Position numbers and translations under genes: made by a program | The notes under the pieces: generated by a model | Seen by the model: the letters and a program-made list of their open reading frames with translations, nothing else | Told to the model about the DNA's origin: nothing | Databases searched by the model: none | In this document: one piece after another, positions 1 to 37,315 of the stretch | Layout: every line of letters begins with the position of its first letter | How positions within the stretch are numbered: the first letter of the stretch is position 1 | Assembly (NCBI GenBank): GCA_027295775.1 | Contig: JAPUKG010000009.1 | Location: 1 to 37,315 of the forward strand | Direction of reading: 5' to 3' | DNA from: Pseudomonadota bacterium | Lineage (GTDB): Bacteria; Myxococcota_A; UBA9160; UBA4427 | DNA length: 37,315 bases

Positions 1-2
1 GT

Positions 3-68
3 TCAGCGCAGGCGTTCGGTGGCGCGGACGAGGCGGCTGGCGAGGATCTCGCTCAGGTTGGGGTAGAG
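3..68 (-). pseudogene. Orphan 3' gene fragment (LYPNLSEILASRLVRATERLR*), resembling the C-helix of a cNMP-binding domain protein
   Basis: Manual translation. TGA stop at 5..3. The frame is closed upstream by TAG at 119..117 with no ATG/GTG/TTG in between. The family resemblance is by eye only. Confidence 0.35.
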
Positions 69-156
69 CCCCGTGTAGGCTCTGATCCCCTCATTCGGTC
101 GTAGTGGACCGAATCGCTACTTCTCGGACCTAGCGGAATCGCAGCTTCTTCTTCCT

Positions 157-327
157 ATGTCCATCAACGTCGCCGGTCCCATCCCAGGCTTCGCCACCCT
201 GACCCTCCGCTTCGTCCCCCCGCCGGACGTGCTGCTGCTCGGCCTCTCCGCCGCGGCGGGGCTGGCCGTGGTCGGACGCCGCCGGCAGCGACGCTCGGCT
301 GCCCACGTGTTAGCGTCACGGCGGTGA
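157..327 (+). pseudogene. Degenerate PEP-CTERM-like sorting-signal fragment
   Basis: Frame +1 reads MSINVAGPIPGFATLTLRFVPPPDVLLLGLSAAAGLAVVGRRRQRR..., i.e. a VPEP-like motif, a TM helix and an Arg cluster. In-frame stops at 64 and 76 leave no room for a passenger domain. Confidence 0.5.
308..316 (+). promoter_or_regulatory. Extended -10 (TGnTAGCGT) 7 nt before the GTG start; probable leaderless promoter
   Basis: tgttagcgt-cacggcg-GTG, with no SD. Confidence 0.5.
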
Positions 328-1310
328 AAGCCATCGTCATCGACGAGCCCGGCGACGAGTCCGTCCTGCGGGTCGGCGACGCGGAGCGGCCGGAGCTGGT
401 GCCCGGGTCGATCCGCATCCGCGTTGCCGCCGCCGGCGTGAACCGCGCGGACCTGTTGCAGCGCCAGGGGCTCTACCCGTCGCCGCCCGGCGCCTCGGAC
501 GTGCTCGGCCTCGAGTGCGCCGGCGAGGTGATCGAGGTGGCCGACGACGTCTCGGCGTCGGACTGGAAGCCCGGCGACCGTGCCATGGCGCTCCTGCCGG
601 GCGGGGGCTACGCGGAGGAGGTGGTGGTCGACGCCGGGAGCGCGCTGCCCGTCCCCGAGCGGCTGTCCTTCGAGGAGGCGGCCGCGGTGCCCGAGGTGTT
701 CCTCACGGTCTACCTGAACGTCTTCGAGCTGGCCGCGTTTCCCGACGGCGGGGCGCTCCTGGTTCACGGCGGTGGCAGCGGCATCGGCACGGCGACGATC
801 CAGCTGGTGAAGGCGGCCGGCGGGGTGTGTGTGGTGACGGCCGGCTCGACCGAAAAGTGCGAGCGCTGTCTCGCCCTCGGAGCCGATGTGGCGGTGAACT
901 ACCGGACCGGGGACTTCGCCGCCGAGGCCCGCGAGGCCACGGGCGGGCGCGGCGTGGACGTGGTCCTGGACTCGATCGGGGCCCCGTACCTCGAGCCGAA
1001 CTTGAACGCCCTGGCCACGAGCGGACGGCTGGTACTGATCGGTCTGATGGGCGGGGCGAAGGCCGAGATCAACCTGGGCCTGCTCCTGGCCCGGCGACTC
1101 ACGGTGATCGGGTCCACCCTGCGGGCCCGGCCTGCGGCGGAGAAGGCGCGCATCGCCGCCGGGTTCCGCGACCGCTTTGGCCGGGATCTGGAGTCCGGCC
1201 GGATCGCCCCCACGCTGGACCGGGTCCTGCCCCTGGATGCCGCCCCCGAGGCCCACCGCGCCATGAAGGCGAGCGAGCACTTCGGCAAGATCGTCCTGCG
1301 CATCGCCTGA
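324..1310 (+). CDS. NAD(P)H:quinone oxidoreductase, PIG3/zeta-crystallin (MDR) family
   Basis: [36 protein letters not shown]-binding motif, C-terminal HFGKIVL. Confidence 0.93.
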
Positions 1311-1365
1311 AAGGCAGAGCCTCCGGGCTGGGCTAGGCTCCGCCCTCCGAAGATCAGGAGGGACG

Positions 1366-1806
1366 ATGGCGGAACTGCAGCGGACGCTGGCGATCGTCAA
1401 GCCGGACGCGGTCGCGGCCGGCGCCACCGGCGAGATCCTGCGCCGGATCGAGGAGAAGGGCCTGCGTATCGTCGGTTTGAAGCGCTTGCAGCTGAGCGAG
1501 CAGCTCGCCCGCGGCTTCTACGCCGTCCACAAGGAGCGGCCCTTCTACGGCGACCTGGTGAAGTTCATGACGTCGAGCCCGGTCGTGGTGGTCGCCCTCG
1601 AGGGAGACGACGCGATCGCGCGCTGGCGGGATCTGATGGGTCCGACCAACTCGACCGAGGCGCCCGCGGGCACCATTCGTGGCGACTTCGGCACCGACGT
1701 GGAGCGCAACGCCTCCCACGGCTCCGATGCCCCCGAGACCGCGAAGGTCGAGCTCGCCTACTTCTTCAACGCGACCGAAATCCAGGGTCCGGTCGAGGCC
1801 CTGTAG
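1366..1806 (+). CDS. ndk: Nucleoside diphosphate kinase
   Basis: [26 protein letters not shown] catalytic His motif; AGGAGG SD. Confidence 0.98.
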
Positions 1807-1894
1807 AGCGCAACGTCGGAGAGGCAGTGCCTGGAGAGTTGCGTCCCGGCGAACCCGGGACACCTCCGCCCAGTGCCCGCAAGCGAGCGCCAGA

Positions 1895-1981
1895 CTACGC
1901 GTAGGTGCGGGCGATGAGAAGCAGGATGCCGACGTAGCCGACCGAGAGCCAGAGGTTCTGGTTCTTGATTGCGCGGGTCAC
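1895..1981 (-). CDS. 28-aa small single-TM protein MTRAIKNQNLWLSVGYVGILLLIARTYA (not in the ORF track)
   Basis: GTG at 1981 with AAGGGGGGAG SD 5 nt upstream, TAG at 1897..1895, GC3-rich codons, hydrophobic core. Confidence 0.65.
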   Translation of the reverse strand: MTRAIKNQNLWLSVGYVGILLLIARTYA

Positions 1982-2118
1982 GAGGTCTCCCCCCTTGTTG
2001 GCCTCGTGCGGGGCGCCGGCAAGTTACCGGGCGCGGCGAGGAACCGTAAGGTCTCTTTCGAAAAGAACTCCCGGGACTTTAGGTACTTTAACGACTCGTC
2101 CTGGTTTCGCCCGGGTTT

Positions 2119-2134
2119 CGTGACCCGGGTCACA
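2119..2134. promoter_or_regulatory. CRP/FNR-family-like operator CGTGA-N6-TCACA (contains the perfect palindrome GTGACCCGGGTCAC)
   Basis: 9/10 match to TGTGA-N6-TCACA; intergenic, upstream of the small ORF. Confidence 0.4.
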
Positions 2135-2144
2135 CCGGAGCGAG

Positions 2145-2963
2145 TCAGCGCCCGCGGAAGCGGGGCTCGCGGCGTTCGCGAGCGGCGGTCAGCCCCTCGC
2201 GTACGTCGGCGGTCTCGAAGCACGCGGCCTGCTCGGTGGCTTCGAAGCTGAGCTGGTCCTCGAGGGAGACGTCGGCGCTCCTGCGCAGGGCCCGCTTCAC
2301 CGCTCGCACGGCCACCGGGGCGCTCCCGGCGATCTCCTGCGCCAGCTCCAGAGCCGTGGACAGGACCTTCTCGCGCTCGACGGCGCGGTTCACCAGGCCC
2401 AGCCGGGCGGCCTCCGCACCCAGGATGATGCGCCCCGTGTAGAGGAGCTCGGCGGCCAGGGCCGGTCCCACGATGCGCGGCACGGTCCAGGTGGCGGCCA
2501 TGCCCGGGTGCAGGCCGAGCCGCGTGAAGTTGAGTCCGACCTTGGCGTCCTCGGCGACCACCCGCAGGTCACAGGCCAGTGCCACGCAGAAGCCGGCGCC
2601 AATGGCGTGTCCGTTGATGGCGGCAACGGTGGGGCAGGGCAGGTCCCGAACCGAGAGAAAGAGCTTGTAGAACGAGCGCATCTGGTCGCGGATGCGCAGC
2701 CGCGCGACACCCGGAGCCGCCGCGCCCTGGTCGGCGCGGCCGCCGATCATGCCCAGGTCGCCACCGGCAGAGAAGGCCCGGCCGTGGCCGGTCAGCACCA
2801 CGGCGCGCAGGTCGGGGTCCTGGGCCAGGCCGACGACCCGGGCCTGGAAGGCCTCGCCCATGGCCTGGGTCATCGCGTTCAGGCGCTCGGGGAGGTGCAA
2901 CGTGAGCGTGACGACGTGGCCGTCGCGCGACTCGAGGACGAGGTCTTCGGGGGATTCGGACAT
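2145..2963 (-). CDS. Enoyl-CoA hydratase/isomerase (crotonase) family protein
   Basis: AFSAGGDL, AAINGHAIGAG, ACDLR motifs. Start reassigned to ATG 2963 (MSESPEDL), preceded by TAGTCT-N7. Confidence 0.93.
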   Translation of the reverse strand: MSESPEDLVLESRDGHVVTLTLHLPERLNAMTQAMGEAFQARVVGLAQDPDLRAVVLTGHGRAFSAGGDLGMIGGRADQGAAAPGVARLRIRDQMRSFYKLFLSVRDLPCPTVAAINGHAIGAGFCVALACDLRVVAEDAKVGLNFTRLGLHPGMAATWTVPRIVGPALAAELLYTGRIILGAEAARLGLVNRAVEREKVLSTALELAQEIAGSAPVAVRAVKRALRRSADVSLEDQLSFEATEQAACFETADVREGLTAARERREPRFRGR

Positions 2964-3031
2964 GAGCACGAGACTAGCGGACGCTCGGGGGTCCCTGCCT
3001 GGGCCAGGCCGAGCGAAGCGCAGAAGACCGA

Positions 3032-3057
3032 GGGCGCCTGCCACGCGGCAGGCGCCC
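3032..3057 (-). terminator. 11-bp stem-loop downstream of ftsZ (probable dcw terminator)
   Basis: gggcgcctgcc-acgc-ggcaggcgccc perfect inverted repeat; weak U-tract. Confidence 0.65.
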
Positions 3058-3085
3058 CCCTCTTGCGCACTTCTGACCGAACTCG

Positions 3086-4462
3086 TTAGTCCTGGGCACG
3101 CCTCAGGAAGGCCGGCTCTTCCCGGTCCTCTTCGTCCGAATCCGCCGTGCGGCGCCGGATGAAGGCGGGCACGTCGAACTCGTCCTCCTCGAAGGGTGAG
3201 TCGATGCCCCCGGCCGGGCCTGCCCGCTCGGGCTGCCGGGCCGTCTCGGCGTGGCGCGAGGCCGCGGCGGCCGGGCTGGGCGCCTCCCGCTCCCCGGGCG
3301 CCGGGTCCGGGTGCAGAGCCCGCACCACGGGACCGAACTCCTCGTCGTGGCGCGACCGCCCGCGGTGGGCGTGGCCGTCGCTCAGGCCCGTGGCGATCAC
3401 GGTCACCCGCATCTCGCCACTGGGCATGTCCTCGTCGAGGACAGCGCCGAAGATGATGTTCGCCTCCTCGTGCGCCGCCTCCTGCACCAGAGTGGATGCC
3501 TCGTTCACCTCGAACAGCGTCATGTCCTCGCCGCCCGTGATGTTGATCAGCACGCCCCGGGCCCCCTCGATGGAGAGGTCCTCGAGCAACGGGCTCGAGA
3601 TCGCCGCGCGCGCCGCGTCCGCCGCGCGCGTGTCCCCGTTGCCCGTTCCCGTCCCCATCATGGCCACGCCCGCCTCGTTCATCACGGTGCGCACGTCGGC
3701 GAAGTCCAGGTTGATCAGGCCGTGGATCGTGATCAGGTCCGAGATGCCGCGCACCGCGTTCAGCAGGACATCGTCCGCCAGCTTGAAGGCCTCCATGATC
3801 CCGGTCTGCTTGCCCGCCAGGGCGAGCAGGCGCTGGTTCGGGATCGTGATGAGGGTGTCCACCGTCTGGTGGAGCTCCTCGATGCCGCGCTCGCAGTGCC
3901 GCGCCCGGACCTTCCCCTCGAAGGCGAACGGCTTGGTCACCACACCCACGGTGAGGGCACCGACCTCCCTCGCCACCTCCGCGATGATGGGCGCAGCGCC
4001 GGTCCCGGTGCCGCCCCCCATGCCCGCGGTCACGAACACCATGTCCGTGCCCTCGAGCAGCTCGTGCAGCCTGTCGCGGGCCTCCAGCGCCGAGGCGCGG
4101 CCCTTCTCGGGATTGGCCCCGCAGCCCAGGCCCCGCGTCACCTGGGCCCCGAGCTGCACCTTGATCGGGGCCTCGTTGTGCTGGAGCGCCTGGGCGTCCG
4201 TGTTGGCGGCGATGAACTCCACTCCGGAGAGACCGGACTGGATCATCGTGCGCAGTGCGTTGCCGCCTCCGCCGCCGACGCCCACCACCTTGATGATCGC
4301 CCTCTGGCGGGACGAGCCCTCGAACTCGAGCAGGTCGTCTCCGCCCGGATCGCCGTCCGACCCGATGTCCAGCAGGTCGACGGTCTCCTCGAACTCCACC
4401 TGGCGCCGCCCGGTCCCGGACGTCCGCCGATCGCCTCTGCGGCGACTGTCACGCTTGGTCAT
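3086..4462 (-). CDS. ftsZ: Cell division protein FtsZ
   Basis: [18 protein letters not shown] tubulin signature, NLDFADV, C-terminal PAFLRR. Confidence 0.99.
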
Positions 4463-4603
4463 CTCTCACCCCCCAAAAAATACGGTCCCGGTCACGATCC
4501 CCATCTGATCGCGCGGGAATGGTACATGAAAACGGTGTTTTTGTGCGGTTGATTTCTCGCAACATCGACACTCAACACCCCGATTTGACTAGGCTCTGGC
4601 TGC

Positions 4604-5842
4604 TCAATCGAACTCGCTGTAGAACCAGTCGCGCATCCGCTGCTTGACCCGGCCGAAGATCGACTCGTCCCGGATCCGGAAGCGGCTGCCGCGCTCCGTG
4701 CGGCTCTGCTGGGCGCCGAAGAGCACGAGCCCTACGCCCGTGGCGTACATGGGGCTGCGGACCACGTCCTGGAGGCCGCCGATGTGCATGGGCAATCCCC
4801 GCCGGACCGGGCCCTCGAAGATCTCCTCCGCCAGCTCCGCCATGCCGTCGAGAGCCGAGGCGCCCCCGGTCAGCACCACCCCGGACGGGATGCGATCCTC
4901 CAGCCCCGCCTTGCTGAGCTCCTGGCGGGCCAGGGACAGGATCTCCTCCACCCGGGGCTCGATGATCTCGCACAGGATCTTGCGCGAGATCTCCCGCGGC
5001 CGGCGGCCGCCCACGCTCGGCACCGTGATCACGTCGTCGCTGGCCAGGTAGCGCGTCGACGCCACACCGAACTTCTTCTTGATCCGTTCGGCTTCGTCGA
5101 AGGGCGTGCGCAGACCCACGGCGATGTCGTTGGTCACGTGCGCTCCGCCCAGACCCAGCACCGCCGTGTTCTTGATCGAGCCGTCGGCGAACACCGCGAT
5201 GTCCGTGGTGCCGCCGCCGATGTCGAGCATGCACACGCCCAGGTCGCGCTCGTCGCCGGCGAGCACCGCCTGGGCGGAGGCCAGCGGCTCGAGCACGATG
5301 TCCACCACGTTGAGGCCCGCCTTGTTGGCGCACTTCACGATGTTGTGGGCGCTGGTGACGGCGGCGGTGACGATGTGGATCTTCGCCTCCAGCCGTACGC
5401 CGCTCATGCCCAATGGCTCGCGGATGCCGTCCTGGTCATCGATGACGAACTCCTGCGGGATCACGTGGATGACCTCGCGGTCCATCGGGATGGCGACGGC
5501 CTTGGCGGCGTCGATGACGCGCTTGACGTCGCTCTCGGTCACCTCCCGGTCCTTCACAGCCACGACCCCGTGACTGTTGAAGCCCCGAATGTGCCCCCCG
5601 GCGATCCCTGCATAGACCGACGTGATCTCGTAGTCCGCCATCAGCTCCGCCTCCTCCACGACGTGCTTGATGGAGCGGACCGTGGCGTCGATATCGACCA
5701 CCACCCCCTTGCGCAGACCTCGCGACGGATGGGTTCCAATGCCCACCACGTCGACTCCGTTCTCCGTTCTCTCCGCCACCACGGCGCAGATCTTGGTCGT
5801 CCCGATGTCGAGTCCGACAATCAGGTCTTCATTGCGTGACAT
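4604..5842 (-). CDS. ftsA: Cell division protein FtsA
   Basis: GLDIGTTKI, DIGGGTTD, VLTGG motifs; start at ATG 5842 with SD. Confidence 0.99.
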   Translation of the reverse strand: MSRNEDLIVGLDIGTTKICAVVAERTENGVDVVGIGTHPSRGLRKGVVVDIDATVRSIKHVVEEAELMADYEITSVYAGIAGGHIRGFNSHGVVAVKDREVTESDVKRVIDAAKAVAIPMDREVIHVIPQEFVIDDQDGIREPLGMSGVRLEAKIHIVTAAVTSAHNIVKCANKAGLNVVDIVLEPLASAQAVLAGDERDLGVCMLDIGGGTTDIAVFADGSIKNTAVLGLGGAHVTNDIAVGLRTPFDEAERIKKKFGVASTRYLASDDVITVPSVGGRRPREISRKILCEIIEPRVEEILSLARQELSKAGLEDRIPSGVVLTGGASALDGMAELAEEIFEGPVRRGLPMHIGGLQDVVRSPMYATGVGLVLFGAQQSRTERGSRFRIRDESIFGRVKQRMRDWFYSEFD

Positions 5843-5940
5843 GCTCTCTCTCACCCCCCAGTGAATGACCGCCGGCTCCGCCGGCGACCCGATTTGGGCG
5901 CAGCAGCGCTTCCGCGCGACAACGCCACTTTTTGTCCTGC

Positions 5941-6861
5941 TCATCTCGAGCCGGACTTCCCCCCATTTCCGGCCGGACGGAGGACCGCCCGGTCCCGAAA
6001 GCGCAGATCCACACGCGCACTCCTGCGCACCGCATCCAGGTCGGTGCGCAGGAGCGCGGACAGCCGATCGAGGCGCGCACCGAGCTGGCCGTCGCCCGCG
6101 CCGAGGACCGCGATCCGGGGCGGCGTGCGCCGCTGGAGGACCCAGCCCTCGGCGGGATTCTCGGATTGGGGCAGCTGCAGCGCCTCGAGCTCGCCGATGC
6201 CCCGCCGCCGCAGCTCTTCCGCCAGGGCGACGGCCTCGGCGAGCACCGGGTCCGGCTCGCCGGTCGGCAGCGACTCGCTGCTGCGCAACACCGGGAGCTC
6301 GCTGGTCTCGTCCTCGGCCAGGGGCGCGAAGGGCGTTCCGCTGCCATCGACGAAGCGCCGCTCCGCGCTGCCCGACTGGACCAGGACGGCGCGGGGCTTG
6401 CGCTCGGTCACCCGCACCCAGAGCCGGCCGGAGGGCGCGGCCATCACCGCGGCACTCTCGATCCAGTCGTGCTCAGCCAGCCGCGCCTCCATCTCGCCCG
6501 GCTCGAGTTCTCCGAGCGGCGCGCCGGGCTCGAGCCCGGTGGCGAGCGCCACCTGATCGGCGCGGAGGCGCTCGTGACCCTGGACCGCGATCGACGTGAC
6601 CCGCGTGGGGGCGCCGCCCGCCCCCATCCCCGTTCCAGTGGTCGCCCAGCGGAACAGGATCGGCGCCAGCAACATGCCCAGCGCGAGCGAGCCCGCGAAG
6701 AGCCCCGCGGCGTGCAGCCGCTGGCGCCAGAGGCCCGGCGCCGGCCGGTTCGTCTTCTGGCGCCGCTCGAGGTGGGCGCGCGCCCGCGACCTGCGCTCCC
6801 GGGCGTTGCGCTCGAAGCGGGTGATGCGGGCCTTCGAACGCGTCCAGCGCGTACTCGTCAT
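5941..6861 (-). CDS. ftsQ: Cell division protein FtsQ/DivIB
   Basis: Basic N-terminus, TM segment, POTRA region (WIESA..V.ER.P), C-terminal VDLRF; ATGA overlap with the murB stop. Confidence 0.9.
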   Translation of the reverse strand: MTSTRWTRSKARITRFERNARERRSRARAHLERRQKTNRPAPGLWRQRLHAAGLFAGSLALGMLLAPILFRWATTGTGMGAGGAPTRVTSIAVQGHERLRADQVALATGLEPGAPLGELEPGEMEARLAEHDWIESAAVMAAPSGRLWVRVTERKPRAVLVQSGSAERRFVDGSGTPFAPLAEDETSELPVLRSSESLPTGEPDPVLAEAVALAEELRRRGIGELEALQLPQSENPAEGWVLQRRTPPRIAVLGAGDGQLGARLDRLSALLRTDLDAVRRSARVDLRFRDRAVLRPAGNGGKSGSR

Positions 6862-7775
6862 GATTCCCTCCCGACGATCTTCACTTCCGGCACCAGGCGG
6901 ATCCCGCTGGAGAGCTCCACCTCTCGCTGTGCCCGCCGGATCAGGGCCAGTACGTCGGCCGCCCGTGCTCCCGGCTGCGTCGCGATGAAGTTGGCGTGCA
7001 CGGTGGAGATCTGGGCGCCGCCTTCGACCGCGCCCTTCATCCCGGCTGCCTCGATCAGGCGTCCCGCGTAGTCGCCTGGCGGGTTGCGGAAGACCGAGCC
7101 ACAGGACGGAACGTTCAGGGGCTGGCTCCCGGCCCGCGCCTCGAGCAGACGATCCACCTCGGCCTTCACCTGCGCGGGCTCGGCCAGGCTCACCGCGAGC
7201 AGCACCGACACGATCACCGAGCCCGGAGCCAGGCCGCGGAGCCCGCGATAGCCGAAGCACAGGCGTCCGCCGGCCAGGTGCCGTCGCCGCCGGCCGGTCG
7301 GGCTCATCACCTCGACCTCGCGCACGACGTCCACGACCTCTCGCGTGCCGATGCCGGCGTTCATCGCCACCCAGCCGCCGACGGTGCCGGGGATGCCCGC
7401 CGCGAACTCGAGCCCCGACAGTCCGCGGGTGGTGCAGAAGCGGGTCACGCTGCCGTGGGACACACCGGCCTCCGCGCGCAGCGCGCGGTCCGGTCGCTCT
7501 TCGAGCCGGCGCAGACCCCGGGTGTGGATGGCGACGCCCGGCAAGCCGCCGTCCAGGACCAGGGTGTTGAAGCCCGCGCCGAGGACGCAGTGGGGAAGGC
7601 CGTGCTTGGCGCATGCTCGGAGCAGAGCGCCCAGCTCGTGCCGGTCGGCCGGGGTCGCCACCACATCCGCTGGGCCGCCCACCCGCATCGAGGTGTAGCG
7701 GGACATGGGCACGTCGAAAGCGACCCGATCGCCCAGCACCTCTTCCAGCGCCGCCCGTGCCTCGCGCCTCATCAC
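6858..7775 (-). CDS. murB: UDP-N-acetylmuramate dehydrogenase
   Basis: RVGGPAD, GIPGTVGG..MNAG, SCGSVFRNP, HANFI. Confidence 0.97.
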   Translation of the reverse strand: MMRREARAALEEVLGDRVAFDVPMSRYTSMRVGGPADVVATPADRHELGALLRACAKHGLPHCVLGAGFNTLVLDGGLPGVAIHTRGLRRLEERPDRALRAEAGVSHGSVTRFCTTRGLSGLEFAAGIPGTVGGWVAMNAGIGTREVVDVVREVEVMSPTGRRRRHLAGGRLCFGYRGLRGLAPGSVIVSVLLAVSLAEPAQVKAEVDRLLEARAGSQPLNVPSCGSVFRNPPGDYAGRLIEAAGMKGAVEGGAQISTVHANFIATQPGARAADVLALIRRAQREVELSSGIRLVPEVKIVGRES

Positions 7776-9205
7776 GATTCAGCCTTCTGAACTTCGTTCG
7801 CCTTCGGCTCACTGCGCGCCCTCCGGGCTTGCAGGGCCTCCAGCAGCCGCGGTCCGAGACCCGAGATCGAGCCCGCGCCGAGGGTGATCACCAGGTCCCC
7901 CTCGCGGAGCTCGCCGGGGAGCTGCTCGACCACGGCGTCGAGGTCGGCGATCAGGCGGGCGTCCCGGTGCCCGTGGGCGCGGATGGCGTCGACCAGCGGC
8001 GCCGCCTCGACGCCGGAGATCTTGGGCTCGCCGGCGCTGTAGATCTCGGTCACGACCAGCAGATCCGCGTCGTTGAAGGCGGTGGTGAACTCGTCGAACA
8101 GGTCCCGGGTGCGCGTGTAGCGGTGCGGCTGGAAGATCACCGCCAGCCGACCCGAGTGGGCCGCGCGGGCCGCCGCCAGCGTCGCTCGGATCTCGGCCGG
8201 GTGGTGCCCGTAGTCGTCGATCACCTGCACTCCCCGCGCGCTCCCCTTCGACTCGAAGCGGCGCTCGATGCCGACGAAGCTCTCGAGGGCGGCGCTGGCC
8301 GTCGCGAACGCAACGTCGAGCTCGAGCGCCACGGCCAGGGTGGCCAGCGCGTTCTCCACATTGTGCCGGCCGGGCATCCGGATCCGAACCAGTCCCAGAT
8401 CGCGCCCCGCCTGGGAGACGCGGAAGCGCATGCCGAAGCGGTCGTCGGTCCGAACGTCGCTCGCGACCAGGTCGGCCTGGGGACTGAAGCCGTAGGTGGT
8501 ATGGCGCCGCTCGAGCCGCGGCAGGATTGCCTGCACACCTGGATGGTCCAGACACAGAACGGCTGCGCCCCAGAAGGGGACGTGATTGGCGAACTCGGCG
8601 AAGGCGTCGCGCAGCGCGCCGATCGTTCCGTAGTGATCGAGGTGCTCGGAGTCGATGTTCGTGACCACTGCGATCACCGGCGTCAGGCGCAGGAAGGAGC
8701 CGTCGCTCTCGTCCGCCTCCGCCACCAGGAGGTCTCCGCGGCCCAGCCGCGCGCCGGTGGGGTCGCTGCTGCTCGAGAGCACGCGGCCGCCGATGACCGC
8801 TGTGGGGTCCAGTCCCGCCGCGTCCAGCACGTGGGCGATGAGCGAGGTGGTGGTGGTCTTGCCGTGGCTCCCCGCGATGGCGATGCCGTCCTTGAGCCGC
8901 ATCATCTCCGCCAGCATCTCGGCGCGCGGGATCACGGGGATCTTGCGGCGCCGCGCCTCCTGCAGCTCGGGGTTGGTCGGGCGGATCGCCGACGAGTAGA
9001 CCAGGACGTCGGCCTCGCCCAGGTTGTCCTCCGCGTGACCGACCACCACGGGGATGCCGAGGGCGCGCAGGCGCTCCACCGTGTCATCCTCGCGCAGGTC
9101 CGAGCCGCTCACGCCGTAGCCCTGGTCGTGGAGCAGCTCGGCCAGACCGCACATGCCGATCCCGCCAATGCCCACGAAGTGAACGCGCCGGATGCGTCGG
9201 TACAT
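7772..9205 (-). CDS. murC: UDP-N-acetylmuramate--L-alanine ligase
   Basis: HFVGIGGIGM, GSHGKTTTT, EADESD, DDYGHHP. Confidence 0.98.
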   Translation of the reverse strand: MYRRIRRVHFVGIGGIGMCGLAELLHDQGYGVSGSDLREDDTVERLRALGIPVVVGHAEDNLGEADVLVYSSAIRPTNPELQEARRRKIPVIPRAEMLAEMMRLKDGIAIAGSHGKTTTTSLIAHVLDAAGLDPTAVIGGRVLSSSSDPTGARLGRGDLLVAEADESDGSFLRLTPVIAVVTNIDSEHLDHYGTIGALRDAFAEFANHVPFWGAAVLCLDHPGVQAILPRLERRHTTYGFSPQADLVASDVRTDDRFGMRFRVSQAGRDLGLVRIRMPGRHNVENALATLAVALELDVAFATASAALESFVGIERRFESKGSARGVQVIDDYGHHPAEIRATLAAARAAHSGRLAVIFQPHRYTRTRDLFDEFTTAFNDADLLVVTEIYSAGEPKISGVEAAPLVDAIRAHGHRDARLIADLDAVVEQLPGELREGDLVITLGAGSISGLGPRLLEALQARRARSEPKANEVQKAES

Positions 9206-9210
9206 TTCCG

Positions 9211-10299
9211 CTAGACCTCCCGCATCCCGGCGCACTCATCGACGATGTGACGGGCGGCCTCGGGGCGCGACAGGCGGCCCGCGGCGGCGCCCATGCGCGC
9301 GAGCTCTTCCGGCGTCTCGAGCAGGGGTAGCAGCGCGGCGGCCAGGGCGTCTGCGTTGAAGCTCCGCGAGTTCAGCATGCGCGCGGCGCCCGCCACCTCG
9401 AGCTCATGGGCGTTGGCGGCCTGGTGGTCGTCGGCCGCATGGGGATAGGGAACGAGCAGGGCGGGCAGCCCGGCCAGCGCCAGCTCCGCCACGGTGAGGC
9501 CGCCCGCGCGGCACAGCGCCAGGTCCGCCCAGCGGTAGCGCGCCGGCATGTTCGGCTCGAAGGCGACGACCTCGGCGGTCACGCCGGACTTCGCATAGGC
9601 CGCGGCGACCCGTTCCCGATCGGCGTCGCCGGCCTGGTGGAAGACCTCGATGGGCGCGTCGGCCAGGCGCGGAAGCGCGGCCATCACCGCCTCATTGATC
9701 TGCCGGGCGCCCTGGCTTCCGCCGAAGACCAGCAGGTGGAAGGGCGGCGCGGGCTCGCGCCGGGGCTCCGCGCCGCCGAAGGCCGCCACCAAAGACTGGC
9801 GCAGGGGCACGCCGAAGCAGCGCACCCGGTCGGGTCGGACACCCAGGCGATCTGCCGTGACGCGGAAGCCCACGAAGACCCGCTTCGCCAGGCGTGCCGC
9901 GATCCGGCTCGAGCGCCCCGGCACCGCGTTGGGCTCGAGCAGGGCCAGGGGCACGCGCGAGAAAACCGACGCGAGCACGGCGGGCATGGACGCGTAGCCG
10001 CCCACCGAGATCAGCCGGTCGGCCGCGAAGCGGCGCAGCTCGCGGTGGGCGCGCAGGGTCGCCGCCAGAATCGAGCAAACACCGGCGGTGCGCCCCAGCA
10101 CGCCGCGTCCCATCACCTGTCGGCTGCCCAGGGTTACCCAGTCGAAGCCGGCCTGGGGGAGCAGGCGCGCCTCGAGTCCCCGGTCCGAGCCCAGGAAGAG
10201 GACCTCGTCGCCGCGCTCGCGGATGGCTTCGCCCAGGGCGAGCGCCGGCGTCACATGTCCGCCGGTGCCGCCTCCCGCGATCACCCACCGGAGCGTCAT
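9211..10299 (-). CDS. murG: Lipid II GlcNAc transferase MurG
   Basis: GGGTGGH, GGY, GGSQGA, HQAANA; ATGA overlap with the ftsW stop. Confidence 0.98.
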   Translation of the reverse strand: MTLRWVIAGGGTGGHVTPALALGEAIRERGDEVLFLGSDRGLEARLLPQAGFDWVTLGSRQVMGRGVLGRTAGVCSILAATLRAHRELRRFAADRLISVGGYASMPAVLASVFSRVPLALLEPNAVPGRSSRIAARLAKRVFVGFRVTADRLGVRPDRVRCFGVPLRQSLVAAFGGAEPRREPAPPFHLLVFGGSQGARQINEAVMAALPRLADAPIEVFHQAGDADRERVAAAYAKSGVTAEVVAFEPNMPARYRWADLALCRAGGLTVAELALAGLPALLVPYPHAADDHQAANAHELEVAGAARMLNSRSFNADALAAALLPLLETPEELARMGAAAGRLSRPEAARHIVDECAGMREV

Positions 10300-11471
10300 G
10301 ATCGCTGCCCCGATCGGCGCCGGGATCCCGACTGCGTTCCGCGCGCACCTCTGGTGCCATCGCGCCCGATCGCGAGGAGCAGGCCAGCGGCGAAGCAGCA
10401 CACGACGAGCGACGTGCGCCCGTACGAGAGGAAGGGCAGGGTGAGTCCCTTGGTGGGCAGCAGCCCCATCACCACCGCCGCGTTCACCATGGCGGGGACG
10501 GCCAGGAGACCGGTCATGCCGAAGGCCACCAGCAGGCCGAAGCGGTCGCGGGCGCTGCGGGCAATGCGCGTCCCTGCGATCACCAGGGCGACGAAGGCAC
10601 CGAGCACGGCCAGCACGCCGATCAGCCCGAGCTCTTCAGCGACCAGGGACAGGATGAAGTCGGTGTGCGCCTCGGGCAGGTAGAAGAGCTTCTGGCGGCC
10701 GTCGCCGAGGCCCACGCCAGAGAAGCCGCCCTCGTTGAAGGCGACGATCGACTGCACGAGCTGAAAGCCGCCCTCCTCGTACTGGCTCCAGGGATCGCGG
10801 AACACGACCAGGCGGCGCCACGCGTAGGGATGGGTCCAGGCGTACAGGCCGATCGCCAGCGGTGTGGCCAGGGCGGGCAGGGCGAGCTGGCGCAGCGGCG
10901 TTCCCGCCGCCACCAGTACCAGTCCGACCAGACCCGCGAGCAGGACGGCGCTGCCCAGGTCCGGCTGGAACAGGAGCAGCACGACCAGAGGCAGTGTGAG
11001 TCCGGCCGCGACCGCCGCGCGCCGCACCGAGAGCTCGCGGTGTCCGTCGCGCGGGGCCACCACCGCCGCCACGGCGAGCAGGGTGGTGAGCTTGGTGATC
11101 TCTACCGGCTGGAACCGGAAGTCCAGGAACGGAACCGCCAGCCAGCGCTGCGCCCCGTTCACCTCGACACCGAACGCGGCGGTCGCCACCAGCAGCGCCG
11201 CTCCGGCGCACCAGAGGGGCAGGGCCAGCCACCGCCAGATGGCGAGCGGAACGGCGATGGCGAGGGCGGCCACGGCGATGCCTCCGGCGGCCGCCGCCAC
11301 GTGCTTCACGAAGAGGGGCGGGATGCGGTCCTGGATGGCCAGCGGCGCCGTGGCGCTGTAGCTCATCACGACTCCGAGCCCGAGTAGGAACAGGCCCGCC
11401 AGCAGTACCGCCCCGTCGACGGGCAGGGCGCCCCGGCTCCGCCCATGAGCCTGGGTGCTGGCGCGGCTCAC
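10296..11471 (-). CDS. ftsW: SEDS peptidoglycan polymerase FtsW
   Basis: GAQRW, QPVE, QPDLG, LPEAHTDFI, EELG, PFLSYG; multi-TM. Confidence 0.97.
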   Translation of the reverse strand: MSRASTQAHGRSRGALPVDGAVLLAGLFLLGLGVVMSYSATAPLAIQDRIPPLFVKHVAAAAGGIAVAALAIAVPLAIWRWLALPLWCAGAALLVATAAFGVEVNGAQRWLAVPFLDFRFQPVEITKLTTLLAVAAVVAPRDGHRELSVRRAAVAAGLTLPLVVLLLFQPDLGSAVLLAGLVGLVLVAAGTPLRQLALPALATPLAIGLYAWTHPYAWRRLVVFRDPWSQYEEGGFQLVQSIVAFNEGGFSGVGLGDGRQKLFYLPEAHTDFILSLVAEELGLIGVLAVLGAFVALVIAGTRIARSARDRFGLLVAFGMTGLLAVPAMVNAAVVMGLLPTKGLTLPFLSYGRTSLVVCCFAAGLLLAIGRDGTRGARGTQSGSRRRSGQRS

Positions 11472-12811
11472 CGCGTCTCTCCGTCCGCCAGCGCCGCCAC
11501 CGCCTGGCGGAAGCGTTCGCCGCGCTCCTCGAAGCCCGAGAACTGGTCGAAGCTGGCGCTTGCCGGCGAGAGGAGAACCACGTCCCCCGGCTCCGCCACG
11601 CGCGCCGCGCGGCGCACGGCCTCCTCCAGATTCGGCGCGCGCTCTGTGGCGACGCGCCCGGCCAGCGCCGCCTCGAGGGCGGGCGCTGCCTCGCCGATCA
11701 GGAACGCGGTGCGCACCTGGGCCGCCGCTGCGTCGACCAGCTCGGCGAAGCCCAGGTCCTTGTTGCGTCCGCCGGCGATCCAGACGACGGGCGCCCGGAA
11801 GCTCTCCAGCGAGCGCCGCGCTGCGCCTGGGTTCGTTGCCTTCGAGTCGTTGACGTAGGTGACGCCGCCCAGGGTCGCCACCTCTTCGCAGCGGTGGGGA
11901 AGTCCGGTGAAGCCCGCCAGGCCGGCCGCGCAGCGGCGCGGGTCGGCCCCCAGCTCGACGGCCGCTGCCACCGACGCCAGGACGTTCTCGACGTTGTGGA
12001 TGCCGGGCAGCCGGAGATCGTCCAGCGGCAGGCGCAGGTTCTCGCGCCGCAGGTAGACGCTTCCCCCGTCGAGGGTGACGTCCGCCTCAGGCGATCCCGT
12101 GGCGCTGAAAGTGACGACGCGCGCCTTCGCGGTGGCGGCCATCCCGGCGACGACCGGGTCATCGAAGTTCAGCACCGCGCTGTCATCGGACTGCTGCTGC
12201 GCCAGCAGGCGGCGCTTGGTCTCGGCGTACCTCGAGAAGTTGCCGTGGCGATCCAGATGATCGGGGGTCAGGTTCAGGATCACTGCGACACGAGGCCGAA
12301 AGCTCTCCACGCTCTCGAGCTGGAACGACGACACCTCGAGCACGGCCACGTCCAGGGGCTGCCCCACCAGGGAGAGTGCCGGCGTGCCGATGTTGCCGGC
12401 GGCCCGGGCGCGCAGTCCCGCCGCCCGAAGCAGGGTCTCGAGGATGCGCACGGTAGTGGACTTGCCGTTGGTCCCCGTGACCGCCGCGATCGGAATGCGA
12501 AGGGCGCGGCCCGCGAGCTCGATGTCGCCCCACGCCCGCCGCGCGCGGGTACCGTAGCGGGCGTACGGGATGCCCGGGCTCGGAACCACCAGGTCGTAGT
12601 CCGCCGGATCCGGGAAGGGACGCCCGGTGATCACCGGGACCCGCGATCCCAGCTCCGCAGCGAGCTCGGCCACGACCGCGGGGCCGATCTCCGTCTCCGT
12701 TCGCTCGTCGGCCACCGTCACCCGCGCGCCCTGCTCGCACAGGAAGCGCGCGGCGCTGCGTCCGGTGATGCCGAGTCCGAGCACGAGTATCTCCTTCCCC
12801 GCGAGCTCCAT
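11468..12811 (-). CDS. murD: UDP-MurNAc-L-Ala--D-Glu ligase
   Basis: GTNGKST, EVSSFQL, DHLDRH, NDSKATN, SPASASFDQF. Confidence 0.98.
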   Translation of the reverse strand: MELAGKEILVLGLGITGRSAARFLCEQGARVTVADERTETEIGPAVVAELAAELGSRVPVITGRPFPDPADYDLVVPSPGIPYARYGTRARRAWGDIELAGRALRIPIAAVTGTNGKSTTVRILETLLRAAGLRARAAGNIGTPALSLVGQPLDVAVLEVSSFQLESVESFRPRVAVILNLTPDHLDRHGNFSRYAETKRRLLAQQQSDDSAVLNFDDPVVAGMAATAKARVVTFSATGSPEADVTLDGGSVYLRRENLRLPLDDLRLPGIHNVENVLASVAAAVELGADPRRCAAGLAGFTGLPHRCEEVATLGGVTYVNDSKATNPGAARRSLESFRAPVVWIAGGRNKDLGFAELVDAAAAQVRTAFLIGEAAPALEAALAGRVATERAPNLEEAVRRAARVAEPGDVVLLSPASASFDQFSGFEERGERFRQAVAALADGETR

Positions 12812-12815
12812 TGCC

Positions 12816-13889
12816 TCAGCGCAGCTTCAGTGACGACAGTGCCACCAGGCCGAGGATGATCGAGACGATCCAGAAGCGGACGACGATCTTCTGCTCGGGC
12901 CAGCCGAGCTTCTCGTAGTGGTGGTGGATGGGGGCCATCAGGAAGACCCGCTTGCCCGTCAGCTTGAACGAGACCACCTGGATCATCACCGAGACCGTCT
13001 CCACCACGAAGATCCCGCCCACCACGGCGAGCAGGATCTCCTGCCGGATCAGCACCGCGATGGTTCCGAGGGCGCCGCCGAGGGCCAGCGCGCCCACGTC
13101 TCCCATGAAGAGCTGGGCGGGAGAGGCGTTGAACCACAGGAAGCCCAGTCCGCCGCCCACCAGCGCGCCGCAGAAGATGGCGAGCTGACCGGCGCCCGGG
13201 ACCGACTTGATGCCCAGGTACTCGGCGATGCCCGCGTGCCCCGCGGCGTAGGCCAGCATCAGGAAGGTGCCGCCCGCGATCATCACCGGCCCGATGGCCA
13301 ACCCGTCGAGTCCGTCGGTCAGATTCACGCCGTTGCTGGCGGCCACGATGATGAAGGTGGCGAGCGGTACATACAGCCAGCCCAGGTTCGGGGTGAAGTC
13401 CTTGAAGAACGGCACCGCGAGCTCGCGGTCGAAGCCGGGATCGGTGTAGATTGCCAGGGCCACCAGCGCGGCCAGGGCCGTCTGCCACATGATCTTCGTG
13501 CGCGCTGAGATTCCCGCGCTGTGTCCCTCCCGAACCTTCCTGTAGTCGTCGATGAAGCCGAGCACGCCGTAGCCGGCGGTCAGTCCGATCACGATCCACA
13601 CGAAGCGGTTGGTCAGATCCGCCCATAGGAAGACCGACACGCCCAGCGACAGGAGGATCAGCAGGCCGCCCATGGTGGGAGTGCCTTCCTTCGCCTGGTG
13701 GTCGGGACCGATCTCGCGGATCGGCTGCCCAATCCGCAGTGTGGCCAGCCGCCGGATCAGCCAGGGGCCGACGAGGAAGGAGATGAAGAGCGCGGTGAGC
13801 GTCGCCGCCGCAGTCCGGAAGGTGATGTACTGGACGACGTTGAAGCCGCCGAACTGATCGCGCAGCGGGAACAGCAGGTAGTAGAGCAC
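12816..13889 (-). CDS. mraY: Phospho-N-acetylmuramoyl-pentapeptide transferase
   Basis: GTPTMGG, NLTDGLDGL, FMGDVG, MAPIHHH. Confidence 0.99.
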   Translation of the reverse strand: MLYYLLFPLRDQFGGFNVVQYITFRTAAATLTALFISFLVGPWLIRRLATLRIGQPIREIGPDHQAKEGTPTMGGLLILLSLGVSVFLWADLTNRFVWIVIGLTAGYGVLGFIDDYRKVREGHSAGISARTKIMWQTALAALVALAIYTDPGFDRELAVPFFKDFTPNLGWLYVPLATFIIVAASNGVNLTDGLDGLAIGPVMIAGGTFLMLAYAAGHAGIAEYLGIKSVPGAGQLAIFCGALVGGGLGFLWFNASPAQLFMGDVGALALGGALGTIAVLIRQEILLAVVGGIFVVETVSVMIQVVSFKLTGKRVFLMAPIHHHYEKLGWPEQKIVVRFWIVSIILGLVALSSLKLR

Positions 13890-15292
13890 TATCCAGTCTC
13901 CTTGGAAGTGAGGGCCGCTACGACCCGCTCCATCTGCATGGCGCGCGATCCCTTGACCAGCACCCAGTCCCGCGGGCGCAGGAGGTCCCGCACGGCGCGG
14001 CTGGCGGCAGCGTGGTCGGGCACGGCGCGGGCCCGGCCCCCGTCCATGCCGGCCGCCGCGGCTGCCTCGGCCACCAGGGGCGCGCGCTCCCCGAGCGCAA
14101 ACAGGAAGTCGACGCCGAGCTCGGCCGCGGCGCGGCCGGCCTGCCGGTGGGCCTCTTCCGTGTCGTCGCCGAGCTCGCCCATGTCGCCCACCACCGCCAG
14201 CCCGCGGCCGTCGCCCTTCAGCCGCGCCAGGGTCTCGAGAGCGGCGCGCAGCGACTGCGGGTTGGCGTTGTAGGTGTCGTCGATCAGGGTCACGTCGCCG
14301 GCGAGCGCGATCCGCGCCATGCGCCCGCCCACGTTGCGGTAGGCCCCGAGACCGGTGCGGATGTCGTCCAGGCTCGCCCCCGCGGCCAGTGCCGCCGCGG
14401 CAGCGGCGGTGGCGTTGATCACTGTGGTCTCGCCGAGACCGGGGACCCGGAGCGAGATCTCGCCCTCCGGCGTGGTGAGATCGAAGGTGAAGGTCCCCTC
14501 GTCCAGGAAGCGGATCTTTCGCGCCACCACCTCGGCGTTCGAGCGGGTCGAGTAGCCGAGTACCGCGCCGGGCGCGCGCCGCGCCTGCTCACCAACCCGT
14601 GCGTCGTCGCGATTCACCACGGCGATACCGTCCTCAGCGAGAGCGGCGAAGAGGTCGCCCTTCTCTCGCGCGATCTCGTCGCGGCTGCCCAGGAACTCGA
14701 TGTGGGCGATCCCGACGTTGGTGACCAGGCCGACGGTCGGCGCGGAGATCGCCGCCAGGCGGGCGATCTCGCCCCGGTGGTTCATTCCCAGCTCGACCAC
14801 GGCGCTCTGGTGCTCGGGGCGCAGGCGCAGCAGGGTGAGCGGTAGACCGAACTCGTTGTTCAGATTGCCCTCGTTCTTGAGGCACGCCGCGCGCACGGAC
14901 AAGATCGATGCGCACATCTCCTTGGTGGTGGTCTTTCCGCTGCTCCCGGTCACCGCGACGACTGGACCGCGGAAGGTTGCGCGATGGCCCGCGGCCAGGG
15001 AGCCCAGGGCGGCGGTGGTGTCGTCGACCTCGAGCACGGCCGTGTCCCCGGGAAGCGCGTCGTCCGCGACTCGACCGCGCTCGACCACCAGCGCCGCGGC
15101 GCCCGCCTCCAGCGCCTGGGACAGGAAGGAGTGGGCGTCGTGGCGGGGCCCACGGATGGCGACGAAGAGCTCTCCGGATGCGATCGCGCGGGAATCGATG
15201 GAGACGCCGGTGACGGGTTTCTCTTCGGCGCCTCGGCGCAGGCTCGCGCCAGTCCAACGCACGGCGTCGCCCAGCTGGAAGGCGGCGCTCAT
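13889..15292 (-). CDS. murF: UDP-MurNAc-tripeptide--D-Ala-D-Ala ligase
   Basis: GSSGKTTTK, ELGMNH, DTYNANP, GDMGELG, KGSR; real start ATG 15292 overlaps the murE stop. Confidence 0.97.
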   Translation of the reverse strand: MSAAFQLGDAVRWTGASLRRGAEEKPVTGVSIDSRAIASGELFVAIRGPRHDAHSFLSQALEAGAAALVVERGRVADDALPGDTAVLEVDDTTAALGSLAAGHRATFRGPVVAVTGSSGKTTTKEMCASILSVRAACLKNEGNLNNEFGLPLTLLRLRPEHQSAVVELGMNHRGEIARLAAISAPTVGLVTNVGIAHIEFLGSRDEIAREKGDLFAALAEDGIAVVNRDDARVGEQARRAPGAVLGYSTRSNAEVVARKIRFLDEGTFTFDLTTPEGEISLRVPGLGETTVINATAAAAAALAAGASLDDIRTGLGAYRNVGGRMARIALAGDVTLIDDTYNANPQSLRAALETLARLKGDGRGLAVVGDMGELGDDTEEAHRQAGRAAAELGVDFLFALGERAPLVAEAAAAAGMDGGRARAVPDHAAASRAVRDLLRPRDWVLVKGSRAMQMERVVAALTSKETG

Positions 15293-16848
15293 CGCAGCTC
15301 CCCCCGCACCACGGCCCGGAGCGCCCGGCGCGCCTCGTCCCGGTCGTCGAAGGGCAGCTTTTCGCGACCCACGATCTGGTAGTCCTCGTGGCCCTTGCCG
15401 GCCAGCACGACCATGTCGTCGGTGCGCGCCATGACGATGGCGCGCCGAATCGCCGCGCGCCGGTCCTCGATCACGGCATACGCGCCTTCGCGCGCATCCA
15501 GCTCCTCGGGCTCGGTGCGGGAGAGGGCACCCAGCCCGCCCTCCACGTCGCGCAGGATCGCGGCGGGATCCTCGCTGCGCGGGTTGTCGCTGGTGGCGAT
15601 CACCCGGTCGCTGAAGCGCGCCACGGCCTCGGCCATGAGCGGACGCTTGGTGGTGTCCCGGTCGCCACCGCAGCCGAAGACGGTGATCAGCCGTCCGCGC
15701 ACCAGCGGACGGAGCGCGAGCAGCAGCTTTTCCACGGCGTCCGGCGTGTGCGCGTAGTCGACCACGACCGCGGGCAGCGCGGCTCCCTCCACGTCGATCA
15801 GTTCGACGCGGCCGGGAACCTGGGGGCAGGCTGCAACGCCTCGGGCGATGGAGTCGGGGTCGATGCCCAGCGCCTCTGCGATTCCGCAGGCCACGATCAG
15901 GTTCTCGAGATTGAAGTCGCCGACCAGGGGGAGGTCCAGGTCGATCTCCCCCGACGGCAGCTGCACTCGCGCGCGGCTTCCGGACAGCCGCACCTCCGCG
16001 CGGAGCAGGCGCACCTCGGCATCCCTGTCGAGATCGCGAGTGGTGCGCAGGATGGTGGCGCCGGCGCCCAGCGCCTCGGCGCACAGCTTCTCGCTGGCGG
16101 GGTCGTCGACGTTGATGACCGCTCGCCCACCCGGCGCCAGGCACTCTCGGAAGAGCAGAGCCTTCGACTCCAGGTAGGCGTCCATGCTGCCGTGGAAGTC
16201 CAGGTGGTCCTGGGTCAGGTTCGTGAAGGCGCCCACCGCGAATCGGCAACCGTTCACACGACCGAGCTCGAGGCCGTGGGACGAGACCTCCATCACCACC
16301 GCCTCCACGCCGTGGGTGCGCATGGAGCGCAAGCTGCGCTGGAGGTCGAGACTCTCGGGCGTTGTGTTGACCGCCGGGATGCGCTCGCCGGCGTATCGGA
16401 CCTCGACCGTGCCGATGAGCCCGGTGCGGATCCCCGCGCGACCGAGGATCGACTCGGTGAGGTAGCTGGTGCTGGTCTTGCCATTGGTTCCGGTGATGCC
16501 GATCAGCGTGCACTCGCTGGCGGGCTCTCCGAAGAAGCGGGTGGCCACCGGGGCCAGCGCCCGCCGGCTGTCGTTCACGACGACCACCGGGGGGAGGTCG
16601 GTCGACTCGGACCGAGGCGGCGCTTCCTCCACCATGAGTGCTGCAGCGCCGAGCTCGACGGCCTGGGCGAGGAAGTCGTGACCGTCGAACGAGTCCCCTC
16701 GCAGCGCCACGAACAGATCCCCGGGCGCGATGCGCCTGGAGTCGTAGGAGATGCCGCGGATCACCGGGTCGTCCGAAGGGTTGGTCCGGATCCACTGCAG
16801 CGGCGCGTGCTCGGGGGGAAGCGCTGCGAGCAGGGCGGAGAGCCGCAT
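15289..16848 (-). CDS. murE: UDP-MurNAc-L-Ala-D-Glu--meso-DAP ligase
   Basis: GTNGKTS, EVSSH, DYAHTPD, DNPR (DAP-specific), GKGHE. Confidence 0.98.
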   Translation of the reverse strand: MRLSALLAALPPEHAPLQWIRTNPSDDPVIRGISYDSRRIAPGDLFVALRGDSFDGHDFLAQAVELGAAALMVEEAPPRSESTDLPPVVVVNDSRRALAPVATRFFGEPASECTLIGITGTNGKTSTSYLTESILGRAGIRTGLIGTVEVRYAGERIPAVNTTPESLDLQRSLRSMRTHGVEAVVMEVSSHGLELGRVNGCRFAVGAFTNLTQDHLDFHGSMDAYLESKALLFRECLAPGGRAVINVDDPASEKLCAEALGAGATILRTTRDLDRDAEVRLLRAEVRLSGSRARVQLPSGEIDLDLPLVGDFNLENLIVACGIAEALGIDPDSIARGVAACPQVPGRVELIDVEGAALPAVVVDYAHTPDAVEKLLLALRPLVRGRLITVFGCGGDRDTTKRPLMAEAVARFSDRVIATSDNPRSEDPAAILRDVEGGLGALSRTEPEELDAREGAYAVIEDRRAAIRRAIVMARTDDMVVLAGKGHEDYQIVGREKLPFDDRDEARRALRAVVRGELR

Positions 16849-18908
16849 CAGCCCTCTCCCCTCCGAGCTCCCGCGAAGCGGACGAACACCCGCCGGTCCC
16901 CGCCGTCCAGAATGGCGCCGGGATGGGGCTCCTGCTGGACCGCCGTTCCGCGGCCGTTGAACTCGAGCTCGATCTGGTTCTCGGACGTGATCCGGATCAC
17001 CTCGTCGAGAGAGAGGCCCAGGAAGTCGGGCAGCAGGATGCGGTCGTCGTCCGCCTGGGTCACTCGCACTGGGGTTTCCTCGGCCCCGCGGACCGGGTCG
17101 CCCTGGGGCGGCCGGTGCGGGGCGGGCCGCTCTTCTTCAGGTTCGATGGCGGCGGGCGGCGTCGGGTTCCGTTTGGCGAGCCGCGTCTCGGGCAGCGGCG
17201 CTGGAGCCGGCTGGGGCTCCGTCGCGATTCCGAGCAGCGCGAGCTGGGCCGCCGCAACCCGGGCGAAGAGCGGGGCCGCGGAGGAGCCGCCGATGTGCGC
17301 GCCGCGGTCGGGCTCGTCGAGCGCGGCCACGATCACCAGGTGCGGATCGTCGGCGGGGACCGCGCCCACGAACCAGGCAATGAAGTCCTTTTTGGAGTAC
17401 GAGCCGGTCTCGGGGTCGAGCTTCTGGGCGGTGCCCGTCTTGCCCGCCACGCGCAGGCCCTTGAGCCCAGCCTGGCGACCGGTCCCGTGGGTTCCTACGA
17501 CGCCCTCCATCATGCGCAGCACCGCGTCGGCGGTGTCGGCGCTGACGACCCGCCGGGTGGTCCTGGGCTCGGTGCGAATCCAGCCGCTACCGTCGCCGCG
17601 GCGGCGCGCGGCGATCAGACGGGGCGCGATCCAGACGCCGCCGTTGGCCAGGGCCGCGGTGGCGGCCGCGAGCTGGATCGGCGTCACGCCGATCCCCTGT
17701 CCGAAGGCGATGTTGGCGTGGTCGAGGGGCTTCCACTCCCGCCAGGGGCGCAGTAGGCCCGCGGACTCGACCGGAAAGCCACTTCGGGTGGAGGCGCCGA
17801 AGCCGAAGCGGACCAGACCTTCGTGGTGGGCGGCCGGACCGAGGCGCTGTGCGATCTGCACCGCGCCGACGTTGCTCGAGACGCGAACGACGCCGGACAC
17901 GTCGAGGATGCCGTAGTCGTGGGTGTCGTGGATCCATTTGCCGGGCACGTGGATGCGGCCCTCGCTGCAGTCGAAGCGATCCGACGCGCGGATGACGCCG
18001 GCCTCGAGCGCGCTCGCTACCAGGAAGATCTTGAGTGTCGATCCCGGCTCGACGGCGTCGAGGAAGACCCGCGAGCGCGTCGTCCAATAGTCGAGCTCGC
18101 GGAACCGATTGGGATCGAAGCTCGGTGCTTCGGCCATCGCGAGTATCTCGCCGGTCTTCGGATCCAGACTGAGAACGGTGCCAGCCCGGGCGCCGGTCTT
18201 CTCGAGGCTCTCGCGCAGCGCCCTCTCCGCCTCGGCCTGCATCCGCGAGTCGAGGGTCAGGGCGACGTCGCCGCCGGCGGACTCGCGGGGCGCCACGGCC
18301 GTGGTGGCCAGAAGTCGGCCGCTGCCGTCGCGCTCCACCGGCGCGCTGCGCGCGCTGCCGCGCAGCCAGGCGTCTTCCTGCTGCTCGACCCCGCGAACGC
18401 CCTCGCCGTCGATGTTGGCGAAGCCGATGGCGTGCGCGGCCAGCTCCGCGCCGGGATAGGCGCGCTTCGACTCGTGCACGATGCCCACGCCAGGCAGGCC
18501 CAGGGCCTCCACGGCCCGAGCCCGGTCCGGATCCACCCACCGGGCCACGAATGTGAAACGCGTGCGGCCGCGCAGCCGCGCGGTCAGCTTGCGCCGGGAG
18601 AGTCCGAGCTTCTGCGTGAGCTGTCGGACCACGGCGTCGCGATCGCCGAGTTCGCTCGGCAGCACGTAGACCGAGGGCGCCGCCACCGTCACCGCCAGCT
18701 CGACGCCGTTGCGGTCGACGATGAGACCCCGCGCCGGCGGCAGGTGCAGTGTGGTGTGGACCTGCCGGTCGCGTTGCCACTCGCCCCGCTGGGTGTCGAT
18801 CACCGTGAGGTGGGCGGCGCGGCCGGCCAGCACCGCGAACAGGATCAGGAAGACGGCGCGCAACGCACCCACACGAGCGCAAGCGGCGCGAAGCGCGGTC
18901 GACCTCAT
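16848..18908 (-). CDS. ftsI: Division transpeptidase PBP3/FtsI with C-terminal PASTA-like domain
   Basis: RG.I.DRNG, EPGSTLK (SxxK), SSN, KTGT. Confidence 0.96.
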   Translation of the reverse strand: MRSTALRAACARVGALRAVFLILFAVLAGRAAHLTVIDTQRGEWQRDRQVHTTLHLPPARGLIVDRNGVELAVTVAAPSVYVLPSELGDRDAVVRQLTQKLGLSRRKLTARLRGRTRFTFVARWVDPDRARAVEALGLPGVGIVHESKRAYPGAELAAHAIGFANIDGEGVRGVEQQEDAWLRGSARSAPVERDGSGRLLATTAVAPRESAGGDVALTLDSRMQAEAERALRESLEKTGARAGTVLSLDPKTGEILAMAEAPSFDPNRFRELDYWTTRSRVFLDAVEPGSTLKIFLVASALEAGVIRASDRFDCSEGRIHVPGKWIHDTHDYGILDVSGVVRVSSNVGAVQIAQRLGPAAHHEGLVRFGFGASTRSGFPVESAGLLRPWREWKPLDHANIAFGQGIGVTPIQLAAATAALANGGVWIAPRLIAARRRGDGSGWIRTEPRTTRRVVSADTADAVLRMMEGVVGTHGTGRQAGLKGLRVAGKTGTAQKLDPETGSYSKKDFIAWFVGAVPADDPHLVIVAALDEPDRGAHIGGSSAAPLFARVAAAQLALLGIATEPQPAPAPLPETRLAKRNPTPPAAIEPEEERPAPHRPPQGDPVRGAEETPVRVTQADDDRILLPDFLGLSLDEVIRITSENQIELEFNGRGTAVQQEPHPGAILDGGDRRVFVRFAGARRGEG

Positions 18909-19264
18909 GGCCGGGCTCCGGCCCCTGTGTCGTCGGCGAACGGGAGGCGGATCACGTGTTCCGGGCGCACGAACCCGCGTTCGCGGGCGTGCTCGGCCAG
19001 GAGCGACGGCTGGCGGAGCTGGCGCATCTCGACGGTCAGCTCGCGCTTCTCGGCCAGCAGCGACTGCTCGCGGGCGACGGCGTCGGCCAGCGCGTAGCGG
19101 ACGCGCAGCAGATCCACCCGGAGCACCGCCACGAGCAGGGCGGCCAGCAGCGCCGCCGCCAGGATCGGCGCGATCTCCCGGACGCGAGGCCGCCAGCGCA
19201 CCGCCCGCCCCGAGAAGTCGAGCCCGACGAGGTCGAGACCCCTGCGTGCGCTGCGCACGCTCAC
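18905..19264 (-). CDS. ftsL: Cell division protein FtsL
   Basis: TM segment plus coiled coil, located between rsmH and ftsI; GTGA/ATGA overlaps on both sides. Confidence 0.85.
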   Translation of the reverse strand: MSVRSARRGLDLVGLDFSGRAVRWRPRVREIAPILAAALLAALLVAVLRVDLLRVRYALADAVAREQSLLAEKRELTVEMRQLRQPSLLAEHARERGFVRPEHVIRLPFADDTGAGARP

Positions 19265-20238
19265 GCCGCCCGCTCCTCCAACGCCACCCGCTCGGCCGCG
19301 CGCAGCCGCGCGGAGCGGGCCCGGGGGTTCCGCCCCACCTCGTCCTGGCTGGGACGGATCGGCCGCCGGGTGATCACGCGCAGCGTCACCACCCCGCCGC
19401 AGATGCAGACCGGGGTGCGTGGCGGGCACGTGCAGGGGTTCTCGCCGGCCCGGAACGCCCGCTTGACGATCCGGTCCTCGAGCGAGTGGTAGGCGATGAC
19501 GACCAGGCGCCCGCCGGGACGCAACGCGGCGACGGCTGCATCGAGCCCCTCGCGGAGCGCCGAGAGCTCGTCATTGACCGCGATGCGCAGGGCCTGGAAG
19601 ACCAGCGTGGCCGGGTTGTGCTGGCGGCCGCGTCCCACCCGGGTCTCGCGGATCACGCGCAACAGGTCGGCGTTGGTCTCGAGGGGATGCTCGTCCCGCG
19701 AGTCGGCGATCGCGCGGGCCAGTCGTCGCGCGCCGGGAAGCTCGCCGTACTCGCGCAGCCAGCCCTCGATCTCCGCCTCGGAGGCGCGGTGCAGCAGCTC
19801 CGCCGCGCTCTGGCCCGAGCTCGGGTCCATGCGCATGTCGAGAGGGGCCGGGTGTGTCTCGGCCTCGGCGAAGCGGAAGCCGCGCTCGCGCGTGTCGAGC
19901 TGATGGGAGGAGACGCCCAGGTCCAGCAGCACCGCGTCGACCTTCTGGATGCCGAGGCTGGCGAGGGCGTCACCCACGCGGCGGAACGACGTGTGGACCA
20001 GATGCACGCGCCCGTCGAGCACCCCGGCGTCCTCGAGTCGGCGCTTGGTTGCGCGCAAGGCGTCGCCGTCCACGTCCATGCCGATCAGCGTCCCGTCAGA
20101 TCCGAGCTTGCCGAGGATGTGCCGAGCGTGACCGCCGCCACCGATGGTTCCGTCGATGACCACCGAACCGGGGTGCAGATGGAGGTGTCGGATGGTTTCG
20201 TCGAGAAGAACCGGCTCGTGCGCGAAGACGCTGGCCAA
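19261..20238 (-). CDS. rsmH: 16S rRNA m4C1402 methyltransferase RsmH (MraW)
   Basis: HEPVLL, DGTIGGGGH, DLGVSS.QLD, FQALRIAVNDEL, NPRARSA. Confidence 0.98.
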   Translation of the reverse strand: MASVFAHEPVLLDETIRHLHLHPGSVVIDGTIGGGGHARHILGKLGSDGTLIGMDVDGDALRATKRRLEDAGVLDGRVHLVHTSFRRVGDALASLGIQKVDAVLLDLGVSSHQLDTRERGFRFAEAETHPAPLDMRMDPSSGQSAAELLHRASEAEIEGWLREYGELPGARRLARAIADSRDEHPLETNADLLRVIRETRVGRGRQHNPATLVFQALRIAVNDELSALREGLDAAVAALRPGGRLVVIAYHSLEDRIVKRAFRAGENPCTCPPRTPVCICGGVVTLRVITRRPIRPSQDEVGRNPRARSARLRAAERVALEERAA

Positions 20239-20436
20239 CGTGGGGCTCCCGCGTTCGCCCCCCCCACGGTGGGCACCCCTTTGGTGGAGAAAGACGCTGG
20301 GGTGCCCCAGGACACCTTGGAAACGACACGTACCCCCCAGTTACCGCGCCGGCCCAACTGTTGGCGTCCCGGGGACACCCCAACCTCTCTCCTGGAGGAA
20401 GTGATTCCTCCTCCAGTCCCCCCACCGATGAACTCC

Positions 20437-20877
20437 TCAGTTCTTCAGACGTGCCACCGAGGCCTTGATGTCGGGAAGCCGACGCACCGTCGTTTCCCTG
20501 TGGGCCTGGTAGGCAGTCTGGTCCCAGATTTCTATGCGCGGGCCGACGCCCACGATCACGACCTTCGTCTTGAGCCCGGCGTGCTCGCGCAGGTGCGCCG
20601 GAATGAGGATCCGACCCTGACTGTCGGGGGCGGCGTCCACCGCCTCGCCCTCCATGAAGCGCCAGAGGGTCTCGACATCCGGGTGCATTTGGGGGTTGTC
20701 GAGGAGATCGGCCTCGATATGCTCCCACTGGTCATGCGGGTACAGGGCGAGGCAGTCGGTGTCGTTGGTGAGGACCGGGGCTTTTTCACTGCGCCGCTGA
20801 AGTTCCATTCGAAAGGCCGCCGGGATGCTGACTCGTCCCTTGTTATCCAACGTGTGTGAGTGACGTCCCCGAAACAT
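20437..20877 (-). CDS. mraZ: dcw transcriptional repressor MraZ
   Basis: Two DxxGR..IP repeats, IEIWD; first gene of the dcw cluster. Confidence 0.97.
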   Translation of the reverse strand: MFRGRHSHTLDNKGRVSIPAAFRMELQRRSEKAPVLTNDTDCLALYPHDQWEHIEADLLDNPQMHPDVETLWRFMEGEAVDAAPDSQGRILIPAHLREHAGLKTKVVIVGVGPRIEIWDQTAYQAHRETTVRRLPDIKASVARLKN

Positions 20878-20885
20878 TTTCTGCC

Positions 20886-20948
20886 TGCCACTTCATGCCA
20901 TTCGATGCCACTCGTCGCCACCCTATCCCCGTCGATCCCACATTGCAA
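20886..20948 (-). promoter_or_regulatory. Pmra promoter (TTGCAA-17bp-TAGGGT) with six 10-bp-spaced (G)TGG(C/G) MraZ boxes
   Basis: -35 at 20948..20943, -10 at 20925..20920; + strand gcca/cccc/ccca ending at 20890, 20900, 20910, 20920, 20930, 20940. Confidence 0.8.
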
Positions 20949-21060
20949 CCCCCAAAATGCACTCCGAAGCGCACTTGCGCGTTTTTTTGCCGGGAGGCGA
21001 AAAGGTGGCGAGAGTGGACGCGCTAGGAGCGCTTGAGCGAGTCGGGAGCGGTGGGAGCGG

Positions 21061-22119
21061 TCAGGCGGCGCCGATTTCGGGGATCCGTTGTCGGTGGACG
21101 GCGGCGACCCGGTCGACGACAGCGCGCAGCAGGCTTCCCGCCGGCGCGTCGATGGGCGCAGGCGGAAGCGGAGCGTCCTCGAGCAGGGTCTGGAGCACCG
21201 CGCGGGTGCCCTCGCGCAGGCCGCTCGCGGAGTAGCCGCCCTCGAGGACGAAGGCGAGGCGACCGCCGCACAGCTCGTCCGCCAGCGAACCGACGATGCG
21301 GGTCATCGCCGTGAATCCCTCGCCGCTCACCTCCATCGACGCCATCGGGTCGTCGCGGTGAGCGTCGAAGCCGCACGACACCAGGATCATCTCGGGTTCG
21401 AACGCGCGCACCGCCGGGACGACGATGCGCTGGAAGGAGCCGACGTACTCGGCGTCGCCGCAGCCCGCCGGCAGGGGCACGTTTACGGTCGTTCCCTCGC
21501 CGCGGTCGCGGCCGGCCTCGCCGAAGTCGCCGGTGCCCGGGTAATACGGAAATTGGTGGGTCGAGACGTAGAGCACCGATGGGTCCGCCTCGAAGAAGTG
21601 CTGGGTCCCGTTGCCGTGGTGTACGTCCCAGTCGAGGATCAGGATCTTGCCCACGCCGTCCTCGGCCTGCAGCGCGCGGGCTGCAATGGCCACATTGTTG
21701 AACAGGCAGAACCCCATGGCGCGGTCGGCCTCGGCGTGGTGGCCGGGCGGACGCACCGCCGCGAAGCCGGTTCGGGCCTCTCCGCGGGCGACGAGCCGGG
21801 CGAGATCGATCACGGCGCCCGCCGCCAGCCGGGCCACGTCGAAGCTCTCGGCCGAGACGAAGGTGTCCGGGTCCAGGTGGGCGGGGGCCTGCCCGACCAC
21901 CTCGGCGATCCGACGCAGGTGGTCGCGCCCGTGGACGCGCAGGATCTCCTCGTCCGTGGCGCCCCGTGCTTCTACGGGGCAGATTTGCGGCGCGAACTCC
22001 GCCAGGGCCTCGCCGACGGCCAGCAGGCGCTCCGGTCGCTCGGGGTGGCGTGCCGGCGCCCGATGCTCCCGGTAGCGGGGGTCGTCGACGACGTGGATTT
22101 TCCATTGCAAAGCTTTCAT
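21061..22119 (-). CDS. Histone deacetylase family (class II-like) amidohydrolase
   Basis: HPERPER, RPPGHHA, GFCLFNN, DWDVHHGNGTQ, GFDAH, EGGY; start likely ATG 22119. Confidence 0.95.
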   Translation of the reverse strand: MKALQWKIHVVDDPRYREHRAPARHPERPERLLAVGEALAEFAPQICPVEARGATDEEILRVHGRDHLRRIAEVVGQAPAHLDPDTFVSAESFDVARLAAGAVIDLARLVARGEARTGFAAVRPPGHHAEADRAMGFCLFNNVAIAARALQAEDGVGKILILDWDVHHGNGTQHFFEADPSVLYVSTHQFPYYPGTGDFGEAGRDRGEGTTVNVPLPAGCGDAEYVGSFQRIVVPAVRAFEPEMILVSCGFDAHRDDPMASMEVSGEGFTAMTRIVGSLADELCGGRLAFVLEGGYSASGLREGTRAVLQTLLEDAPLPPAPIDAPAGSLLRAVVDRVAAVHRQRIPEIGAA

Positions 22120-22144
22120 CGCGAGGCATGGTATCACCATGCCC
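22120..22144. promoter_or_regulatory. Overlapping divergent -10 elements within a palindrome (candidate bidirectional leaderless promoter)
   Basis: ggcatggt-atc-accatgcc; minus strand TGaTACCAT-N8-ATG(22119), plus strand TGgTATCAC-N7-ATG(22145). Confidence 0.45.
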
Positions 22145-23113
22145 ATGAACGAACCCGGTACGGTCGCCATCACCGGTCTCGGCACTTTCCTCGGTCAGCG
22201 CCTGGCGGAGCGACTACTCGAGGATCGCGCGCACCCCCGCATCGTTGCGCTTGGTCCCCGGCGCCCGCTTCGCCTCGAGGGGCGCATCCACTTTCAGGAC
22301 GTGGACTTCACCGAGCCCACTGCCGACAGTCGGCTCGCCGAGATCCTGGCCGACCAGGGCGTCGAGGTGGTCGTGCACACGGCGTTCCGTCACAGCCCGA
22401 CGCCGGATCTCGACTTCGACCACGAGCTCGAGACCATCGGCACGCTGCACGTCATGAACGCCTGCGCCGCCGCCAAGGTCGGGCGCCTGGTCGTGGCCTC
22501 GAGCACCATGCTCTACGGGCCGCGCCCCGACAATCCGAACTTCCTGAGTGAAGACCATCCGCTGCGCGGGCACCCGGAGGCGCACAACGTGCAGAACCGA
22601 GTGGAAGCGGAGCGGCTTCTGGCGGAGTGGATCCCGCGGCACCCGGACACCGAGGTCTGCGTGCTGCGGCATTGCTGGGTGATGGGCCCGACCTACGACG
22701 ACCACGTAGTGCGCTACTTCGAGCGACCGGTCGTTCCCATGCTGCTGGGCTACGACCCGCTCCTCCAGTTCGTCCACGAGGAGGACCTGGTGCACGCCTT
22801 CGAGCAGGCGACCCTGGCCTCCCATCCCGGCGTCTTCAACATCGTGGGCAGCGGCGTGCTGCCGCTGTCCACGCTCTTGGCGCTGGCCGGCAAGCGCGCC
22901 CTCCAGCTTCCGTCGCCGTTGCTGTACCGGCTCGCCTACTATCCCAACCAGAGCCAGACCGGCGATCCGCCGGCTGGCTTCTACGATTATCTCCGCTACC
23001 TGTGGGTCGCCGCTGGCGAACGGGGCTGGGCCGAGTTCGGGGAGCCCGTCTACTCCACCCAGGAGGCGTGGATCTCCTTCGTCTCCTCCCGCCGCATGCG
23101 TCGCTATCGTTGA
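22145..23113 (+). CDS. NAD-dependent epimerase/dehydratase-like atypical SDR (Rv0501-like)
   Basis: VAITGLGTFLG, SSTMLYG, GYDPLLQFVHEED; the start may instead be 22139. Confidence 0.85.
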   Translation: MNEPGTVAITGLGTFLGQRLAERLLEDRAHPRIVALGPRRPLRLEGRIHFQDVDFTEPTADSRLAEILADQGVEVVVHTAFRHSPTPDLDFDHELETIGTLHVMNACAAAKVGRLVVASSTMLYGPRPDNPNFLSEDHPLRGHPEAHNVQNRVEAERLLAEWIPRHPDTEVCVLRHCWVMGPTYDDHVVRYFERPVVPMLLGYDPLLQFVHEEDLVHAFEQATLASHPGVFNIVGSGVLPLSTLLALAGKRALQLPSPLLYRLAYYPNQSQTGDPPAGFYDYLRYLWVAAGERGWAEFGEPVYSTQEAWISFVSSRRMRRYR

Positions 23114-23116
23114 CCC

Positions 23117-24118
23117 ATGGGTGACGAGATCGCACCGGAGGGCGCAAACGTGGTTCCCTTCCCCGACGTTGGCAGCGAGATCGAGCCCGATCTCGACGAG
23201 CTGCGCGCTGCACTCGAGGGTCTGCGCCGCGAGATCCGCGCCCGCTTCCAGCCCGCCGCTGTGGAGCGCGGCGAGATCGACTGGATGGAGCTCTTCGAGG
23301 AGCTGCGACGCCGGGTCTCCACCCTCGGCATGGTCGAGCGCTCCGGCGTGGTCGACGAGTTCGGCATGGACGAGGTCGTGATGCGGCGCGGTCAGCGCCT
23401 GCTCGACTTCCTGTTCGACACCTACTGGCGGGTGGACTGCCACGGGCTCGACCGGCTCGAGGGCTCCGGCCCCCGTCTGTTGGTGGCGAATCGGTCGGGC
23501 GTGCTCCCGTACGACGGCCTCATGGTCGCCCACGCGATCGAGCGCCATCACGCGAGCGGCGCGCGCCCGCGCTTCCTGGTCGCCGACTGGCTGATCACCC
23601 TGCCGTTCGTGCAGCCCTACCTGGCGCGGCTGGGCGGCGTCCGCGCCTGCCGAGAGAATGCGGACCGCCTGCTGCAGAGCGGGCACTGGGTGCTGGCCTT
23701 CCCGGAAGGGGAGAAGGGAGCGGCCAAGGTCTTCCGGGAGCGCTACCGCGTGATGCGCCTGGGCCGGGGCGGCGTCGTGCGGACCGCGCTCGAGAACCGC
23801 GTGCCCCTCGTACCGGTCGGCGTGGTCGGTCCGGAGGAGGCGCACCCGATCCTCTTCAAGTGGACCACGCCCGCCCGGATGGTGGGCCTGCCCTTCCTAC
23901 CGGTGACACCCACCTTCCCGTGGCTCGGGCCGCTCGGCCTGCTCCCCCTGCCCACCAAGTGGTGGATCTGCTTTGGGGACCCCATCCCGACCGACGAGCT
24001 TGGCCCGGAGGCCGCCGAGGACGAGCTCCTCGTCTCCCGCCTCACCGAAGAACTGCGCGGCCGCATCGAGTCCCTGCTCCACACGGGCCTCGATCTCCGC
24101 CCGTCCGTCTGGAGCTAG
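23117..24118 (+). CDS. Glycerol/phospholipid acyltransferase (LPLAT/PlsC, Rv0502-like)
   Basis: VDEFG.D, NRSGVLPYD, FPEG.KG, PLPTKW. Confidence 0.88.
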   Translation: MGDEIAPEGANVVPFPDVGSEIEPDLDELRAALEGLRREIRARFQPAAVERGEIDWMELFEELRRRVSTLGMVERSGVVDEFGMDEVVMRRGQRLLDFLFDTYWRVDCHGLDRLEGSGPRLLVANRSGVLPYDGLMVAHAIERHHASGARPRFLVADWLITLPFVQPYLARLGGVRACRENADRLLQSGHWVLAFPEGEKGAAKVFRERYRVMRLGRGGVVRTALENRVPLVPVGVVGPEEAHPILFKWTTPARMVGLPFLPVTPTFPWLGPLGLLPLPTKWWICFGDPIPTDELGPEAAEDELLVSRLTEELRGRIESLLHTGLDLRPSVWS

Positions 24119-24131
24119 GAAGCGAAGCGGC

Positions 24132-24689
24132 CTAGTCTTCGTCGCTGGCGGCGGGAGCCCCGCTGGCGTAGGCCTTCTCGAGGGCTTCGACGGCTGCGGC
24201 CACGCGTTCGAGGTTCTCGTTCAGGGCCTCGACGTCCTTGCGGCGCGGCAGGTCGAGCAGCTTGAACACGCGCTCGACGGCGTTCTGCATATGGTGATCC
24301 AGGTCGGGGGCGGAGAAGGCCACCCAGTCGCCGAGCTTGCCGCCCTTTTGCTCCGACGCCTTCACGATCTTGCGCACGCGGCCCTGGATCTCCTCGATCC
24401 CCTCGCTGGCGTCGTCCATGCCGCGTCGGATCGCTCCGTACAAGACGTCGCCGCCGCGCTCGATGATCTGGGAGAGCAGGCTGCGCGGCACTTCGCGGTT
24501 GGCGCGTTCGCTGTCGACGAGGATCTGGGAGAGCGCGACGCTGGTGATGTCCTCGCCGGTCTCGTTGTCGACGACGCGGACCTCGTCGCCGGCATCGATC
24601 AGCTCGGAGATGCCCTTGAGCGTGATGTAGCGACTCGCCTCGGTGTTGTAGAGCTTGCGATTCGCATAGCGCTTGATGAGGATCGGCAT
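24132..24689 (-). CDS. PhaR-like DNA-binding domain protein with a phasin/granule-associated-like C-terminus
   Basis: IKRYANRKLYNTEASRYITL, DNETGEDIT..L.QII; C-terminal LDLPRRKDVEALN. Confidence 0.85.
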   Translation of the reverse strand: MPILIKRYANRKLYNTEASRYITLKGISELIDAGDEVRVVDNETGEDITSVALSQILVDSERANREVPRSLLSQIIERGGDVLYGAIRRGMDDASEGIEEIQGRVRKIVKASEQKGGKLGDWVAFSAPDLDHHMQNAVERVFKLLDLPRRKDVEALNENLERVAAAVEALEKAYASGAPAASDED

Positions 24690-24720
24690 TCCGGGCTCAC
24701 GCTAGCACTTCAGGGGGTTG

Positions 24721-25266
24721 TCAGCCCTGGACCCGGACCCGCTGCACGCGCCTCGCCGCCCGCCGTCGCCCGGCCTTCCGGCTCCGAACCGGGCGCGGAT
24801 CGCTCGCCGGAGAGGGCGGCTCGTCGCCGTCCCGGCGCAGGCCGAACTCCCATAGGATCTCGCGCAGTCCGAGGAAGGCGCGCAGCACGGCCCGGGCGTC
24901 AGTGTCGTCCCGCGACCGCTCCTCCCAGCGGGCGATCTCGGCGTCCAGGGCGTCGAGGATTGCGCCGAGGAGGCGCTCCGGTACGACCCGGCCGCCGCGG
25001 GAGGAGAGCCGGGCCGAGAGATCGTCGAGTCCATGGCCCAGAGCGGCCAGCCCGCGGTGGGCGTCAGCGGACTCGCCGCTCGCGGCCAGGCACGCCGCGT
25101 CCAGCAGGGCGCGTGCTGCCGCGAGCGCCTCTCCCAGCGCCGCCCGGGTGTGGGCCTGGGCGCGGGTGAGCGCCTCCTCGACCGAGCCGGGAGGATCGAG
25201 GCGCCCGGCGTCACTCGGGGACGGGGGCCGCCGAGCTCCCGTCCGCTGTTCGCCTTCGCTCGTCAT
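24721..25266 (-). CDS. Hypothetical helical protein with basic C-terminal tail (RVQRVRVQG)
   Basis: Coding-like composition from ATG 25266; co-oriented between the ArsA pair and the PhaR-like gene. Confidence 0.7.
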   Translation of the reverse strand: MTSEGEQRTGARRPPSPSDAGRLDPPGSVEEALTRAQAHTRAALGEALAAARALLDAACLAASGESADAHRGLAALGHGLDDLSARLSSRGGRVVPERLLGAILDALDAEIARWEERSRDDTDARAVLRAFLGLREILWEFGLRRDGDEPPSPASDPRPVRSRKAGRRRAARRVQRVRVQG

Positions 25267-26446
25267 CGACCAGGAACCCTCCGATGCGCATGAGCCCGTC
25301 GAGGTCGTGGACGTCGCGGGGAAACTCGGGGACCCGGCAGAAGAAGCGCCCATCCTGCAGCGCACGGAAGCGAAGCTCCGCGGTGCAGCGTGCGTCGAGG
25401 CGCACCAGCGAAGCGTACCCCTTCGCCACCTCCACCGCCGCACGCGCGGCCTCGTCGGCGCGCGCGGGTTCGAGGCCGTTCGCGACCAGTGCCTGCGCCA
25501 GCAGCGCGGTGTCCGCCGCGGCGTCGCCGTCCTCGGACAGGGCTTCGGGCAGGGCTCCCGCCTCGCCCGGGGGCCACAGGCGAATCCGGTTCACGACCAC
25601 GCCCACCAGGGGAACTCCCGACTCTTCCAGGTGATCCAGGAAGTCGACGGCGCCGCGCACTGCGCCGGCGGACGCCCCCGCCACCAGGACGAAGCCGGTC
25701 TCCGGCCCGGTCATCAGCTGGCGCACGCGCGTCGCCCGCGCGCGGAACCCCTCTGACATGCCCTCGAAGGCCAGCAGGAACTCCGACACATCCTCCAGGA
25801 AGGACACGCCGGACACCTTCTCGATCAGCTGGATCGCGCGCTGTGCGGTGCGGTGGAAGAGGCGGAACCCGAACCGCCCAGCGGCGAAGGCGGGGTGTAG
25901 CAGCACGTGCACGAGGCGGCTATCCAGGAATTCGAGCAGGCGCTGGGGTGCGTCCAGGAAGTCGAGGGCGTGCTGGGAGGGCGGGGTGTCCACCACCACC
26001 AGGTCGAAGTCGCCGCTCTCGCACAGCTCGTAGACCTTCTCCATGGCGGCGTACTCGGCGCTTCCCGCCAGGGCGTCCGAGACGTGCTGGTAGATGCGAT
26101 TGCCGAAAATCCGCTCGCGCGCGTCGGCGTTCTCGGCGAAGCGCTCCACCAGGTCGTCGAAGGTCCGCTTCATGTCGAGCATCAGCGCGAACAGCCGGCC
26201 CTCGCCGTGGATGCCGAGGGAGTCGCGTCGCTCGGCGGCGAGCTCCGACGGGCGATTGCCGAGCGCGTCGACGCCCAGGGCGTCCGCCAGCCGTCGTGCC
26301 GGGTCGATGGTCAGCACCAGGGCGCGCCGCCCGAGGCGGGCGCCCTCCAGGGCCAGGGATGCAGCGACCGTGGTCTTGCCGACCCCCCCGGTTCCGACGC
26401 ACACCACCACGCGCCGGCTGCAGATGAGCTCCGCCGGCGAGATCAA
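25211..26446 (-). CDS. ArsA/Get3-family ATPase, subunit B (Rv3680/BagB-like)
   Basis: GTGGVGKTT, TIDPARRLA, DTPP, LDFLDAP; TTG start overlapping the upstream stop (TTGA). Confidence 0.9.
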   Translation of the reverse strand: MISPAELICSRRVVVCVGTGGVGKTTVAASLALEGARLGRRALVLTIDPARRLADALGVDALGNRPSELAAERRDSLGIHGEGRLFALMLDMKRTFDDLVERFAENADARERIFGNRIYQHVSDALAGSAEYAAMEKVYELCESGDFDLVVVDTPPSQHALDFLDAPQRLLEFLDSRLVHVLLHPAFAAGRFGFRLFHRTAQRAIQLIEKVSGVSFLEDVSEFLLAFEGMSEGFRARATRVRQLMTGPETGFVLVAGASAGAVRGAVDFLDHLEESGVPLVGVVVNRIRLWPPGEAGALPEALSEDGDAAADTALLAQALVANGLEPARADEAARAAVEVAKGYASLVRLDARCTAELRFRALQDGRFFCRVPEFPRDVHDLDGLMRIGGFLVDDERRRTADGSSAAPVPE

Positions 26447-27432
26447 GGCGCCGCCTCCGCGGGCCGGGGCTCGCCCAGCAGGGCGTCGCCCAGGATCTGC
26501 AGCTCCGCCGCGCCGCCGATTCCGCCCGCCAGGTAGCGCAGCGGCACGACCGGGAGCCCCGTCGCGCGGGCGATCTCGCCGGTGTACTCCCGATTGAGCG
26601 CGTGGCGCGACGCGAGGTAGGCCGCGCACGCGGCCAGGGCGGAGGCGGGCGGGAGCGAGCCCAGGGCCGTCTCGGCCGGGAGCGCGGCCAGGTCCCGGTC
26701 GAGCTGCTCGAGGCCGGGCGGGAAGGGCGCCCCGATCACGGCATTGACCACGACCCGATCCACCGCGACACCCACGTCTTCGCGCAGTCGCGCGACCAGC
26801 GCGGCGGTCTCCCGGGCCGGCAGCTCCTCGGCCAGCGCCACCGGCAGCAGGAGGGTGCGCTTCCGGTCCTGGATCATCTCCGCCACCAGGCTGGCGTGGC
26901 GGCGCAGGGGCCCGGCGTGGACCGCCGAGACCACCACCCGCGGCACGTCCAGGAAGGTGACGCCATGCCCTGTGGCCGGCGCGTCCACGACGATCAGGTC
27001 GTAGAGCGGAGCCCCGTCCGCGTCGGTGAGCTGCTCCAGGTGCCAGACCTTGCCCAGGGTGATCAGCTCGCGCCATCCCGGCGAGGCCTCCATCAGCTGG
27101 CGGAAGCCCCGGCTGCGGAACACGAGATTCACCAGGCGCCGCGCCGGCACCTGGAGGGTCAGGTACTCGGCCAGCGCATCGAAGGGGTCGATGCGCATGG
27201 CCCGGAGCCCCGGGAGCAGCTCGCGTCCGGCGTAGCCGACGGGCTCGCCGTTCGGAACCAGCAGCCGCGGAAGCTGTTCGGCGCGCCCCACCTCGGCCAG
27301 CAGCACCCGCTTGCCGGCGCGGCTGGCCGCCAGGGCCAGAGCCGCTGCCACCGTGGTCTTGCCGGTGCCGCCCTTGCCCGTCACGATCACGAGCCGGCGC
27401 TCCAGGAGCGAGGGCTCCCGTTCCGCCACCAT
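26443..27432 (-). CDS. ArsA/Get3-family ATPase, subunit A (Rv3679/BagA-like)
   Basis: TGKGGTGKTT, PG..EL..LGK, DAPATGH, EELPARET. Confidence 0.9.
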   Translation of the reverse strand: MVAEREPSLLERRLVIVTGKGGTGKTTVAAALALAASRAGKRVLLAEVGRAEQLPRLLVPNGEPVGYAGRELLPGLRAMRIDPFDALAEYLTLQVPARRLVNLVFRSRGFRQLMEASPGWRELITLGKVWHLEQLTDADGAPLYDLIVVDAPATGHGVTFLDVPRVVVSAVHAGPLRRHASLVAEMIQDRKRTLLLPVALAEELPARETAALVARLREDVGVAVDRVVVNAVIGAPFPPGLEQLDRDLAALPAETALGSLPPASALAACAAYLASRHALNREYTGEIARATGLPVVPLRYLAGGIGGAAELQILGDALLGEPRPAEAAP

Positions 27433-27607
27433 GGGATCCCTTCCAGTCCAGCGAGAGCTCGAGTCCGAGGTCGAGACAGAGCCGACGCTTGGCTCAAGCC
27501 GCGCGCGAGCGCTTCCGAAACAGCTGAAAGGACAAGCTGTTTTCGGCCGCCGACGCTAGCACAGGCACTCCCGTGCAGTACCGGCGCGCCCGACCGGAAG
27601 GCGCCTC

Positions 27608-28948
27608 TTGATCGTCGAATGCGAAAAGTGCTCGGTCCGTTTCCAGCTGGACGAGAGCCGCGTGCCCGCGGAGGGCATCCGGGTGCGCTGCTCCCGCTGC
27701 AAGCACTCCTTCTTCCTGCGCCGGCCCGGTGCCAGCCCCGCCGAAGAAGCGGATGCCCTGGCCCAGGAGGCGCTCGAGCCCGGGGCCGGTACGCCCGCGT
27801 CTACCGAGGACCTCGCAGCCGAGGAGAACGCCGATGACACCCGCGAGGAGAGCGCCAACGACGGCGAGGAGAGCGACTGGGAGTTCAACGACGCGGTCCC
27901 CGGATCGAACGAGCTCGACCCCGATGATGACGCGGACCCGGCGACCGACACCGTCGAGAACGACGCGGTCGCCCTCGCCTCCGAAGACGACGGCGCCGGC
28001 GACTCGAGCCTGGAGGTCACCAGCTTCGGCCGCGTCGACGACTTCTCCTCGCTGGCCGAGGCCGATGCCGAGACCGGACTCGGAGGCGCGGAGGCTTCGC
28101 CCTCCATCGGGGAGTCCGCGCAGACCGATGCGATCGACCCGCTCCTGGAGGGCGGCAGGGAAGAGCTGGGCGAGCCTGAGAACTGGGACTTCTTCGGCGA
28201 TGAGGATCCGCCCGCCCCCGAGGCGATGTCCATCGCCGCGCCCAGCGACCGACCCGCTGAGAGCGCGCTCCACTCGTCCGGTCCAGTCCTGCAGGCGGCC
28301 GCCTTGGACACCCGCGAGGAGGGCCCCGGCCTCCGGGCGCTGCGCAGCGCGGGTCGCGCCGCGGGCTGGTTCGTCGCTCTGTCGCTCCTGGCGCTGGGCC
28401 TGGTACGCGGCCTCGTTCCCGGCTTCCACCCCGTCACGCGCCCGGAGCCCGCGGTCGCATCCGCGGGCTGGGTCGCCCGCGGCGTCGAGAGTCACTGGGT
28501 CGAGACGGCGCGCTCGGGGACGCTCCTGTCGGTGACCGGAGAGCTTCGCAACCGCGACGGCGGTTCGCTGGACCGGGCGGGCCCCTGGCAGGCGGCGCTC
28601 CTGGGACCCGTGGGCCGGCCCCTCGAGCTGGATTCCGGGCGCGCCCGCCTGGGCGTTCCCCTGTCCGAGCCCGCGCTCCGCGAGCTGCCACCCGAGGCCC
28701 TGCGCGGATCCCTGGCCCGCGCCGCGGACAAGCTGGCTACCACCTCCGTGGAGCGCGGGGGCTCGCTGCGCTTCCAGGCGATCTTCGAGCGGGTGCCCGC
28801 CGAGGCCAAACGCCTGCGGGTGGAGCGGGCCGAGGCGCGGCCCTTCGAGTCCTTCGAGCCCAGCCTCGAGGCGCCCGAGCCGACAGCCGTGCCGGTCGGC
28901 GTGGTCGAGGCGATTCCGCTCCAGCCGTTTGCCGCGGAGACGCCCTAG
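27608..28948 (+). CDS. MJ0042-type zinc-ribbon protein with acidic linker, TM helix and DUF3426-like C-terminal domain
   Basis: CEKC...VRCSRC N-terminus; D/E-rich linker; TM AAGWFVALSLLALGLV; V.GEL.N. Confidence 0.8.
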   Translation: MIVECEKCSVRFQLDESRVPAEGIRVRCSRCKHSFFLRRPGASPAEEADALAQEALEPGAGTPASTEDLAAEENADDTREESANDGEESDWEFNDAVPGSNELDPDDDADPATDTVENDAVALASEDDGAGDSSLEVTSFGRVDDFSSLAEADAETGLGGAEASPSIGESAQTDAIDPLLEGGREELGEPENWDFFGDEDPPAPEAMSIAAPSDRPAESALHSSGPVLQAAALDTREEGPGLRALRSAGRAAGWFVALSLLALGLVRGLVPGFHPVTRPEPAVASAGWVARGVESHWVETARSGTLLSVTGELRNRDGGSLDRAGPWQAALLGPVGRPLELDSGRARLGVPLSEPALRELPPEALRGSLARAADKLATTSVERGGSLRFQAIFERVPAEAKRLRVERAEARPFESFEPSLEAPEPTAVPVGVVEAIPLQPFAAETP

Positions 28949-28958
28949 CCCGACTCTC

Positions 28959-29156
28959 CTAGCTCGGAGGCTTGCCGTCCGTGACCTCCTCCTTCTCGGG
29001 GGTCACGTCGATCTCGTCCTTGCCGCTGATGCCGGCCTTGAAGTTCTTGATCGCCTTGCCGATGCCCGAACCGATCTCGGGGAGTCGTCGCGCGCCGAAC
29101 AGCAGTACGACGATGGCCAGGATGATGATGAGCTCCCAGGCGCCCAGTCCGAACAT
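28959..29156 (-). CDS. tatA: Twin-arginine translocase TatA/TatE subunit (65 aa)
   Basis: MFGLGAWELIIILAIVVLLFGARRLPEIGSGIGKAIKNFK. Confidence 0.96.
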   Translation of the reverse strand: MFGLGAWELIIILAIVVLLFGARRLPEIGSGIGKAIKNFKAGISGKDEIDVTPEKEEVTDGKPPS

Positions 29157-29163
29157 ACCGAAG

Positions 29164-29192
29164 AGGGTGACGCCAACCGGGGTCGGGGTCAA
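29164..29192 (-). promoter_or_regulatory. Sigma70-like promoter TTGACC-17-CACCCT, 7 nt before the tatA ATG
   Basis: Exact 17-bp spacer; no SD. Confidence 0.5.
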
Positions 29193-29246
29193 CCACCCCT
29201 GAGACGACACTTTCCAGTCGGGGGCCGGCCTCGTAGAATGCGCGCC

Positions 29247-30593
29247 GTGCCGATCTTCAAGGCCTACGACATTCGCGGTCTGGTCCCCGAGGAGCTCGAC
29301 GCCGACACGGCCTACGGGATCGGTCGTGCCACCGCTCACTTCCTCGGTGCTCCGGAGATCGCCGTCGGACGGGACGCCCGCGAGAGCTCGCCGGAGCTCA
29401 GCGAGGCGGTGATACAGGGCATCATCGACGAGGGCGTCGACGTCGTTGATCTGGGGCTCGTGTCGACGCCCATGCTCTACTACGCCGTCGATCGCCTGGG
29501 CAGCGGGGGCGGGATCATGGTGACCGCCTCGCACAATCCCGCCGCCTACAACGGATTCAAGCTCTGTCGCCAGCACGCGATTCCGGTGGGGGAGGCCAGC
29601 GGGCTGCGCGAGATCGAGGCGCTCGTCGACCAGCGGCGGAGTGCGGCTCCCGCGGCCGCGCCGGGACGGCGCCGGAGCGAGGACGCGTCGGTCGGATACG
29701 CCGAGCACGTGCTCGGGGTCGGCAGCCAGCGGCCCGCGCTGCACGTCGCCATCGACTGCGGCAACGGCATGGCCTCGGTGGGACTCGAGCCGCTGCTCGA
29801 GATGCTGCCCCTGCGCGTGGAGCGCCTCTACTTCGAGCCCGACGGCCGCTTTCCCAACCACCAGGCTGACCCGCTCGAGCTCGAGAACCTGGTGGATCTG
29901 CAGGCGGCAGTGCGCAGCAGCGGCGCCGACTTCGGCGTGGCCTTCGACGGTGATGGGGATCGTGCCATCTTCGTGGACGAGTCCGGGGAGCCGATCTCGT
30001 CGGATCTCGTCACCGCGGTTCTCGCCCGCCGACAGCTCGCGAGCCGGCCCGGCTCCCTGGTGCTCTACGACCTTCGTTCGAGCCGAGCGGTGGCCGAGGA
30101 GATCGAATCGGCCGGTGGACGTGCGGTGATGTGCCGAGTGGGTCACTCCTTCGTGAAGGCGCAGATGCGCGAGTGCGGTGCGATCTTCGCGGGCGAGCTG
30201 TCCGGCCACTTCTACTTCCGCTTCTCGGATACGCTCGTGGCGGACGATGGCTGCGCTGCCCTGGTCGCCATGCTCGACGTGCTGGGCACCGAGCGCCGGC
30301 CTCTCTCGGAGATCATCGCACCGCTGCGGCGCTACGCGGCGAGCGGCGAGATCAACTCGCGAGTCGCCGATGTGGACCGGGTGCTGGAGCAGATCGAGGC
30401 CGAGCACGGTCGTGCCGGGGAGGTCTCGAAGCTGGACGGGCTGCTGGTCCGCTACGACGACTGGTGGTTCAACCTCCGGCCGTCCAACACGGAGCCCGTG
30501 CTGCGACTCAACCTGGAGGCGGAGAGCCTGGATCGCATGACCCGGGAGCGGGACCGGCTTCTGCTGCGCATCCAGGAGCTGGCGGGCTCCTAG
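29247..30593 (+). CDS. Phosphomannomutase/phosphoglucomutase
   Basis: IFKAYDIRG, TASHNP, FDGDGDR, GELSGH, RPSNTEP; GTG 29247 preceded by TAGAAT-N7. Confidence 0.96.
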   Translation: MPIFKAYDIRGLVPEELDADTAYGIGRATAHFLGAPEIAVGRDARESSPELSEAVIQGIIDEGVDVVDLGLVSTPMLYYAVDRLGSGGGIMVTASHNPAAYNGFKLCRQHAIPVGEASGLREIEALVDQRRSAAPAAAPGRRRSEDASVGYAEHVLGVGSQRPALHVAIDCGNGMASVGLEPLLEMLPLRVERLYFEPDGRFPNHQADPLELENLVDLQAAVRSSGADFGVAFDGDGDRAIFVDESGEPISSDLVTAVLARRQLASRPGSLVLYDLRSSRAVAEEIESAGGRAVMCRVGHSFVKAQMRECGAIFAGELSGHFYFRFSDTLVADDGCAALVAMLDVLGTERRPLSEIIAPLRRYAASGEINSRVADVDRVLEQIEAEHGRAGEVSKLDGLLVRYDDWWFNLRPSNTEPVLRLNLEAESLDRMTRERDRLLLRIQELAGS

Positions 30594-31657
30594 CCCTCCG
30601 GCGCCAGCGACATCCCGCCGGCCAGCTCCCTCTCGATCACGCGCACGAAGTCCCCGATGGGCTTGGCGCCCGACAGCCGGATTCCGTTCACGAAGAACGC
30701 CGGCGTGCTGCGGATGCCCAGGGCGTTGGCTTCGTCGACATCGGTCTGGACCCGCGCCTTCACCTCGGGATCTGCGACGCACTCGTCGTAGGCCGCCAGG
30801 TCGAGGCCCAGACCCTCCGCATAGCCGCGCAGGGCGTCTGCGCCGAGGGCGCGTTGGTTGGCGAAGAGCTGCTCGTGGAAGTCCCAGAAGCGACCCTGCT
30901 GCTCGGCGCACGCCGCAGCTTCGGCCGCGCCCCGGGCCTGCGGGTGGATCGAGTCGAGCGGCAGGTGCCGGAAGACCAGGCGAACCCGGTCGGGATACCG
31001 CTCCAACACCTCCTGCACCGTGGGCTCGGCGCGGCTGCAGTACGGGCACTGGTAGTCGCTGAACTCGATGATCGTCACCGGCGCACCCTGGGGACCCCTG
31101 GACGGACCCGTGGCCGCGACCTCGGTGCGCGGCGGCTCGAGCACGATGCGCACGGACGCGCTGTCGCGGAGCGCGACGAGCGCCTCGGCGGCGCGCTCGC
31201 TCTCCAGGTAGCTGCGGATCTGGGGCCCCCGCTGCTCGAGGGCGTCCCCGGGTCGGAATCGGGCTCGGTGGCGCTCGAAGAACGCCCCGATGTCCTCGTC
31301 GGTCACCGGGTCGAAGGCGTCGACCTTCTGCTGGAGGAGATCCTCCCGGCTGATCCCCAAGCGGGCTGCCTCGGCTTCGGCTGCGCGCCGGGTCACGAGC
31401 TCTTCGAGGGCGCTGGACCGCAGCTCGTACTGCTCGGCATCCGACTTGGAGATGACCTCGCGCTCGAAGAGCTCGTCGCGGATCCACTCGTCGAGCTCGG
31501 CCTGGGTGACGGGGGCGTCCGCGATCCAGGCGACGACGGCCGAGTCGGCCGTCTCGTCGCCCGTTGCGGCGGCGGATTCGGGGCCGGCCGGAGCGCACGA
31601 GAGGCTGGCGGTGCACAGCCAGGCCAGCGCCGGCAGAGCGAGGAGGTTCCGGTTCAT
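30590..31657 (-). CDS. Exported DsbA/thioredoxin-family protein with helical N-terminal domain (possible lipoprotein)
   Basis: EFSDYQCPYC, STPAFFVNG, signal peptide ending SLSC. Confidence 0.9.
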   Translation of the reverse strand: MNRNLLALPALAWLCTASLSCAPAGPESAAATGDETADSAVVAWIADAPVTQAELDEWIRDELFEREVISKSDAEQYELRSSALEELVTRRAAEAEAARLGISREDLLQQKVDAFDPVTDEDIGAFFERHRARFRPGDALEQRGPQIRSYLESERAAEALVALRDSASVRIVLEPPRTEVAATGPSRGPQGAPVTIIEFSDYQCPYCSRAEPTVQEVLERYPDRVRLVFRHLPLDSIHPQARGAAEAAACAEQQGRFWDFHEQLFANQRALGADALRGYAEGLGLDLAAYDECVADPEVKARVQTDVDEANALGIRSTPAFFVNGIRLSGAKPIGDFVRVIERELAGGMSLAPEG

Positions 31658-31744
31658 GTGGGGCCCCCCGTGAACGAGCCGGTAGTATAGGCGTCGTCGT
31701 CGTCGCCGCTCTCGCCTGGAGCGAGGAGGTTCGCCATTCCGAAC

Positions 31745-32590
31745 GTGTCCGCCGCTCCCGCCACGCCCGATGTTTCCGAGGCGGGGGGATCGTCCGTCGC
31801 CGCCGCCGTCTCGGGCTTTCGACTCCCGTTGGAGGGCTTCGGCGTGTTGCGGCGCAACCGAAGCTTGTGGGCGCTGGCCGCAGCGCCGGTGGGTCTATCG
31901 CTGGTGTCGGTCGCCGTGGCTCTCGGCCTGGTGATCGAGTACGCCACCCCGATCCACGGCTTCGTCTCGGGATGGATCCCCGTGCTCGAGGCCGGCTCGT
32001 GGTACGAGTGGCTGTGGGTGGGCCCGGCGCGGGTCGTGCTTGCGCTGCTCGGCACCCTGCTCTTTCTGGCGGCGGCCGGCCTGTCGCTCGTGCTTGGCTT
32101 CCTCGTGGCCAAGCTGCTGTCCTCGCCGATCCTGGACACCCTGTCCGAGCGCGTGGAGCGGATCGTGTCGGGGCAGCCCGTCGAAGCGGGAACCGGGTTG
32201 CGGGGCGTCCTTCGCGACGCCGGCGCGTCGATGTGGAACGAGCTGCGCCGCCTGCTCTTCTTCGTGGGCGTGTGGGCGGCGATCTTCGCGCTGGCTGCGG
32301 TGGTTCCCGGCGCGCAGCTCCTGGCCGCGCCGGCCATGATCGGGTTCACGATCCTCTTCCTGCCGCTGGACTACGCGGGCTACGCTCTCGACCGGCGCCG
32401 GGTCCCGTTTCGCAGCCGGCGCGTCTGGGTCGTCGGCAACCTTCCGCGCATGCTCGGGTTCGGCTCGTCGGCCTTCGTCACCGCGCTGGTGCCCGGCCTC
32501 AATTTTCTGCTGATCCCGATCCTCGTCGCCGCCGGCACACTGCTCGCCCTGCGCCACCCACCGGCTTCAGAGGCCGAGCGCGTCGCGTAG
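31745..32590 (+). CDS. EI24/CysZ-like membrane protein
   Basis: Multi-TM; SP.LD.LSERVE, LDY...L.RR, GFG, P.LN. Confidence 0.85.
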   Translation: MSAAPATPDVSEAGGSSVAAAVSGFRLPLEGFGVLRRNRSLWALAAAPVGLSLVSVAVALGLVIEYATPIHGFVSGWIPVLEAGSWYEWLWVGPARVVLALLGTLLFLAAAGLSLVLGFLVAKLLSSPILDTLSERVERIVSGQPVEAGTGLRGVLRDAGASMWNELRRLLFFVGVWAAIFALAAVVPGAQLLAAPAMIGFTILFLPLDYAGYALDRRRVPFRSRRVWVVGNLPRMLGFGSSAFVTALVPGLNFLLIPILVAAGTLLALRHPPASEAERVA

Positions 32591-33355
32591 GTGGATCCAC
32601 ATCGCCTTCAGCGCCACGCCCGGTAGCTGCTGGTGGCTGCCGTCGAACCACTCGATCTTCTTGGGCTCCTGCGCCGCCTGGTAGAGCGCCTCGGTCGCCG
32701 CCCGTGGCACCGTCTCGTCCCGGGTCGCGTTGACGAACAGGATCGGCCGCGGTGACACGGCGCCGACGAAGCGACACGGGTCGATCGCGTCCGGGCCGAA
32801 GCCCCCGCCCGCCAGGGCCAGGGCGGCGGCGCAAGGCCGCGGATCGACGGCGCAGAATACGGCGCCGAGCATGGCGCCGAGGCTGAAGCCGCCGTACGCG
32901 ATGCGCTCGCCGTCGATCTCGGGCAGGGCGGCGAGCGCGTCCACGGTGCGACGCAGGTCGATGATCGACTGTCGGGCGAACTCGATGCGCAGCGTTTCGC
33001 TGGACGCGTGGTTCGGGGCGGCCAGAACTGCGCTGAACTTCGCGTTGCTGCGCTCGCCGTGCAGGGGGAAGTCGATGGTGGCCACCGCCGCACCGCCGCG
33101 CACCCACGGCCCCCCCGCATCGAGGTACGGCGACTCCATGGAGCCGCCCGCGCCATGCTGGAGGAGCACCAGCGGGTGCGGCGCGCCGGTCTCGGAGGCG
33201 GGGAGAAGCAGTCGCCCAGGAACGCGGTCGCCGCGGGAGGTCAGCTCGAAGCGCACGCAGCGCGCACCGGCGAAGGCCTCTGGCGGCGCGGTCTCGCGCC
33301 GCTGGAATGCCAGCGGCTCGGCTGCGTCGTGATCGAAGAGAGCGTGCTCCGTCAC
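32567..33355 (-). CDS. Alpha/beta hydrolase
   Basis: HGAGG, GFSLG nucleophile elbow, RDETV, GSH triad residues. Confidence 0.88.
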   Translation of the reverse strand: MTEHALFDHDAAEPLAFQRRETAPPEAFAGARCVRFELTSRGDRVPGRLLLPASETGAPHPLVLLQHGAGGSMESPYLDAGGPWVRGGAAVATIDFPLHGERSNAKFSAVLAAPNHASSETLRIEFARQSIIDLRRTVDALAALPEIDGERIAYGGFSLGAMLGAVFCAVDPRPCAAALALAGGGFGPDAIDPCRFVGAVSPRPILFVNATRDETVPRAATEALYQAAQEPKKIEWFDGSHQQLPGVALKAMWIHLRDALGL

Positions 33356-33390
33356 GGTGACGGGAGTCTATCGCGGGACGGCAGGTGCTC

Positions 33391-33966
33391 CTAGTGAGCC
33401 AGGAGGATCCGCCGGGCGCGGTAGAGGTTCGACTTCACCGCGTCCTCGGACTTGGAGAGTGTCTTCGCGATCTCGCTGATCGGACGGTGCTCCAGGTGGT
33501 GCATGCGGAACAGGGTGCGTTGCTCTTGGGTGAGCTTGGTGCGCGCCGTCGTTTCCATCTGGGCCAGCCGTTCCTTGACCTCGTAGGCCTCGAGGGGAGT
33601 GGGATCCGGGGCCGCCGCAGTGGCTGCGGGGCCCCGGTCCGGATCGTCCTCCGTCAGCGGCACAGTGACGTGGCGCTTCTTCTTGAAGCGCGCCGCAATG
33701 GTCCGGCGCGTCAGGCCGAACACCCAGGCGGCGAAGGGCGCGTCTCCCCGAAACGACCCGATCGAGGAGAACACGTTGATGAAGGCCTCCTGAACCGTCT
33801 CTTCGGTGTCGGCGCGGTTGTTCAGGCGCTTCTCGACGAAGCGGTAGATACGGGGGAAGTAGCGCTCGTAGACGATCTCGAAGGCCGCCTCGTCGCCCTC
33901 ACACATCTGCTTGACGAGGACTTCGTCGGGCAGGCGGGCCACGCTATCGAGATCAGGTCGAGCCAA
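33391..33966 (-). CDS. ECF-type RNA polymerase sigma factor
   Basis: GDEAAF, TEETVQEAF, SFRGDAPFAAW, SEIA..L..SE.AVKSNLYRAR; start TTG 33966 or ATG 34029. Confidence 0.93.
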   Translation of the reverse strand: MARPDLDSVARLPDEVLVKQMCEGDEAAFEIVYERYFPRIYRFVEKRLNNRADTEETVQEAFINVFSSIGSFRGDAPFAAWVFGLTRRTIAARFKKKRHVTVPLTEDDPDRGPAATAAAPDPTPLEAYEVKERLAQMETTARTKLTQEQRTLFRMHHLEHRPISEIAKTLSKSEDAVKSNLYRARRILLAH

Positions 33967-34104
33967 GGAGAGGCACCCTTCTTCCCAGGTCCAATTCCAT
34001 CCTCGCCCGTGGCCTTTCGGCTCGGGCATTCCCCATAGGGAGATGTGGCCCGGGGAGGGTTGCGGGTGTCAAAATTTGTCAGGGGTGACGGAAACCGTCA
34101 GGGA

Positions 34105-34126
34105 CGAGATCCCCGTGGGGATCTCG
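34105..34126 (-). terminator. 10-bp inverted repeat immediately after the ParA-CBM operon
   Basis: cgagatcccc-gt-ggggatctcg; no U-tract. Confidence 0.5.
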
Positions 34127-34128
34127 CG

Positions 34129-34710
34129 CTAGGATTCGAAATCGCGGCGCTCCTCGGCGGTGAGGTGGAGATCCGCCTCGCTGAGGCCGCTCCGAAACAC
34201 CGCGGGCTCGGGGGTGTGCCGTCCCAAGCCCGTGGCCGCTCGAGCGGTTGCCCCGACCGACGGGGACGCCGCCTCGATCCAAAATCCGTCCTGGGCGCCA
34301 TTGTGGGCCTCGCGGTAGCACGCGAGCACCGGGGCCTGGGCGCCCAGGCTGGCCGCGGCGCTCCGGGTCTCCGGGTCGAAGTCGGGGCAGAGGAGCACGG
34401 CGCGGACCGGGGCGTCTGGATCCAGCCGTAGCTCGGGTCCGATCTGGGCCCAGTCGGCGAGCCGGGCCGACACCCAGCTGCACAGGGCCAAGGCCCGGGT
34501 CAGGAGTGTCGGGTCGTCACCGGCCTCGCCGATCAGGATCAGGGTCACCTGGCCGCGGTCATCCACCGCCACCAGATCCGCGGTGGAGCGCTCGCCCATC
34601 ACGTCTTCGGCAATCACCCGCAGCGAGGGGCCGAAGTCTCGAATTCGGTCGCGCACCGACCTGCGAAGCGCGTCGCGGGAATCTCGGGGCAGCGACCCTC
34701 GCTCAGACAA
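34129..34710 (-). CDS. Hypothetical protein with degenerate NucS/EndoMS-like PD-(D/E)XK fold
   Basis: LRVIAE..ADLVAVDDRGQVTLILI..WV..VRAVLLCPDF pattern; ExK absent; 8-bp overlap with the upstream gene. Confidence 0.65.
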   Translation of the reverse strand: MSERGSLPRDSRDALRRSVRDRIRDFGPSLRVIAEDVMGERSTADLVAVDDRGQVTLILIGEAGDDPTLLTRALALCSWVSARLADWAQIGPELRLDPDAPVRAVLLCPDFDPETRSAAASLGAQAPVLACYREAHNGAQDGFWIEAASPSVGATARAATGLGRHTPEPAVFRSGLSEADLHLTAEERRDFES

Positions 34711-35500
34711 CGGCCATCTCCCGGGCGTCGTCGAGCACCAGGCGCGCGACGTCGCGCAGGGCTCGGGCCGCGGGGGACTGGGGATGGGCGAGCCCGATGG
34801 GCCGGCGCGCCACGATCGCCCGGTACACGTCCAGATCGTCCACGAGCAGACCGTAGCTCGCCAGCTCGCGTCCGAGGTGGCGCTCTGTCGAGCGAGTCAA
34901 CCGGGCGAAGGCCTGCTCGGCGTCCGCCAGCCGCCGCGCGCCGTGAACCGTGATGCCGACCCGGGCACACTCGTTGGCGCCGAGGATGAGCTTGGCGATT
35001 CCGTAGGTCTCCAGCAGCTCCCGGGCGTCGCCCGACGTGAAGAGCAGGCACCAGCGCAGCAGGCTCGAGCTCTCGGCCAGGCCCGCCAACCAGGGCGGCG
35101 GGATGCGCACGAAGACCACGCCACCTTCCGGTGCTTCGGCGGCCCGATCGACCGCCACGTCGATGGCGTGGCGGTGAAGCTCCCCGAGTCCGCGGGCGTC
35201 CGAGTGCACGACCTCGACACCCACCGGACCGACCCCCGACACGGGGAGCAGTGCCTCGTCTCCACCGGATTTCGGGGCCAGGACCAAGGCGCGCGCGCCC
35301 AGCCGGGCGATCTCCACCGCCAGGTTCCAGGTCAGCGCCGAGCGGACGACGTCGCTCTCGCCGATCGGGACGCCGACCAGGGGAAGGGCGGCGGGCCGCC
35401 GAGCCGGCGTCGGGCCCGCGTGTACCGGTGGCGTCCGGGCAGCCTTGGGCTCAGCCTCCGGCAGGAGGTAGTGGAGGACGTCGGCCAGGTCGCGGGGCAA
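34703..35500 (-). CDS. FlhG/FleN/MinD-like protein lacking Walker A (pseudo-ATPase)
   Basis: NLAVEIARLG; LLETYGIAK; AEQAFARL...ERHLG; V.RAI..RRPI..AHPQSPAARAL. Confidence 0.75.
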   Translation of the reverse strand: MPRDLADVLHYLLPEAEPKAARTPPVHAGPTPARRPAALPLVGVPIGESDVVRSALTWNLAVEIARLGARALVLAPKSGGDEALLPVSGVGPVGVEVVHSDARGLGELHRHAIDVAVDRAAEAPEGGVVFVRIPPPWLAGLAESSSLLRWCLLFTSGDARELLETYGIAKLILGANECARVGITVHGARRLADAEQAFARLTRSTERHLGRELASYGLLVDDLDVYRAIVARRPIGLAHPQSPAARALRDVARLVLDDAREMAVV

Positions 35501-35521
35501 TTCGCTAGCGGGCCTCCAGTG

Positions 35522-36604
35522 CTAGCGCACCACGAGGATCGAGTTGCGCCCACCGCCGGAGACGGGCAGCGACTGGGCGTTGTCCGGATCCTCCCGCCAT
35601 TCCCCGTCGACGATGTAGCGGTACTGGTAGGTCCCGGGCGGCAGGTGGAGGATCTTCGTCCACACCCGCGTCTCTCCCTCCCGGTCGACGCGTGAGCGCA
35701 CCCCCTTGTCGGGCACCCAGCCGTTGAAGTCGCCCGCGATTCGGACGTCGCCGGCCCGGGCGTCTCGGAAGCGGACGACGACCTCACGCGCGGTGTCGAC
35801 CTCGGCCTGGCGATCCTCCAGTGCGATCGTCTGATCCGGCGGCGACGCCTCCACCTCGATGGCCACGGCGGCGTAGTCGAGAGCGCCGTTCGCCGACGGC
35901 GCGTAGAGGTTGATGGGCACGCCCCGCTTCGCGCACTCGCGGAGCTTCACGTTCTGGCGAATCACCGCGTCGAAGCAGAGGTCCTTGAAGAGCTCGCGCA
36001 TCTCGGCCAGCGTCTGGCGCGCGAAGCGGGTTCGCCCGTCGTAGAGCGTGGGCAGGATGCGCACCGACAGGTCGATTCCGATCCGGTCAGCGAGCAGGCC
36101 GATGGTCTCGAGGAGCTTCTGCACGCCGTCGATGGCGAAGTAGCTCGTCTCGAGGGGGATGATCACCTCGCGCACGGCGCGAAGGGCGTTGAACGTCAGC
36201 AGCCCTACGTTCGGCGGGCAGTCGACCAGCACGTAGTCGTAGCGGGGCGGGAGCTTCGCCAGGGCCGCCGCCAGGCGCTCGGTGCGCGAGTCTTGGCGCT
36301 CGCTGGCGAGCTTCTGCTCCAGGGCCGAGAGCACGATGCTGGACGGCGCCAGGTCGAGGTTGTCCCCCGCGTTCACGATCACCTCTTCCAGGTGGTTGGC
36401 GCCTCCCGGCTCGGCGAGCACTTCGTAGAGGTTCTCGTCGAGCTCGTCCGGGTCGATGCCCAGCGCCAGGCTCGCGTGGGCCTGCGGGTCGAGGTCGACG
36501 ATCAGCACCCGAAAACCGTCGGCGGCGAGCGCTCCGCCCAGGTTGACGGTGGTGGTCGTCTTCCCGCAGCCCCCCTTCTGGTTCACGATGGCGATGGTGC
36601 GCAT
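35522..36604 (-). CDS. ParA/Soj-family ATPase fused to a C-terminal AMPK-beta-type glycogen-binding domain (CBM48)
   Basis: NQKGGCGKTTT, DLDPQ, DCPP; C-terminal IAGDFNGW...LPPGTYQYRYIVDGEW..DPDN. Confidence 0.93.
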   Translation of the reverse strand: MRTIAIVNQKGGCGKTTTTVNLGGALAADGFRVLIVDLDPQAHASLALGIDPDELDENLYEVLAEPGGANHLEEVIVNAGDNLDLAPSSIVLSALEQKLASERQDSRTERLAAALAKLPPRYDYVLVDCPPNVGLLTFNALRAVREVIIPLETSYFAIDGVQKLLETIGLLADRIGIDLSVRILPTLYDGRTRFARQTLAEMRELFKDLCFDAVIRQNVKLRECAKRGVPINLYAPSANGALDYAAVAIEVEASPPDQTIALEDRQAEVDTAREVVVRFRDARAGDVRIAGDFNGWVPDKGVRSRVDREGETRVWTKILHLPPGTYQYRYIVDGEWREDPDNAQSLPVSGGGRNSILVVR

Positions 36605-36750
36605 AGCCCTGTCCCCCCCCAACGATCGACGCCTGATCCAGCGTCGATCGCTTGGTCCCTCGCGGGGTGCGCAGGCTGCGCCTCCATCTCAAACTACACC
36701 AGCCGACTCGAGTTCCGGAGCATGGCCGTCTCCGGACACCACTCCCTACC

Positions 36751-37224
36751 TCAGGCCGTGCGAATCCACTCCCGCTGTCGGCGAACCGGTCGTACCCCCC
36801 GAACAAACCGTTTCTCGGCCTCGCGCCTCCAGGCTTCGACTTCGCTCTGGAACTGCGCGACTTCGAAGACCCACTCCTGGCCCGAGACCGCTTCGAAAAC
36901 CGTACCCTCCCAGAATGCCAGGACCACGTCCCCCGTCGCCACGAGCACCAGCTCGGAGAGGGGGCGGTCCACGCCCGGGAGGAGCTTGCGCAGCGCCTGG
37001 ATGCTGCGGCGAATGCGCTGCACCGAGACGCCGGCGTCGATCAGGCGCTTGGCCGCCTTGAGCGCCACGAGATCGTCGAAGGTGAAGCGGTGATGACCGC
37101 CCGGGGTCTTCACCGTGGGCGCAATCAGGTCCGTCTGCGCCCAGTACTGGAGCTGGCGGCGGGAGATGCCCAGGATCTCGACCACATCCCGGGTTCGATA
37201 GAGCTCGTTCGCATCTGCGGGCAT
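36751..37224 (-). CDS. MerR-family HTH regulator (Rv1830-like architecture)
   Basis: GISRRQLQYWAQTDLI.P, RFTFDDLVALK..KRLIDAGVSVQRIR. Confidence 0.88.
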   Translation of the reverse strand: MPADANELYRTRDVVEILGISRRQLQYWAQTDLIAPTVKTPGGHHRFTFDDLVALKAAKRLIDAGVSVQRIRRSIQALRKLLPGVDRPLSELVLVATGDVVLAFWEGTVFEAVSGQEWVFEVAQFQSEVEAWRREAEKRFVRGVRPVRRQREWIRTA

Positions 37225-37315
37225 CCGCGTTCCGCCTGACGCGATCCCCTATACGCGGATCGCGCCGCGTGGCTCGACCCCAGTCACTCGACTGATCACA
37301 GCGGCTCGGTCCGAA

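What the first reader, a model, noticed from the sequence alone, without database searches (positions are those of the whole stretch)
34129..36604. Candidate glycogen-granule positioning/sensing system: ParA-CBM48 fusion with two pseudoenzyme partners
Seen: a tight minus-strand three-gene operon (21-bp gap, then 8-bp overlap). The lead gene has an intact deviant Walker A (KGGCGKT), Walker B (DCPP) and basic residues at the Soj DNA-binding positions (DGRT, NVKL). It is fused to an AMPK-beta-like CBM48 that keeps both sugar-stacking Trp (GDFNGW, VDGEW; ~35525-35790). No parB is in the window and no parS palindrome was noticed. Known: orphan ParA/MinD ATPases position non-DNA cargo (McdA-carboxysomes, PpfA/ParC-chemoreceptors, PomZ-division site), and CBM48 binds glycogen. 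Inference: the cargo adaptor is built into the ATPase, so it could distribute glycogen granules over the nucleoid or couple carbon status to the cell cycle. I know of no characterised system with this architecture.
Basis: partly seen in the sequence, partly recalled or inferred. Interest (0 to 1): 0.88.

Follow-up and report, generated by a model that had tools for sequence, protein, structure and literature searches.

The report
ParA ATPase with built-in sugar-binding domain
A conserved operon of uncultured marine-sediment Myxococcota encodes a ParA-type ATPase fused to a glycogen-binding-like domain, with a dead ParA-like partner and a dead nuclease-like partner; it is inherited like a housekeeping gene but does not track glycogen genes.

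Summary
On the minus strand lie a 360-aa ParA ATPase fused to an AMPK-beta-type CBM48 (35522-36604), a 265-aa protein with a MinD/FlhG fold but no Walker A (34703-35500), and a 193-aa NucS-like PD-(D/E)xK fold without the catalytic lysine (34129-34710). The gaps are as described: 21 bp, then an 8-bp overlap.

In 151 genomes of the class, 139 carry the ParA orthologue. Only 30 of those have a GlgA-like gene, 52 have GlgB, and 86 have neither. The window's own genome (91% complete) shows no GlgA, GlgB or glycogen phosphorylase.

The architecture is already in print as a computational prediction. Li, Burroughs and Aravind (bioRxiv, Oct 2026) describe a ParA-CBM system with an inactive second ParA and an inactive REase, and propose an immune role. 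My data fit that role poorly:
- The gene is single-copy and syntenic.
- Its tree follows genome taxonomy.
- It evolves as slowly as the chromosomal ParA.
- The CBM is well conserved.

Best reading (about 0.45): a vertically inherited orphan ParA positioning or switch system. The lectin domain would bind a ligand other than classical glycogen, and the dead ParA-fold partner would control the ATPase cycle. The function remains untested.

The parts
36751..37224 (-). MerR-family HTH protein (157 aa), 146 bp upstream of the ParA start. It is a conserved neighbour within the order.
   Evidence: Pfam MerR_1 4.2e-15. A tblastn match lies just upstream of ParA in 29 of 30 short loci, at 55-76% identity. 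It was not found in the six loci of family f11. Residues 9-128 are conserved in 36 sequences.
36618..36655 (.). Inverted repeat (15-nt arms, 8-nt spacer) 14 nt upstream of the ParA ATG. It may be an RNA hairpin or an operator.
   Evidence: the repeat finder pair I10, 87% complementary; sequence read. Relatives often carry a hairpin 18-45 nt upstream, but the sequence is not conserved and no chance control was run.
35522..36604 (-). ParA-CBM fusion protein (360 aa plus stop).
   Evidence: ORF. Pfam AAA_31 plus AMPK1_CBM. More than 120 clusters at 72-81% identity carry both domains.
35840..36604 (-). ParA/Soj-type ATPase domain (residues 1-255). It has an intact deviant Walker A (K10...K15 T16), D39 and the Walker B D128.
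   Evidence: Best solved relatives are 8ray (2.9e-49), HpSoj 6iub (1.5e-41) and TtSoj. The motif residues are invariant in 29 class-wide orthologues.
35789..35839 (-). Variable linker (residues 256-272).
   Evidence: Mean pairwise identity is 0.18, against 0.71 for the ATPase domain and 0.64 for the CBM.
35525..35788 (-). CBM48 / AMPK-beta-like carbohydrate-binding module (residues 273-360).
   Evidence: It matches AMPK beta CBM structures 2f15 and 1z0n at about 1e-6. W296, R329 and W336 align to W100, K126 and W133. All three are invariant in alignment A3.
34703..35500 (-). Gene 2: a ParA/MinD-fold protein without nucleotide-binding motifs (pseudo-ATPase). Residues 1-15 (35456-35500) form a conserved N-terminal peptide, MPRDLxDVLHYFLPE, followed by a disordered linker.
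   Evidence: No Pfam or NCBIfam family. The AF2 model has pLDDT 83.8. Foldseek finds FlhG 4rz3 at 6.4e-14, then FleN and MinD. Alignment A1 shows the motif losses. It lies directly downstream of ParA-CBM throughout the class.
34129..34710 (-). Gene 3: a NucS_C-like PD-(D/E)xK fold without the catalytic lysine. Residues 172-193 (34132-34197) form a conserved C-terminal peptide, FRSGLSExDLGLxxEExxEF, after a disordered linker.
   Evidence: The AF2 model has pLDDT 84. Foldseek finds NucS 2vld and EndoMS 5gke at E 4.6e-4, TM 0.34-0.40. The Atlas structure search gives NucS_C clusters at TM 0.64-0.69. Alignment A2. It is present in most loci of the order and was not found in family f11, L036, L002 or L004.
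33391..34029 (-). ECF-type sigma-70 factor (212 aa), 99 bp downstream of gene 3.
   Evidence: Pfam Sigma70_r2 and r4_2; TIGR02937 at 95.8 bits against a cut-off of 42.9. It lies downstream in 13 of 20 long loci and in none of the six f11 loci.
32567..33355 (-). Alpha/beta-hydrolase (262 aa, GFSLG serine motif), co-directional. It lies downstream in 16 of 20 long loci, including three of the six f11 loci.
   Evidence: Pfam Abhydrolase_1, AXE1 and DLH hits. tblastn finds it downstream in 16 of 20 long loci, including f11 loci L031-L033 and L050.

Best explanation
This is a vertically inherited, single-copy, chromosomal orphan ParA system of one uncultured class of Myxococcota. It is not the chromosome's ParABS and it is not tied to glycogen.

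**Proposed working, and what is shown at each step:**
1. ParA-CBM binds ATP and forms the usual sandwich dimer. Shown only as intact motifs.
2. The dimer probably sits on the nucleoid. This is inferred: only 2 of the 4 HpSoj DNA-contact positions are basic, though invariant Arg residues lie beside them.
3. A flexible linker holds out the CBM48 domain, which tethers a ligand. Sequence says a glycan, because both stacking Trp and the basic residue are invariant. Gene content says that ligand is not classical glycogen in most hosts.
4. Gene 2 is the universal partner. It is a ParA/MinD-fold protein that can no longer bind nucleotide. I infer that it sets the ATPase cycle or links to the cargo through its conserved N-terminal peptide (MPRDL...), as ParB, McdB, PomX and MinE peptides do for their ATPases.
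5. In the window's order the system gained three further genes:
   - gene 3, an inactivated NucS-like fold with a ParB-like 'FRSGL' C-terminal peptide, possibly a DNA-binding adaptor;
   - a MerR-type regulator;
   - an ECF sigma factor, which may couple the switch to transcription.

Steps 1 and 3 rest on sequence. Steps 2, 4 and 5 are inference.
For: **Intact ATPase on top of a separate parAB.**
- Catalytic motifs are invariant in 29 orthologues.
- A separate parA-parB pair lies on C311, so this ParA is an extra one.

**Core-gene behaviour.**
- The orthologue is in 139 of 151 class genomes, and in 99 of 104 high-quality ones.
- It is single-copy in all but G273.
- It was not seen as a fusion in the 323 genomes from the rest of the phylum. 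Their best E-values were 1.3e-57 or worse, and listed matches covered only the ATPase part.

**Conserved synteny across families.**
- A divergent ATP-cone kinase gene lies upstream.
- The alpha/beta-hydrolase, EI24 and PGM genes lie downstream.

**The protein tree follows genome taxonomy.**
- Nine family labels need 8 changes, the minimum possible.
- The shuffled mean is 23.3, and 0 of 200 shuffles were as low.
- Family f1 forms one clade (support 97) and f11 another (support 100).

**Slow evolution.**
- Identity of the G000 protein to G308, G228, G128, G363 and G198 is 74, 70, 70, 61 and 60% for ParA-CBM.
- For the chromosomal ParA in the same genomes it is 74, 70, 65, 56 and 57%.
- The CBM is nearly as conserved as the ATPase domain (0.64 against 0.71).

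**Partner and ligand site.**
- Gene 2 lies directly downstream across the class and keeps its N-terminal motif even in f11, where the HMM match starts at profile position 3.
- The sugar-contact residues are kept.
- PADLOC models gave no meaningful match.
Against: - No cargo, ligand, DNA binding or protein contact has been shown. Everything beyond the domains is inference.
- Two of the four HpSoj DNA-contact positions are not basic.
- The CBM can be lost while genes 2 and 3 stay (G248, G073), so the lectin is not essential to the core machine.
- Genes 2 and 3 evolve much faster than ParA-CBM: 28-58% and 30-49% identity against 56-77%. Gene 3 is dispensable in several lineages. Li et al. read this pattern as conflict-driven.
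- The one published opinion predicts an immune role.
- A clade-wide fixed defence gene is unusual but not impossible.
- All genomes are MAGs or species representatives without names, and kin are not independent.
Confidence: 0.45

Rival explanations
1. Anti-phage or anti-plasmid 'conflict' system, as proposed by Li, Burroughs and Aravind. The CBM lectin senses an infection-linked carbohydrate. ParA then multimerises to block the invader. The inactive ParA and the inactive REase serve as extra sensors.
For: The preprint describes exactly this gene set: ParA-CBM plus a second inactive ParA plus an inactive REase (passages of section 29). Genes 2 and 3 diverge fast, and gene 3 comes and goes. An inactivated restriction-endonuclease fold is a common part of defence systems (established knowledge).
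Against: Within this class the system is not sporadic: 139 of 151 genomes carry it, in single copy. It is syntenic among housekeeping genes and its tree follows taxonomy. It evolves as slowly as the chromosomal ParA. The CBM is conserved at 0.64 mean identity rather than diverging fast. No PADLOC model matched beyond a P-loop or an HTH. I could not see the preprint's supplements, which may list its taxa.
Confidence: 0.15
2. Glycogen-granule positioning or glycogen sensing. The CBM48 binds glycogen, and the ParA gradient distributes granules over the nucleoid.
For: The domain is a true AMPK1_CBM with W100, K126 and W133 equivalents kept. About a third of host genomes do have GlgB (52 of 139). 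A phosphoglucomutase gene is a conserved near neighbour.
Against: 86 of 139 genomes with the orthologue have neither a GlgA-like match nor GlgB at E <= 1e-30. In the own family, 46 of 48 genomes have the orthologue but only 1 of 48 has GlgA and 7 of 48 have GlgB. The own genome (91% complete) has no GlgA over the cut-off, no phosphorylase, and a single GH13 that looks like an alpha-glucosidase. 5 of the 12 genomes without the orthologue have GlgB. The three true CBM losses all lie in GlgB-positive genomes.
Confidence: 0.07
3. A nucleotide-dependent regulatory switch for transcription, working like FleN on FleQ. ParA-CBM and the dead ParA control the adjacent ECF sigma factor or the MerR regulator in response to a sugar signal.
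For: The best structural matches of gene 2 are FlhG and the anti-activator FleN. Within the order, an ECF sigma gene without a recognisable anti-sigma gene follows gene 3, and a MerR gene precedes ParA.
Against: In family f11 the ParA-CBM and gene 2 pair stands without the ECF, MerR or gene 3. The core pair therefore works without them. No contact with sigma has been shown.
Confidence: 0.12
4. A second DNA-partition-like system acting on a chromosomal site. The MerR protein or the NucS-like gene 3 would serve as the centromere-binding adaptor in place of ParB.
For: The ATPase is Soj-like, at 40% identity to the genome's own ParA. Gene 3 has a DNA-enzyme fold and a C-terminal 'FRSGL' peptide. 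That peptide resembles the conserved Leu7 and Arg9 in the HpParB N-terminal peptide, within its LGRG stretch (passages of PMC11229316; the resemblance is my own reading). MerR is a DNA binder. A palindrome lies at 36618-36655.
Against: The palindrome sequence is not conserved in relatives. MerR and gene 3 are missing in f11. This idea leaves the invariant lectin domain unexplained.
Confidence: 0.08

Closest known systems
ParA-CBM system, second variant (Li, Burroughs, Aravind, bioRxiv 10.64898/2026.10.19.760177, Oct 2026; computational only)
   Same: The same gene set: ParA fused to a C-terminal AMPK1_CBM, followed by a second ParA and an REase, both predicted inactive (passages read).
   Different: They describe sporadic distribution, a rapidly diverging CBM and an immune role. 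In this class I find near-universal, single-copy, syntenic, taxonomy-congruent inheritance and a conserved CBM. They do not mention the MerR, ECF sigma and hydrolase neighbours in the passages I read. I did not see their supplements or figures.
McdAB carboxysome positioning and PomXYZ division-site positioning (orphan ParA systems; recalled, not read here)
   Same: An orphan ParA-type ATPase next to a dedicated non-ParB partner, which would act through a short terminal peptide. The genome's own ParABS is separate.
   Different: In those systems the cargo adaptor is a separate protein. Here a lectin domain is fused to the ATPase, and the partner is itself a dead ParA fold. No cargo is known.
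Chromosomal ParA/Soj (HpSoj 6iub, TtSoj 1wcv, 8ray)
   Same: The same fold and the same catalytic motifs, at E 1e-37 to 1e-49. R196 and K220 match HpSoj K199 and K230.
   Different: There is no adjacent ParB and no parS. Positions 217 and 237 are not basic. It carries an extra C-terminal CBM.
AMPK beta-subunit CBM (CBM48)
   Same: Pfam AMPK1_CBM above the cut-off. Equivalents of W100, K126 (as Arg) and W133 are kept.
   Different: It is bacterial, fused to an ATPase, and mostly found in genomes without GlgA or GlgB. Binding is untested.
FlhG / FleN / MinD (for gene 2)
   Same: The fold: Foldseek E 6e-14 to 1e-11, TM 0.61-0.69. Like FlhG, it has an N-terminal conserved peptide on a flexible linker (the FlhG feature is recalled).
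   Different: It has no Walker A or Walker B and no Pfam match. The profile comparison with the neighbouring ParA is insignificant.
NucS/EndoMS C-terminal nuclease domain (for gene 3)
   Same: The PD-(D/E)xK fold. An acidic residue (D45) is invariant.
   Different: It has no conserved (D/E)xK lysine, no NucS N-terminal domain, and an added conserved C-terminal peptide.

Membership tests
ParA/MinD deviant-Walker-A ATPases | Deviant Walker A (xKGGxGK[ST]) with the signature lysine. | tested here: met
   NQKGGCGKTT is invariant in 29 orthologues. AAA_31 scores 172 bits against a cut-off of 27.
ParA/MinD deviant-Walker-A ATPases | Catalytic Asp after strand 2 (HpSoj D41) and the Walker B Asp. | tested here: met
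   D39 aligns to HpSoj D41. D128 lies in DCPP. Both are invariant.
ParA/MinD deviant-Walker-A ATPases | ATP-dependent sandwich dimer and ATPase activity. | not testable with these tools
   Needs biochemistry.
ParABS partition system | Adjacent ParB (CTPase) partner. | tested here: not met
   The genome's only ParB_N match is on contig C311, next to a different ParA.
ParABS partition system | parS centromere nearby. | tested here: not met
   0 matches to the parS consensus with up to 3 mismatches in the window. The consensus was recalled.
ParABS partition system | Basic patch for non-specific DNA binding (HpSoj K199, K227, K230, K247). | tested here: inconclusive
   These map to R196, Q217, K220 and S237, so 2 of 4 are basic. 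Invariant R191, R193, R216 and R222 lie nearby.
CBM48 / AMPK1_CBM | Profile match over the curated cut-off. | tested here: met
   45.3 bits against 26.8. In the genome search, 48.9 bits.
CBM48 / AMPK1_CBM | Sugar-contact residues W100, K126 and W133 of AMPK beta-1. | tested here: met
   W296, R329 (K to R) and W336. All are invariant in A3.
CBM48 / AMPK1_CBM | Binds alpha-glucan. | not testable with these tools
   Needs a binding assay.
   GlgA-like in 30 of 139 and GlgB in 52 of 139 genomes with the orthologue; 86 of 139 have neither. The own genome has none.
ParA-CBM conflict system (Li et al. 2026) | Architecture: ParA-CBM plus an inactive ParA plus an inactive REase. | tested here: met
   compared with the passages.
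ParA-CBM conflict system (Li et al. 2026) | Sporadic distribution and a rapidly diverging CBM. | tested here: not met
   139 of 151 genomes, single copy. CBM identity 0.64 against 0.71 for the ATPase. The tree is congruent with taxonomy. This was tested only within this phylum.
ParA-CBM conflict system (Li et al. 2026) | Protects against phages or other mobile elements. | not testable with these tools
   No experiment exists. PADLOC gave no model match.
MinD/FlhG family (gene 2) | SIMIBI ParA/MinD fold. | tested here: met
   Foldseek finds 4rz3 at E 6.4e-14, TM 0.64/0.69, on a model with pLDDT 83.8.
MinD/FlhG family (gene 2) | Walker A and Walker B nucleotide-binding motifs. | tested here: not met
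   GDRDVVR and VRVPP stand in their place. There is no Pfam or NCBIfam hit.
PD-(D/E)xK nucleases, NucS_C (gene 3) | Restriction-endonuclease-like fold. | tested here: met
   2vld and 5gke at E 4.6e-4, TM 0.34-0.40. Atlas structure rows with NucS_C at TM 0.64-0.69. The scores are moderate.
PD-(D/E)xK nucleases, NucS_C (gene 3) | Catalytic (D/E)xK lysine. | tested here: not met
   No conserved Lys lies on the third strand in the 16 sequences. The acidic position is variable.

The most novel reading that the evidence does not exclude
This would be a new kind of housekeeping ParA system in which the cargo adaptor is a lectin fused to the ATPase and the ATPase regulator is a dead copy of the ParA fold. 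It would position, or report on, a cytoplasmic glycan that is not classical glycogen. Candidates are an unrecognised storage or precursor polysaccharide, or a glycosylated protein assembly. In one order it would pass that state on to an ECF sigma factor. It would be fixed in a whole class of marine-sediment Myxococcota.
Probability: 0.3. Interest if true: 0.8.

Novelty: new variant of a known kind. Interest (0 to 1): 0.55.

Why it matters
ParA/MinD ATPases are the general positioning engines of bacteria, and each newly identified cargo has taught something about cell organisation. In this case the adaptor is built into the ATPase, it is a sugar-binding module, and the partner is a degenerate ParA fold. 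The only published view, a computational one, files this architecture under immunity. The data here show a slowly evolving, syntenic, taxonomy-congruent core gene in one class, which points to a cellular function. That makes the two views directly testable against each other. The work also removes the attractive but unsupported glycogen story: most hosts lack GlgA and GlgB.

Tried and rejected
- **Complex prediction.** I sent ParA-CBM, gene 3 and gene 2, with gene 2 as the partner. The verdict was 'no answer': scores 0.53, 0.52 and 0.60, but 0.50 when chain 1 was replaced by an unrelated protein. I do not use this for or against binding. The cap (1 job) prevented running the pairs separately.
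- **CBM against the protein representatives.** There were 6399 matches at E <= 0.001. The top 150 were mostly proteins with 2-18 tandem CBM repeats, plus a few fragments or orthologues at 63-75% identity. This said nothing about ParA-CBM fusions in other phyla.
- **Atlas search on the CBM.** It returned only stand-alone AMPK1_CBM clusters.
- **Sequencing runs.** No RNA holder was listed. DNA holders came from 8 studies, labelled marine or sediment metagenomes where labelled.
- **Promoter and terminator scan.** No promoter-like site, and one terminator-like site on the other strand, which is below the shuffle mean.
- **Profile comparison of gene 2 with ParA-CBM.** Probability 0.25%, so homology rests on the fold alone.
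- **PADLOC.** Only P-loop and HTH fragments matched.
- **parS.** No match.
- **Upstream palindrome.** Many relatives have a hairpin at a similar place, but the sequence is not conserved and I ran no chance control. I left it as a note.
- **Third ParA-like gene of the genome.** It lies beside two genes that I read from their N-terminal sequences as etfB and etfA (recalled, no family search). It is unrelated to this locus.
- **MinD.** None scored over the cut-off in the 91%-complete genome. I did not pursue this.
- **Paper searches.** Apart from the Li et al. preprint, none of the papers listed (read by title and abstract start only) appeared to deal with a ParA-CBM protein. The library lacks most subscription journals.
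- **Rejected idea: the CBM was lost where glycogen is absent.** The three true losses are all in GlgB-positive genomes.

Full report
**1. What is there.**

On the minus strand of the window lie, in order:
- a MerR-family gene (36751-37224);
- a 360-aa ParA fusion (35522-36604);
- a 265-aa gene (34703-35500, 'gene 2');
- a 193-aa gene (34129-34710, 'gene 3');
- an ECF sigma gene (33391-34029);
- an alpha/beta-hydrolase gene (32567-33355).

All have the GC3 bias of real genes in this 71% G+C DNA.

Pfam finds AAA_31 (1.2e-50) and AMPK1_CBM (1e-11; 45.3 bits against a cut-off of 26.8) in the first protein. It finds nothing in genes 2 and 3, and NCBIfam also finds nothing there.

**2. The ParA-CBM protein.**

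The ATPase part is Soj-like. Its best solved relatives are 8ray, HpSoj and TtSoj, at E 1e-37 to 1e-49. Walker A with the signature lysine, D39 (the equivalent of HpSoj D41) and the Walker B D128 are invariant in 29 orthologues spanning the class.

I mapped the protein on HpSoj through the alignment. The four lysines shown by mutagenesis to bind DNA are K199, K227, K230 and K247 (passages of PMC6393308). They correspond to R196, Q217, K220 and S237. DNA binding is therefore plausible but not assured.

A variable linker (identity 0.18) joins the ATPase to a CBM48 module that is almost as conserved as the ATPase itself (0.64 against 0.71). The module aligns with AMPK beta CBM structures. By counting along that alignment, W296, R329 and W336 stand at beta-1 W100, K126 and W133. 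Mutation of those residues abolishes or weakens glycogen binding (passages of PMC6274970). All three are invariant.

**3. The partners.**

*Gene 2.* AlphaFold2 on a 31-sequence alignment gave pLDDT 83.8. Foldseek finds FlhG (6.4e-14), FleN, MinD, NifH and Soj. The P-loop is replaced by a short loop reading GDRDVVR, and the Walker B Asp is gone. Sequence similarity to the neighbouring ParA is not detectable (hhalign probability 0.25%). Its first 15 residues, MPRDLxDVLHYFLPE, are conserved and are followed by a disordered, variable linker.

*Gene 3.* The model has pLDDT 84. It matches NucS/EndoMS and other PD-(D/E)xK nucleases at moderate scores (E 4.6e-4, TM 0.34-0.40). The Atlas structure search gives NucS_C-bearing clusters at TM 0.64-0.69. 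D45 is invariant, but no lysine is conserved on the third strand. A conserved C-terminal peptide, FRSGLSExDLGLxxEExxEF, follows a disordered linker.

I note that the 'FRSGL' motif resembles the conserved Leu7 and Arg9 of the HpParB N-terminal peptide (within its LGRG stretch), which docks on HpParA (passages of PMC11229316). This is only my reading.

A three-chain complex prediction gave no verdict. It is not used as evidence.

**4. Distribution.**

*Across the phylum.* I searched 401 genomes of the phylum. Source names and Atlas taxa say Myxococcota. Full-length matches occur only in the window's class:
- 26 of 26 in its family, counting the window's own genome;
- 31 of 38 in the rest of its order, plus 3 matches to the ATPase only and 4 genomes with none;
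- 13 of 14 in family f11, the fourteenth being cut by a contig end.

The other 323 genomes had best E-values of 1.3e-57 or worse. Their listed matches covered only the ATPase part.

*Within the class.* In a class sample of 151 genomes, 139 have the orthologue at E <= 1e-70, and 99 of 104 high-quality genomes do. It is single-copy except in G273. Most of the 12 genomes without it are small (5 of them 2.0-2.8 Mb) or under 80% complete.

*Tree.* I built a tree of 46 orthologues, leaving out four loci that duplicate genomes already included. The nine family labels need only the minimum 8 changes. The shuffled mean is 23.3, and 0 of 200 shuffles were as low. Family f1 (support 97) and f11 (support 100) are clades. 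This was a quick LG+G4 tree, and kin are not independent.

*Rate.* Against the same five genomes, ParA-CBM is 74, 70, 70, 61 and 60% identical. The chromosomal ParA is 74, 70, 65, 56 and 57% identical.

**5. Synteny.**

*Short loci.* tblastn on 30 loci with 1.5-kb flanks found:
- gene 2 directly downstream in 29 (the thirtieth is cut);
- gene 3 in 27, absent in L002 and L004, where the ECF gene follows gene 2;
- MerR upstream in 29.

*Long loci.* Twenty 13-kb loci were searched with profile HMMs:
- Gene 2 was found in 18. L044 is cut. L043 (G373) has 1.07 kb with no match.
- This includes all six f11 loci, though weakly (E 1.5e-12 to 7.5e-4).
- Gene 3 was found in 11. It was not found in the six f11 loci or in L036.
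- The ECF gene is downstream in 13 and the hydrolase in 16.

*Flanks.* The flanking genes are shared across families. A divergent ATP-cone kinase-like gene lies upstream. The hydrolase, EI24/CysZ and phosphoglucomutase genes lie downstream.

*Conclusion.* The class-wide core is ParA-CBM plus gene 2. The hydrolase lies downstream in 16 of 20 long loci, including three of the six f11 loci. Gene 3, MerR and the ECF sigma are features of the window's order.

*CBM loss.* Three genomes truly lost the CBM: G248, G073 and G444 have no AMPK1_CBM anywhere. G248 and G073 still keep genes 2 and 3.

**6. Glycogen.**

*Own genome.* The window's genome is 91% complete. Searches there gave:
- no GlgA over the cut-off (best 43 bits);
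- no GlgB;
- no glycogen phosphorylase;
- one GH13 protein, which looks like an alpha-glucosidase;
- one AMPK1_CBM, which is this one.

*Class sample.* The same 151-genome sample was used as in section 4, with identical family tallies:
- GlgA over the cut-off in 28 genomes, and at E <= 1e-30 in 32;
- GlgB at E <= 1e-30 in 57, and over the cut-off in 52.

*Cross-tabulating the listed handles.*
- Of the 139 genomes with the orthologue, 30 have a GlgA-like match and 52 have GlgB.
- 53 have either one and 86 have neither.
- Of the 12 genomes without the orthologue, 2 have a GlgA-like match and 5 have GlgB.
- In the own family, 46 of 48 have the orthologue, 1 of 48 has GlgA and 7 of 48 have GlgB.

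MAG incompleteness cannot explain a gap of this size. I did not search the GlgE route on its own, but it too needs GlgB to make glycogen.

**7. What is known.**

The full-text searches found one relevant paper: Li, Burroughs and Aravind, bioRxiv, 22 Oct 2026. I read its abstract, outline and passages of sections 12, 19, 29 and 41. I did not see its figures or supplements.

It describes a 'CBM-containing system' with these features:
- ParA fused to AMPK1_CBM;
- a rapidly diverging CBM;

It proposes carbohydrate sensing that triggers ParA multimerisation to limit infection.

The architecture is therefore already in print as a prediction, and no experiment exists. My findings for this class speak against a typical defence system and for a cellular role. 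Those findings are:
- near-universal, single-copy presence;
- synteny among housekeeping genes;
- a tree that follows taxonomy;
- a rate like the chromosomal ParA;
- a conserved CBM;
- no PADLOC match.

The faster divergence of genes 2 and 3 fits their argument.

**8. Verdict.**

| Reading | Probability |
|---|---|
| Vertically inherited ParA positioning or switch system; the lectin binds a non-glycogen ligand; the cycle is set by the dead ParA-fold partner | about 0.45 |
| Defence system | 0.15 |
| Sigma/MerR regulatory switch | 0.12 |
| DNA partition-like system with an unconventional adaptor | 0.08 |
| Glycogen positioning | 0.07 |

The remainder is unassigned. Every functional step is inference, and the decisive tests are biochemical.

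Noticed in passing
window 24132-24689 (-), 25211-27432 (-): A PhaR-like protein (PHB_acc_N plus phasin domains) lies next to two ArsA/Get3-like P-loop ATPase genes. These organisms may store PHA rather than glycogen. An ArsA-like pair beside a PHA regulator is unusual.
   Followed up: no
window 28929-30593 (+); L031 9245-10606; L038 11046-12386: A phosphoglucomutase/phosphomannomutase gene and an EI24/CysZ-family membrane protein gene are conserved near neighbours of the operon across families of the class. This is the only sugar-metabolism link in the neighbourhood.
   Followed up: partly
window 32567-33355 (-): An alpha/beta-hydrolase with a GFSLG serine motif and weak AXE1/DLH matches is co-directional. 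It stays downstream even in some loci of family f11, where gene 3, MerR and the ECF gene are missing. It may belong to the system.
   Followed up: partly
window 36618-36655: A near-perfect inverted repeat (15-nt arms, 8-nt spacer) lies 14 nt before the ParA start codon. Hairpins sit at a similar place in many relatives, but with different sequences.
   Followed up: partly
G248, G073, G444 (loci L041, L042): The ParA orthologues here have lost the CBM entirely, and no AMPK1_CBM is found anywhere in these genomes. G248 and G073 keep genes 2 and 3. All three genomes carry GlgB.
   Followed up: partly
L043 (G373:C303): A ParA orthologue without a CBM is followed by about 1.07 kb that matches neither gene 2 nor gene 3, and then by the ECF gene. 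The partner may have been replaced.
   Followed up: no
G000:C20 (L073 6692-7603, -): A third ParA-like gene of the genome (36% identity) lies beside two genes that I read from their N-terminal sequences as etfB and etfA (recalled, no family search). It has no ParB-like neighbour. No MinD scored over the cut-off in this 91%-complete genome.
   Followed up: partly
P0257-P0406: The nearest CBM relatives in the 50%-identity library are mostly proteins with 2 to 18 tandem copies of this CBM type. Many are about 480 aa long with four copies. Their nature is unknown.
   Followed up: no
G273 (C39 and C75): This is the only genome of the 151 with two full-length ParA-CBM copies, at 77% and 73% identity to the window protein.
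   Followed up: no
window 19261-20238 (-): An rsmH/mraW methylase gene lies here. By recall it heads the division and cell-wall gene cluster; the neighbouring genes were not annotated. It is about 14 kb from the operon, so the locus is in a housekeeping part of the chromosome.
   Followed up: no
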